Positions 1-64,000 are shown, counted from the first letter of the stretch. The stretch is DNA of 64,000 bases from Terriglobia bacterium (GCA_965198225.1 CBDAOY010000005.1:64001-128000), one strand, 5' to 3'. Notes: generated by a model from the sequence alone, not told the origin. A program made the numbers and translations.

Positions 1-413
1 TGCCAGGCACGCACTATCAGCCAGTCTGACTTCCGACAGGCCTTCGGGTCTTCCTCGCGTTGTTGGCTTGTCCAACCCTACAAGCTCCGCTTGAACCTGA
101 CGGATCTCCCTTGTTCCCATGAAATCCTTGGTTGCATGCCGGCGGTACGAACCCCGGAAGCACCCCAGGGCACTTGCCATTGCGTGCCCTGCGATTCCGC
201 CTTCCCCCTAGAGCGACAGGGTCGGCTACTTCAACCACGTTCGATTTCGGGGCTATCTTTCCGTTCACTGGTGTTCCGGCCTACTCCCTCCCTGTCTACG
301 CTTCGCAGTGTCCGTCACCGACCACCACGCAAGACTCGGTACGTGGCTGCCGGCTAGGCTCTGCCACGGCCGCCATCTCAGGCGACTGGATCTCATGCGC
401 TTGCAAGGCGCAA
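1..413 (-). mobile_element. Group II intron RNA, 5' portion (domains I to early III, IIB-like); continues off the left edge
   Basis: Minus strand starts TTGCGCCTTGCAAGCGCATG at 413 and shows intron landmarks CGAAGCGTAGACAGGG, GCCCCGAAA, GCCGACCCT..AGGGGGAAGGC, GGAACAAGGGAG and GGAAGTCAGACTGGCTGATAG. Loop CGCTCT (215-210, EBS1) pairs 5/6 with exon end TGAGCG (419-414, IBS1). Confidence 0.85.
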
Positions 414-630
414 CGCTCATGAAACTCGACGTAGGATTCTTCGACCGGTATGGTTGCCGCTAAGTTCATCGATTGAGAGGCTAATTAATCAAACAGGTAA
501 AGAATCAGTGTACCGCAAAAATCGGTGGGTTCTCGCGAGGGACGAGGATGAACCCGTTCAACGAGTTCCGCATGCGAACAGGGAGGTAGGAATCTGTGCC
601 TGTTTCAATCCCTTCCTTTCCAGCTACTTG

Positions 631-1527
631 TCACTTCTTCGGCACTAGCTTTCCCAGATTCTGCGCGCGAACGTCTGCGAAGTAGATGTTCCCGCCGGCA
701 TCCATCGATACCCAGTGTGGCCGGCCGAGGCCGCCGATCACATCCAATTTCTGGCCGGAACCGTCCACGATCGTAATCGAACCGCCGTTGGCGTCGGCAA
801 CCAGCAGGATGTCTTCTTCAGTGATGTGGAGACCGTAAGGCGTGCTGACGTCGTTCCACTGGTCGAGATACGTGCCCTGTTGGTCAAAGATCTGGACGCG
901 GCCGTTCTCGCGGTCGCCGACGAGCACACGGCCCCGAGAGTCGATCACGATCGAATGCGGCAGATCGAACTCGCCCGGTCCTGTCCCTTTACTCCCCCAG
1001 GACTTCAAGAACTTGCCGTTTCGATCGAATTTCACGACTCGCGAGTTTCCGTATCCATCACTGACAAAGAAATCTCCGTTCGGCGCCACGGCGACATCGG
1101 TCGGTCGGTTGAACGTGTCGGGACCATCGCCAGTCACGTCGCGTTGACCCAACTCGAGGAGCAGTTCACCGTCTGGGCTGAACTTCATCACCACATGTCC
1201 CTGGCCGTCGGTGGCCCAGATGAATCCATCGTCATCGACGCGGAGTCCATGGGCCCATTTGAACAGACCATCGGCCCAGCCCTCGATGAACCTTCCGGCC
1301 GCATCGAGCACGACGATGGCTGGATCGACGCGTTGCATCGCAAGGATACGGCCTTGACGATCGACGGACACCGACGAAACCGGCCCCCACTCCATGCCCT
1401 CTCCCAGCTCGACCCAATCGGAGGCCACCTCGTAGGAAGGTGGGTTCTGGGCGAGCAGGAAGGGAAGGACCAGTAACACCAGCACGAAACTGGCAACCCA
1501 ATATCGACGCATCAGCGCACCTCCCAT
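631..1527 (-). CDS. Secreted NHL-repeat beta-propeller protein (peptidyl-alpha-hydroxyglycine alpha-amidating lyase-like)
   Basis: Signal peptide; NHL repeats FNRPTDVAVAPNGDFFVSDGYGNSRV and FDLPHSIVIDSRGRVLVGDRENGRVQIF. Confidence 0.9.
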   Translation of the reverse strand: MGGALMRRYWVASFVLVLLVLPFLLAQNPPSYEVASDWVELGEGMEWGPVSSVSVDRQGRILAMQRVDPAIVVLDAAGRFIEGWADGLFKWAHGLRVDDDGFIWATDGQGHVVMKFSPDGELLLELGQRDVTGDGPDTFNRPTDVAVAPNGDFFVSDGYGNSRVVKFDRNGKFLKSWGSKGTGPGEFDLPHSIVIDSRGRVLVGDRENGRVQIFDQQGTYLDQWNDVSTPYGLHITEEDILLVADANGGSITIVDGSGQKLDVIGGLGRPHWVSMDAGGNIYFADVRAQNLGKLVPKK

Positions 1528-1543
1528 GTTACTGATTACTGAG

Positions 1544-1811
1544 TGTAGGTGCGCTCAATCAAGCTGTGAACGAATTATGGGAACGGAAAATCGGGTGGCG
1601 GGGTTTTTCACGTGTAGATGCGGTCTATGACCGCACAGCTTGTGGTCCCGCGGACATTTGTGCGGTCATAGAGCGCACCTACACTTGAGGCTCGCAGGTT
1701 CTTCGTGAAAAGCCCCGCCACCCGATTCTCCAACGAATGACATTCGTTCACAGCTTGTATGAGCGCTCATGTTTCGGTTCGAAGAGTGTGCGGTCATAGA
1801 CCGCACCTACA
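1544..1811. repeat. Nested REP (GTAG-type) doublets plus a MITE-like insertion
   Basis: REP arms TGTAGRTGCGSTCTATGASCGCAC at 1613-1683 and 1787-1811; a split arm at 1544-1559 / 1758-1768; 16-bp TIR CAAGCTGTGAACGAAT (1560-1575 / 1742-1757); inner IR 1589-1612 / 1704-1727. Confidence 0.85.
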
Positions 1812-1816
1812 CTTCT

Positions 1817-2686
1817 TCAGCTGACTACGGTTTTCGCACAGCGAAAACCGAGCGTCACAGTCCGCAGTGAGGGTTTCGTGTAGTTCCGGTAGTTCACCGT
1901 GAGCATCCGGCTGTCGGGATCGCCCCAGCTGCCGCCCCGGAAGACGCGGTAGACGCCTTCGGCTGGGCCCTGCGGATTCTCGTCGGGACTGACGGCGTAG
2001 TACCCTCTCTCGTACCAGTCCGAAACCCATTCGCTGACATTGCCGGTGGCGTCGTACATTCCGAATCCGTTCGGGGGCAGAGATCCGACCTCGACCGGGC
2101 CGCCGGGCCAGCCAAAGTGCGCCAGAGTCGTCCGCTCGCCGCGTCCGCTCTCTTCGAAGTCGGCCGTATCGGCGACTTCGAAGTCGTCTCCCCAGGGGTA
2201 GTTCTTCCGGTCGAGGCCGCCGCGGGCAGCCCGTTCCCACTCCGCCTCAGTCGGTAGGCGCTTGCCAGCCCAGCCACAATAAGAACTGGCCTCGTCCCAG
2301 TTGACGTTGTAGGCCGGGAATCGCTCCCGACCCGCCGGAACCGCGCCCTCAACCCAATGGTAGGGAGCCGCTCGTCCGGTCGCCTCGACGAAGGCGGCAT
2401 AACGCTCGTTGGTCACTTCGTACTCGTCGATGTAGAACGAGTCGATGAAGACCAGATGAGCGGGCTGGTCATCCATCCGGGGCCGTGCCCGCCAGTTCAA
2501 CTCATCGAGCAGGTTTCGGTGGACCCGGCCGAGCCAGAATTCCCCGGCGGGAATGCGAATCATTCCGGGTTCGGCTCGTTCGGCCGGTTCTGGCTTGGAA
2601 GGTGTCTGCGCAGGGAATGGGGCAGCACTGGCGACGAAAAGAATCGCGGCAGCGAGGATTGCGAACGGCCCTCCGGCTCGACTCAT
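1817..2686 (-). CDS. Formylglycine-generating enzyme (FGE-sulfatase/SUMF1) domain protein
   Basis: Start reassigned to MSRAGG (2686). Motifs FYIDEYEVTN, RLPTEAEWERAARGG, NGFGMYDATGNVSEW, RGGSW, GFRC. Confidence 0.9.
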   Translation of the reverse strand: MSRAGGPFAILAAAILFVASAAPFPAQTPSKPEPAERAEPGMIRIPAGEFWLGRVHRNLLDELNWRARPRMDDQPAHLVFIDSFYIDEYEVTNERYAAFVEATGRAAPYHWVEGAVPAGRERFPAYNVNWDEASSYCGWAGKRLPTEAEWERAARGGLDRKNYPWGDDFEVADTADFEESGRGERTTLAHFGWPGGPVEVGSLPPNGFGMYDATGNVSEWVSDWYERGYYAVSPDENPQGPAEGVYRVFRGGSWGDPDSRMLTVNYRNYTKPSLRTVTLGFRCAKTVVS

Positions 2687-2691
2687 GGTAG

Positions 2692-4098
2692 CTACTCGAA
2701 CAGCTCGGCGATCTCGTCGGTGGCGATGGGCTGGCTCTGTGCCAGACCGAAAGCGTCGACGTAGTCGTAGGAGCGACCCGATGGCGTGTCTTCGATGCTC
2801 TTGAGCCAGTCGATCCCGAGGGCGGAGTAGATCGACGCAACGGTATTGTCCATGGCCGGCTGTTCGAAGTGCTTCCAGCCCGTGTCGATACACTTCGAGC
2901 AATTTTCGTTGGTCTTGCCGATGATCCGGCCACCCTTGACGCCTCCTCCGGCGAAGAACGTCGTGTAGGTGTCTCCGTAGTGATCCCGTCCCCGAACCGC
3001 GTTCATGGCCGGCGTTCTGCCGAATTCGCTGGCCGCCACGATCAGTGTCTCATCCAGCATCGTCTTGCCCTCCTCGACACCCGGCATCGAGGCCAGGTCG
3101 TCGAGCAGGCTCGTGATCCCCTTGTCGAATCGGTTGCAGGTGAAGTAGTGGTTCCTCGGGTATCGGTCGTGATCGAAGATGTAGCTGTGGTGATCCCATT
3201 TGTCACCGTCGTAAACGTACACGAAATGGGTGCCGGCATCGGCGGCCAGGACGTTCTTCGCCAGGATCAGCCCCAGACCGTACTCGTCGCCACCATACCT
3301 TTCGCGCTCGGCTTCGCTCGTGTTGAAGACCGTCGCCCAACGCGGGTCGTTCAGCAGGCCGTAGGCTTCCCGATAGAAAGTCCTGTAGTCGGACGTCTTT
3401 TCGCCCAGCGACGCGCGTTGGGCGGCGGAGACTTCGGCGAGTTCGCCCAGCAGCGTCCAGCGTTCGTCGAGCAGGGTGTCGACGCCTTCCCTGTTCCCGC
3501 GGAAGGCTTCGAAGACCGTCGTCGGATCCAGATCGAGGGCCGTGAACTGGGCCGGAAACAGCCCGGAACCGATCGAGCCTGCCCGCGCCCGGGTCAGCCC
3601 GGTGCTGACGTAAGTGGGAAATCGATCCGTGTCGCGGCGGAGGGGATCCAACTCTGTTGCGATGACGCTGCCGAAAGCGGGAATCTCTTTGGCCACGGCC
3701 GGGTTCAGCGCACGACCTGCCTGGGTGTGGTACTGGCCCTGGAAGTGGATGCGCTCGGGCGACCACATCGAACGCACGAGCGACACCTGATCCATCTTGT
3801 CGATGAGGGTCGGAAACAGCCGCCTAGAGAGAGACAGCTCCGAGGACACCTGCTCGACGTCCAGGTCCCTGGGGGTGAACCTGGTCTCCTTGAAATCCCA
3901 GCATTCCATCGGGCTGATCGCCCCACCCATCTCGATAAAAATGCAGTTCCGTGCCGTTCCGCGCGGGTTCGCCCGACCCTGGGCTCGTACGTTGAGGGGC
4001 CATATGAGGCGATCGACCCAGGTCGCGGCAAGAGCCGCGCCCCCCCACTGCAGTACTTCTCTTCGAGTCGGAATCAGGTCCCTGAGCTGGCGTTCCAT
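2692..4098 (-). CDS. DUF1501 domain protein with Tat-like signal
   Basis: TRREVLQWGGAAL; WDHH, SEFGRTP, GRDHY, AGGGVKGGRIIGKT. Confidence 0.9.
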   Translation of the reverse strand: MERQLRDLIPTRREVLQWGGAALAATWVDRLIWPLNVRAQGRANPRGTARNCIFIEMGGAISPMECWDFKETRFTPRDLDVEQVSSELSLSRRLFPTLIDKMDQVSLVRSMWSPERIHFQGQYHTQAGRALNPAVAKEIPAFGSVIATELDPLRRDTDRFPTYVSTGLTRARAGSIGSGLFPAQFTALDLDPTTVFEAFRGNREGVDTLLDERWTLLGELAEVSAAQRASLGEKTSDYRTFYREAYGLLNDPRWATVFNTSEAERERYGGDEYGLGLILAKNVLAADAGTHFVYVYDGDKWDHHSYIFDHDRYPRNHYFTCNRFDKGITSLLDDLASMPGVEEGKTMLDETLIVAASEFGRTPAMNAVRGRDHYGDTYTTFFAGGGVKGGRIIGKTNENCSKCIDTGWKHFEQPAMDNTVASIYSALGIDWLKSIEDTPSGRSYDYVDAFGLAQSQPIATDEIAELFE

Positions 4099-4137
4099 TT
4101 GATCGTTCCTCGTCCAGCAGCCCGTGGCGGAAGGCTG

Positions 4138-6024
4138 CTAGTGGTTCAGGATGAACTCCACACCGTTCAACAACGCCCACTGAAGGTTTTCGGCTCCACG
4201 CCTGCGGTCGCGCTCCATGTGTTGGAGAGAGACTTCCCTTTCGGCTGGCGTTGGGAAGCGACCCAGACTGGCCAGGAACAGCTCGTCGACAATATCCGCG
4301 TCGGCCTTCTCCGATTCGACGAGCCTCTGAACCCGACTGTCATCGGACGCGAGGACTCGATCGTTCACGATGGCCGAGTCCATCAACAACAGCGCCTGCA
4401 GTGTGGACGCCTTGTTTCCGATAGGGGGCGGCGTCGACCGATTGCTCTGAAAGAAGCTCTGCATGATGTTGGTGATCATCGCCCCTTCTGTGCTCCTGCG
4501 GCCGACGTCACCGGGACTGGCCATCTGCTTGACGCGAGTGACCGGCATCCCGGAGAACGTGAAGTTGCCGGGCCGCCCGGTCGCCTGCGCAATCGAATCG
4601 ATCACTTCCGGACCGCTCAGGACACGGATGAGCTTCCGCGAGTAGTAGGACGCGTAGGAGTCCCGCCATTCGCCGCTGAACTGCGACGAAAGCTGGTACG
4701 CGCTGGACTTCATGATGGTGCGGATGACGTGCTGGACACTGTGGTCGTTCGCCCCGAAGTCTTCCGCGAGTGCCTCCAAGAGTTCGGGGTAGGTCGGCTG
4801 GATGGTCCAGGGCGCCGGCGGCGGGTTGTCCGGATCGAGCCGGTCGAGGTCGAACGAGTCATAGGGCTCGACGAAAGCCAGCGTCATCAGGCGACCCCAC
4901 ACGAGGTTGACCAGCGCGCGTCGAAACTGCGGATGAGTCGTGATCATCCGGGCGAATTCCTCACGCGGGTCGGCTTCGGTTCGTGCTTCTTCGCCCGTCA
5001 GGACGAAGGCGGGCTGATATTTTCCGCCGTAACGCGGATACTTCGTGATGCTGTCGGTGATCCAAGGCGCGTCGAAGGCGGTGTCGTAGCCTGCAGCCAT
5101 CTCGTCAAAGACCATGTCGGAACCGGAGTTGTTCCTGCTCCGTTCGTCCCATGCCGCAATCATCCGGATGTTGCCCAGGAACGCCGCCTGCCGGAAGAAC
5201 TCCTGGCGTGTTTTCCGGGAAAGGTAGAGGTTGATCGGCTCGAGGTGTCCGGCACCGTCGTGGCAGGAAATACAGCTGATGTTGATGCCCAGGAACAGAC
5301 GGGTCACGTCCACGTTCATGTCATCGATGCTGTCGAGCCGGTTCAGCTGGGCATAGTCATCCGGCGTCCTCGGCAGCTGGTTCGTCCCGCTGTAGCTGCG
5401 CGCGAGCACACCGAGTTGGGGAATCGTGCTATGGCTCTTCGCGACGCCCGTGAGCAGGTCCGTGACGACGTCGGTGTAGGGCCGGTCGACCCGCAACCAT
5501 TCCTTGTTCCAGTAGTGGAAAGCGTTCTTCCCTTTGCCGGTCGGACCTGTCAGGCGAAACAGATCGCCCCAGAACCACGCCCACTGCTCGGCGAACTCGG
5601 CGGTCCCGATGAGGGAATCGATTAACCGATCCCGCTTGTCGGGGTCTGCACTCGCCACGAATTCGAGAACGGCTTCAGCGGGAGGCAACAAACCGGTGGC
5701 ATCGAGGTGTGCGCGGCGAACGAACTCGAAATCGTCAGAAAGACCCGAATGCGGAACGCCGTCACGCTCGATCCGTCCGAAAATGTAGTCATCGACAAAA
5801 TTGTTGTGCGGTATTTCGGACGAACCAGTCGACACCGGCAACGCGCTGGCCATCGCGTCGGTGAAGCCGCTTTCCTCTTCTACCCTGTCGGGCCCTCGTC
5901 CCAACAGGCCTTCATGCGCCTTCTCGATCCGTTGTTCCTGGCCCGGTTTCCGGGGTGGCTTCTGCTGGGCGAACAAAGCCACGCCGAGCAAAGAAAAGAT
6001 CGCCACCATCGCAACGGTTTTCAT
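4138..6024 (-). CDS. DUF1549/DUF1553 (PSCyt2/PSD1) domain protein
   Basis: Probable start MKTVAM (6024). Motifs NFVDDYI, FVRRAHLDATGLLP, FLGINISCISCHD, PTYPELLEALA, IMKSSAYQLSS, LQWALLN; canonical partner of DUF1501. Confidence 0.9.
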   Translation of the reverse strand: MKTVAMVAIFSLLGVALFAQQKPPRKPGQEQRIEKAHEGLLGRGPDRVEEESGFTDAMASALPVSTGSSEIPHNNFVDDYIFGRIERDGVPHSGLSDDFEFVRRAHLDATGLLPPAEAVLEFVASADPDKRDRLIDSLIGTAEFAEQWAWFWGDLFRLTGPTGKGKNAFHYWNKEWLRVDRPYTDVVTDLLTGVAKSHSTIPQLGVLARSYSGTNQLPRTPDDYAQLNRLDSIDDMNVDVTRLFLGINISCISCHDGAGHLEPINLYLSRKTRQEFFRQAAFLGNIRMIAAWDERSRNNSGSDMVFDEMAAGYDTAFDAPWITDSITKYPRYGGKYQPAFVLTGEEARTEADPREEFARMITTHPQFRRALVNLVWGRLMTLAFVEPYDSFDLDRLDPDNPPPAPWTIQPTYPELLEALAEDFGANDHSVQHVIRTIMKSSAYQLSSQFSGEWRDSYASYYSRKLIRVLSGPEVIDSIAQATGRPGNFTFSGMPVTRVKQMASPGDVGRRSTEGAMITNIMQSFFQSNRSTPPPIGNKASTLQALLLMDSAIVNDRVLASDDSRVQRLVESEKADADIVDELFLASLGRFPTPAEREVSLQHMERDRRRGAENLQWALLNGVEFILNH

Positions 6025-6178
6025 AGATGTCTCCACGACGCGTCCTCCCGAAACCAGACGCAGCCGGTCGCTGGAAACACACCGGCCGCGGCCAGGGTCA
6101 CTGGGCTGAAAACAATTTAACGCACTCACGATAAAGGGTTTGCTGTAACGAGTCAAGAAAAGGAGAACGGAAGGAACA

Positions 6179-6418
6179 TCAGATTCTGACGACGCGCCTG
6201 AACCCGGCCCAAAACCTCTGCCAGTAGGACACTTCGAGATTGATGAAACCGTCCTCTTCGTCCAGTTTGTAAGCGCGCTTCTTCGCGAGCTGCTTCACGG
6301 TGTCGTGGTAGGCAAACACCTTGCAGTGGACACAGCGCATGAGAGGGATGTGGACTTCCAGAACAGGAAGGAACAGGTGATCGGTTGATTTGCAGATCGC
6401 CGAGTGTTGCATGTCCAA
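6179..6418 (-). CDS. Small hypothetical protein with CxxC
   Basis: Fills the gap upstream of the DUF1553 gene; RCVHC motif. Confidence 0.5.
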   Translation of the reverse strand: MDMQHSAICKSTDHLFLPVLEVHIPLMRCVHCKVFAYHDTVKQLAKKRAYKLDEEDGFINLEVSYWQRFWAGFRRVVRI

Positions 6419-6613
6419 GGCGACACTCTATCCGCAGGGCGGGCCAGATTCGGACCCGGCCAGGGGAGGCGCTGCAGAGTTGTCGAGCTGCCATCGCGGT
6501 ATCTTTGAGTCGGGCCCCAAAACGCGCAGTTTTTGCGTCAGGACGGGCGAATTATTCGCCAGGACGGATGGATTAAAGGTAAGGCTCCGACCGCCGATCT
6601 AACCCTTAGAGAT

Positions 6614-7258
6614 ATGGAGCACAAACACCACATGCTGCGCCTGATTGCAGTGGCCTCGATCCTCGGTGCCGGAGTGGCCGTCTACTGGTTCGCCCCTGGC
6701 GCGACGGAGATGGAGCAGTTTCAGCGCTCGCTTCAGTCGATGGGCGGTTGGGCCGCTCTCGTTTCGGGGCTTTTGATGATCACTCAGGCCGTCGTCGCTC
6801 CGCTGCCCGCAAACGTGATCTCGGCATCGAACGGATTCCTGTTCGGCGCATTCTGGGGAACATTGCTTTCCTGGACCACGACGCTGGCGGGAGCTTCGCT
6901 CTGCTACTACATCTCGAAGACCTTCGGGAAACCAGTGGCGATGAGGTTTGCCGGACGAGCACTGGCACGTTCCGAGCGCTTCATGTCCAGGTACGGAGGC
7001 CGAGCCATATTCATTGTCCGGCTGCTACCCGCCGTGCCCTTTGACGCCGTCAGCTACGCGGCCGGTCTGACGGGGGTGGGTTTCGGCCGCTTTCTCCTTG
7101 CCAGCGCGATCGGCTCGCTCCCATCGTCGCTGTTTTATGCCGTAGTGGGCTCGCTGTTCCTCCAGACCCACTGGTGGGTACTGTTCGCGGCGTCGAGCGT
7201 TTCGCTGGTTGTCATCCTGTTCGTGTCGAGACGGCTCGAAGCTCGCCTGGCAGCATAG
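6614..7258 (+). CDS. TVP38/TMEM64 (DedA/VTT) membrane protein
   Basis: Hydrophobic; QAVVAPLP, GFLFGAFWG, RLLPAVPFDAVSYAAGLT. Confidence 0.9.
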   Translation: MEHKHHMLRLIAVASILGAGVAVYWFAPGATEMEQFQRSLQSMGGWAALVSGLLMITQAVVAPLPANVISASNGFLFGAFWGTLLSWTTTLAGASLCYYISKTFGKPVAMRFAGRALARSERFMSRYGGRAIFIVRLLPAVPFDAVSYAAGLTGVGFGRFLLASAIGSLPSSLFYAVVGSLFLQTHWWVLFAASSVSLVVILFVSRRLEARLAA

Positions 7259-7323
7259 CTGGCATGTCCTAATCAGTGATCCTTAGTCCGTCCCTGGCTG
7301 GACCACTGGCCACCGGTCCTAAG

Positions 7324-7358
7324 AAAAAACAGGTACAGCCTCGACTGTCCCTGTTTTT
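7324..7358. terminator. Probable intrinsic terminator
   Basis: AAAAAACAGG...CCTGTTTTTT hairpin just downstream of the DedA gene. Confidence 0.55.
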
Positions 7359-7589
7359 TCCTTATCTTTTCTGGTCACTTGTCACTCGTCACTTCCCCTA
7401 CGCAGTGCGATACGACTTCGTCAGGACCCCATGACCGGTGGGACCGAACTCCAGAATCGACACGTCTCGTCCCAGAAAAACGCCTAGGAATTAGTTTTGA
7501 TTTTCGTTGACCCGTGTCGGTCGACCATCGTAGGCTGGAAACATTCTATTACCTACAAATTCTTCGCAATGGACCGAGGTGTGTGACCT

Positions 7590-7856
7590 GTGGATAACTT
7601 CGCCGGAAACCTGGATGCGCTGAAGAGACTGGTTCAAGAAGCCGGCTACAGAGGAGGGTGGACCGTGATCGCTCACGGCTACCAGTTCCAGGCCGAGGAT
7701 GGCGCCGTCCTGAATTGGTTTCCGGCCCCGGCGAACACGCTCTACTACCAGGGCCCGTCCGAGGCGAAAGACAAACTGCGCACGACGCTGATCAACCGCC
7801 TGGACACAGCCGGTAATGGCGCCGCAGGCCCCGCCACCCGCAACGCCGTCCCCTGA
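7590..7856 (+). CDS. Small hypothetical protein
   Basis: GAGGTG RBS upstream of GTG; plausible globular sequence (GAVLNWFPAPANTLYYQG). Confidence 0.55.
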   Translation: MDNFAGNLDALKRLVQEAGYRGGWTVIAHGYQFQAEDGAVLNWFPAPANTLYYQGPSEAKDKLRTTLINRLDTAGNGAAGPATRNAVP

Positions 7857-7900
7857 GGAAACTCAACCGCTCCCTCCCAGGTTCGAAAATCAACCCGGGA

Positions 7901-8602
7901 TCACAGGCGTCGGTTCGGATTGATAATCGTCCGCCACATGTGCGCCACCGGGCTGTTGTCGAACCCCAACCCTTCCTTCGGTTGCTTGAAGTGACGGCCG
8001 ATGATGTCGATGAACGGATCGAGCGACACCTCGGCGTTGCGGTCGAAGCTGTACTCGTCGTTCATCGTGATCAGCCTTGCCCGCATGTACCACTTGTGAT
8101 TGCGCGCGTAGTTGTACGCCTCTTCGATGTAGGGTTCCGGCACGTAGTCTCTGCCGAACATGCGGTAGTACATCTCCGGATACTCGTAATCGACCGAGGG
8201 ATCCGGGTAAAACCGCAGCGGCTGATGGTATCGGATCGCCCAACTTACGGTTTCGGGAACGTAGGGCTCGAACAACTGGCCGCCCCACCAGCCATGATCG
8301 GGACGCTGGAGGGTCAAAACGAGGTCGTGGAGCAGGCAGGAGAGGATGACTTCCTCGTCCTGGCCCGTCTTCATCGCGCGCGTCGCGCTCTGTAAGACGT
8401 GGTTGCTTGAAGTGAAGCGCAGTTTGAAGAAGTCCTCGAGCGTGGGTTTCTCCGGCATCGGCTCGAGTTCCCGCTCTTGTCCGCCCTGTGGTTCGAGTTC
8501 TTCGATCATCCGGTGCTCAAGCGCTTCGGCGAGCACGGCTGTAGGCACCACCGACGTCGCACCGGCCGCGCCGATCGCTGCAAAGAAGTTTCTCCGATCC
8601 AT
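7901..8602 (-). CDS. Tat-signal HD-domain protein (PhnZ/MIOX-like ligand set)
   Basis: Start MDRRNFF with GGAG RBS; NHVLQ, LLHDL, PDHG, IRYHQ, MNDEY give H-HD-H-H-D. Confidence 0.75.
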   Translation of the reverse strand: MDRRNFFAAIGAAGATSVVPTAVLAEALEHRMIEELEPQGGQERELEPMPEKPTLEDFFKLRFTSSNHVLQSATRAMKTGQDEEVILSCLLHDLVLTLQRPDHGWWGGQLFEPYVPETVSWAIRYHQPLRFYPDPSVDYEYPEMYYRMFGRDYVPEPYIEEAYNYARNHKWYMRARLITMNDEYSFDRNAEVSLDPFIDIIGRHFKQPKEGLGFDNSPVAHMWRTIINPNRRL

Positions 8603-8746
8603 ATAGGCACTCCTTGGTTGATAGCCTGTTTTTCCGACACTATGAAAGGCACGAGGAGTGGCGTCAACGAATTTCGACGCCATGAACCTGACGCCCGACA
8701 GTGCAACGAGCCTGCTCGTCGCGCAACCTGCCGCCGTCATCCCCCC

Positions 8747-9607
8747 TCAGAACGAAACCTCTATGTCCTGCAGACGGGCTTCGATGCGCGCCAGGCGTCC
8801 CTGAACATCCGTCGTCGGCAGGTTACTCAGGTAGATGTTCCTCATGCCGCGCCGCAGCAACGCATGAATAGTCTCTGCGCAAATGTCTTCGGGTTGGCGC
8901 CCGCCGGCGAAATCCGCTTTCAGCCCTTCGACCGGCACCGGAAAGAACCTGCCGAGCGCGTTCAGCGTCTTCGGGTTGGCGCTGCGGTAATAGAAGACCC
9001 CGAATACTCCGGGTATTCGTACACCCCGATCGCCACATTCTTCCAGAAACTTGTCCAGCGCCTCCGCATTGTGATGGGAACTGATCTGGGAAAGATAGAA
9101 GTCGGCGCAATAGTCGGCATCGACCATGAACTCGACCTGCCGGGTGCCGCCGTGAGGGTTCGCCCATCCGCCCAGGGCCAGCCCGGGCACGCGTTCTCGA
9201 ATCTTCTTGCGCAGCTCGTATGCGTGTTCCACGCATCTTGGAACACCGTCGAACCGATCGCCTCCCAGGACGACCAGGGATCGAAACCCGAGCGCATAAG
9301 CTTTCTCGGCAAAGTCGAGGCAATAGTCGAGAGGGTGCTTGGCAGTGAGGATCGGAACGATCAGGGAATGGTCGGCTTCGGTACCGAGGTTGATGATCAC
9401 GTGCCGAAGGTTCTGTTCCTCACGGCGCCCGGTCGACCCGTCCGTCATGAAGACAAAGCGCTGGAGCGAGGTGACTTTCCGGATGAAGTGGTTGCTGTCG
9501 ATCCAGGCGTCCAGGCTCTGATCGAGCGACAGATCCATCTGCGGCGGACACCATTCGATGTTCAGCAGAGGTTGCTTCGGGTCGTTTAATGCTTTGAGCA
9601 GGGACAT
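8747..9607 (-). CDS. Methylenetetrahydrofolate reductase-like flavoprotein
   Basis: FMTDG, LVVLGGD, LGGWANPH, ADFYLSQI; MetF-like barrel motifs. Confidence 0.65.
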   Translation of the reverse strand: MSLLKALNDPKQPLLNIEWCPPQMDLSLDQSLDAWIDSNHFIRKVTSLQRFVFMTDGSTGRREEQNLRHVIINLGTEADHSLIVPILTAKHPLDYCLDFAEKAYALGFRSLVVLGGDRFDGVPRCVEHAYELRKKIRERVPGLALGGWANPHGGTRQVEFMVDADYCADFYLSQISSHHNAEALDKFLEECGDRGVRIPGVFGVFYYRSANPKTLNALGRFFPVPVEGLKADFAGGRQPEDICAETIHALLRRGMRNIYLSNLPTTDVQGRLARIEARLQDIEVSF

Positions 9608-9667
9608 CCTTGAAGGATAACCGAAGGCAGGCAGAGTCGGACCAGCGCGTCCGACTTCGACGACCGC

Positions 9668-10720
9668 TCAGCGCTTGGCGACGGCTGGTGCTTTCCGGAC
9701 CTTCTTCTTCGGCTTCCGCCCCTGGGCCGGTGCCACGGTAACCTCTCTCCGGTAGGCGGCGGCCATGGAATCGAGGTCGGCCTCGATCCGTCGCCTCAGG
9801 CGTTCCGGTGACAGCACAACCGCCGACGGGCCGAAGCTCATGATCCACGCCACCAATTCAAACTCTCCACCGACGTGAAGGCTCATAACAATCTCTCCGC
9901 CGCCAACATCGCGGACTTTCTGAGAAGGATGCCACGCGCGTGACCGAACGTACTGAGCGATTTCGGCCTTGAAGAGCACCTCGACGTCGATCGGATCTTC
10001 CTTGACGAGTCCGAAGGCCGATTCGAGATAGCTCTCCACGGAAAAATCGGCGGGTTTTTCGAAGTGGTCGGAGCTCTTCTCGATTTCCTCGATGCGCTCG
10101 ATCGCGAACGTCCGAATCTGTTCATATTCCTCGACGTAGCCGAACAGGTAGAGCCCGCCCTTGTAATACATCAGCCGATAAGGATTCACCGTGTAGGATT
10201 TCTTCTTCTGGCTATGGACGGAGAAATACTCCATGAGGATGGTCGCATCCTCGCCGATCGCATCCATGAGAGTCCGGATCGTCTGTTTGTGCTGATCCAG
10301 GTGTTTGGGTGCGTCGGCGCGGACCGATATCATGGAGTCCAGGCTGTCGAAAAACGAGATGTTCTTCTCCGGAAGCGCCCCCTCGATCTTCTTGAACGCC
10401 GAGTCGATGTCATTGGAGAAGGGAGGCGCTGCGAGCGCGCCGACCATGTTCCTGCTGAAGTAGAGCGCGGCCAGTTCCGACAGCGACAGGTTCGCCAACG
10501 GCAAGCCTTTGTAGTCTTCAGCCAGGCGCCAGTAGACCTTGCCCTCGTACCGTTCGTCGTAGAGCGGGAACCCGGCTTCCATGAGCGCTGCAAGGTCGCG
10601 ACGAATCGTCTTCGTCGAGACGGAGTGGCGTGAGGCAAGGTCCGGAATCGTGCTCCAGCGCGTGCTCTCGATCTGTTTGAGGATCGCCCATTGACGGATC
10701 AACTGTGCATTTCGTCCCAT
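9668..10720 (-). CDS. HTH-WYL-WCX transcriptional regulator
   Basis: HTH VSTKTIRRDLAALMEAGFP; WYL domain VNPYRLMYYKGGLYLFGY..RTFAIERI; WHPSQ; WIMSFGPSAVVLSP. Confidence 0.92.
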   Translation of the reverse strand: MGRNAQLIRQWAILKQIESTRWSTIPDLASRHSVSTKTIRRDLAALMEAGFPLYDERYEGKVYWRLAEDYKGLPLANLSLSELAALYFSRNMVGALAAPPFSNDIDSAFKKIEGALPEKNISFFDSLDSMISVRADAPKHLDQHKQTIRTLMDAIGEDATILMEYFSVHSQKKKSYTVNPYRLMYYKGGLYLFGYVEEYEQIRTFAIERIEEIEKSSDHFEKPADFSVESYLESAFGLVKEDPIDVEVLFKAEIAQYVRSRAWHPSQKVRDVGGGEIVMSLHVGGEFELVAWIMSFGPSAVVLSPERLRRRIEADLDSMAAAYRREVTVAPAQGRKPKKKVRKAPAVAKR

Positions 10721-10782
10721 CTTCGACCTCTCCACCGACCCGCGCGGTGCGCTGCTAGGAGTGAGCGTTTTGGAGAAGGATT

Positions 10783-11100
10783 CTATGGTCGGGGGGCCAT
10801 GAAGACAAGCAATACCAGGTTGTCCTCACCCTGGTTTCGGACTCCATGATCCTCATTCGGCCGCGCGATGACGGCCTCGCCGTCTCCGCACTCGCGTTCC
10901 TCACCAGCGATATGGAACAATCCACGGCCCTCGATGACATAGTAGATCTTGTCGGATTCGGGATGCCTGTGGACACGCTGTTCCTGCCCAGGCTTGAGAC
11001 AATACAGGTCGCAGAAGTACTTTTCGGAGCCGAAAAGGGGGACCTTCTGCATCTTCTCGTCGGAAAAACCCACCGAGGCGCGAACGTCCTTTAACTCCAC
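10783..11100 (-). CDS. Cupin domain protein
   Basis: HRHPESDKIYYVIEGRG...EDHGVRN cupin motifs. Confidence 0.88.
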   Translation of the reverse strand: MELKDVRASVGFSDEKMQKVPLFGSEKYFCDLYCLKPGQEQRVHRHPESDKIYYVIEGRGLFHIAGEERECGDGEAVIARPNEDHGVRNQGEDNLVLLVFMAPRP

Positions 11101-11105
11101 AGCCG

Positions 11106-13439
11106 TTATTGTAGTGGAAAGACCTTGGCGTCGGTGACAATTTCGCGGACGAGCTCGCTGAAGTGCGGGTGACAGGTGAAAAGCAGTACCTGATGGGTTT
11201 TCGACAGGTCGCGGGCGGCTTTGATCGAGTTGCGGGTGCGCTCCGGATCGAAGTTGACGAAGATGTCGTCGAAGATGACGGGCAGTGGTTCCACGTGCCG
11301 GGAGTACTCGCGAACCAGCGCCAGACGGACGGCCAGGTAGAGCTGTTCGGCGGTGCCGCGGCTCAGATGCTCCGGGCCGATGCGAGTCCCATCCTCACGC
11401 TCGATCACCAGGTCGGCCGACCCAAGCGGGCTGATGACTCGTGTGTATCGACCGTCGGACATCCGGTTGAAACACTCCGAGGCAGACCGCAGGACTTCCG
11501 GTTGACGCTCGGTCTCGTAGATCTTCCGGGTTTCCTCCAGTAGAGTGCGGCACAGGGTCAGCACCGCCCACTTCTCGGAAGCTTCGTCGATTCCAGCCAG
11601 GATGGATTCCTGGCGCAGGCGAACCCGCGAACGCTCCTCATTGCGCCCCAGAGCACGGATCCGTTCTTCGACCCCGCCACAAGCGTGTCGGGTCTCGGCC
11701 AGACGGGCGCTGGACGCCTCCAGCTCGGCGGTCTCAGCCCGGTAGGCGGCGGCATCGACTGCATCGACGCCCTCCATCCCGGGTTCCGGATCGATGGTCC
11801 CCGACGGGGTTCGATCCAGCTCTACTTGAAGATTTTGCCTCTGTTTGAAGAGCTCTCCGCGACGGAAAAATTCACTCTCCGTCGCCGCACCGGCAGCTTC
11901 GAGCAGCGAGAGGATCTTGCTTTCGTTGTCCGCAACATGCTTCATGATGGCTTCCCGCTGCCGGTCTTCGAGCTGCAGCGCCTCGTCGAGGGATCGGATG
12001 CCATCCGCCATCTCGCCCAAATCCCGAACCCTCGCCTCTTCCCGGGCCAGATCGACACCCGAGAAATCAGGTCGGCCGATCAGGGCCTCGATGCTGGATC
12101 GCAGCGTCGAACGTTGATCCTCGACCTTGCGTAGGCCTTCTTCAGCAGAACGCAAGCGCTCCTCGCAGGCCTCCACCTGCGCCTGCAGGCGCGCCGACCG
12201 GCGCCTGCGACCGTAGTACCACAGCGTCATCGCGAACAGCACCGCACCGATCGCGCCGCTGGCGACCGGCTGCGCCATCATGAAGAGGACGGCACCGACG
12301 ACACCGACCAGGACGATGAAGATCGTCATCGCAAGCGCGGAAGGCGGGCGCGCCGCCCGGGCAGCGGAGGAGATCGCAGCGAGTTCGCCCGACACGGCTT
12401 CCTGCTTGGCGGCAGCGGCCGCCACGACTTCGGCGGCGGCGTCCTGGCGCGGCAGAAGCAGTCTCAGGGACTCGACCCCACGTCCGCGGCGGATGAGCTC
12501 CTGCGGCGTGTAGCGCGAGGCCAATTCGGCCCGTTTCGCCCTTCGCTGCTCGTTCTCCACGCGATGTCTTTCCAAGTCGTCCTCGAGCTGCCGTCGCTGG
12601 TGCAGCAAGAGGTTCAGGCTCTGGACACCTCCTTCGGGGAAGCTGTCGATCGTCTCCAGACCTGCAAGCTGTCTTTCGATTTCGTTTCGCCTTTTGCGGT
12701 ACGGTTCGGCTTGGCGCAGCTTCTCGTAGTGCGCGACCCGGCTCGCCAGCCGGGACATCGACTCTTCGAGAGCTTGAATCTCTACTTCGAGACCGGCTCG
12801 CTCTTCGTGCGCAGCGACGTACTCCTCGGGTTCGTGCTCGGTACGGTCCAGCTCGTCGCGAACCGCCTCCAACTCCTTCAAAGACCGGTTGATCGTGCTG
12901 TTCTGGCCGCGCGGCAGGAACAACTTGCCGCGGCGATCTTCGAGGTCCTTCCGGACCCGGCTCCAACGCGAGGCACCGACACCCATGCCGGCGCCTGAGA
13001 TGTGGGAGGCCACTTCGCTTTCCTCCAGCGTGCGAAACTGTTCGAGCTCTTCCAGGCCGAACGCAAAAACGTTGTGGTACAGGGTGCGTGTCGTGCCTCC
13101 CAGGAGGGACTCGAGCATCTGTTCGTCGCCGGTCCCGCCGTCGTGATGCACGGCCACGGCGCCACGAACGTGACGGCCGGCTTTACGCTCTACCCGAATG
13201 ACTTTCTCCTCGAGCCTCAACCCGAGCGAACCGCCGTGGATGCCCCCGCCGAGCGGCTCATACCTCCGGGGATGGTTCCTCCGCTCAAACCCGAAGAGAA
13301 TCGAACGGACGAAGCTCATCAAGGTCGTCTTGCCCGCCTCGTTGGGACCGAGAAAGACGTTGACGCCTTCCGACAGGCCGCTCCAGACCTGGTCATGCCA
13401 GACCCCGAAGCCATTCACGGCAATGTCGGTGATCCTCAT
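11106..13439 (-). CDS. YhaN-like SMC/Rad50-type AAA ATPase with two internal TM segments
   Basis: Walker A GPNEAGKTT, coiled coils, TM pair, LSRGTAEQLYLAVRL, IFDDIFVNFD, FTCH. Start MRITDI overlaps the upstream stop (ATGA). Confidence 0.9.
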   Translation of the reverse strand: MRITDIAVNGFGVWHDQVWSGLSEGVNVFLGPNEAGKTTLMSFVRSILFGFERRNHPRRYEPLGGGIHGGSLGLRLEEKVIRVERKAGRHVRGAVAVHHDGGTGDEQMLESLLGGTTRTLYHNVFAFGLEELEQFRTLEESEVASHISGAGMGVGASRWSRVRKDLEDRRGKLFLPRGQNSTINRSLKELEAVRDELDRTEHEPEEYVAAHEERAGLEVEIQALEESMSRLASRVAHYEKLRQAEPYRKRRNEIERQLAGLETIDSFPEGGVQSLNLLLHQRRQLEDDLERHRVENEQRRAKRAELASRYTPQELIRRGRGVESLRLLLPRQDAAAEVVAAAAAKQEAVSGELAAISSAARAARPPSALAMTIFIVLVGVVGAVLFMMAQPVASGAIGAVLFAMTLWYYGRRRRSARLQAQVEACEERLRSAEEGLRKVEDQRSTLRSSIEALIGRPDFSGVDLAREEARVRDLGEMADGIRSLDEALQLEDRQREAIMKHVADNESKILSLLEAAGAATESEFFRRGELFKQRQNLQVELDRTPSGTIDPEPGMEGVDAVDAAAYRAETAELEASSARLAETRHACGGVEERIRALGRNEERSRVRLRQESILAGIDEASEKWAVLTLCRTLLEETRKIYETERQPEVLRSASECFNRMSDGRYTRVISPLGSADLVIEREDGTRIGPEHLSRGTAEQLYLAVRLALVREYSRHVEPLPVIFDDIFVNFDPERTRNSIKAARDLSKTHQVLLFTCHPHFSELVREIVTDAKVFPLQ

Positions 13440-14656
13440 CGTTCGAGGAGAAGGTCCACCCCGAGGGTCCCCGCTTTCTCGATCCACTCCCCGATGCGGG
13501 CGGCGTCGGGCGTAAACAACTCCCTTTTTCGGAAGAGGGGAGTCAGACTCTCGGCGAGTTCAGCTCGGTAGGCAGGATCGGTCTGGGCTCTTTCTACGAG
13601 GCTGAGGAAATCGCTGATGACGGGTTCAGATGCTGCCAGATCGTCGCGGCCCGATCCCGGGTCGGTCATGATCCGGACGGATTCGACGTCGACAAGGGAC
13701 TGAAGCTGATGCTGAATCTCCTCGCTCATACCCTCGCGGCGCAGATCGGAGTGGAGAGGCCCGTTCCCCACGAGTCGGCAGCGAAGGAGGGTGGGGCCGT
13801 CGAACTTCGCGCCGATCCGCTTCGCTTTTTCTTTGAGCCCGTCGATCAAGCTATCCATCCGGGAGTGGCCGCCGATGGAGAATTCGAGGTTGGCCCAGCG
13901 GACGACGTCGGTCTCGATGAACGTCAAGCGTGTCCGGCCGCTGGAGTCGACATCGACCTGAAAGCAACCCCGGGGCCCGGTCTCTCGGGCATGTCGACCC
14001 TGCGGGTTCCCCGGATAGACGATGGGTGGCGACGCGAACAGGACGGATCGGTTGTGAACATGACCGAGGGCCCAATAGTCAAAGCCGGCACGGACAAGGT
14101 CGTCGAGCGGGGCCGGCGCATAGTCGGCGTGACCGGACTGGCGGCCGATGTTGGCATGCAGGACGGCGATCGAATACACGTCGCCAAGGGTGCGCTTGAA
14201 CGACCGCGCCAGGTTGTCGGTCACCCGCTCCCGCGTGTAACTCACGCCGGCGACTCGCGCAACTTCCCGTCCTCCCCGGATGACCGGCAAAGCCTGTACC
14301 TGACCGTTGAAGGTGAACACGTTCGACGGCATCTTGAACTCGCTGCCCCAGCCGTTGAGCGGATCGTGATTGCCGTGGACGACATACACTCCGATGTCGC
14401 GCTCGGCGAGCCGTTCCATCTGGTGACGGAACTCGACCAGTGCCCGAAGGCTTCGGTCGCGGGAATCGTAGAGGTCCCCGGCAATGACGACAAAGTCCGA
14501 CTTCGACTCGATCGCGTGCGTGACGATCCGATTCAACGCTTCGAAGGTTGCCGAGTGGAGATGGTCCCGGAGGGCCCCAGACGTCTGGGCCAGACCGCGA
14601 AAAGGGCTGTCCAGATGCAGGTCGGCTGTGTGGATGAATCGAAGCTTCTTCATCAA
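13436..14656 (-). CDS. YhaO-like Mre11/SbcD metallophosphoesterase (DNA repair exonuclease)
   Basis: HTADLHLD, AGDLYD, GNHD, WALGHVH, YPGNPQGR. Confidence 0.92.
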   Translation of the reverse strand: MMKKLRFIHTADLHLDSPFRGLAQTSGALRDHLHSATFEALNRIVTHAIESKSDFVVIAGDLYDSRDRSLRALVEFRHQMERLAERDIGVYVVHGNHDPLNGWGSEFKMPSNVFTFNGQVQALPVIRGGREVARVAGVSYTRERVTDNLARSFKRTLGDVYSIAVLHANIGRQSGHADYAPAPLDDLVRAGFDYWALGHVHNRSVLFASPPIVYPGNPQGRHARETGPRGCFQVDVDSSGRTRLTFIETDVVRWANLEFSIGGHSRMDSLIDGLKEKAKRIGAKFDGPTLLRCRLVGNGPLHSDLRREGMSEEIQHQLQSLVDVESVRIMTDPGSGRDDLAASEPVISDFLSLVERAQTDPAYRAELAESLTPLFRKRELFTPDAARIGEWIEKAGTLGVDLLLER

Positions 14657-14820
14657 ATAATTATGCCGATGAACGCGGTCAGGTCTGGTCCGGGTGCAGG
14701 GTGCGTGTCGATGGGGTAAACTATTGATCAGTATGGGATAGCGACGAGTTCACGAGTTCGTCCGACGGCAATCGGCTTCGGGAACCGAAGCAAAACGGCT
14801 TCGGAAAGAGGGATCACCAC

Positions 14821-15570
14821 ATGCGGACGCTGGTTCTGCTGCGACACGGCGAGAGCACCTGGAATAAGGAAAACCGGTTCACCGGATGGACGGATGTCGG
14901 CCTGACCGAGAAAGGTGTGAGCGAGGCAACGGAAGCCGGCCGCGCGATGAGCGAAGCAGGCTACCACTTCGACATCGCGTTCACCTCGGTGCTGAAACGG
15001 GCGATCAAGACGCTCTGGCTGGCGCTGGAAGAAATGGACATGATGTGGATCCCGGTCCGGCGCAGTTGGCGTCTCAACGAGCGCCATTACGGAGACCTCC
15101 AGGGCGCAAACAAGCTGGAGATGGTCGAACGGTTCGGCTCGGAACAGGTGCACGTCTGGCGCCGCAGCTACGACACTCCACCGCCGCCACTCGAAGCAGA
15201 AGACGAACGAAGCCCCCGCAACGACCCCCGGTACAGTTCGCTGGCCCCCGAAGACGTGCCGTTGACCGAAAGCCTGAAACTGACTGTCGATCGAGTCATG
15301 CCCTACTGGCACGACACGATCGCGCCGGACTTAACCTTGGGAAAGCGAGTGCTGATCGTCTCGCACGGCAACAGCCTCCGCGCGCTGGTCAAGTACCTCG
15401 ACAACGTCAGCAACGAGGACATCGTCGGCTACAACATCCCCACCGGAATCCCACTGGTCTACGAACTGAACGACGACCTGACTCCGATCCGCCACTTCTA
15501 CCTCGGAGATCCAGACGCCGTGGAACGCGCAGCCAGAGCCGTTGCGGAACAGACCCGTCAGAAAGACTAG
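14821..15570 (+). CDS. gpmA: 2,3-bisphosphoglycerate-dependent phosphoglycerate mutase
   Basis: [46 protein letters not shown]. Confidence 0.97.
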
Positions 15571-15615
15571 CCCCGGTGCCCTAACGGGTGCCGAGAAACT
15601 CCTCGTCTCGGAACC

Positions 15616-15759
15616 ATTGCAGATTGGTCATCGGACGAGTCCGCATTGGAAGTCGGAGATTGGAGATTGCTCGATTTCTTATTGGTCGGAAATCTGAGAT
15701 GAAGCAATTTCCAATGCACAACTTGCAATGCGGATTGTTCAGATATCGCGATCTGCAAT
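15616..15759. repeat. Long imperfect intergenic inverted repeat
   Basis: Nested arms ATTGCAGAT/ATCTGCAAT, TCCGCATTGGAAGT/ACTTGCAATGCGGA and ATTGGAGATTGCT/AGCAATTTCCAAT. Confidence 0.7.
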
Positions 15760-15825
15760 AAGACCCCTACTAAGTTTTCGTAAGACCTCTAGATCTTTCT
15801 CTGTCCCGAATTCCCCAAGGTCGGC

Positions 15826-15892
15826 TGTAGGTGCGCTCTATGAGCGCACGTCGTTGTAGCCCGACAATGTGCGGTCATAGACCGCACCTACA
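15826..15892. repeat. REP doublet (REPIN), GTAG family
   Basis: TGTAGGTGCGCTCTATGAGCGCAC...GTGCGGTCATAGACCGCACCTACA; same family as 1544-1811. Confidence 0.85.
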
Positions 15893-15923
15893 CCTGGTTC
15901 ATGCACCCGCGAAACATTTCTAT

Positions 15924-15968
15924 TTGACAGCACGATCGTTCGTTCTTTATAATACGAACGATCGTGCT
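15924..15968 (+). promoter_or_regulatory. Consensus sigma70 promoter overlapped by a TetR-type operator
   Basis: TTGACA (15924-15929), 18 bp, TATAAT (15948-15953); perfect 15-bp IR AGCACGATCGTTCGT (15929-15943) / ACGAACGATCGTGCT (15954-15968). Confidence 0.88.
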
Positions 15969-15993
15969 TGTAAATGAGATTGGGAGGCAATGT

Positions 15994-16665
15994 ATGGGTT
16001 CAGCGACGCATCGGATCTCGAAGGGCGCGACGACCCGTCGTCAAATTGTCAACGTCGCGGTCGACAGCGCCTCGGCCGAAGGCCTGGAGGGGCTGACGAT
16101 CGGTCGTCTGGCCAGAGAGCTCGAAATGAGCAAGAGCGGGCTGTTCGGGCACTTCGGTTCAAAGGAAGAGCTCCAGCTCGCAGCGGTGGAACGGGCGGGG
16201 GACGTCTTCGTCGAGGAGATCATCACTCCCGCCGCGGACACGGAACGGGGCCTGGAGCGACTCGGTGCCCTGCTGGACAACTGGTTGTCCTACGTCGAGC
16301 GAATCGTCTTTCGCGGGGGCTGCTTTTTTGCGGCAGCGTCGGCGGAATTCGATTCGCGGCCTGGAGCGGTTCGGGACCGGATAGCGGAACTGTGCCAGGC
16401 CTGGGTTCGAATCCTGGAGGAAGAAGTCCGGGAGGCTCAGAGCCGTTCGCAGTTGGGCAGCGAGATCGAACCCGCCCGGCTGGTTTTCGGACTGCACGCC
16501 TTCGTGCAGGAGGCGAACTGGGCGTTCAAACTCCTGAACGACCCCGCCGCGTTCGAGAAGGCGCGTCAGTCCATCGACGAACTGATCCTTAACTCCAGCA
16601 AGAAACCCGGCCGAAGAACGGCCGGTCAAAAGCAACAACTCGAACCAACTCGGAGAAAACCATGA
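15994..16665 (+). CDS. TetR/AcrR family regulator
   Basis: GLEGLTIGRLARELEMSKSGLFGHFGSKEELQ; GGCFF; GGGAGG RBS. Confidence 0.93.
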   Translation: MGSATHRISKGATTRRQIVNVAVDSASAEGLEGLTIGRLARELEMSKSGLFGHFGSKEELQLAAVERAGDVFVEEIITPAADTERGLERLGALLDNWLSYVERIVFRGGCFFAAASAEFDSRPGAVRDRIAELCQAWVRILEEEVREAQSRSQLGSEIEPARLVFGLHAFVQEANWAFKLLNDPAAFEKARQSIDELILNSSKKPGRRTAGQKQQLEPTRRKP

Positions 16666-17054
16666 ACTCGAAACTTCTGAAGAGATCGTTACAGGCCAAC
16701 GGGGCCTTTTCACTGGCATCGGCCGCGATCCTGCTCGCCGGGGCGATCCCGTTGTCCGCCGCCTTCGGACTCTCGGAACCCTTCATCTTGATCGGCGTCG
16801 GCATCTCGCTGATTGTCTTCGCCATCGGTCTTCTTCGTAACGCGGCCCGCGAAGATATCCGCCTGGGCGAGGCCAAGCTGGCGGTCGCGCTGGACGTTGC
16901 CTGGTTGGTGGGTACCGCGATCGTCCTGGCGGCCGGACTCCTCACGCCGTCTGGGAACCTCGCCCTGATCCTGGTGGCGGATTTCGTCTTCCTATTCGCG
17001 CTACTGCAGGCCCTCGGGATCCTCCGAATCCGCAGAACCCAACCGGCCTGTTAA
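16662..17054 (+). CDS. Four-TM membrane protein co-transcribed with TetR
   Basis: ATGA overlap with TetR; hydrophobic segments. Confidence 0.75.
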   Translation: MNSKLLKRSLQANGAFSLASAAILLAGAIPLSAAFGLSEPFILIGVGISLIVFAIGLLRNAAREDIRLGEAKLAVALDVAWLVGTAIVLAAGLLTPSGNLALILVADFVFLFALLQALGILRIRRTQPAC

Positions 17055-17082
17055 CCGATCCGGCTTTCCCACGTCTTACTAG

Positions 17083-17424
17083 ATGAGTGTCGAAACTAAC
17101 GAAGAACGGATGGGCAAACCGATGAAGCCAAAAAACGAAATCCCCTTGAACGCAACCGGCTACAAGGTCGTTTCGCTGAACTCGAGACTGGCCGGCTTTC
17201 GCGAAAACCTGAAAAGAACCCTCGCCGAAGGCACGCTGGCTCGCGCGGATCAGAACCGAGACGGTTTCTATGAGGTCGAGGTGGGCGGTCGCTGTTTCTA
17301 CATCCACATCTACGATGCAATGAAGACGGTGTACCTGGTCGGCGCGGTCGAGTGTGTCGCCGAATTCGGCAAGAGACTGTCGAGCGCGCGTACACCGTTC
17401 CAGGCAGAAAGCGCAGTGGCGTAG
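17083..17424 (+). CDS. Hypothetical protein
   Basis: Fills the gap before the terminator; FYEVEVGGRCFYIHI. Confidence 0.55.
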   Translation: MSVETNEERMGKPMKPKNEIPLNATGYKVVSLNSRLAGFRENLKRTLAEGTLARADQNRDGFYEVEVGGRCFYIHIYDAMKTVYLVGAVECVAEFGKRLSSARTPFQAESAVA

Positions 17425-17466
17425 CAAAAAGCGAAGGACGAGTGGCCGATTCGGCCGCAAAAGAAG

Positions 17467-17497
17467 AAAAGCCCGGGGGTTTCATCCCCGGGCTTTT
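17467..17497. terminator. Bidirectional intrinsic terminator
   Basis: AAAAGCCCGGGG-loop-CCCCGGGCTTTT between convergent genes. Confidence 0.85.
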
Positions 17498-17531
17498 GTT
17501 GTTTGCGGTCAGGACCGCACCGGCACCTGAT

Positions 17532-18476
17532 TCAGTGCGCTGGCGCTCTGTCCGCGGCAAAGACGGGCGTGCACCAGTCGCGGTACTTCTCTTCCCTACC
17601 GCGGACGACGTTGAAGAACAGATTGCGCAGTTTCGTCGTCACGGGTCCCATCGAGCCGGAACCAACCGGCCGATGATCGACCTTCGTGATGGCTGCGATC
17701 TGAACTCCGGTCCCGCCAAAGAACGCTTCGTCCGCGACATAGAGTTCCGTCCGGTCCAGCTTGCGTTCCACAACCTCCACTCCCAGGTCATCCTGCAACA
17801 GTTGGATCATGGTGCGGCGCACGATGCCCTCGAGGATATTGTCGGTGACGGGCGGCGTCAGGACGCGGCCGTCACGAACCAGAAAGACGTTCGCGGCGGA
17901 GCCTTCGGAGATGTGCCCATCCTCGGTCAACACGATGGCTTCGTCGAAACCCGCACGCTCGGCATCCGTCTTGACGAAGGCCGAATTGACGTAGGCGCCG
18001 GAAATCTTGCCGCGTGCCGGAATCGTGTTGTCGTCGACACGGCGCCAGGATGAAACGGTGACGTGCGCACCCTGGTCGTTCTCGACGTAGAGTCCGAAAG
18101 GAAACGTCACGATCGACAGATCCGGATTCATGTCGTGTAGCTTTACACCGATGACCTCGTCGGGGAAGAACGCTAGAGGACGAATGTACACATCCTCGTG
18201 AAGGTCTTCCCGCCGTAGAAGATCCAGGGTTACCTGGGTCAGATCCTGCAGCGTGTAAGGGAGTTCCATGCATAGCAGGTTCGCCGACTGCAGAAACCGC
18301 CGGTAATGATCCTCCGGACGGAAGACAAACATCTGTTCTTCGTCATCGTTCCAATACCCGCGAAGTCCTCCAAAAACGCCGGTCCCATAATTCAGGGTAT
18401 GCGCCAGGACTCCGACCTTCGCTTCGTTGTAAGGAACGACGCGGCCTTGGAAAAACGCATATTTCGGTGTAGCCAC
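17532..18476 (-). CDS. ilvE: Branched-chain amino acid aminotransferase
   Basis: HTLNYGTGVFGGLRGY, GKISGAYVNS, EGSAANVF, ILEGIVR, EAFFGGTGVQI. Confidence 0.93.
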   Translation of the reverse strand: MATPKYAFFQGRVVPYNEAKVGVLAHTLNYGTGVFGGLRGYWNDDEEQMFVFRPEDHYRRFLQSANLLCMELPYTLQDLTQVTLDLLRREDLHEDVYIRPLAFFPDEVIGVKLHDMNPDLSIVTFPFGLYVENDQGAHVTVSSWRRVDDNTIPARGKISGAYVNSAFVKTDAERAGFDEAIVLTEDGHISEGSAANVFLVRDGRVLTPPVTDNILEGIVRRTMIQLLQDDLGVEVVERKLDRTELYVADEAFFGGTGVQIAAITKVDHRPVGSGSMGPVTTKLRNLFFNVVRGREEKYRDWCTPVFAADRAPAH

Positions 18477-18646
18477 TATCGTCTCCTGTGTCAGGACGTC
18501 TTGTTAGATAGATGCGCCTCGGAAAGGCTTATCCAACCGCCCTTTCCGAGGCGCAATATAATCAGTATGCACCCAATGCCATGGATTCATGGAAGATATT
18601 CTCCGGTTTAGGCCCCGAAGAGTGAGGTTTTTGCAGGTCTCCCGGT

Positions 18647-19366
18647 TCAGCCGACGAACTTATACCCGAGCCCGTGGACGGTGAGGATGAACTGAGGCCT
18701 GCGGGGAGTGGTTTCCAGCTTCTGACGGAGCCAGGCGACATGCACATCGACGGTACGTGTGGAGGGCATCGAATTGTAGCCCCAGACCTCATCGAGTAGC
18801 TCGTTGCGCGAGAGGGTCGCGCCGCGATGCTGGATGAAGTGGCGCAGGAGCTGGTATTCCTTGGCCGAGAGCTCGACCTCGCGTCCATCCTTCTCGATCT
18901 CGGCTTTGCGGAAGTCCACGACCACGTCGTCGAACCGGTATCGATCACCGGAGCGGGACGAGCCCGTCGTTGAGCGGCGCAGCAAGGCTTCGATCCGTGC
19001 CAGAAGTTCGATCATCTCGAAAGGCTTGGTCAGGTAGTCGTCGGCGCCGAGTTTGAGTCCGACGACCTTATCGGTAACCTGCCCTCGCGCGGTCAGCATC
19101 AGCACCGGCGTCTCCAGACCCTGTTGCCGGAGATCCCGGCAGATGTCGAATCCGCTCCTGTGGGGAAGCATGAGATCGAGGATGATCAGATCGAACGTCT
19201 TTCGGGCGGCCGAGGGAACCGCCTCGTTGCCGTCCGATACGGTTTCCACGCTGTAGCCCTCGCTGGTCAACCGGTCGACGAGCGTCACCACCAGGCCCGG
19301 CTCATCTTCGATGAGCAGGATGTGGGGGCTGGTCTGGCTGGTCGGCAGCGGCTGCGGCGCGCTCAT
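18647..19366 (-). CDS. OmpR/PhoB family response regulator
   Basis: Start MSAPQP (ATGA overlap with the kinase); LIEDE, ILDLMLP, GADDYLTKPF, RTVDVHVAWLRQKLE. Confidence 0.95.
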   Translation of the reverse strand: MSAPQPLPTSQTSPHILLIEDEPGLVVTLVDRLTSEGYSVETVSDGNEAVPSAARKTFDLIILDLMLPHRSGFDICRDLRQQGLETPVLMLTARGQVTDKVVGLKLGADDYLTKPFEMIELLARIEALLRRSTTGSSRSGDRYRFDDVVVDFRKAEIEKDGREVELSAKEYQLLRHFIQHRGATLSRNELLDEVWGYNSMPSTRTVDVHVAWLRQKLETTPRRPQFILTVHGLGYKFVG

Positions 19367-21255
19367 GAGGCCCCGGCCACGACGGGAAGACGAATCGAAA
19401 AGGTGCTTCCCCTGCCGGGCTCGCTCTCGACGCGGATCGTTCCCTTGTGCGCCTGGACGATCTGACGGACCAGGCTCAACCCGAGACCGTTTCCGTGGAT
19501 CTGACCTTCCGTGGATTCTTTGCCGCGGTAGAACGGTTCGAAGATCTGATCCAGGTCCGCGGGCGTGATACCGATCCCTCGATCTTCGACCCGGAGCTCC
19601 ACCTCGGAACCGTCCTCTCCCTCCACGGCCGCGGCGGAAATCTTCGCCCATCGCTGCCCGCCGCAGTACTTCATCGCGTTGTTGAGCAGGTTCGCGATTG
19701 CGGAACGAACCGCGGTCGCATCCGCCAGCACGTCGGGCAACCCTTCGGGCACGTCCTTGTGGACGTCGAAGCCCTGCTCGACCATCAGGGGCCGGTAATC
19801 CGCGATGGCGTCGTCGATCAGGGTTTCCATTGAAAGCGGGTGGATCTCATAGCGTTTCTTTCCCGAGTGGACGCCCGCAAAATCCATCACCTGCTCGACC
19901 ATCCCCGAAAGCCGGCGCGCTTCGGCACGGATGAGGGCACCATACTTTCTGGCTTTGTCGGGATCGGAGATCAGGCCGTCCTCGAGGTTCTCTCCAGCCG
20001 AGCTGATGACGGCAACCGGTGTTCGGAGTTCGTGGGACACGTTGGCGACGAAGTCCACCTGTTGCTGGGCCAGCCGTTGGGCTCGTTGGGTCGATATCAC
20101 AATGATCATCATGCCCGCACCCAGCACCATCAGGATTCCGAAGCTGATCATCAGGTTCCGCTGGCGGATTTGATTGACGGCAACCTCGAGCGAGCCGGCC
20201 CGGTGTTGAGCGACCAGCTCCCACTCGGGCGCCGAGAAGTCGATGTGGCGCTCCCCGGCGAACTGTTCGACGAGAATCTCCTCGGCAGCGGAGTTCGTGA
20301 TTCTCACGTCCGACCCGCGACGCCCGACGACATGAGCCGTCGTTGCCCGGGAACGGTCCCCCGAGAAGGAATCCCCTTCGAAGGCCCACATGAATCGAAC
20401 CTCACGGCCGAGGTTGAAGATCGGAGAAGTCGCATCCGGCTCCGCCATTATCGCCGGCAGCGGTTCCGGATCGGACGCGTAGAACACGGTGTCGGGATCG
20501 TCCTTGCGGAGGACGGCAACTCGATACTCGGATTCTCCAGCGGCATTGAAGTGCCGTTCCATCAGCTCGGGCATCAATACATCCCGGACATAGTTCTGAT
20601 CGAGTCGGATCACGAACCAGGACGAGATTCCCAGCCCGCCGACGATTTCTGCGATGTGGACTTCGTGAAACTGTTCGCCTCCGTCGAAGCGGAACTGATT
20701 CCTTCGAGCCGCGACCTGCGGCAGCAGCAGGACCATCGGGTCGGTGATCAAGTGTTCCGACATCGGGGGCAGGGCCACTCGGACGCCCGGACCGACTCGA
20801 TACCCATCGTAGGTTCGCAGGTGCGGCCGGATCCGATCGAGCTCCGCGTCCCATTCCGCATCGATGAACGCTTCCGTGTCGGGGACGAAACGGCGAAGGT
20901 CGAAGTCGTCTTCGTTCGGGGAGACCAGGTAGAGTGCGTCGACCAGCCCGGGATGAGGGGCCGACTCCTCCCAATTCCGGTGCAGGCGGGCAACGACCTG
21001 GTCGACCTCGCTCGTCGATCGATCGAGGGGCGACGCGACCGCGGAGAACGCGAACCTCAGACGGGCCAGCTCGGTGTCGAATTCCTCCGTAAACCGGTTG
21101 GCACTGACGTGGAGGTTGGACTTCATGCGCTCGTGCTCGTTCTCGCTCAACTGCCCGAGCCAGTTGTACTGGAGGCCGGCCAGCAGCGGCAGAGAGATCA
21201 GCAACACGACGGTGAAGCCAAGCGTCAGCGGCCTTTTCCGGAGCAGATCCATCAT
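19363..21255 (-). CDS. Membrane sensor histidine kinase
   Basis: Two TMs; VSHELRTP, NLLNNAMKY, DRGIGI, GNGLGL. Confidence 0.95.
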   Translation of the reverse strand: MMDLLRKRPLTLGFTVVLLISLPLLAGLQYNWLGQLSENEHERMKSNLHVSANRFTEEFDTELARLRFAFSAVASPLDRSTSEVDQVVARLHRNWEESAPHPGLVDALYLVSPNEDDFDLRRFVPDTEAFIDAEWDAELDRIRPHLRTYDGYRVGPGVRVALPPMSEHLITDPMVLLLPQVAARRNQFRFDGGEQFHEVHIAEIVGGLGISSWFVIRLDQNYVRDVLMPELMERHFNAAGESEYRVAVLRKDDPDTVFYASDPEPLPAIMAEPDATSPIFNLGREVRFMWAFEGDSFSGDRSRATTAHVVGRRGSDVRITNSAAEEILVEQFAGERHIDFSAPEWELVAQHRAGSLEVAVNQIRQRNLMISFGILMVLGAGMMIIVISTQRAQRLAQQQVDFVANVSHELRTPVAVISSAGENLEDGLISDPDKARKYGALIRAEARRLSGMVEQVMDFAGVHSGKKRYEIHPLSMETLIDDAIADYRPLMVEQGFDVHKDVPEGLPDVLADATAVRSAIANLLNNAMKYCGGQRWAKISAAAVEGEDGSEVELRVEDRGIGITPADLDQIFEPFYRGKESTEGQIHGNGLGLSLVRQIVQAHKGTIRVESEPGRGSTFSIRLPVVAGAS

Positions 21256-21490
21256 GAAATTTTAGCATCCGACGTGATGGAGGTTTCGGCTGGTCGCAAA
21301 ACTTTACATCCTTAACATTGGGGACGTAGGTCGTTGTCCGTAGGCCGTAGGCCGTTGTTTGTGGGACGTAGGCCGTAGGCCGTTGAAGAGCGCGCAGGGA
21401 TATGCACCTAGCTCCGTGCCTCCGCGCCTCCGTGGTTAATCCTCTTTGGACGGAAGAGACACCGAAACGTGTTACCGACACAACCGACCG

Positions 21491-22003
21491 CTATTCCAAC
21501 GTTCTGCTGGATTCGATCTGGTCGTAGAGGAGGGACAGGTGGCGGGTCGGCAAGTCCAGCCGCAGGCGGTCCCCGTCCTGTAATTCGATCAGAAGGCTGG
21601 TTTCTCCCCTTCCCTCACGGAGGGTTTCGACGTTGACGATGTGCTGATAAGTGGCCTTGCGCATCGCCAGGCCCGTTCGTCCGGTGGACACGAAATACTC
21701 GGGATAGAGGCCGGCAAACTGACGCAGCAGCAGGACGAACCCGAACACGTAGACCAGGCCGACGATGAGGAACTGCATCCCGATCACGGCCGGGGCCGGG
21801 GCGGTTCCGTAGTACGCGTTCCGGATGAACACCGTCACGATTGCGGTCACGCACCCGATCAGAGTCAGGTTGCCCCCGATCGACCACTGCCGGTGGGACA
21901 GCGCCAGGGGATCGGGCAGATTCTGGAGGACGCGAAAGATCCAGGTCAGAGGGACCGTGGCCACCAGAGCGGCCACCGACAGAGCTGCGATCCATGGAGG
22001 CAT
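21491..22003 (-). CDS. Hypothetical membrane protein
   Basis: Three TM segments; directly downstream of the helicase gene. Confidence 0.65.
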   Translation of the reverse strand: MPPWIAALSVAALVATVPLTWIFRVLQNLPDPLALSHRQWSIGGNLTLIGCVTAIVTVFIRNAYYGTAPAPAVIGMQFLIVGLVYVFGFVLLLRQFAGLYPEYFVSTGRTGLAMRKATYQHIVNVETLREGRGETSLLIELQDGDRLRLDLPTRHLSLLYDQIESSRTLE

Positions 22004-22009
22004 CGGAGA

Positions 22010-25000
22010 CTATCCCGCCGCCGGACGTGGTTCGAATGCCCACTCCCGCCATCCCTGAAGCAGCGGGAAATACAGGCCCAGGCGAATCGGGCGAGAGTCG
22101 ATGTGCTGCATCACGTTCGCGTAGTTTTCCAGCTGAGGGCGGTAGCGCACCTGTTCGTTGTCCAGGAAGGCGTCCGCTCCTCCGCCCTCGTGTGTTCCGG
22201 TCTTGTAGTCGATGATCCACCGGACTCCGTCATCGACGAAGGTACGATCGAGAAGGAAGCGGCGGACGCGTCCGGCCACGACCCCGGACAGCGGATACTC
22301 CCGCCGGTCATCGAGGTGCTCGGACAGAATCCACAGGCCTTTTTCGTCGGAAAGGGTTCCCTCCAGCGCCAGCTCGACTCGACGGACAGCCTCGTCGAGC
22401 CTTTCGCCGTCCAACCCCTCCGCGACCAGGGCGGCGCGGATCGTAGCGCGGTTCCCATCCCCCGGGTTCCGGGCCGAGGTTCGCTGCAGCATCGCATGGA
22501 CGACGATGCCGACGCGACGTTGCAGCTCGCCGGCCCATTCGAACGCCGGATGCGTTGAAGCGGTGGCCGGCTCCGCGTCGGATGCGGAATCGGTAACGCG
22601 AGAAACCCAGTCGATGTCGGCGGGCCGCGGAGGTGCTTGCCAGCCGCGGCTCAGACGGCGCAACGGCACTCCCCTGGTTTCGACCGAGTCGAGAGCGGCG
22701 CCAGCGTTGGATGCGGGGCGTTCGGAGGCCAGCGTTCTTTCAAATTCCGGCTCTACGATATCCCAGATCTTCGCCAGCAGCGAACGGGCAGCCGGAACCC
22801 TGGCCCGACCCGCATCGCCGTCGATTCGAGTGTGACCGAGCAGGTGTAATCGCTTGCGGGCGCGTGTGGCCGCCACATAGAGGAGTCGGGTGTTTTCGTG
22901 GTCCCGCTTGATCATCTGGACTCGCCGCAGGTATCCATACAGGGGGTCGGGGGCCGCGCCAGTCTCTTTGATCGGCGCCAGCAGGAGCCGCGTCTTACCG
23001 TGGCCGTCGATGTATTCGAGCCACATCATCAGGCTCCGATCCTCATCGCGAGTGCAGCGTCCCAGACCGGGCAGGAGGACCGTGTCGAACTCCAACCCCT
23101 TGGCTTTGTGAATCGTGAGCAGTTGCAGGCCGCCCTGTTCGCCGACATTCGGGGCTTGGACGTCGGGGCGGGCAAACAGCCGGGTCACGTCATGAGCGAA
23201 CTTCTGTTCGTCCCGAAGATCGGCGCCAGTCACGGACTCTTCGAGTAAATCCAGGTACGCGGTCGCGTCTTCCAGATCGGTCCGATCCTCCACACAGGCC
23301 GGACCGCCCAACTCGATCCACGTGGCTTCGACCCATCGGCGGACATGCATGGTTCCGCCTCGGGCCAGGGCGTCCTTCAGCGTCTCGAGAACCCGCTCGA
23401 CCCGGGATTGGCCATCAGCAGACAAACCCGAGACACGCTCGTGATCGCAGATCAGATCCCAGATCGCGGAAGAAAGGTCGCCGCCGACCAGCGTGTCCAG
23501 ATCGGCGAGCGTCAGGCCACACCAGGGCGCGCGGAGTATCGCCAGCCAGGCAATGCGGTCGGCCGGGTGCAACAGCGCCCGGGTCAGGGCGAGGAGATCC
23601 TGGACGACCGGGCGTTCACCCAGTGCGTCGATTTCCACGGCCTGGAATTTTTCCCCGGCGCGGCGCAGAGCGGACACGATCGCAAAAAGATGGCTGCGCG
23701 AGCGAACCAGCACCGCGATCGTGCCATCCGGATCCGCCGACCGGGAACCCCGGATGATCTCGAGGACGCATTCAGCTTCGGGCTCGGAATCGCCGCTGAA
23801 GAACGGATGGACGGAGACGGCCCGCCCGGGGCCGCTAGCCTCAAACGGATAGGACGGCTCGTAGGTCACGGCGCCTGTAAAAGTGTCTTCGGCGTCTGGG
23901 AACGCCTCACCCAGACCGCGATTCACCCATTCCACGATTCCGGCATTCGAACGGAAGTTCACCGAAAGCTTCAGCGCCATAAGCCGGATGTTGCCGATGC
24001 CCTCCCTCCGGGCTCGCATGAAGAGCGCGACTTCGGCTTCACGGAAACCGTAGATCGACTGCATGGGATCGCCGACCAGAAACAGCGTCCGCCCGTCGCC
24101 CGGCTGCCACTCTTCGGTCAAACGGGCCAGCAACTCGTACTGACTCTGAGAGGTGTCCTGAAACTCGTCCAGGAGCAAATGCTGAAGTCGGTAATCGAGG
24201 CTGAACGCCAGATGGGTCGGGCTGCCCGATGCTCCCAGGGCGGTTTGCGCCGCGTGTGCGATCTCGGTGAAATCCACGACGCCTTCCTGTTCGAAAACCA
24301 CCTTCAAATACGCCGCCGCACGGGGAAGCAACTCCATCAATGCGTCAAGGATCTCGAACTGGTTCTCGTCGAGAGCGGTTCGTGGAAGAGGCCTCAAACC
24401 GTGCAACCTTGCGATGAGGACGTCGTCGAGCGGGATCCCCAGGGCGCGACGCCTCGCATCCCTCCCCTGCTTGCCGGCCGGAAAACCCTGGCGGATGTTC
24501 AGTTGCGTGCGGCGGGTGCCCGTTCTCTTCAAGAACATTTCCGCCAACCCCAGCCAGAGAGGGAGGCATTCGGCATCCTTGCCGGGTGGCGATTCGAGTT
24601 CCGCACATGCGGCCAACGGGCTGTGGATTCGAGCGTCATCGAGATTTCGCGCTGCGAACCGCGCCAGGGCGAGCGTTTCGGCAATGATATTCTCGGGAAA
24701 AAGCCCGACGATCTCCTCGAGCGCGTCGGTCACAATCCGCTCGAGCGCCGATTCCAATAGATAGCGAAAACCCTCCGAACCGGCGTTCCCGACGACGTGC
24801 CGCAGCCACTGGTCGCGGCGGGCGAGCATGGAGGCGAGGAGTTCCTCGACGATGGCGACGTCGTTGTCGAGATGTGTGAGGAGCCGGGCCAGCGCCTCCG
24901 CCTCCGGGTCCTCCGAATACAACTGCTCCAGCGCGGCTCGGGCGGCCCGGCGGTACAGATGTTCGACATTCTCCTCGGGTCGGGGCGGAGCGCCCATCCT

Positions 25001-25411
25001 CGAAACCCAGGGCATCTGCTTCACGATGCCGGCTGAGAGGGAATCGATCGTCTGGATGCGGAGCCGTGACGGATGCTCGACGAGTCGCCACCCCAAGTCT
25101 CGGTCTCTGGCCACGGCCCGACGGGCCAACTTCCACGTGTACCGCTCGTGCGCGGTTTGCGGTTCCGCACCCGAAGCCCTTTCGAGAGCCTCGATCACTC
25201 GATGCCGCATCTCGCCGGCGGCTTTCCGAGTAAAGGTGATGGCGACGATCGATTCGGGCTGCTCCACAACGGCAAGCAGGGCGAGGAAGCGCTGGATCAG
25301 CAGTTCGGTTTTTCCCGAACCGGCGGGGGCCTGGACGATGAACGACTGATCGACCCGCAGGGCCTGAACCCGCTCGGCCTGGTCCCGGACGCGTCCGTTC
25401 GGCTCAGGCAC
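22010..25411 (-). CDS. AddA/RecB-like UvrD helicase with C-terminal PD-(D/E)XK nuclease
   Basis: QAPAGSGKT, ITFTRKAA, LDEFQD, VGDPMQSIYGFR, TIHKAKGLEF, YVAATRA, IIDYKT. Probable GTG start at 25411. Confidence 0.93.
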   Translation of the reverse strand: MPEPNGRVRDQAERVQALRVDQSFIVQAPAGSGKTELLIQRFLALLAVVEQPESIVAITFTRKAAGEMRHRVIEALERASGAEPQTAHERYTWKLARRAVARDRDLGWRLVEHPSRLRIQTIDSLSAGIVKQMPWVSRMGAPPRPEENVEHLYRRAARAALEQLYSEDPEAEALARLLTHLDNDVAIVEELLASMLARRDQWLRHVVGNAGSEGFRYLLESALERIVTDALEEIVGLFPENIIAETLALARFAARNLDDARIHSPLAACAELESPPGKDAECLPLWLGLAEMFLKRTGTRRTQLNIRQGFPAGKQGRDARRRALGIPLDDVLIARLHGLRPLPRTALDENQFEILDALMELLPRAAAYLKVVFEQEGVVDFTEIAHAAQTALGASGSPTHLAFSLDYRLQHLLLDEFQDTSQSQYELLARLTEEWQPGDGRTLFLVGDPMQSIYGFREAEVALFMRARREGIGNIRLMALKLSVNFRSNAGIVEWVNRGLGEAFPDAEDTFTGAVTYEPSYPFEASGPGRAVSVHPFFSGDSEPEAECVLEIIRGSRSADPDGTIAVLVRSRSHLFAIVSALRRAGEKFQAVEIDALGERPVVQDLLALTRALLHPADRIAWLAILRAPWCGLTLADLDTLVGGDLSSAIWDLICDHERVSGLSADGQSRVERVLETLKDALARGGTMHVRRWVEATWIELGGPACVEDRTDLEDATAYLDLLEESVTGADLRDEQKFAHDVTRLFARPDVQAPNVGEQGGLQLLTIHKAKGLEFDTVLLPGLGRCTRDEDRSLMMWLEYIDGHGKTRLLLAPIKETGAAPDPLYGYLRRVQMIKRDHENTRLLYVAATRARKRLHLLGHTRIDGDAGRARVPAARSLLAKIWDIVEPEFERTLASERPASNAGAALDSVETRGVPLRRLSRGWQAPPRPADIDWVSRVTDSASDAEPATASTHPAFEWAGELQRRVGIVVHAMLQRTSARNPGDGNRATIRAALVAEGLDGERLDEAVRRVELALEGTLSDEKGLWILSEHLDDRREYPLSGVVAGRVRRFLLDRTFVDDGVRWIIDYKTGTHEGGGADAFLDNEQVRYRPQLENYANVMQHIDSRPIRLGLYFPLLQGWREWAFEPRPAAG

Positions 25412-28133
25412 CGGTGGGCTCCGAATCTTTGGGAAGTGCGGGACCTCCGGAACGCCCCGCATCGTTGATCCGACACAGAGGGGTCAAAGGGCAATGAAGG
25501 CAGGTCTTCCCGGGTTTCTTCGGGTCTACAGCAGACTTGCCGGCCCGGAACTCTTGCCCTAGTCGGTCGAGGACCGCACGCCACTGCTCGATCGCGATTT
25601 CAAGCGAGACATGCTTACCGTTTGGTCTCACACCCGGAACAATCCCCTCCGCTGCGGCCAGTCCGCGGAACCCCACCTTCCCGATCCGCAGGGTTCCGAA
25701 AAACACGCCACTCACCCCTGAATCTGCCGTGACCGCATAAAGCGGCAGTTGGGGTTCGTCCGGACGGTCGCCCTCCCATCGGGACGGGCCGCTCAGCCCG
25801 GTCTTGTAGTCGATGACTACGAGCGTACCGTCTTCCAGGACGTCGACACGGTCCGCGCGAATACCGATGTCGATACCACCGACCTTGACGCGCCGTTTCT
25901 CTTCCCGGCTGAGAACCCAAAAGGGCGGTCGGACCTTCTCCAGTTCCAACCACTCGGTAACGAGCCGGGACAGCCTCGACTGTTCGATCGCCGCGAAACG
26001 AGTGTGACGGAGCACTCGTCTCCTGAGCGACATCTCCTGGATCACGGCACCGGCCTCCTTCCGAACCAACGCCGCAAGCCTGTTTTCGTCGGTGGACATC
26101 AGCCCGGCGTGGGACCGCAACCGAGCCCAGACCCGCTCGAGCATCCCGTGGATTAGAAGGCCCCGATCCAGAGCACTCAGGCCGGGTCGTGCTACATCGT
26201 GGGCGTCGGCGCCCAGGCGCAGTTGGCCGAAGGCACGGAACGGGCATGCCGCCTGGTAGCGGAAGATCGCAGTACCACCCCGAGCTTCCGAACCGGTCCA
26301 GCGCGGAGCCTCGTGATCGTCGATGGTCTCCATGCGGGACGAGAGGCGCAGCTCCTCGGCGTAGTCGAAACCGGGAAAAACTCCAAGCTCGGCCGTGCTC
26401 GTCTCCGGCAGGTCCACAAACAGCGGGCTTGGCCTCAGATCCGAATCCGCCTCCCGGTCGGAACTGCTGACGACAACTTCCGGCGCCGCGGACAACATCC
26501 GACCGGTCAGGAGTTTCGCGAACTCCAGTTCCCGCTGTGGCGAGGACCGCGGCATGTTGAACCGTCGTTGGAGCCGAAGCGGGAGGAACGGATTCGGACC
26601 GCTCGAGGGCGGCCACACCCCATCGTGCATCCCCATGATCCAGAGCTGATCGAACCGCAGGCCGGTCGATTCAAAAACTCCGAGGATCTGCACTGGCGCC
26701 GGCTCGGATTCCGGCTGGAACTGCCGCGCAACCGCCATGCGCTGCAGCACCCCCACGGCGGTGCCCAGGGTCATCCTGCCGCTCACCTGGTCCATGCCCC
26801 CCAGTTCCAACAGCAATTCGTTCCAGACATCCGCCGTCTGGTACTCCGCGCTGCCGAGGCTCCGATCTCCAGGCCAGCCCATGGCCCTCAACAGAGCTGA
26901 CACCGACGAGACCCAGTCGCTAGGCCTCTGAATCGCTGGCAACCGGTTCCACTCGTCCTGCCATCGCGAAAGGAGCACGGCGAGTTTGGGACAGCCGAAC
27001 TGTTCCCTCCTCGCCCGCGCCATCGCGACGATTGCTCCCAGCCCCACTTCCGGCTCCCTCAGGGCGCGCAGCTGAGCGTCGAGGAGCCCCCGTCGAGTGT
27101 GTTCTTCACTCGCTCCACCGATGAACGGACTGCGCACCAGCCGTCCGGCGTCTTCGATCGGGATCGACTGAGGAGTTGTCCCGAGGATGCGCAGGGCGGT
27201 GTCGATCAGCGGATATTCCGCCAGCGCCATGCCCAGGGAGATGTTGAAGACCCGCTCCGAGTCGCGTTCGGGGGTCAACCGGCCGCCGGGATGAAACTGC
27301 TCGGCAAACACGTGTTCGATCCGGCTGCGGCAGGCTGACAGATCGGGAACGATGATCCCGATGCGGTGGCCGGACGCACCCGATGAACCGGCGGCATCCA
27401 GGCCCTGGCGTGCCCAGACGGCGGCGGCTCGCACTTCTTCGTCCTGATCGATCAGCCGAACTCGGACGGCTCTGGAGGGATCGGCGTTATCTTGTCGCAC
27501 TTCGACGTCGGTGCCCCTCCGACGGAGCGATTCGTTCAGCCGCTCGAGGGCCGGTGTCGTTTCGATGAAACCGGCGATCACGATCCTCTCCGGAGCCGCG
27601 ATGGCTCCGTCATCGATCCGGTCCGCGATGAAGCGGGCCAAACTGGCCCCCGACAGCCAGCCGTTCGCCTCGCACCGGCTGAGGAACGCGCCGGTCCACC
27701 GGCAAAACGCCTCGTTGTCGTCCGAGTCGTTCCACTCGGACGAGTCGAACGGAAGCTCCCAGGCACAGGCCAGACTCCATGCGTCCATCGCCGCCTGGGC
27801 GGTCTGGGCAACCCGGAACAGCGCGTCGCCTTCCGCAGAACTGCGGACGACGTCTTCCCAGACCGCCCTTTCCTGGGCAGGCCGGAGCAAGTGGAGTGGA
27901 CTGTTCGCCCGACCCGAGTACAACCAGTCGCGCCAGAGTCTGCCGAGCCACGAATTGACCGGAAGGATCTCTGGAGACGGCCACGTGAGGCGGCCGGCCG
28001 CAAGCTGCTCGTCGTCGTACTGCCGCCGGAGCTCGCGCGCGAGTCGGGTCGTCGCCGTGACGACCGGTGCGGGAAGGAGACCATGTGCGACTTCAGCCGA
28101 AGGCTCAGACTGTGGAACGAGCTGCCGAATCAT
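25404..28133 (-). CDS. AddB-like DNA repair protein with PD-(D/E)XK nuclease and Fe-S Cys cluster
   Basis: ACPFRAF, RADRVD, IDYKTG, PQLPLY, C-terminal CLHC...LCR. Confidence 0.9.
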   Translation of the reverse strand: MIRQLVPQSEPSAEVAHGLLPAPVVTATTRLARELRRQYDDEQLAAGRLTWPSPEILPVNSWLGRLWRDWLYSGRANSPLHLLRPAQERAVWEDVVRSSAEGDALFRVAQTAQAAMDAWSLACAWELPFDSSEWNDSDDNEAFCRWTGAFLSRCEANGWLSGASLARFIADRIDDGAIAAPERIVIAGFIETTPALERLNESLRRRGTDVEVRQDNADPSRAVRVRLIDQDEEVRAAAVWARQGLDAAGSSGASGHRIGIIVPDLSACRSRIEHVFAEQFHPGGRLTPERDSERVFNISLGMALAEYPLIDTALRILGTTPQSIPIEDAGRLVRSPFIGGASEEHTRRGLLDAQLRALREPEVGLGAIVAMARARREQFGCPKLAVLLSRWQDEWNRLPAIQRPSDWVSSVSALLRAMGWPGDRSLGSAEYQTADVWNELLLELGGMDQVSGRMTLGTAVGVLQRMAVARQFQPESEPAPVQILGVFESTGLRFDQLWIMGMHDGVWPPSSGPNPFLPLRLQRRFNMPRSSPQRELEFAKLLTGRMLSAAPEVVVSSSDREADSDLRPSPLFVDLPETSTAELGVFPGFDYAEELRLSSRMETIDDHEAPRWTGSEARGGTAIFRYQAACPFRAFGQLRLGADAHDVARPGLSALDRGLLIHGMLERVWARLRSHAGLMSTDENRLAALVRKEAGAVIQEMSLRRRVLRHTRFAAIEQSRLSRLVTEWLELEKVRPPFWVLSREEKRRVKVGGIDIGIRADRVDVLEDGTLVVIDYKTGLSGPSRWEGDRPDEPQLPLYAVTADSGVSGVFFGTLRIGKVGFRGLAAAEGIVPGVRPNGKHVSLEIAIEQWRAVLDRLGQEFRAGKSAVDPKKPGKTCLHCPLTPLCRINDAGRSGGPALPKDSEPTGA

Positions 28134-28385
28134 TCATGACCTCGGTGGGAAAACCCGCGCCGGAGAGCGAAGGTCCTTCGTCGGAGGTGGGCGTCCCCCA
28201 CTGCGGCTAACAGGATCCGATGACTTTATTCAATTTCCCATGCAGTGCGGACAGGTCGGGTCCGAGCGATCATGACGCGCAGAAGGTGAGAGGCAATCGG
28301 TCAGATCAACCCGTCCAACCCTTGCCTCCACGTTCCGCCCAGATGCATACTGGCAACCAGCCCTTTCGAAGTGTGGAGAAAGACA

Positions 28386-28583
28386 TTGGCAACTAAGGAA
28401 ACAGTGAAGGCGCTACTCGATCGTCTTCCTGATGACTGCAGCCTCGACGATGTTCTCTACCATCTCTATGTGTTGCAAGCGGTCGAGCGCGGGCAAGCCG
28501 ACTCCGAGTCCGGTCGGACCATTTCTCACGAGCAAGTGGCACGGGAGCTTCGTGAGAAGTGGCTGCTCGGCAAAGAAGGGTAG
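28386..28583 (+). CDS. Putative antitoxin of a RelE/ParE module
   Basis: LLDRLPDDCSLDDVLYHLYVLQAVERGQAD..GRTISHE; overlaps the toxin start. Confidence 0.78.
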   Translation: MATKETVKALLDRLPDDCSLDDVLYHLYVLQAVERGQADSESGRTISHEQVARELREKWLLGKEG

Positions 28584-28875
28584 TCTGGACTAGCTCCGCT
28601 CGATTATCCGTCGACGATACAATCCTCTACATCGCCCAAGAGTCTCCGATGGCAGCCCACGCTTTCTCGAAGGGGTACTCGAGGCAGCGGACTCGCTGGG
28701 AACATTGAGCGACCGTGGCCGGAGTGTGCCCGAACTGAACGACCTGTCGATTCGTGAGATTTTCGTGCGACAGTACCGACTGATTTACGCGGTCGGGGAA
28801 ACTCAGGTCACGCTCCTGGCCTTTGTCCACAGCGCCCGAGATTTTGCGAATTGGCGGAATCAAATTGAGGAATGA
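28559..28875 (+). pseudogene. RelE/ParE toxin with 1-nt frameshift
   Basis: MAARQRRVVWTSSAR..YIAQESPMAAHAF, shift near 28665, then LEGVLEAADSL..GRSVPEL..IREIFVRQYRLIY..FVHSARD; span 317 nt (3n-1). Confidence 0.85.
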
Positions 28876-28876
28876 C

Positions 28877-29020
28877 CCGACGCAATTCGGGACGAATATC
28901 TCATCCATGCTAGTCTCAAGGGACCGGCCGGAAAAGAAGCTGAAATAACAAGCGTTTGGATCGTTCTGAACCGGGAAGATGTCCCGCGCTTTGTGACGGC
29001 ATATCCTGGAGGGCAACGAT
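28877..29020 (+). pseudogene. C-terminal fragment of a DUF6883-like putative toxin
   Basis: FGT/YLIHASLKGPAGKEAEITSVWIVLNREDVPRFVTAYP immediately upstream of the DUF4926 gene; N-terminus absent. Confidence 0.65.
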
Positions 29021-29252
29021 GGAATTCAAAGTGCCCGACACAGTCATCCTGACCCACGATTTGTCTGAACACGGGCTTTGTCAGGGCGATCTTGGCACGG
29101 TCGTGCAGGTTTATGGTCGTGAAGCCGTCGAAGTGGAGTTCGTCACGGCAGGTGGCCGGACCCAGGCCCTGGTCACCCTCAAGACCGAGGACGTCCGACC
29201 CGTTAAGGACACCGATTTGATCGCGGTTCGTTCGACAGACCAGTCCCCGTGA
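29019..29252 (+). CDS. DUF4926 domain protein (putative antitoxin)
   Basis: DTVILTHDLSEHGLCQGDLGTVVQVY..VEVEFVTAGGRTQALVTL. Confidence 0.82.
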   Translation: MEFKVPDTVILTHDLSEHGLCQGDLGTVVQVYGREAVEVEFVTAGGRTQALVTLKTEDVRPVKDTDLIAVRSTDQSP

Positions 29253-29369
29253 GAGCACCCCGCTATATGTACCGGCGGTGTGTACGATCGCCGCCTCCTT
29301 AGCGCTTCTGTTCGGGTTTTCGCGACACACGAGCCGCGGTCAATGGGCCTGACTTTTGGGGACAGCTTC

Positions 29370-30374
29370 CTACGGGGCCAGAGAGGCGGTGTAGGCGCCG
29401 ATCGACACCAGGTCTTCCAAAGTCAACTCGGCCACGACGTCATGCATCAGTTCTGCCCACACCCCGTTTCGCGCGCCCGACTGGAAGTCGTAAAGCTGGC
29501 GGACGCTGTAACTGGGGGAACGGCCTGCAATCCCTGGCACGGGACCAAGACCCTGCAAATCCGGGCCATGGCAGATTCCGCACGGAGTCGTTCTGCCGCC
29601 GCCGCCGGTGGTGACCAATACCTCGCCTTTGCGGATGCTGCCGGGCGGCACGTAGACAACGAACCCGGAAGCCCCGTCACGAAGCCCGGTTCTGCCCAAA
29701 TCTTCAGGTAGCTCGACAATGCGTTGGCCGATCGGCTCCTCGGCGCCGTCCTCGGACGGGACAAACATGGCTCCAGAGACATAGGGCTTCGGCACGTTCG
29801 CCGATTCGATGACCCGGATCCATGGTTTGAATTCAAAACTGGAAAAGTATTCGGCCGCGGCCCTCACTTCAGCGTCGTTCGCGCTTTTTCCGATGGCGAG
29901 CATCGCATTCGGTGGCCCCATCCTGGGTTCCGAGCTGATTCGGAGGCCGTTCTTGTAATCGGCCATCTGCTGCACGATGTAAGCGGCAGGCAGGCCGGCC
30001 AGACTGGCATTTTCGGGACGACCCTGCCCGTTAGTCAGATGGCAGTAACCGCACGCACGCACCTCCGGACTTCTGCCATGGGCCACGATTTCGGGCATCG
30101 GGGGATGGCCGTCAGGATGCCAGTCGGGGGGGTTGAACAAATCCCTGGTTTCGCTCAGCGTGAAAGTCACGCTGCTGCCGGGAACGCGTCGCGGAGTGCC
30201 ATCGTCGGGCGGACGGGGAGCACGGGCCGCGTCCGGGTCCCGGACAGGATACGCCCAAGGTGGAGGGGAGGCCCCGGCGGCGGGTGCGCGATCACGCTGT
30301 GGCCGCGCCGCAAGGACTCCAAGCGCCACAGCGGACACGACCGTAAACGTCAGGATGCGAGGGAGATTCCTCAT
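29370..30374 (-). CDS. Diheme c-type cytochrome (c4/c553-like)
   Basis: Signal peptide; two CxxCH motifs (CGYCH, CGICH); YIVQQMADYKNG. Confidence 0.9.
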   Translation of the reverse strand: MRNLPRILTFTVVSAVALGVLAARPQRDRAPAAGASPPPWAYPVRDPDAARAPRPPDDGTPRRVPGSSVTFTLSETRDLFNPPDWHPDGHPPMPEIVAHGRSPEVRACGYCHLTNGQGRPENASLAGLPAAYIVQQMADYKNGLRISSEPRMGPPNAMLAIGKSANDAEVRAAAEYFSSFEFKPWIRVIESANVPKPYVSGAMFVPSEDGAEEPIGQRIVELPEDLGRTGLRDGASGFVVYVPPGSIRKGEVLVTTGGGGRTTPCGICHGPDLQGLGPVPGIAGRSPSYSVRQLYDFQSGARNGVWAELMHDVVAELTLEDLVSIGAYTASLAP

Positions 30375-30463
30375 GAATTCCTCCTTGATATCTTCGGTGG
30401 TTCAGACACGTCGGTTCTTGGGGACTCCTGTATACACTGAGGGAGTCTCACTGCGCAATGCGT

Positions 30464-30886
30464 TTGGCAAAGTTCTACGGCGTCTCCACAAAGCGGTTGA
30501 ATGAGCAAGTCAAACGGAACAAGGATCGGTTTCCGGCAGATTTCGTATTTCGATTGACGAGTTCCGAGAGGGCTGAGGCAGTCGCGAATCGCGACCACCT
30601 GTAGAGGCTCAAGTTTTCCTGGGCCCTGCCGTATGTTTTCACTGAACACGGAGCTCTGAAGGCAGCCAGCGTTCTGAATGGCCGTCGGGCCGTCGAAATG
30701 AGCGTGTTCCTGGTACGAGCATTTGTGAAGCTCCGTCAGGCAGTCGGACAGGACAGGGAATTGGCTCACCGACTGAATCAACTGGAGCGACGACTGACCG
30801 CTGGGCGGTATCGTCCGAGATTCAGGTCTTTCGATCGCACAGTTCAAGAAGCTGCTGTAGCTCAATCGCAGATCCGATCAACCTGA
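30464..30886 (+). pseudogene. ORF6N (KilA-N-like) DNA-binding protein remnant
   Basis: LAKFYGVSTKRLNEQVKRNKDRFPADFVFRLT, internal TAG at about 30602, then LPYVFTEHGALKAASVLN..VRAFVKLRQ. Confidence 0.82.
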
Positions 30887-31026
30887 TCTATACCAGATCG
30901 GATGTCAAACGACCCCTTGTCATCCCGACACACGATGCGGTCCCAGTGTTCGTGATCAAGAACCTGATTCGCACCGCTGGCCTCAGTCGGGATAGTTGTT
31001 TCGCCCGACCACGCCAAGCTCAATGA
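30880..31026 (+). pseudogene. C-terminal half of a HicA-like toxin
   Basis: LIYTRSDVKRPLVIPTHDAVPVFVIKNLIRTAGLSRD; no N-terminus. Confidence 0.6.
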
Positions 31027-31176
31027 AACGGATACCCCTGTTTCATGACCACTAGGTGAAAAGTGGCTGCTCGGAAAAAAAGGATGATATGGGTTGACTC
31101 GGCTCGACACGACCTCGCATAAGGCAAAAACTCGAACCTCTAGCCTTTTCACCATCACCGGAATACACTTCTATCC

Positions 31177-31380
31177 ATGGCAGATCAGCCGATCACCGTC
31201 ACGTTGAGCACCGAACAGATTGCCAGGCTTAAGGAGTTGGCGACCCGCTGCGGTGTCCCGATTGAGGAGCTCGCGCGAGCCGGGATTGAGGATTTGCTTG
31301 CCCGCCCTGACGACGCATTCGACGAAGCAGCAGAAAAGATACTGCGGAAGAATGCGGAGTTGTATCGCCGCCTTTCCTAG
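31177..31380 (+). CDS. Ribbon-helix-helix antitoxin
   Basis: ITVTLSTEQIARLKELA..PIEELARAGIEDLL..KNAELYRRLS; coupled to doc. Confidence 0.85.
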   Translation: MADQPITVTLSTEQIARLKELATRCGVPIEELARAGIEDLLARPDDAFDEAAEKILRKNAELYRRLS

Positions 31381-31766
31381 TGCGTTATCTCACAACGGGC
31401 GAACTCCTGGAGCTCTACCGCCGGGTTGTGCAGCAATCTGGGGGTGCATTGGGAGTTCGAGACCTCGGCGCTTTGGAATCGGCCCTGGCGCAGCCCAGAA
31501 TGACCTTCGATGGAGTGGATTTATATCCTGAGCTGGCCGAAAAGGCGGCCGCCCTGGGTTTCTCCCTGATTCAGAACCATCCCTTCATCGACGGCAACAA
31601 GCGGATCGGACATGCCGCGATGGAGCTGTTTCTGATTTTCAACGGGTCTGAATTGCAAGCAGCCGTAGGGGAACAAGAATCCGTCATATTGCGGCTCGCT
31701 TCCGGGGAGTTACCTCGCGATCAATTCGCCGCGTGGGTACGCGACCACATCACTCCTCTTCTGTAG
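31380..31766 (+). CDS. doc: Death-on-curing (Fic/Doc) toxin
   Basis: GVRDLGALESALAQP, KAAALGFSLIQNHPFIDGNKRIG. Confidence 0.93.
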   Translation: MRYLTTGELLELYRRVVQQSGGALGVRDLGALESALAQPRMTFDGVDLYPELAEKAAALGFSLIQNHPFIDGNKRIGHAAMELFLIFNGSELQAAVGEQESVILRLASGELPRDQFAAWVRDHITPLL

Positions 31767-31847
31767 AGACGATCTATTCGCCGCCGTGGTTCCCGAAGGT
31801 CCAGGTGCGTGCTGTGATCGCACAAATCGCGGTGACGCGCGCTCACC

Positions 31848-33398
31848 TCATTGCCGACCCCTGTCGTCCGTTCCTGCCGATGGGCGCATGCATTCTGCGA
31901 TGAATCGAGCAAACGGACGAATGTCGTTGTCCACACTTGCACTCTCGAGCGCGGACATGTATTTCGTTCTGTCCTCAACCCGGATAATCGTCCACGGGTA
32001 GCCTCCGGACGCCAACATCGCGTTCATGAGAAACCGCGCTATCCGACCATTTCCGTCGGGGTAGGGATGGATGTAACCGAGCAACCAATGGCCGAGCACC
32101 GCGGAGACTCCCGGCTCGGTCTCCTTGTCCAGAAGATCGAACAGAGCCGCCATGGCGTCACCCACCGCTTCCCAGCGCGGTGGGACATGTCGCGAGCGTT
32201 GTACGTAGACAGGATGGATGCGGTAGCCGGCCAGAGCCGACGGTTCCAGCAGACCGGCCGCTACGCTGGGCTGAAACAGGTGGCGGTACCAATCTTGATG
32301 CACGCCACGGACCAGGGCAGCGGGATCTCGACCACCGATGATCTCGGAGATTGCGTTCCTGACCAGTTGGAACGCATCCCAGTACCCGCGGGCCGCCAGC
32401 GCGTCGCGGTTCTTACGGTCCGCAGCGTCCGCCTCCGGGTTCCAGTCGCCCGACCGGACTCTCTCGATCAACTCTGCCGATACCTGGTAGCCTTCGATAG
32501 ACAAGGAGTGGTAGGCGTCACTCTCATACAGCTCATCGATGACTCGCACGTAGGCCGTCCTGTCCTCAGGAAGACCGGGCGGTGGGGGAAACACCTCAAC
32601 GACGACGTTTCGCCTTGCGTACCAAAGCGCCTCGATTCGCCCAACGATCGGAGTGCGGGGCTGGCTCAGGATCCCGAACGTCTGGTTGCCCGCGAAAGGA
32701 TCGGTCTCGCGCACATCGTAGCCGGCGCCTTTCATGGTTGTGAGGATCTCGTCGGCGATCCCGGGACGGCCAATGCGACGGAACGAACCGGCCAACCGAC
32801 CCGCAACGACCGTGTGCCCCCCATCGAGAAGCCGGCCGAGAACGTCCGAGGCGTGAGAAACGGTCGAAAGCGCGATCTGGGCTTCGGCAGGGTGGCGAGT
32901 GAAGAAGGACTCCGGCACCCGAATCAACGCGGCCTCGGGAGGACAGAGCCGAAGCCCATCCCTCACGACCACGTCGCGGACCGACATCGCTTCGGCCTTC
33001 TTCACGTCAAAAAGGGACGTACCGAACGGCAGGTGAATCGCGTTGTTGGTTCCCCTGGGGCTGTGGATGATCGCCTGGGCCGGAACAACGGTGTTCTCCG
33101 CGGCGTGAAGCAGCGACTGCTCGGGTGACAGGCGCCAATCCTGATCGAAGCGGTAGTTACAGTACGCTGAACAGAACTCCCAGAACGACGCGTACCAGGG
33201 AGTGCTGTCACCTTCGCTCACGTCCGGGCCGGAAGACATGACCCACCCTTTGATGACCTCCCGTAGAAAGCCGTTCTGGAGCAGCCGCTCGCGGTGGACG
33301 CGGGTCAACTCTTTGGACCGGAAAACGCGCCGTCCATCCGCCTGGAGTTTCTGCAGCGCGCTCAAGGAGGCTGCGAGTTTTTCCTTCGGTGTCGCCAT
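31848..33398 (-). CDS. Large Fic-domain protein
   Basis: DAYHSLSIEGY; canonical Fic motif HPYPDGNGRIAR; long N-terminal extension. Confidence 0.9.
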   Translation of the reverse strand: MATPKEKLAASLSALQKLQADGRRVFRSKELTRVHRERLLQNGFLREVIKGWVMSSGPDVSEGDSTPWYASFWEFCSAYCNYRFDQDWRLSPEQSLLHAAENTVVPAQAIIHSPRGTNNAIHLPFGTSLFDVKKAEAMSVRDVVVRDGLRLCPPEAALIRVPESFFTRHPAEAQIALSTVSHASDVLGRLLDGGHTVVAGRLAGSFRRIGRPGIADEILTTMKGAGYDVRETDPFAGNQTFGILSQPRTPIVGRIEALWYARRNVVVEVFPPPPGLPEDRTAYVRVIDELYESDAYHSLSIEGYQVSAELIERVRSGDWNPEADAADRKNRDALAARGYWDAFQLVRNAISEIIGGRDPAALVRGVHQDWYRHLFQPSVAAGLLEPSALAGYRIHPVYVQRSRHVPPRWEAVGDAMAALFDLLDKETEPGVSAVLGHWLLGYIHPYPDGNGRIARFLMNAMLASGGYPWTIIRVEDRTKYMSALESASVDNDIRPFARFIAECMRPSAGTDDRGRQ

Positions 33399-33444
33399 GT
33401 CACTTTCGCCGCTTGGTACCGCTCCACCCTAGCCCGGGCAATCA

Positions 33445-33529
33445 CAAGTGAATTCTGAAGCAGATATGCAAGTATATTATGCTGTATCTGTGTAAGTATA
33501 TTCTGTTCTTCAATCGCAAGTGTATTATG
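33445..33529. repeat. Four direct repeats with exact 24-bp period upstream of the Fic gene
   Basis: CAAGTGAATTCTG (33445), CAAGTATATTATG (33469), TAAGTATATTCTG (33493), CAAGTGTATTATG (33517). Confidence 0.8.
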
Positions 33530-33576
33530 TTTGGAGGAACATAGCCTTTCACCATCACCGGAATACACTTCTATCC

Positions 33577-33782
33577 ATGGCAGATCAGCCGATCACCGTC
33601 ACGTTGAGCACCGAACAGATTGCCAGGCTTAAGGAGTTGGCGACCCGCTACGGTGTCCCGATTGAGGAGCTCGCGCGTGCCGGGATTGAGGATTTTTGCT
33701 TGCCCGTCCTGACGACGCATTCGACAAAGCAGCTGAGAAGGTGCTGCAGAAGAATGCGGAGCTGTATCGCCGTTTTTCTTGA
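33577..33782 (+). pseudogene. Second copy of the RHH antitoxin (2-nt insertion in a T run), no doc downstream
   Basis: 33542-33782 repeats 31141-31380 at a 2400-bp offset; GAGGATTTTTGC vs GAGGATTTGC. Confidence 0.85.
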
Positions 33783-33817
33783 ATCCCGGTAGACTGGCTT
33801 CAAGGCCGGAGGTTCTT

Positions 33818-34114
33818 TTGAAGAACGGGCGTGACGATATCCTGAAGCTCTTGGAAGACAACCGAGACGCTATCAGTGCGTTCGGCGTTAAGAGCCTCGC
33901 TTTGTTCGGCTCCGCTGCCCGCGGGGATGCCGAGACCCACGATCTGGACTTCCTGGTTGAGTTTGAGAGCAAGACCTTCGACGCCTACATGGACCTGAAG
34001 ACCTTTCTGGAGCGTCTCTTTGACAGGCCTGTCGACCTGGTCCTGCGTGATGGGATCAAACCGCGCCTGCGGTCCAAGATCCTCAGTGAAGCCGTAGATG
34101 TCCCGGGACTTTAG
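33818..34114 (+). CDS. mntA: Minimal nucleotidyltransferase (MNT) antitoxin
   Basis: GGAGG RBS then TTG; LFGSAARGD..HDLDFLVEF..VDLV..IKPRLR. Confidence 0.88.
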   Translation: MKNGRDDILKLLEDNRDAISAFGVKSLALFGSAARGDAETHDLDFLVEFESKTFDAYMDLKTFLERLFDRPVDLVLRDGIKPRLRSKILSEAVDVPGL

Positions 34115-34432
34115 GGTTTTCCTCGAGGACATCCTCGATGCGGTTCAGAGGATCCGCGAATACACTTCTGGAATTTCTTCGAGTCAATTCTCAGCCGACA
34201 GTAAGACGTTTGATGCCGTTATCCGAAACCTGGAGATAATCGGGGAAGCAACCAAGAATGTGCGCAGGCTGTCCGAGACAAGAATCCACGAGTCGAATGG
34301 ACGAAGATGGCCGGACTTAGAGACATTCTGATCCACGCGTACTTTGGTGTCGACTCGGAGATCGTCTGGGACATAGTCGAGAACAAACTGCCGACGCTGG
34401 AGGTCGAGGTTCGCCGCATCCTCTCAGAATAA
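34098..34432 (+). pseudogene. hepT: HEPN/DUF86 toxin with 1-nt frameshift
   Basis: DAVIRNLEIIGEATKNV, shift near 34263, then W..MAGLRDILIHAYFGVD..IVWDIV (RxxxxH intact); span 335 nt. Confidence 0.85.
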
Positions 34433-34653
34433 GCCCCTCTCCTGTGTCGGCGGTCTATGCACTGTGCCATCAGTTTCCTTAGTTGCGCGCACAATTTATA
34501 CGCTATTAAGGCACTTTTTCGCGCAATCAAAAAATCTACGCGCAAGTATGGGTCTTACGCGCAACCTGGAGTTCAAACGACTGGCAGGCATGGCCCGCCC
34601 CATTTGGTATCGGATGTGATCAGACATGCACTACTATGGACATCGGAACACCA

Positions 34654-34842
34654 ATGAAAACGCCAAAAGACGAAGTCCGGGAACTTCTGGACACACTAGC
34701 CGATGATGCTTCGCTGGAAGACATCCAATACCACGTATACGTTCGTCAGAAGATCGAGAAAGGCCTCGAAGCCGCCGATGCAGGACAGGTGATCTCTCAA
34801 GAAGAGGTCGAGAAGCGGATGGCTCGATGGCTCGAGAAGTAG
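34654..34842 (+). CDS. Orphan antitoxin, paralog of 28386-28583
   Basis: KDEVRELLDTLADDASLEDIQYHVYVRQKIEKGLEAADAGQVISQEE; overlapping toxin start reduced to MAREVVFC* (34827-34853). Confidence 0.8.
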   Translation: MKTPKDEVRELLDTLADDASLEDIQYHVYVRQKIEKGLEAADAGQVISQEEVEKRMARWLEK

Positions 34843-34854
34843 TCTTCTGCTAGC

Positions 34855-35151
34855 ATGAACTCTATGTCGACAAGTGAAGACGGCATTCAGGTTTCTTTCA
34901 CCACCCATATCTTCAAAGAGGGCGACGCCTACGTCGCCCACGTGCCCGAGTTGGACGTGTCCAGTTGTGGCGCCAGCCCTGACGAGGCACGCAGGAACAT
35001 CCAAGACGCGGTTCGAGGCTTTCTCGAAACCTGTGAAGAGAAAGGTGATCTGAACGAAATCCTGGAGGAAACCGGATATCACTTCGAAGCCGGCGTGTGG
35101 CGCGCTCCCGAGTTTGTCTCACTCGATCACGAAACGCTCACGCTCCATTAA
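34855..35151 (+). CDS. hicB: HicB-like antitoxin
   Basis: KEGDAYVAHVPELDVSSCGASPDEARRNIQDAV. Confidence 0.82.
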   Translation: MNSMSTSEDGIQVSFTTHIFKEGDAYVAHVPELDVSSCGASPDEARRNIQDAVRGFLETCEEKGDLNEILEETGYHFEAGVWRAPEFVSLDHETLTLH

Positions 35152-35228
35152 TGCCTCCCATTCGTCCGGTCCATTACCGGAAGCTTGTTGCAGTCTTCGA
35201 AGCTGAAGGATTCGCTTTCGATCGTCGA
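35151..35228 (+). pseudogene. N-terminal stub of a HicA toxin
   Basis: TAATG coupling; MPPIRPVHYRKLVAVFEAEGFAFDRR, cut before the catalytic GxH. Confidence 0.7.
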
Positions 35229-35286
35229 TTCCGAGTTAGCTGGACACTGGCAGACCGGGGCGAGGTGAGGCAGAATAGAGGGAACC

Positions 35287-35481
35287 ATGAAGTACAAAGT
35301 CGTACTCAAACAGTCTGAAGAGGGCTTTAGCGTGAGCTGCCCCGGTTTAGCGGGGTGCTGGTCTCAAGGTACGACGGAAGAGGAAGCGCTCGAGAACATT
35401 ACAGCGATCCATGAATACCTGGACGCTGTAAACGAGCTCTCCAAGGGAGAAGAAACCCGAGAAGTCGAAGTCACGATCTAG
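35287..35481 (+). CDS. hicB: Short HicB antitoxin (orphan)
   Basis: MKYKVVLKQSEEGFSVSCPGLAGCWSQGTTEEEALENI; followed only by the stub MPRLPG at 35484. Confidence 0.85.
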   Translation: MKYKVVLKQSEEGFSVSCPGLAGCWSQGTTEEEALENITAIHEYLDAVNELSKGEETREVEVTI

Positions 35482-35610
35482 CTGTGCCAAGGCTTCCCGG
35501 ATGTGAAACGAGCCCTTGTACGCAATTCGTGGCATCGAGACCCGATGGCAGGCGTCGGTCTTGACTCACCCATCGACAGTCGATCACCATCGACAAGCCC
35601 CGAATCAACC

Positions 35611-35931
35611 CTATTCGCCAACCCTATAAACCTCGCCCGGCTTGACCTCGGGTATCATGTCGAGAACCTCCGATACTAACGGCAGGAGTGCCTCGAGCTT
35701 GTTACGGTGAGCGATGAGCACGATTACTGCGATATCAAAACGCGAAAGGCTCTGTTGGTAGCTTAAGCGCCGATCCGTGGTGACCAGGACGTCGAACTCG
35801 ACAGACGCGGCGGCGAGGAGATCGCCGTTCGTGTAGGATGCCCAACCCATTTCGGGAGAGGTCCGGACGTGGTGGTCGGGGAGTTGATGAAGAAAGCGCC
35901 GCGGGACGCATTCATCCAGCAGAATCCGCAT
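35611..35931 (-). CDS. DUF5615 PIN-like (VapC45-type) toxin
   Basis: MRILLDECVP, NGDLLAAA..FDVLVTTDRRLSYQQ. Confidence 0.87.
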   Translation of the reverse strand: MRILLDECVPRRFLHQLPDHHVRTSPEMGWASYTNGDLLAAASVEFDVLVTTDRRLSYQQSLSRFDIAVIVLIAHRNKLEALLPLVSEVLDMIPEVKPGEVYRVGE

Positions 35932-36139
35932 GCGAGAACACCGATTCCTTCGCCAACTCCAGAACCGCGATTGCGTGCTCGCGGCTCACCGTCGGAAAGT
36001 CCTCCAGGAAGTGATCAAGGGTATCCCCTTCTTCCAGGTAGTCGAGCAGGGTCTGCACGGGCACTCGTGTCCCGGCAAACACAACGGCTCCACTGAGGAC
36101 TTCATCCGAGCGAGTGACGAGTGGTTCAGGCACGGGCAT
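35912..36139 (-). CDS. DUF433 antitoxin
   Basis: Start MPVPEP; VLSGAVVFAGTRVPVQTLLDYLEEGDTLDHFLEDFPTV. Confidence 0.88.
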   Translation of the reverse strand: MPVPEPLVTRSDEVLSGAVVFAGTRVPVQTLLDYLEEGDTLDHFLEDFPTVSREHAIAVLELAKESVFSHADSAG

Positions 36140-36337
36140 TTGGTCTATAAGGATACTCCAACAAGCGATTTTGCGGAATGTATCGGGGGCGTTCAGCTGG
36201 CGCCCGTGGACTGAAGGCTCACCAACCGGTTCTTCGATCCCCTGGGACGAAAACGTATAACCTCGAAAATCGAATTTCTGGTTGGCGTAAATTCCCTCGC
36301 CGATCGTCATCCTTGCGGTAGACAATCTTCGTTCCAA

Positions 36338-37255
36338 TCAATCTGCCGATCTTCCGGCCGCAATTGCAGTGGCGATGTCCTCGGCTGAGCCTTTAGACAC
36401 GACTCGGTACTCGACAAGTTTCCGGGCCTTCACCCGGCCCCTGACCAGCGTGTCGCAGAAGACCAGGTCCGCCGCCGTGAGGTCCTTGTTCTCCCCTTCG
36501 CCGAGGCAATACGTCTCCAGGGAGTGGCGCTTGCCGATGTGTGGCGCCAGTACACCTCTTGCCGTCTCCAGGAAGTACGGACTGATCGAAACGACCGCAA
36601 CGAGCGCCGGCTTCTTCATGGCCCTCACCATGCTTACCAGTTCGTCGGCTCCGCACGCCTCGAGGGGAAGAATCGCCCGACCGGTCACCATCAGCGGGGC
36701 AAGTTCCGGCACGACTCCGGGCAGGCAGGTGACCAGTGCACCGATGGCCGACCCGCGGTTCGCGGAGAACTCTGCCAGAAGGCACGTTTCGACTGCAAAC
36801 GGCGCGGATTCCGTCAGCTCCGCCCTGAGCAACTTCCCCATTTCGACCGTCTTACTGACCACCAGGACATGGTCCGGGGGCTCGACGAGCAGGCGGTAGC
36901 GGACCCTGTCCTCCAGTTGCTTCAGGCTGTAACCCTTCTCGCGCGCCGACCGGATTGTCGCGTTGATCAAGTCGTCAAGACCCTCCTCGCGGGGGATAAG
37001 AGGTTCCTCGAGGGACCGGACCTCCAAACGTCTGCCCCGGTGTCGCTTGAGCCAATGTCTGTCCACAAGCTCGCCATAGGCCTGGCTGACCGTGTTCGCA
37101 TGAATGTCGTGACGCCGGGCCAACTCCCGCACGCTCGGTAGCTGGTCTCCCGAACGGAGCCGGCCGGTGGCGATGAGAAAAAGGATTTGATCGGTGATCT
37201 GTTGTCGTATCGAGACGTCGCTGTCCCGGTCGATCGAAATGTCGCCTGGTCGCAT
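36338..37255 (-). CDS. GntR family regulator with large C-terminal domain
   Basis: Start MRPGDI; GDQLPSVRELARRHDIHANTVSQAYGEL. Confidence 0.88.
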   Translation of the reverse strand: MRPGDISIDRDSDVSIRQQITDQILFLIATGRLRSGDQLPSVRELARRHDIHANTVSQAYGELVDRHWLKRHRGRRLEVRSLEEPLIPREEGLDDLINATIRSAREKGYSLKQLEDRVRYRLLVEPPDHVLVVSKTVEMGKLLRAELTESAPFAVETCLLAEFSANRGSAIGALVTCLPGVVPELAPLMVTGRAILPLEACGADELVSMVRAMKKPALVAVVSISPYFLETARGVLAPHIGKRHSLETYCLGEGENKDLTAADLVFCDTLVRGRVKARKLVEYRVVSKGSAEDIATAIAAGRSAD

Positions 37256-37380
37256 ACGGATCCTCAGGTAGGGGAACAACCCGATTCTACCCAGACTGCC
37301 GCTTGTGACACTCGAAAAACCGTCACGTCCGAACCCAGCGCCCGGCTCGCTGACGGCTAGGTTGGTGTCGAGGCGAACCA

Positions 37381-37986
37381 ATGACGATTCTCTTTCAGAC
37401 CATCGCAGCAGTCCTGCTTGTCATGTTCGTGGGTTATGGCATGGACATTCGCAGGAAACTCGGAGCGAGGAACTTCGTGCCGGCCGGCTGGCAGGTGCTG
37501 ATGAAAATCAGTTCCTTCTCACTCATCGGCGCCTTCGTCGGGATCACGCTGACGATTCACGAGGTGAATGCCACCGACTGGCTGGGCTTGGTCGCGATGG
37601 CCAGCGGAACCGCATGCGTCGCCGCTGCGAAGCGAGCCCTGGGACGGGCGCACACGTTCACCGGCGAGTACCTCGAAAAGCCGACGCTCGTGACCCGGGG
37701 CATCTATCGCTTCAGCCGGAACCCTCTTTATCTCGGTGTTTTTCAGTGCGAGATCGGCGCCGCCCTGGTCGTCGTGAGCCGGGCGTCTGTCGTTTGGCCC
37801 GGGACACAAGCGTACTGGCTCGCCGGACTCGCGGCGACACTGCTCTACGCAGTTGCGTTCAACCTGAGCATGGCATTTCGGGAAGCACAGTATCTCGGTC
37901 GGTATTTCGGCGAGGACTACCGCCGGTACTCGAAAGCGGTGCCCTTTCTCATCCCGTCGATTCGATCGCGGAAGGAGGCAGCATGA
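37381..37986 (+). CDS. PEMT/ICMT-family membrane methyltransferase
   Basis: Multiple TMs; LVTRGIYRFSRNPLYLG, REAQYLGRYFGEDYRRYSKAVPFLIP. Confidence 0.85.
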   Translation: MTILFQTIAAVLLVMFVGYGMDIRRKLGARNFVPAGWQVLMKISSFSLIGAFVGITLTIHEVNATDWLGLVAMASGTACVAAAKRALGRAHTFTGEYLEKPTLVTRGIYRFSRNPLYLGVFQCEIGAALVVVSRASVVWPGTQAYWLAGLAATLLYAVAFNLSMAFREAQYLGRYFGEDYRRYSKAVPFLIPSIRSRKEAA

Positions 37987-40196
37987 GTGCCACTTTGACG
38001 ACGCTGGAACGGAGGTCTTTTCGCCTCCAAACCGAAGACGCCCCTGCTGCAGGCACCTGGTACGGCGAGGACCCGGCAACGACCCATCTTCTGAACGCCT
38101 ACACCATCCTGGTGCCAGACGGAGAGCGTTTCATCATTCGTACGTGCAGTCGCTACCTCGACCGGGTCTCCCCGGAGCTGAAAGACGAGTTGGAACGGCT
38201 GTTCTTTCAGGAAGGGTCCCATTCCCGCGAACATGGGCGTCTCGTCCGGAAAATGGAGGACGACGGCCTGGGAATGAACCTGTTCAACCGGCTTGTTCGA
38301 TGGCTGTTGTACGGACTCCTGGAGAGCCTGACGCCGCTCCGCCTGCGGTTGGCAACAGCCGCTGCGATCGAACACCACAACGCTACGATCGCCACGTTCT
38401 TTCTCAATCAGGCCCTGCTCAAAGACATCCGCAGAATCGAACTGCGGCGGCTCTTCCTCTGGCACTTTGCCGAGGAGATCGAGCACAAGGAAACCGTCTT
38501 CAAGCTTCTCGAGAGCGTTTCACGGTCATGGACCCTGAGAGCGCTCGGCCTCTTCGTCAGTTGCGTCACGTTCCTGGCCTATCTGGTTGTGGGAGCGCTA
38601 CTGCTCGGCCTGAAGACGGGCTCCGCGTTCACGGTCGGTTTCTGGAAGCCGGTCCTTCCGTCGCACAAAAGGCGCGGCTTGTTCGCGTTCCTGGGTGTGG
38701 AATCCTGGCGCTACCTCGACCCCCGTTTCCGTCCGTCGGTTAGCGAAGCCCAACCGCTGCTCTCGTCCGCCCTTACTGAGCTGGAACGCCTGGATATCGA
38801 TAGAACCCGGCGCACGGGTTCCACGGAGTCGCGCGATCTGCCAGAGGCATTCCGGAGAAAGATGAAGCGCACACTGGATCGATTCGGCAAGTTGAGGCGC
38901 ACAGCAGACTTTTTCTTCAGCCCTGTCGAAGGATATGAGGGAACACGGGTGCGGAGCCGGGGAGCGAGAAAACTCAACTTCTGCACGTACTCCTACCTTG
39001 GACTGCTGCATCACGAGCGTGTCGACGCCGCGGCCATGGGGGCCCTGGAACGGTACGGCACCGGAACGCACGGAGTTCGGCTTCTGGGAGGGAACCTGCA
39101 AATTCATGAGCAACTGGAGTCGAAGCTCGCGAACTTTCTCGGTAGAGAGGCCGCAATCACATTCAGCTCTGGATTCACCACCAACCTGGCCGTGATCGGC
39201 ACTCTCGTCGGAAAGGGCGACTATGTGCTTTCCGACGTACACAATCACGCCAGCATCGTGGACGGCTGCAGGTCGAGCCGATCCGAGACGGTAACGTTCC
39301 GGCACAATGACGTCGGGGACCTCGACCGCAAGCTCGGGAGTCTGCCGAGGGCTGCACGGAAGCTGATCGTCGTCGACGCGGTCTTCAGCATGGACGGTGA
39401 CATCGCGCCACTGGCCGAGCTGCTTGAAATCCGGGACCGGCACGCGAACACGATTCTCATGGTGGACGAGGCTCACAGCCTGGGTGTGCTGGGCCGCGGG
39501 GGAAGAGGGATCGAGGAGCACTTCGATTGCAAGGGGCAGGTCGATGTCCTGATGGGGACCCTCAGCAAGGCGATCCCGTGTCAGGGCGGCTATGTCGTGG
39601 GCTCCAGGGAGCTCGTCACTTTCTTCCGCTACAACGCCCGTGGATTCATCTTCAGCGCGGCATTATCTCCGGTCACGGCGGCGGCGGCGCTGGCCGCGCT
39701 GGAGGTCCTCGAAGACGAAGGCGAAGAGCGCTGCGGTCGACTGATGACGAACGCGCGCTACTTCACCCGCCGACTGGTGGAGGCAGGCTTCGACATCGGG
39801 AACACCCAGACCGCGATCGTCCCGATCCTGCTCGGAGGCGAGTCCCTGGCGTTTGAAATGGCCCGGCTCTCGAATGAGGAGGCCCTGTACGTTCTGCCCG
39901 TGACCTACCCGGCCGTTCCGCACGGGGAGGCACGTCTGCGGACGAGCGTCACGAGCGAACACTGCCAGGAAGATCTGGACCGCGCAGTGCGGACGTTGTC
40001 TCGACGTTTGCCGAGAGGATCCAATTTTATTGGACGAAGAAAGAATGTGGACGCACCCGGGGGCTATCGCAACGGCTGGCTGAGTTGCGGAACCCGTCGA
40101 GTGCGGGTCGGAGCCGGGTCTTGCCGTGTGCCAAGCGGAGCGCGGGTAGCTGCCCGAGAGGCTATCAATGAAGGCATGGCTAAACGAACGGCTTAG
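37983..40196 (+). CDS. Fusion of a 'metal-dependent hydrolase' (ferritin-like ExxH) domain and a PLP alpha-oxoamine synthase (SPT/BioF/KBL-like)
   Basis: ATGA overlap start MSATLT. N-domain PDGERFII, QEGSHSREH, AIEHH, WHFAEEIEHK; C-domain YSYLGL, GTGTHGVRLLGG, NHASIVDG, VFSMDGD, DEAHSLG, GTLSKA. Confidence 0.88.
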   Translation: MSATLTTLERRSFRLQTEDAPAAGTWYGEDPATTHLLNAYTILVPDGERFIIRTCSRYLDRVSPELKDELERLFFQEGSHSREHGRLVRKMEDDGLGMNLFNRLVRWLLYGLLESLTPLRLRLATAAAIEHHNATIATFFLNQALLKDIRRIELRRLFLWHFAEEIEHKETVFKLLESVSRSWTLRALGLFVSCVTFLAYLVVGALLLGLKTGSAFTVGFWKPVLPSHKRRGLFAFLGVESWRYLDPRFRPSVSEAQPLLSSALTELERLDIDRTRRTGSTESRDLPEAFRRKMKRTLDRFGKLRRTADFFFSPVEGYEGTRVRSRGARKLNFCTYSYLGLLHHERVDAAAMGALERYGTGTHGVRLLGGNLQIHEQLESKLANFLGREAAITFSSGFTTNLAVIGTLVGKGDYVLSDVHNHASIVDGCRSSRSETVTFRHNDVGDLDRKLGSLPRAARKLIVVDAVFSMDGDIAPLAELLEIRDRHANTILMVDEAHSLGVLGRGGRGIEEHFDCKGQVDVLMGTLSKAIPCQGGYVVGSRELVTFFRYNARGFIFSAALSPVTAAAALAALEVLEDEGEERCGRLMTNARYFTRRLVEAGFDIGNTQTAIVPILLGGESLAFEMARLSNEEALYVLPVTYPAVPHGEARLRTSVTSEHCQEDLDRAVRTLSRRLPRGSNFIGRRKNVDAPGGYRNGWLSCGTRRVRVGAGSCRVPSGARVAAREAINEGMAKRTA

Positions 40197-40624
40197 CGCT
40201 ACCACGTCTGGATCAGGATCGCGTCCATGTCATCCTCTAGCCTGGTATCGTCGGCGGACGCGGGCCGGTAAGGGCATTACTGCCGGAAGGTCATCGAAAA
40301 GATACTTAGAATGAAGCTGGCAAGAATCATGGCGACGTTTGCCAGGATTGGTGTGCTGGCCCTCGTCGGAGTGTGGTTCACCGTCACGCAACCTGTCGCC
40401 GGCTCCTCAACCATCGGTGAAATTCCCGCTGTCAACGCTGAACGTCTACAGACATGGAAATGATCGGCTATTTTAGCGATGACGAAGGTAGCCAAGGGTA
40501 TCCGTTGGGCCTGCTGCGTCTTTTCTATATGGGTGAAAAACCGAGCGTGTCGGGGGTGTTCAGCTGGCACCAGTGGCCTGAAGGGTCGGGATCGCTGTCC
40601 GGCGCGAGACCGACCCAACCAACG

Positions 40625-41620
40625 TCACTCCTGCGCCGGAACCGACTTCACGCTCAGCAGATACGACAGATCCAGATTCTGTAAACAACGGTGGATCGCC
40701 TTCGGGTGCAGTCCCAGAAGCCGAGCGGCTTCCTTGTAATCCCCGTTGCTGCGGGAAAAGGCCGCTTCGAAGAGCCGGCGTTTGGTTTCGTAGATCGCGT
40801 CGTGATACTTCAGCGGTTCCGCCCTGGTGGTTTCCGGGATGTCGTCGGGCAGATCTTCCGCAAGAATGTGGTCGGCCGAGCCGAGGACGACGGCGTATTC
40901 GATCGCGTTCCGAAGCTCCCGCACGTTGCCCGGCCAGTCATAGTTGCCGAGGATCGCCTGAGCTTCGGGAGAAATGCCGCGGACAACGCGTCCCGCTTCC
41001 CTCGCGCACTTGAACACAAAGTGCCGGGCCAGAGCTGGAATGTCGTCACGCCGCTCGGCGAGGGTCGGTGTCCGCACGGAAAGAACCTTCAGGCGGTAGT
41101 AGAGATCCTGCCGGAACCGGCCGGCCGCGACCGCGGATTCGAGGTTGCGGTTCGTCGCTGCGATCAAGCGGATGTCGACCGGGATCGGGCTTCCGCCGCC
41201 GATCCTGTCGATTTCACGCTCCTCGAGCGCACGCAGCAGCTTGGCCTGGATGGCCGATCCCAGCTCTCCGACCTCGTCCAGGAACAACGTGCCGCCGCTG
41301 GCCAGCTCGAACTTTCCCTTCTGACGGGCGACGGCTCCGGTGAACGCGCCCTTTTCGTGACCGAAGAGCTCGCTTTCCAGGAGAGCTTCCGACAGCGCGG
41401 CGCAGTTGACGGCAACGAAAGGGCCGCCGGGGCGCTGGCTGTTCCGGTGCAGCGCGCGGGCGACGCGCTCTTTTCCGGTGCCGCTTGCGCCCTGGATCAG
41501 GACCGTGGCGGGAGTCGGCGCCGCCTTGCGGATGAACCGGAGCAGCTCGAGCATCGGGGCGCTTTCGCCCACAAGACCGTTGCGAGCGTCGAGTTCGGGA
41601 TTCGTTCGGGCCGTCATCAT
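40625..41620 (-). CDS. Sigma-54-dependent activator (AAA+ plus HTH) with no N-terminal sensor domain
   Basis: [48 protein letters not shown]. Confidence 0.92.
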
Positions 41621-41673
41621 CTATATACGCGCTTTACGCGATCTGGCCGCGTCGGTCTTCATACCGCCCCTCC

Positions 41674-41857
41674 TCAACCGAGGAGCGGCTCTCTTTTTCG
41701 GATGAACCAGAGGAGGGACAGGGTCACGAGCGCGGTGAAGTGGATCGCCGCCTTTAGACCGTCCACGGTCACGGGACGACCGGAAAGTCCGATCCAGAGC
41801 GAGGCTCCTAACGGCAGCGCCAACGCCGTGAAGAACAGGGTCTTGGCTACGCCATCC
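41674..41857 (-). pseudogene. C-terminal fragment of a membrane protein cut at the IS21 junction
   Basis: Hydrophobic KTLFFTALALPLGASLWIGL..FTALVTLSLLWFIRKRE; 5' part replaced by istA. Confidence 0.5.
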
Positions 41858-42775
41858 GGCACTCCCCGCCTCATCGTGCTGGATAACCTGCGCGAAGGCG
41901 TGATCGTCCCGGACCATTACGACCCCACCCTGAATCCGTTGTTTCGAGATGTCCTGACCCATTACGGCGTGGTGGCCATGCCCTGCCGGGTGCGCGATCC
42001 AGACCGCAAAGGCAAAGTCGAATCCGGTGTCGGGCACGCCCAGAAGACCCCATTGAAGGGACAGCGCTTCGAGAGCCTCGACCAGGCCCAGGGGTATCTG
42101 GATCGCTGGGAAGTCCGATGGGCCGACACCCGCATCCACGGCACGACCAAGCGGCAGGTGGCGGCCATGTTCGCCGAAGAGAAACCATCTCTTAAGCCGC
42201 TGCCGATCGAACCGTTTCGCTATTACCAATTCGGTGAACGTGTCGTCCATCTCGACGGTTGCGTCGAAGTCGAAGCCGCCTATTACAGTGTACCGCCGGG
42301 CTGGATCGGACGGGGTGTCAAGGTCCAGTGGGACACGCTTCACGTCCGGATCCTGGACCCAAACACCTATCCACTCCTCCGCGAGCATGTCCGCCAGAAG
42401 CGGGGTGGATACCGTGTCCGTGCTGAAGACAACCCGAAGAAAACCCCGTTAACGACGGTGCAACTGCTGGCCCGAGCCCGCCGCGCTGGCACCCACATCG
42501 GCACACTCTGTGACGCCATTCACCGCCGACAAGGGGAAGCTGCGGTCCGCCGCATCCTGGGTGTGCTCTCCCTGGCCAAGAAGTACGGTGTCTCCGCCGT
42601 GGAGGATGCTTCGGCTGCGGCACTGGAACTCCACGTCTACGAGTATCGTTTCGTCCGCCGCTATCTGGAGCGGCGACCTCCACTCGCCCTGCGTCAGGTC
42701 GATCCTCTCATTCGCGAACTGACTCAGTATCGCGATCTCATCAACCTCAAAATCCAGGAGCAGGAACACTCATGA
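41858..42775 (+). pseudogene. istA: IS21 transposase IstA, 5'-truncated
   Basis: Begins mid-catalytic domain GTPRLIVLDNLREGV; DPDRKGKVESGV; RIHGTT. Confidence 0.88.
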
Positions 42776-43527
42776 ATCTGATCGAACTCCAGCGGGCTCT
42801 CCGACAACTCCGGCTCGGCGGCATTGCCGAGGTGTTGGAAACACGCCTCCACCAGGCCCAGACCGAAGCCATGGCGCCGATCGACTTGGTCTCTCGTCTG
42901 GTCTCGGATGAACTGGACCGTCGCAGCATCCGGTTGTTGGAACGGCGTCGGAAACAGGCCCGGTTCCGCGATCCCCAGAAGACGCTCGACTCCTTCGACT
43001 TTACTTTCAACAAGAAGATGAATCGTAGTCTGGTCTTCGACCTGGCGACGGGCGCCTTCATCTCCAGGCACGACGATGCCTTGTTTCTCGGTCCTCCTGG
43101 CACCGGCAAGAGTCATCTGGCTCAGGCCATCGGCTTGGCTGCCATTGAGCAGGGCTATCGGGTCGTCTACCGTGAAACTCATGCGCTTCTCGACGACATC
43201 GCCGAAGCCACCATTGACGGTACCCGAAAGGAGTGCATGGAAGCTTTGGCGACGGTCCCGCTGCTGATCATCGACGATCTGGGGATGCGGAAGCTTCCTC
43301 CCACTTCAGCAGAGGAACTCCTCGAGATCGTGATGCGACGCTATGAACGGACCAGTACGTTACTGACATCGAATCGACCCGTCCAAGACTGGGGAAAACT
43401 ACTGGGTGATAGCGCCGCCGTCACAGCCATGCTGGACCGGCTGCTCCATCACGGCCACATCCTCAAATGCGGCCCTCGGAGTTGGAGGACTAAAACGGGC
43501 TTGCCGAGTCCAGTCCCAAAGAGGTAG
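42772..43527 (+). CDS. istB: IS21 helper ATPase IstB
   Basis: LDSFDFTF, GPPGTGKSHLA, LIIDDLG, TSNRP, AMLDRLLHH. Confidence 0.95.
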   Translation: MNLIELQRALRQLRLGGIAEVLETRLHQAQTEAMAPIDLVSRLVSDELDRRSIRLLERRRKQARFRDPQKTLDSFDFTFNKKMNRSLVFDLATGAFISRHDDALFLGPPGTGKSHLAQAIGLAAIEQGYRVVYRETHALLDDIAEATIDGTRKECMEALATVPLLIIDDLGMRKLPPTSAEELLEIVMRRYERTSTLLTSNRPVQDWGKLLGDSAAVTAMLDRLLHHGHILKCGPRSWRTKTGLPSPVPKR

Positions 43528-43606
43528 AACAACACCGTCCCGGGCCATCCCCGTTGGCCGGTTCTGAAGTGACCATCGTTGGCCGGTTTTGAAGTGACCA
43601 CTGGGG

Positions 43607-43710
43607 TTGCCGCTGCTGTTTGCACCCGTAAACACCGTCAATGGAGCGAACTCAAGCTCCGTCTCTTTCTGAATTGACTTGAAGTTGAACACTTTCCATT
43701 TGATGATCAT
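43607..43710 (-). pseudogene. 5' stub of an AAA ATPase gene interrupted by IS21 within Walker A
   Basis: ATGA-coupled to the methylase; MIIKWKVFNFKSIQKETELEFAPLTVFTGANSSG, then the IS end. Confidence 0.8.
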
Positions 43711-46552
43711 TGGTCGCTCCCCGCCCTGGTTACCGCTTGGTCGTACCACATGAGGAGCTTGGGATCTTCCCGGAGAATCTTCTCTGGGATGCGCTGAGCC
43801 ACGGCGATGATCGTGCGGTAGTCGCGATCCTGCCAGCATCGTTTGAAGCCCGCGCGGACCGCCTCCAGGCGGATGACCTTCATCTTCTTGCCCTCGGGAA
43901 TCGGTGCTGAGTTCGGCTCCAGCCCCGGGATGAAAACTTCCTGTGATTCCGGCTTCGCGCGTTTGTATTCGGCGGGCAAATACTCCGAGAACTCGCGCAT
44001 GAGGGCCAGCTCGCGCAGCTTTTCCAGGTCACTGGCCTTGTTCGGATCGGGCACGTACCAGCGGTCCTTGCCCTTGGCCTTGAGCGACGGATCGTCCTTG
44101 GCTAGGTTGCGGAGTTCCTTGAAGTTCGAGGAGAGGTAGCTGTGAATCTGGCTGGGCACCTCCCCCTTGCCGTCGTAGCGCAGGAAATTCTGCTCGAGCA
44201 GTTCATCAAGCTCAAGCATTATTTCGTTCTTTTGCCAGCCACCAAGTGTCTGCATGAATTGGGGCTTCAGGTCACCTGGCGTTTGCGGTTTCTTCGTGAG
44301 TTGTTGTTTGAGCCACTGGATAGCCGACGCCTCGTCGGAGACGAAGAGGGACAGTTGAAGAATTTCTCTTACAGTAATCCGTTTCTTGTCGTACTCGGCA
44401 GCCTGCTCGGGCAGGAAATACATACCGTCACGTGCCGGAAAGCGTTGTTCCAGGCCCGCGTAAAACTCAGCGGCGGACAAGGGGACTGTCACACCGCGCT
44501 GGACATGAAAAGCAACCATTCGGTCGAAAAGCAAAAAGTTCTGACGTTCGGCAATGACCTCTGCTTGATTGTTCTTCACCACAAATAGGGGGAGTTGTTT
44601 CAGGTGGGTCCTAACGAAATCCCAAACTCCATCTTCAACCCCGGCTGTTAGCTTGAACCGATCTTCAAGTCCGCCATTGGGCTTGTATGCAGAGATCACC
44701 AGATCTTGATCAACTGCCCCAGCCCTGTTGACGGCATTGAATGAGCGCTGTTGTTTGTCAAGAACACGAACATCTGCCACAACCAAACCGGATGCTTCGA
44801 TAGATTGCTGGATGGCACTCCAGACTGCATTCTGGCTGTTGTGGAACTCAATGGTTATCCAGTGCCCCGGCTTGAGCACCCGGTCATATCCCTTAAATGC
44901 TGAAGCCATCATGTGGGAATAGAATGGAAGATCCTTTTTGTGAACGTAATTGAGAACGCAATCATCTTCCGTGAGGCTTCTGACTCGTACCCACGCTTCA
45001 ACAAAGGAATTCAATTCTGAGTATTGAAGGGATTCTCCAAATGGTGGATCTGTGAAGATATAGTCAATTGAATTGCTGGGGATGTTTTTCAGATCGGCAA
45101 TGCTCTGCGTTGAGATAACCGTTGTTCTGCTCACGGCGCTTGTTAGCTTGCAGATCTTTCGGATTTTCCGCCGCAGGACATCGAATACGTTCCGCTCCAA
45201 GTGAAGAGACGGTGTAAACAGTGTCCCTGACACTCCTCCCCCACCGCCGAAATACCCCTGCTTCCTGGATACGTAGTTATTGATTGCGCTTAGGCAGAAG
45301 CGAAAGAGTGATGTATGCCGCAATGATGACAGCTCAAGTTGCCACAATTCACCCAAGGCAAACAAAGCCCTTGGGGTATACATGTGACAAATATGGGAGA
45401 TGCCAGTGCCATTTATAAGTTTGTTGGTTTGACGCCCGGCGAAGAACTTGTCCGTAGGAACCGACGGCCACTGACGATTGTCGAATCGCTTGTCAAGAGC
45501 CCTCCTGTCTGCCTCCGAAATCTTGAGCTTTGCGCGCTTTGAACCAGACTTAATGGTCTGCTCTAACAGCACGAATTCCGGGACACGAACAACTTCTTTA
45601 AGAACAGGATCATATCTTGTGACAAATGCTCGCTCGAGTTTAGCGGCACCTGTTGTTCGTGAAGCGCTTTTCCCGACGATTGAACCACAATCAGGACATG
45701 GAAACGATTTCTGCATTTTTCCATTCTTCAGTGCTGCTTCCCAGAAAACGAGTTCGTTGCTACAGTTTGGACAAAGGAAAACGTCAGACCAGATGGCACT
45801 CAACACTGCACCGGAGCTACTTTCATATAGCCACGACAGAGATCTCTCAATTTCATCAACGACTCGAAGAGCCTCTCTTTCGAAGTCTTCGAGGCCAAAC
45901 AAGTCAACATAGTTTCGAGCAATGAAAGTAGCAATTGGGGACAGATCCGACAGAATCGAATGGCGTTCGCCAACCATAGAAATAGCACTATTCCGCTCAT
46001 CCAGAACTGTTCCATCATCCTTCACCCGGTAACCGAGAGCCTCGATTTCTTTTGCATCTCCACACAATTGAGCAGCTACACCTGTCATTCCCGTCCCGCA
46101 GAAACCATCAAGGACCAGTCACCTGGTTGGGTATAGTGGAGGATGTACCGCATCAGGGCCTTATGCGGGACTTTGGTATGGTATGAGTGCGCGTTGTAAA
46201 TCGGGTCGTTTTTACCTTCGCTGACATCTGCCGCAAAAGTCTCGCGGCTGTAAGACCTACCTGAATCATACGGTCTGCCATAATGCTTGATAAAATCCTC
46301 AATGAACGGATTCGGGCAGGCGGTGTATAACGGCGGATCAGACAAATCCAGAATGTCCTCGTCCCTGCCGATCGGGAACCCCTCGATCTTGCGGAACTCC
46401 GGGTCCTTGAGCTTTTCGCGTAGCGTTCCCAAGAAATACTCCCGGCGCTCCTCGTCGTTCTCGAAAGTCATGCCGAGGCATTCCACTGGTCCCTGCGGCT
46501 TGGCGTCAGACTCCAGGTCGAAAAGATGTTGTTCGTGGTAGTCTTTTACCAT
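43707..46552 (-). pseudogene. pglXI: BREX type 3 DNA methyltransferase PglXI, split by a 1-nt frameshift at about 46117
   Basis: KNDPIYNAHSYHTKVPH..YTQPGD, shift, (L)VLDGFCGTGMTG; DYIFTDPPF; CPNC and CPDC; follows brxF-brxC. Confidence 0.85.
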
Positions 46553-46561
46553 CGGCCGTTC

Positions 46562-49500
46562 CTATTCCAAAACAATGCGCACCTTGCCAGGCTCCTTGCC
46601 CTTGGTGAGTTCGTCCAGATATTCCTCGAACCGCTTCTTCATCTCGACGGCTGTTACCGGTGAGCCACCGGAGAGCAGCGCCGCTCGTATGTCTTCGATC
46701 TTGACCGGCACCTTCTGGAGTCCGGAAAGTACCTCGCTCAGAGCATGGATGAAGTCCTGGTCGATCTCGTCCGGCAGGGCTCGCTTCTTGATAAAGCCGT
46801 TCACTAGCTTCTTGGGCTCGGGCTTGAGCAGGTCCAGGTTGCCCTTGATGGTTGGGTCCTCCAGGTTGGCCAGAAGTGTCAGGGCCCAGTTGGCCGCCAG
46901 CTTATCCAGTTCGTCGTCCAAACCATCCAGGACCGTTCCCGCAGGAGCGGTGGGCGGTTCTGCGCTGGGCTTGTAACTACAGTTCGCGCAGACGGGTGAG
47001 GCGTCCATCTCTTGTTCTGTGAGTGCGAAGCAACTCTTCAGGGCGGCAAGGCGGTTTTGGAAGTCGGTCAGATGCTGACGCGGCATCAACTCGATGGTGG
47101 AGAGCTTCTGCAGCACTTTGAGCCGTTCGTCGCCCATGAGACCGGTCTTGCGCTTGTCTTCGTTCACGCCCAGCCGAGCCTTGGTGTGCAGCCCGAGGTA
47201 GGTCTGTACATAGGTTTTTTTGAGCTGGTTCAGTCTGTGTTGGGTCTGCTGACGGAAGGTGCCAGCGTCGCGCTTGTCCGGGTCGCTGATTTGAACGAGG
47301 ACCTCATCGCGAACGATCTTCATGTTGCCTACCCACTGGTGTTCCGCGGGCAGCACCGCTTCAGCGGTGGAAAGGAAGGACGCGGTGGAACCGAGATCGG
47401 CCACCAGTTCCTCAAGTGATTTGATCTCGGCCAAAGAATTGAACCCTGCCCGATGGGACGTCACCTCCTGGGCGTCATAGCGGAAGTTCTTGAGTTTCCC
47501 TGGCGTGGTATAGGCTTGGAGCGATTCCAAGAAATTCTTGGTGTCGTCGAGCCGCGTCCGGAGTTTCTGCGCCTCTTCCTCGGCCAGCAAGTTCCGGCCC
47601 CAGAAGAGAAGACCGCTCTGCAGGTTCTGTTGCAGCAGCACCAGCTTCTCCACTGATTCGGAAATGGCCTTCTGCAACTGCTGAACCGGTTCCTCCTTGC
47701 CCTGGGTGACCAGTTGGGCCATACCCGGCGTGAGACCGAGCAGTTCGAACAGAGCTTTGAGTGCCGGAAGGTTCCAGTCCTTGGGCTGTTCGATGTGCTT
47801 GAACTGCGTGAGTTGATCTACTCCGGTCCCGGCCAACTGCGGCAGGTCGGCGGCGTCGAACTTCTTGCCCGGGATGGCGAGAACCAGATCGCCGGAGTAG
47901 ACCAGCACAGCCAGGAGGACCGCGACCCATTCCGGTTCCAACCGCTGCCGGTCCTTGTCCATGTATTCCACGCCTTTGTCATCCTGGATCAGCTCGGAAC
48001 GATTAACTACCTGGCCGTGGCCCTTCTTTTTGAGCAGGCCGAGGATGTGTTTGGCGTATTTTGATTTGCTTGGATCAAGGCGTCCGCCATCGAGCAGCTC
48101 CAGGCCATCAAGCACTGCCGTCGCCTGCTTGGTACGGTTCTGACCCGCGACGGCCCGCAAGGCATCCTGCGCGGCCTGGTCCCGGTTGATTCCTGTGATG
48201 AGGACCGAGAAGAAGGGATGCTCGGGCGCCTGATCCTGAAAATGCGCTCCCAAGCAGACGCCAGAAATCGTGTTCACGAGGTCGCGGAAATTGATGCGCT
48301 CATGGGAACCGATGCCGGAAAGTTCCCGGATTGACTTTCCCTTGGCCCATTCGGTGAGCGACTTGCTGCGTCCCTGATAGGTGACATCGAAAGCATCTGT
48401 CATGTTTTTTTGCAGCCACTGCACCAGGTCCCGCAGAAAATGGGATGACTTGGACTCGTATGTAGACTTGGCGTGCCCCGATGAAGTGGAAGCCAGGTCT
48501 AGCGCTGCGGCGTAATTCCTAAGCGCAGTGCGGAATTCGTCGTCCATCTTGGTGAGCCGCAGCAACAGTTCGTCGGAGTTCTTCTCCTTGGGGAAGTGCG
48601 GGGCATCGAAAGGCTGGATGAAATACAGGTAAAAGTCCCGTGGCGGTACGGCAGTGGATCTTTCATTGGGGGCGCCGAAGAAAAGATATCCCTGGCGTGC
48701 GGCTTTGCGCTCCAGCCACTCCAGCTCATGCTGCCAAATCTTGTAGCCAGTGACATAGGTCTGGTCCGTACACTCCATGACCCGTTTCAGGGCCTCGTAG
48801 TAGTAACGGTCGAGTTGAGGGGAATCGAGGCTTTCAGCGCGCTTGTCGATCAGCGCGTCGAAGTCGTCGGTCTTCTTCAGGTCCAGATAAAATTGCCGGT
48901 TGTCCGGATTCGAGGAAATGAATTGCCCGCTGACCGTCTTGAGGATTTCACGCAGGACAGTCTCCACCTGGGAAAGCAGGTCGTCGGCTGGATTCCCGCC
49001 CAGGTCCTCGATACCGGGTTGATACAGGCAGAGCCCGTCCCGAAGCTCTTCGGCTGTCGCTCCCAGGGTGGCGTGAATGTCCCCGGTGGTGAGCCGGTGC
49101 ACCGACAGAGCACAGATGAGCCGCAGCGCCATTGGCTTGTAAGCAGGGCGTGTGAAGGCCTGTTGGATGCGGGATTCCAGCACCTGGCTGCAGTCGATTA
49201 CCGCCTTAATATCGGGCACGGCTCGGAAGGACGGATTCTCCCGAAGATTGGTCCAATAGGTGTCGTATGCTATGAGGCCGGGCCGGTCATCCGGCATGTC
49301 CTGATTGAGCATCTTCTTCATGGCCAGGGACAGGGTCTTAAGCACTTCGCGCTTCTCCACGGCGATGACCCTCTCGAAGGTGTCGATGTAGTCGGGATGC
49401 ACCGGGAAAAGGTGGACAAACTCGTCCATGCGCTCGTTCATGTGGCCGTAGAATTTGCCGAAGGGCACAAGGTATTCGCGTATCTTGACCTGCTGCTCGC

Positions 49501-50290
49501 CGGTCTTCTTGAGCAATCGCTCGGCCACGACGAACTTAACGTCCTCGTGGGCGATGCGAATTTGCTCGAAGCGATCCTTGACCCGGCGGATGCTGTCGGC
49601 TACGAAGGAAAATCTGGGACTGTCGAAGATGGCCTCCTGGACACCGGCCATGAAGCGGAAGCGTAGGTCCTTGCAAACCTCGCCGATTTCACGGAGAAAG
49701 TTCAGGTCGAGGATGAGTTCCTGATCCTTGCGTGAGCGCAAGTAATCGAGCAGCTCGTCAACCACGAGGAGCAGGCCGTGGTCGGGGAACTCCTGATGAA
49801 ACGTGGCCATCATTTCTTCAAAGGATCTCTTGTTGTTGGATACCTGATCGGTGGAGGGAAAGCTGTAGCTCACGCTTATCGCGCCCAAATGCTCTTCCAG
49901 CTCCGCTACCAAAATGTCGCGAAGGGACATAGTGGTGGCCCCTATTTCAGTACGGACGACCTTGAACCGACCGCTGATTTGTCCGACAGCATTCTTCACA
50001 GTGGCGTTGCTTAGACTTGCGGCAAGGTCGGGATTCTCCGCAAGCCCGGAAATCACCGACATGAGGTGGGATTTACCGGTACCGTAATTTCCGACTACCA
50101 GAAGCCCTTTGTTGTCGGTGGGCTGCTCGAACTGCAATTGGGGAATAACCAGATCCACCAACTTGTCCGCCATCTCCTCGGAAATGACGTAGGTCTCGAC
50201 AAGCCGTCGGGCCGCAGTCGCCTCGTCGGCATCCCGCAGTTGGACCACAGACTCGATGGGTTCAAACTGAATCAGGTCACCGTATTTCAT
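46562..50290 (-). CDS. brxC: BREX-3 ATPase BrxC/PglY (DUF6079 family)
   Basis: [45 protein letters not shown]; 1242 aa; gene order brxF-brxC-pglXI. Confidence 0.9.
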
Positions 50291-50324
50291 TGCGTCCGCT
50301 CCCTCGCAATGGAAACTGTTGTCT

Positions 50325-60546: not shown

Positions 60547-61862
60547 CAGTAGTGTCCGACACGTTTCAGAATAGATTCAATTGGTTAGCGTTAGAGTGTC
60601 GATTTGAGATGAGCCCGGATTCGGTAAGCAGCTGAAAAAGAGGCACATTCTCAAATGGTGTGACACTCAAGATCTGTAACATTGAGTGCAACGACAAAGG
60701 CAAATTCAGTTCTTTACGCACGATAGCCACCAGCACGTAAACGCTCACGGCGACCCAGACCTGAGTTTTGACGGCGTTCTCGGAAGTGCCGAAGAAACGC
60801 TTGATGCGCAGGTGCTGTTTGATCCATTTGAAGAACAGCTCCACCTGCCAGCGCAGGCGATACAACTCGCAGATGGTCCGGGCTGGGAGCGTCATGTGAT
60901 TGGTCAAGAAAACCAGTCGCCGACCCTCGGGATCGCGATAACGAATGCGACGCAACCGTTCGGGGTAGCCGCGGCGGGAGCGAAATACGGTCAGTTCGAT
61001 AGTCTGATCGCAGATGAGGCCCGTGTGTCGGTCGACGGGTTGGGAGTAGATGCGCTTGAACGCGAAGTCGGATCGAGCACGGGTGACGAAGAAGCTCCCG
61101 GCTTGATTGAAGGTGTAGAGGCGATCGAAGTCGAGATAGCGCGGTCCATCACGTAGAAAGCACCGGCTTCGGCGATGAGCAGGTCGAGAACGTTGACGTC
61201 GTGCAGCCTGCCTTCGGAGATGTGGATGAAGCTGGGGATACCGCCACGCAGGTCGAGCAGCGTATGAAGCTTCACCGCGGCTTCGGTCTTTCGAAAGTGC
61301 GCCCAAGGGAACAGCGACAAGCACAGACTGATCATCGTGGAGTCGAGCGCGTAGACGGTTTCGTCCAGGTCGATCCCGAGCGGCTCGTGGGCATACAAGC
61401 GGCGTGCGATGCGGATCAGCGCCTGAGCGAACTCTCCGTAGATGCGCCAGTCGCGAGACTCGTTGGCATCGGCCAATGCACTGCGGCTGACCTTCCCGTG
61501 CAACCCCAGGTGGTAGAGCTTGGCGGGTTGGGCTCGCAAGCAGGCTTGAATGTCGCGCAGGCTCTCCCGATAGGTCAGCTGAGCGAAGGCCATGCATAGG
61601 AACTGGTCCAGGCAACTGAATGTGCGGACGTTGAAATTGCCGCGGTACTTGGTCACCAGACGACGGAACGTATACCACGGCGCGAACTCCATGACTTGTG
61701 CGAAGACCAGCTTGCCAGCGTGCATCGGTGCCTCCCAGAAACCTCTGGAAAGGCTGCCGCGAAGGCCGCACAGAAATCAAATCGTTAACACCTTGACAAG
61801 CGCGCTACATCGCGTCAGTTCTAACTTTAGGACCGGGAGGTCCTAAATCTGTCGGACACTAC
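60547..61862 (-). mobile_element. IS4-family element (DUF4372 type)
   Basis: TIRs GTAGTGTCCGACACGTTT (60549-60566) / AAATCTGTCGGACACTAC (61845-61862); flanking direct repeat ATCGGGTGG(C) at 60538 and 61863. Confidence 0.9.
60566..61725 (-). pseudogene. IS4 transposase with 1-nt frameshift near 61140
   Basis: MHAGKLVFAQ..QFLCMAFAQLTYRESLRDI..ALDST..KLHTLLDL..MDR, shift, YLDF..YRLRWQVELFFKWIKQHL. Confidence 0.9.
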
Positions 61863-61926
61863 ATCGGGTGGCTTCGTACAATGCGCGCAACTTGTTTCGC
61901 GTACATTCAATGATTAGGAGAACCCC

Positions 61927-62682
61927 ATGAAACGGTTTCTTATTGTGTCTAGCCTTGCACTGGTACTTCTTTTCTCTTTCGGGTGTGCACCTGGCGAAGA
62001 GGATGCTCCTCCCATGCCGGAGGTGATGCTTGATGCGGTTGAGGCCGATCCTGATCACTATCCCGCCGAGTTCGAAAACGATGTCATTCAGGTGATCCGT
62101 ATCGGATACGGCCCGGGCGAGCAGTCGGTCATGCATTCGCATCCGGCCAATTGTACGGTCGCGTTGACCGACACGATGTTCACGATGACGCCCCAATCAG
62201 GGGAGCCCACAACAAATGAGGGCACGGCGGGAAACGTCGGCTGTGACGACGCCGTGGTTCACCTTCCCGAAAACGTCGGGGGCGCGGACGCGGAGATCGT
62301 GATGATTGCGCTCAAAGGTCGCGAGACGTTCGATTCGGACTCGGCCGGGCCGGCAGTGACCGGTTTTTCGGATATGCCGGACGCCGTGACGGCCGACCCG
62401 GAACATTACACGGTGGAGTTTGAGAACGACCTTCTCCGCGTGCTCCGTATCCGGTACGGTGCTGGTGAGGCCTCCGTCATGCATGCGCATCCGGCCGGAT
62501 GTGCAGTGTCTCTCACAGAACAGAGCGTACAGTTCACCCTCCCTGACGGAACGGTAGAGGAACCGGTCGATCAGCCAGGAGGCGTGACGTGCAATAACGC
62601 CTCGGTGCACCTGCCGGAGAATACGGGGGACACGCCATTTGAACTTATCTTTGTGGAACTGAAAAACCGCGAGACGTTTTAA
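61927..62682 (+). CDS. Lipoprotein with two tandem cupin-like domains
   Basis: Lipobox FSFGC; duplicated DAV.ADP.HY..EFEND..R.YG.GE.SVMH.HP..HLPEN. Confidence 0.82.
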   Translation: MKRFLIVSSLALVLLFSFGCAPGEEDAPPMPEVMLDAVEADPDHYPAEFENDVIQVIRIGYGPGEQSVMHSHPANCTVALTDTMFTMTPQSGEPTTNEGTAGNVGCDDAVVHLPENVGGADAEIVMIALKGRETFDSDSAGPAVTGFSDMPDAVTADPEHYTVEFENDLLRVLRIRYGAGEASVMHAHPAGCAVSLTEQSVQFTLPDGTVEEPVDQPGGVTCNNASVHLPENTGDTPFELIFVELKNRETF

Positions 62683-62770
62683 GAGCACTACTACAGAAAT
62701 CACTACAGCCTGCCCAAAAGCGCCGTTCGTGCTCTTGCGTTCCTGCCAGCTGAACGGAGTCGAAAAGCTT

Positions 62771-62805
62771 TCAATGAGCCCGGAAGGAATCGAACCTTCA
62801 ACCTA
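62771..62805 (-). repeat. Second tRNA 3'-end remnant (att site)
   Basis: TCAATGAGCCCGGAAGGAATCGAACCTTCAACCTA matches 59184-59218 with 3 mismatches. Confidence 0.78.
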
Positions 62806-62943
62806 TTTAGATTGTCGTTGGGACAAAGGTGGCTGGTTGACCGAGAAGCGTGGAAACACCTGGTTCGGGACGTCAACCAGATCGTCCGGACAATGCCGCT
62901 CTGGAAGCTGCAGATGTTGGGACAAAGTGCTCGGAGTGGGCGG

Positions 62944-63261
62944 TCAGCTCACAGTTGCGATCGGCCGGATCTTCTCATAATCCTTCCGATGAGCCTGGAG
63001 CGTGTCCCATGCGTCCACGGCTTCCTGCATGCGAATCCAGGTCGACGGGTCCATGTTGAAAAGCCTGCCCAACCGGTACGCCATATCAATGGTGACGCTG
63101 CGCTTTTCAGTGACGATCTCGTTGATCGTCTGACGCGACACCCCGATCAACCCTGCCAGACGGCCCTGGGTCATGTCGAGATGCGGCAAGATCTCTTCTC
63201 GAAGCAACTCGCCCGGATGCGTCGGCCGCCGCTTGCGATTGTTCAGAACATCGGACTTCAT
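62944..63261 (-). CDS. higA: HigA antitoxin (Xre HTH)
   Basis: PTHPGELLREE, GVSRQTINEIVTEKRSVTIDMAYRLGRLF, WIRMQ. Confidence 0.92.
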   Translation of the reverse strand: MKSDVLNNRKRRPTHPGELLREEILPHLDMTQGRLAGLIGVSRQTINEIVTEKRSVTIDMAYRLGRLFNMDPSTWIRMQEAVDAWDTLQAHRKDYEKIRPIATVS

Positions 63262-63262
63262 T

Positions 63263-63541
63263 TCAGTGGTAGTCCTCCAAATCGAGGCCGAATACATCGC
63301 CGTTTTCGATCCGAAAGGTCATCCGGTAATTTCCAGTGACCGTGATCGCCCACTCGCCTGCGCGCTTGCCTTTGAGCGGGTGCAGGTTCCAGCCAGGAAC
63401 ATTCACGCCATCGACGTTTTGCGCGGCGTCCAACACGTCGAGCCGCCTTTCGATCCGTTTTCGCATGTTTGCCGGTATGGATTTCGATGCGCCTGCCTCA
63501 AATAACTCTTTCAGTCCTTTATGACGGAAAGTCCTGATCAC
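63263..63541 (-). CDS. higB: HigB (RelE-superfamily) toxin
   Basis: IRTFRHKGLKELF, PGWNLHPLKG, ITVTGNYRMTFR, LEDYH. Confidence 0.92.
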   Translation of the reverse strand: MIRTFRHKGLKELFEAGASKSIPANMRKRIERRLDVLDAAQNVDGVNVPGWNLHPLKGKRAGEWAITVTGNYRMTFRIENGDVFGLDLEDYH

Positions 63542-63548
63542 CACCCAC

Positions 63549-63577
63549 AGTGTAAGGTGTCAGTTGACACCTGTCAA
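63549..63577 (-). promoter_or_regulatory. higBA promoter with palindromic operator
   Basis: Minus strand TTGACA (63577-63572), 17 bp, TACACT (63554-63549); IR AGGTGTCA-GT-TGACACCT (63555-63572). Confidence 0.8.
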
Positions 63578-63609
63578 ACAGGCTGCCGGCTCTTGCCGGT
63601 TGCGTGTAG

Positions 63610-63714
63610 ATCCTGCCGATGACCAGCGTCGGCGATATCCTCTTTACCAAGTTTCAGACCAGTTTCTACGCCGATCCGAGCGATGCGGTCTTCAAGGCGT
63701 TGGGAGTGGGGTAG
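63610..63714 (+). pseudogene. C-terminal scrap of the BREX Lon-like protein BrxL
   Basis: ILPMTSVGDILFTKFQTSFYADPSDAVFKALGVG* resembles the BrxL C-terminus as I recall it. Confidence 0.6.
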
Positions 63715-64000
63715 GCGCTGTTAGGGGGCGAGCCTGGGTCTTGACTCCTTGAGAAAGTTACTTTGCCGGGAATTCTAATTGTCGTTGGGACAAAGGTGTC
63801 TGGTTGAAGGTCCTTATTATTGCGTCAATTGACCGGCTACGCCGGCCGCGGCCGCAGCAGTTGAATCAGCCTCCGAATGATTTGCTCGAGCACTGGCGGA
63901 CGGAGTCTGCCAATTTCCACAATCATGACATCGTTGCTGGCGGTGAACAGTTTGCCCGGTCTGGCGTAGCTGGTTCTTTCAAGTAAGCCAGAGGAAAGAT

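Follow-up and report, generated by a model that had tools for sequence, protein, structure and literature searches.

Which product is made by a locus in which a PF10118 domain and an alpha-oxoamine synthase (AOS) domain share one polypeptide, directly behind a membrane methyltransferase and next to a divergent regulator? We addressed this question for a locus in the window analysed here, a stretch of 64,000 nt from a Terriglobia bacterium (GCA_965198225.1 CBDAOY010000005.1:64001-128000). The first-pass annotation of this DNA had described a 737-aa frame with two domains and their motifs, coupling to a methyltransferase and a GntR gene in divergent orientation, all of which was borne out, whilst its reading of the last ~60 aa as run-on from a 3' truncation was not. 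The fusion gene (37983-40196, plus strand; P0001) is open throughout and encodes the PF10118 domain, a linker, the AOS domain and an insert-bearing tail, as seen from the open frame and the Pfam matches. Its ATG at 37983 is preceded by GGAGG and overlaps the TGA (37984-37986) of the methyltransferase gene (37381-37986, plus strand; 201 aa, P0002), which gives the ATGA junction that had been noted, and a gene with a PF00392 match lies divergently at 36338-37381 on the minus strand.

The end of the fusion gene can be explained by an internal insertion: after the last AOS helix, and outside the folded domains, lie 135 in-frame nucleotides (40003-40137, plus strand; 45 aa, RLPRGSNF...CRVPSG), followed by the native C-terminal tail ARVAAREAINEGMAKRTA and the stop codon (40138-40196, plus strand). 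This tail is kept in P0003 and P0004, and its A720/R721 columns are conserved in an alignment of 11 sequences. The insert is lacking from the closest relatives in the alignment (692 and 691 aa) as well as from the three other full-length members of the 90% cluster (692 aa each), and contigs from three public runs belonging to three studies (X2, X3 and X5) pass directly from 40002 to 40138, their flanks matching without a single mismatch. Comparison with the host genome revealed a match of the insert at G000:C5:764690-764917 (119 of 120 aligned bases identical, 13 gaps) within a gene for a Mutator-family transposase (PF00872) that is present in 11 copies; judged by this match, the insert is a patchwork of that gene, and would be either strain-specific or an artefact of assembly. 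The suggestion that downstream genes had been lost likewise finds no backing, with the tail holding an in-frame insert and the flanking genes not being conserved among relatives.

That the two-domain frame is a real and conserved fusion is clear from its relatives: PF10118 and PF00155 are both present in 48 of the 120 database clusters listed, and 19 of 36 metagenome loci, collected with the PF10118 N-domain as query, carry the fused form. In the remaining loci the two domains lie in different frames (4), a separate AOS gene lies upstream of the PF10118 gene (2), the contig end cuts the gene (6), the gene is decayed (3) or only a distant N-domain is present (2). Fused forms from several phyla are still 55-65% identical, and their catalytic residues do not vary. 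The possibility that homologues might encode the domains as separate genes had been raised earlier: such split homologues exist (L124, L128), yet they fall into a single AOS clade together with the fused ones (SH-aLRT 98), as would be expected if the fusion is functional. Linkage to the methyltransferase is likewise conserved: in 30 of the 36 loci its gene is a direct neighbour of the PF10118 gene (upstream in 29, downstream in one), and it is fused in P0028, P0126, P0137 and P0144; P0028 is a triple fusion of PF10118, PF00155 and PF04191, and fusions of PF04191 with PF10118 account for 3 of 72 N-domain relatives. The methyltransferase, PF10118 and AOS families recur together in scattered bacteria, with fusions of every combination. 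Literature searches returned no paper on a module of these three families.

The AOS domain (residues 330-671; 38970-39995, plus strand) is complete, as had been proposed, matching PF00155 with an E-value of 3.5e-57 over profile positions 3-360 of 361, and alignments to solved chains reach the end of the folds (SPT 309 bits, ThAOS 277, KBL 264), with the SPT of Sphingobacterium as the top solved relative. The lysine of the GTLSK motif, K529 (codon 39567-39569, plus strand), aligns with the lysine position of the solved SPT and KBL chains, confirming its earlier assignment as the PLP lysine. Together with H422 (NHASIVDG), D495/H498 (VDEAHS) and R651/R653, which we take to be PLP-binding or catalytic residues as is K529, it falls into motif stretches common to the solved SPT, ThAOS and KBL chains (HASI.DG, D..H, G.LSK and R.R), and all 11 fused relatives compared have these residues unchanged: by alignment, the domain carries a complete PLP catalytic set. 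Assignment to a known AOS family is a near tie in NCBIfam, with SPT (375.2 bits), BioF (374.6) and KBL (370.1) all under their cut-offs. No equivalog threshold was reached among those for SPT (NF047600, 375.2 vs 640; NF047599, 326.2 vs 500; NF047603, 277.3 vs 670), BioF (TIGR00858, 374.6 vs 426.45), KBL (NF005394, 370.1 vs 460; TIGR01822, 309.1 vs 493), ALAS (TIGR01821, 276.6 vs 338.55) and the CqsA type (NF005526, 190.5 vs 428). In the AOS tree the fused forms, all 15 of them, make up a separate clade of 22 rows with 7 unfused ones (SH-aLRT 98); nesting within BioF or KBL, a further point raised by the first-pass annotation, is not what the tree displays, for the rows that NCBIfam labels KBL, BioF, BioF/Kbl and SPT-like all fall outside this clade. 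Its nearest outgroup row, L013 (SH-aLRT 83), adjoins GNAT/FemAB-like, SDR and FA_hydroxylase genes, a neighbourhood that, going by these gene families, looks like a sphingolipid-type cluster.

The PF10118 domain (residues 11-252; 38013-38738, plus strand) is matched with an E-value of 8.7e-47 (160.3 bits, cut-off 33.2; profile positions 3-244 of 247). The paired ExxH motifs reported for it are present as E77-x-x-H80 and E165-x-x-H168, and in an AF2 model of the domain (pLDDT 84.8, pTM 0.86) the candidate metal ligands are distributed over four helices: E48 on helix 31-56, E77/H80 (with H84) on 64-96, E130 (with H131) on 119-142 and H161/E165/H168 on 152-179. Across 16 family members, with identities as low as 22%, ten residues do not vary (E48, E77, H80, H84, E130, H161, E164, E165, E167 and H168). 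In three fold searches the leading rows were all ferritin-like di-iron or Mn/Fe proteins: CmlI with Z 13.7 (rmsd 4.0, 214 aligned), R2 with 13.2 and R2lox with 12.9, values of ~13 being reachable by helical bundles without kinship, and AurF with 12.3-13.0, likewise within the range that helical bundles reach by arrangement alone. With Foldseek the best E-value was 0.052, leaving no match at E <= 0.001, and PDB sequence and profile searches with the N-domain returned nothing, even at E 10. The earlier ferritin-like di-iron reading of the N-domain is backed by the modelled fold and the invariant Glu/His ligands, and we read the modelled domain as a ferritin-like di-metal helical bundle of the di-iron type. 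The hydrophobic helix that had been noticed corresponds to residues 184-213 (38532-38621, plus strand; Kyte-Doolittle 19-residue mean 2.53) and forms helix 183-212 in the model; P0003, P0008 and P0039 have comparable segments, whilst P0026 exhibits no strongly hydrophobic segment on the Kyte-Doolittle scale. Judged by its hydropathy, the helix is likely a membrane-docking element.

The 201-aa partner was correctly described as a membrane methyltransferase: it matches PF04191 (51.8 bits, cut-off 25) and PF04140 (26.6 bits, cut-off 24) and contains 4-5 hydrophobic segments, which places it in the PEMT/ICMT superfamily and predicts a polytopic topology in the membrane. The motifs RNPLY and FG..Y..Y are unchanged in all 9 partner methyltransferases compared, and the scores against NCBIfam models lie under the cut-offs for ICMT (NF040696, 40.1 vs 160), LmtA (TIGR04571, 24 vs 325) and MddA (NF045656, 18.1 vs 270).

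The divergent gene encodes a GntR-family regulator with an N-terminal winged helix (PF00392, 47.7 bits, cut-off 27) and a C-terminal domain of ~220 aa for which no Pfam match was obtained. Its longest ORF starts at 37381; since relatives align only from residue ~16-60, the start is probably M43 at 37255. A divergent GntR homologue occurs in 11 of the 36 related loci and is missing from 25. Downstream of the module (40625-43527, Pfam matches), and outside it, lie a sigma-54 activator ORF that begins at the AAA+ domain (40625-41620, minus strand) and the IS21-type pair of a Mu-transposase C-terminal piece (41750-42775) and IstB (42772-43527). With toxin-antitoxin-like genes and IS21 on its flanks, the module occupies a part of the host genome that is rich in insertions and was acquired horizontally; it was found in the host and in none of the 400 other genomes sampled from the phylum (1/401), PF10118 exceeds its cut-off in 2 of 60 relatives of the host, and decayed remnants of the module were identified in G018, L122, L123 and L127. 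Across 10 related loci scanned, no flanking families other than the module partners recur, and the module therefore looks self-contained. Neither a GNAT-type gene, as a counterpart of bCerS, nor a reductase gene, as a counterpart of CerR, was detected in the window flanks or in the flanks of these 10 loci. Single loci display individual neighbours: MMPL, LolA-like and DUF1302 genes 3' of the module in L113, FtsX/MacB and LolA-like genes around a distant PF10118 gene in L133, a near-cut-off ceramidase-family match two genes upstream in L119 (31.2 vs 32.5 bits) and a penicillin/AHL-acylase-family gene 3' of the module in L112.

The reading that we favour, to which we assign a probability of roughly 45%, is that of a self-contained biosynthetic module of three activities, regulated by the divergent GntR protein, that would produce an oxidised, methylated long-chain amino-ketone or sphingoid-base-like lipid. 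The AOS domain would condense an amino acid with a fatty acyl-CoA or acyl-ACP under loss of CO2, affording a long-chain alpha-amino-ketone that resembles a 3-keto-sphingoid base. Long-chain alpha-amino-ketones self-condense, and therefore the fused di-metal domain, docked to the membrane through its hydrophobic helix, may take the AOS product directly and could oxidise it with O2, either on the chain (hydroxylation or desaturation) or at the amine (oxygenation). The coupled membrane methyltransferase would then methylate the amine or the new oxygen function, with the order of oxidation before methylation being a guess. The end product would be a free, oxidised, methylated amino-lipid and not a ceramide; an oxidised, methylated lipid-like amine is probably what the module makes, and the "sphingolipid" label of the first-pass annotation remains inferential. 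The lipid context counted for this pathway consists of the membrane methyltransferase partner, the hydrophobic helix of the N-domain and the neighbours in L113, L133 and L119, each seen in a single locus. Weighing against the pathway are the near tie of the SPT, BioF and KBL scores, fold-search Z scores that helical bundles can attain without kinship, the empty PDB searches, the lack of ceramide-route partners in the flanks scanned, and P0026 with no strongly hydrophobic segment.

A diffusible signal in place of a membrane lipid is a distinctly less probable outcome: here, the oxidase and methyltransferase would tailor a medium-chain autoinducer derived from an amino-ketone, of the CqsA/LqsA kind, or a pyrazine, with the GntR protein as its receptor or regulator. 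Such a role would suit a small and patchily distributed module, the divergent regulator of 11 loci and the acylase-family gene behind the module in L112, and AOS enzymes include an NCBIfam family that the domain matches at E 3.6e-56. However, the CqsA-type score is not only below its cut-off (190 vs 428) but also far under the SPT, BioF and KBL scores, there is no sensor-kinase partner in the flanks scanned, the GntR gene is missing from most loci, and a polytopic methyltransferase together with the hydrophobic helix of the oxidase domain suits a lipid substrate. Somewhat less likely again is an N-oxygenase of the AurF/CmlI type, which would convert the amine of the AOS product to a hydroxylamine, oxime or nitro group ahead of O-methylation to an N-oxygenated, methoxylated ketone. 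CmlI is the top structural match, with AurF reaching 12.3-13.0, the last ligand helix reads H161-x3-E165-x2-H168 in all 16 members, an HxxxExxH arrangement that may correspond to the three-His pattern of AurF, and fusion to an amine-producing enzyme suits an oxygenase directed at amines. Against this, R2, R2lox, sMMO and ADO tie with CmlI within ~1-2 Z units, and for this reason the subfamily of the di-metal domain is not separable by fold; further, the N-domain has no sequence-level match to any solved chain and the known AurF/CmlI members act on arylamines.

Two further explanations dispense with oxidation of the AOS product. PF10118 (Metal_hydrol) is named "predicted hydrolase" in Pfam and COG, relatives carry the source annotation "metal-dependent hydrolase", and di-metal carboxylate sites can support hydrolysis too, such that the domain might serve the AOS, for instance by freeing or trimming an acyl thioester or amide, with no oxygenase step. 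We consider this improbable: the name is a prediction, literature searches on PF10118 and COG3687 found no characterised member, and the leading fold matches are all O2-activating or radical-generating ferritin-like proteins. The gene could also be an ordinary BioF or KBL paralogue with an irrelevant extra domain, or a functionless, decaying passenger of a mobile region, as its position between toxin-antitoxin-like genes and IS21, the transposase-derived insert and the decayed remnants elsewhere would allow. This is disfavoured, and the least likely of the explanations, since the host genome already holds its own KBL (493 bits vs cut-off 460) and a BioF-like gene (386 vs 426), the fused AOS reaches no equivalog cut-off, the frame is open with the insert outside the domains, and fused forms remain 55-65% identical across phyla with their catalytic residues unchanged.

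Comparison of the module with known systems reveals partial likeness to several of them. CqsA and LqsA are AOS-family enzymes that make a small amino-ketone-derived molecule, from acyl-CoA, but the fusion AOS scores only 190 bits against the CqsA-type cut-off of 428 and no cognate sensor is adjacent; CqsA systems are not known to have oxidase or methyltransferase partners. KBL, BioF and Thermus BioF/KBL have the PLP fold and the catalytic motifs in common with the fusion AOS, whose alignments to solved chains score 264-277 bits, but it remains under their cut-offs and branches apart, in a host with a KBL and a BioF-like gene of its own. The SPT of Sphingobacterium multivorum (PDB 3a2b/8guh) has the soluble-type AOS fold in common, is the best-scoring solved relative and likely shares its chemistry, from amino acid and fatty acyl thioester to a keto long-chain base, and the nearest outgroup of the fusion clade lies in a sphingolipid-like cluster; the fusion AOS differs in falling under all three NCBIfam SPT cut-offs, in being joined to a di-metal domain and in a family-invariant NFCTYSYLGL where the aligned SPT has "GSNSYLGL". 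The bacterial ceramide route combines Spt with the acyltransferase bCerS and the reductase CerR (PMC11087976); relative to that route, the module has a PEMT-like methyltransferase instead, with no acyltransferase or reductase partner in the flanks scanned.

The methyltransferase resembles PEMT, Ste14/ICMT, LmtA and MddA in its PF04191 and PF04140 matches and polytopic character, with weak matches to the ICMT, LmtA and MddA models; it differs in lying far under every NCBIfam equivalog cut-off and in being tied to PF10118 through adjacency and fusion. Within the PEMT/ICMT superfamily, lipophilic substrates receive the methyl group on N, O, phosphate or S. The ferritin-like oxygenases (CmlI/AurF, R2lox, ADO and acyl-ACP desaturase) have in common with the modelled PF10118 domain a helical bundle that bears E, ExxH, E and ExxH on four helices, and R2lox, ADO and the desaturases deal with ligands that carry fatty chains. 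Unlike these enzymes, the PF10118 domain is without detectable sequence similarity to any solved chain, adds the invariant histidines H84, H131 and H161, and continues from its bundle into a hydrophobic helix, the whole being covalently joined to a PLP enzyme.

The locus consists of a GntR-family regulator gene (36338–37381, minus strand, with a probable start at M43, position 37255) and two genes on the plus strand: P0002, a membrane methyltransferase of 201 aa (37381–37986) with Pfam matches to PF04191 (PEMT, 51.8 bits) and PF04140 (ICMT), and P0001, a 737-aa fusion protein (37983–40196) in which Pfam places PF10118 at residues 11–252 and PF00155, the alpha-oxoamine synthase (AOS) domain, at residues 330–671. 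The two are coupled by an ATGA overlap, the ATG of the fusion gene lying on the TGA of the methyltransferase gene with a GGAGG upstream, and the domain assignments from Pfam and NCBIfam together with the gene layout agree with the anatomy described in the first-pass annotation. The intergenic region between regulator and methyltransferase contained no inverted repeat in an operator scan, and a promoter and terminator scan returned nothing above chance. No Pfam family matches the C-terminal part of the regulator (some 220 residues, ~125–347; window 36338–37000, minus strand), which is conserved alongside the module in 11/36 loci and may represent an effector-binding domain of an unclassified type.

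The joining of the two domains in one frame, as first proposed from the sequence, proved to be real and conserved. In a search of 5.8 billion proteins, 48 of the 120 best clusters listed carry both PF10118 and PF00155, mostly in proteins of 680–700 aa, and one of the 48 (P0028, 882 aa) has a PEMT domain N-terminal to both. A further scan seeded on N-domain motifs gave 36 metagenome loci, classed by tblastn and frame checks: 19 contain the fused form; in four the PF10118 and AOS parts lie in different frames (L124 and L128 as clean separate ORFs, L121 and L135 on short contigs); in two (L113 and L114) a different AOS lies upstream; and the remainder are cut by a contig end (six), truncated remnants (three) or distant N-domain-only forms (two). 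A PEMT-like gene lies directly upstream (gap ≤54 nt) in 29/36 of these loci and downstream in one, and of the six loci lacking it two have no upstream room and one no downstream room; 11/36 have a GntR homologue in divergent orientation. Pfam scans of 49 flanking ORFs from 10 loci identified no other recurring family except DUF2817, found downstream in two close loci, and the unit is therefore methyltransferase, PF10118 and AOS, with or without GntR; these scans also gave no sign of the loss of downstream partners that had been suspected. Among 72 matches to the N-domain alignment, three are two-domain PEMT–PF10118 proteins and stand-alone forms are also present. Separately, the N-terminal ~90 residues of P0193, a distant PF10118 member (22% identity), resemble the C-terminal part of the PEMT/ICMT-like domain, from which the methyltransferase–PF10118 pairing may extend past the AOS-linked branch. 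Complex prediction for the methyltransferase and the N-domain scored 0.00, which gives no verdict in either direction.

P0001 has 45 residues more than its closest relatives P0003 and P0004 (692 and 691 aa); in the alignment they come after ...DLDRAVRTLSR and before the conserved tail ARVAAREAINEGMAKRTA. As a solved KBL chain aligns only as far as TLSR, the insert sits after the AOS fold. The first-pass annotation had taken this region for run-on from a 3' truncation, which is refuted by the internal position of the insert, the conserved tail that follows it and contigs that skip 40003–40137: the odd stretch either was inserted in frame or arose as an artefact of assembly. Its DNA (40003–40137) has short blocks in common with an element that this genome carries in 11 copies and whose ORF encodes a Mutator-family transposase (PF00872), and 40018–40137 aligns to a 228-nt stretch of this element (G000:C5:764690–764917) (119 matching bases, one mismatch, 13 gaps). 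In Logan contigs, taken from three runs of as many studies, 40002 is joined straight to 40138, with zero differences over 303 and 263 flanking bases, and the cluster at 90% identity has three other full-length members, each 692 aa long. In the sequencing run X5, a 31-base core of the insert was seen only in transposase context; run X7 spans only 40142–40400 and is uninformative on the insert. We lean slightly towards an assembly artefact rather than a strain insertion, because transposition would not readily yield a compressed internal transposase copy that has numerous small deletions but hardly any substitutions; template switching or an assembly/polishing artefact may have produced this pattern. 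As a warning for annotation, the 45-aa "tail" of this record stems from DNA of a transposase gene, and otherwise identical DNA in other data sets lacks it. At one copy of the element (G000:C5:763268–766302) the ORF of the Mutator-type transposase is short (203 aa) and directly adjoins an opposite-strand IS21 IstB gene with a score of 209 bits, equal to that of the window IstB at 42772–43527; this layout suggests nested or composite IS elements in ~11 repeats.

By NCBIfam, the C-terminal half of the fusion falls among the alpha-oxoamine synthases and below every equivalog cut-off, with top scores nearly tied (SPT 375, BioF 375, KBL 370). In a quick maximum-likelihood tree of 56 rows with SH-aLRT support only (15 fused forms chosen out of about 48, 13 of the stand-alone matches and 28 locus ORFs), all 15 fused forms and seven unfused forms make up one clade (support 98), which leaves out the rows labelled by NCBIfam cut-off as KBL (the genome's own, 493 vs 460), BioF (L081) and BioF/Kbl family (L090 and others), as well as the near-SPT row L083. 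The fused AOS thus does not nest within any of these rows, an outcome the earlier proposal had depended on. Of the unfused forms, P0057 and the split AOS of L124 have identical sequences, and P0054, P0055 and P0057 come from contigs of the same lengths as the stand-alone PF10118 proteins P0125, P0136 and P0138, of which they may be split neighbours; L113 has recruited a different AOS, on a long branch. As the nearest outgroup the tree places L013 from Polyangiales (support 83), where FemAB/GNAT-like, SDR and FA_hydroxylase genes follow, and the best solved match of the AOS domain is Sphingobacterium SPT; because of this sphingolipid-like cluster and this match, the acyl substrate would, by analogy, tilt weakly to long chains. 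Many of the nearest non-module AOS (L039–L054, L085 and L088, from Streptomyces, Actinokineospora, Magnetococcales and others) sit at the C-terminus of long proteins (1000–1900 aa), probably PKS-type megasynthases. A full-length AF2 model (11-row alignment) was poor (pLDDT 58.5, pTM 0.43, with the insert region at 24–28, as most of the C-terminal half), so that no domain arrangement was drawn from it.

The N-domain itself gave a confident, all-helical AF2 model (7-row alignment; pLDDT 84.8, pTM 0.86). Foldseek found no match to it at E ≤ 0.001, its top rows, all above this threshold, being only ferritin-like (RNR R2, R2lox, ADO, AurF and acyl-ACP desaturase). A Foldseek-independent fold search placed CmlI first (Z 13.7, rmsd 4.0, 214 aligned residues), followed by R2 (13.2), R2lox (12.9), AurF (12.3), sMMO (12.0) and ADO (11.4), a ranking with which structural re-alignment agrees. 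Helical bundles can reach Z at this level through arrangement alone, so that sequence evidence matters: E48, Q76, E77, H80, H84, E130, W160, H161, E164, E165, E167 and H168 are invariant in 16 PF10118 members (to 22% identity), and in the model they map to four long helices in the classic order E / ExxH / E / ExxH; the HExxH motif of zinc hydrolases is absent from the N-domain. Taken with the fold matches, this leads us to read PF10118 as a putative ferritin-like di-metal family. PDB searches with the N-domain profile gave no matches at E 1 or E 10, and an ESM Atlas search returned PF10118 clusters only. Helix 183–212 is strongly hydrophobic; we favour monotopic docking of the N-domain on the membrane through this helix, because a true crossing would put the metal and PLP domains on opposite sides.

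PF10118 is widespread (for example in Acinetobacter, Mycobacterium, Burkholderia, Nostoc and Caulobacter), and distant members on annotated plasmid or chromid records have variable contexts, with AraC or TetR regulators and, in Nostoc, a methyltransferase, which offered no functional clue. A search of 59 relatives for the fused gene matched AOS paralogues only; PF10118 exceeds its cut-off in 2/60 genomes, this one and G018, the latter holding only fragments of GntR, methyltransferase and N-domain, and among 401 sampled genomes of the phylum only this one matches the N-domain profile. Source names assign carriers to Bryobacterales, Rhodospirillales and, with the fused form, Cupriavidus pampae, and the unfused clade member P0058 is from Serratia rubidaea. 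A reference-genome scan on AOS motifs returned at least 80 AOS-only loci and says nothing on fusion distribution in reference genomes; in the 92 loci L009–L100, no N-domain or methyltransferase match was found apart from the window's own copy. Fic, nucleotidyltransferase and DUF433/DUF5615 genes border the module on one flank and IS21 on the other, and this patchy distribution and these mobile neighbours fit horizontal acquisition. Nearby, a sigma-54 activator ORF (40625–41620, minus strand) that adjoins the IS21 genes begins at its AAA+ domain, without an N-terminal sensor or receiver, and was probably cut off by insertion; a 793-aa ORF without a Pfam match (43707–46088, minus strand) has a DPPFG-type motif, as is typical of N6/N4 DNA methyltransferases, and may belong to a locus for restriction or defence. 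In L104 (2867–6304) and L131 (5943–9891), which belong to different sub-branches (N-domain identity 62% and 47%), Pnkp/Hen1 RNA-repair genes are found close to the module, a proximity that may be fortuitous or reflect a common island.

The three families are obligately associated, their catalytic motifs are intact and the methyltransferase is of membrane type; that the fusion gene is a non-functional passenger, as its mobile surroundings might be taken to imply, is largely excluded. As judged by sequence comparison, the module represents a so far uncharacterised variant of the AOS-based biosynthesis of an amine-lipid or signal, for which the comparative-genomic case is strong. The AOS would condense an amino acid with a fatty acyl thioester to an alpha-amino-ketone, the fusion would pass this unstable intermediate on for oxidation with O2 by the di-metal domain at the membrane, and the methyltransferase would afterwards cap an N or O atom. 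Neighbours of the PF10118 gene in two unrelated loci (LolA-like, MMPL and DUF1302 in L113, 5796–10925; LolA-like and FtsX/MacB in L133, 5155–12617) suggest, as single-locus hints, export of a lipophilic product, and L119 alone has a near-threshold neighbour of the ceramidase family. We tentatively propose, at a probability of roughly 0.3, that PF10118 proteins are membrane-docked ferritin-like di-iron oxygenases acting on lipid amines and that, with the obligate PEMT-like partner and a dedicated SPT-derived AOS, they yield an as yet unseen class of bacterial free long-chain bases, which would be oxygenated, would bear methyl groups on N or O and would not be acylated to ceramide.

Other products and activities have to be weighed against this proposal. 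The module could make a diffusible signal, which we consider doubtful. AurF-like N-oxygenation followed by O-methylation would accord with the first place of CmlI and the presence of AurF among the fold matches, and appears unlikely. That PF10118 is a true hydrolase has the family name in its favour and the lack of an HExxH motif against it, and we regard it as quite improbable. The name is a prediction for which literature searches confined to sources outside subscription journals and supplements found no experimental basis, and the function proposed here suggests that it is misleading. An oxidised, methylated amino-lipid remains our preferred reading, and the same searches, with the same confines, found no published description of the module.

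To our knowledge, two of the three families, PF10118 and this PEMT/ICMT-like methyltransferase branch, have no known substrate in bacteria. The fused and split forms tie all three into one pathway, in which the AOS anchor limits the chemistry to an amine built from an acyl thioester, and give the widespread PF10118 domain its first concrete, testable function; the carriers in cultured hosts (Cupriavidus pampae and Serratia rubidaea) make genetics and lipidomics feasible. Bacterial ceramide synthesis follows an Spt–acyltransferase–reductase logic, as described in PMC11087976, and the gene set of L013 resembles this logic as set out there. The product to which the module points, an amino-lipid or a signal, would lie outside the Spt-bCerS-CerR route known for ceramide.
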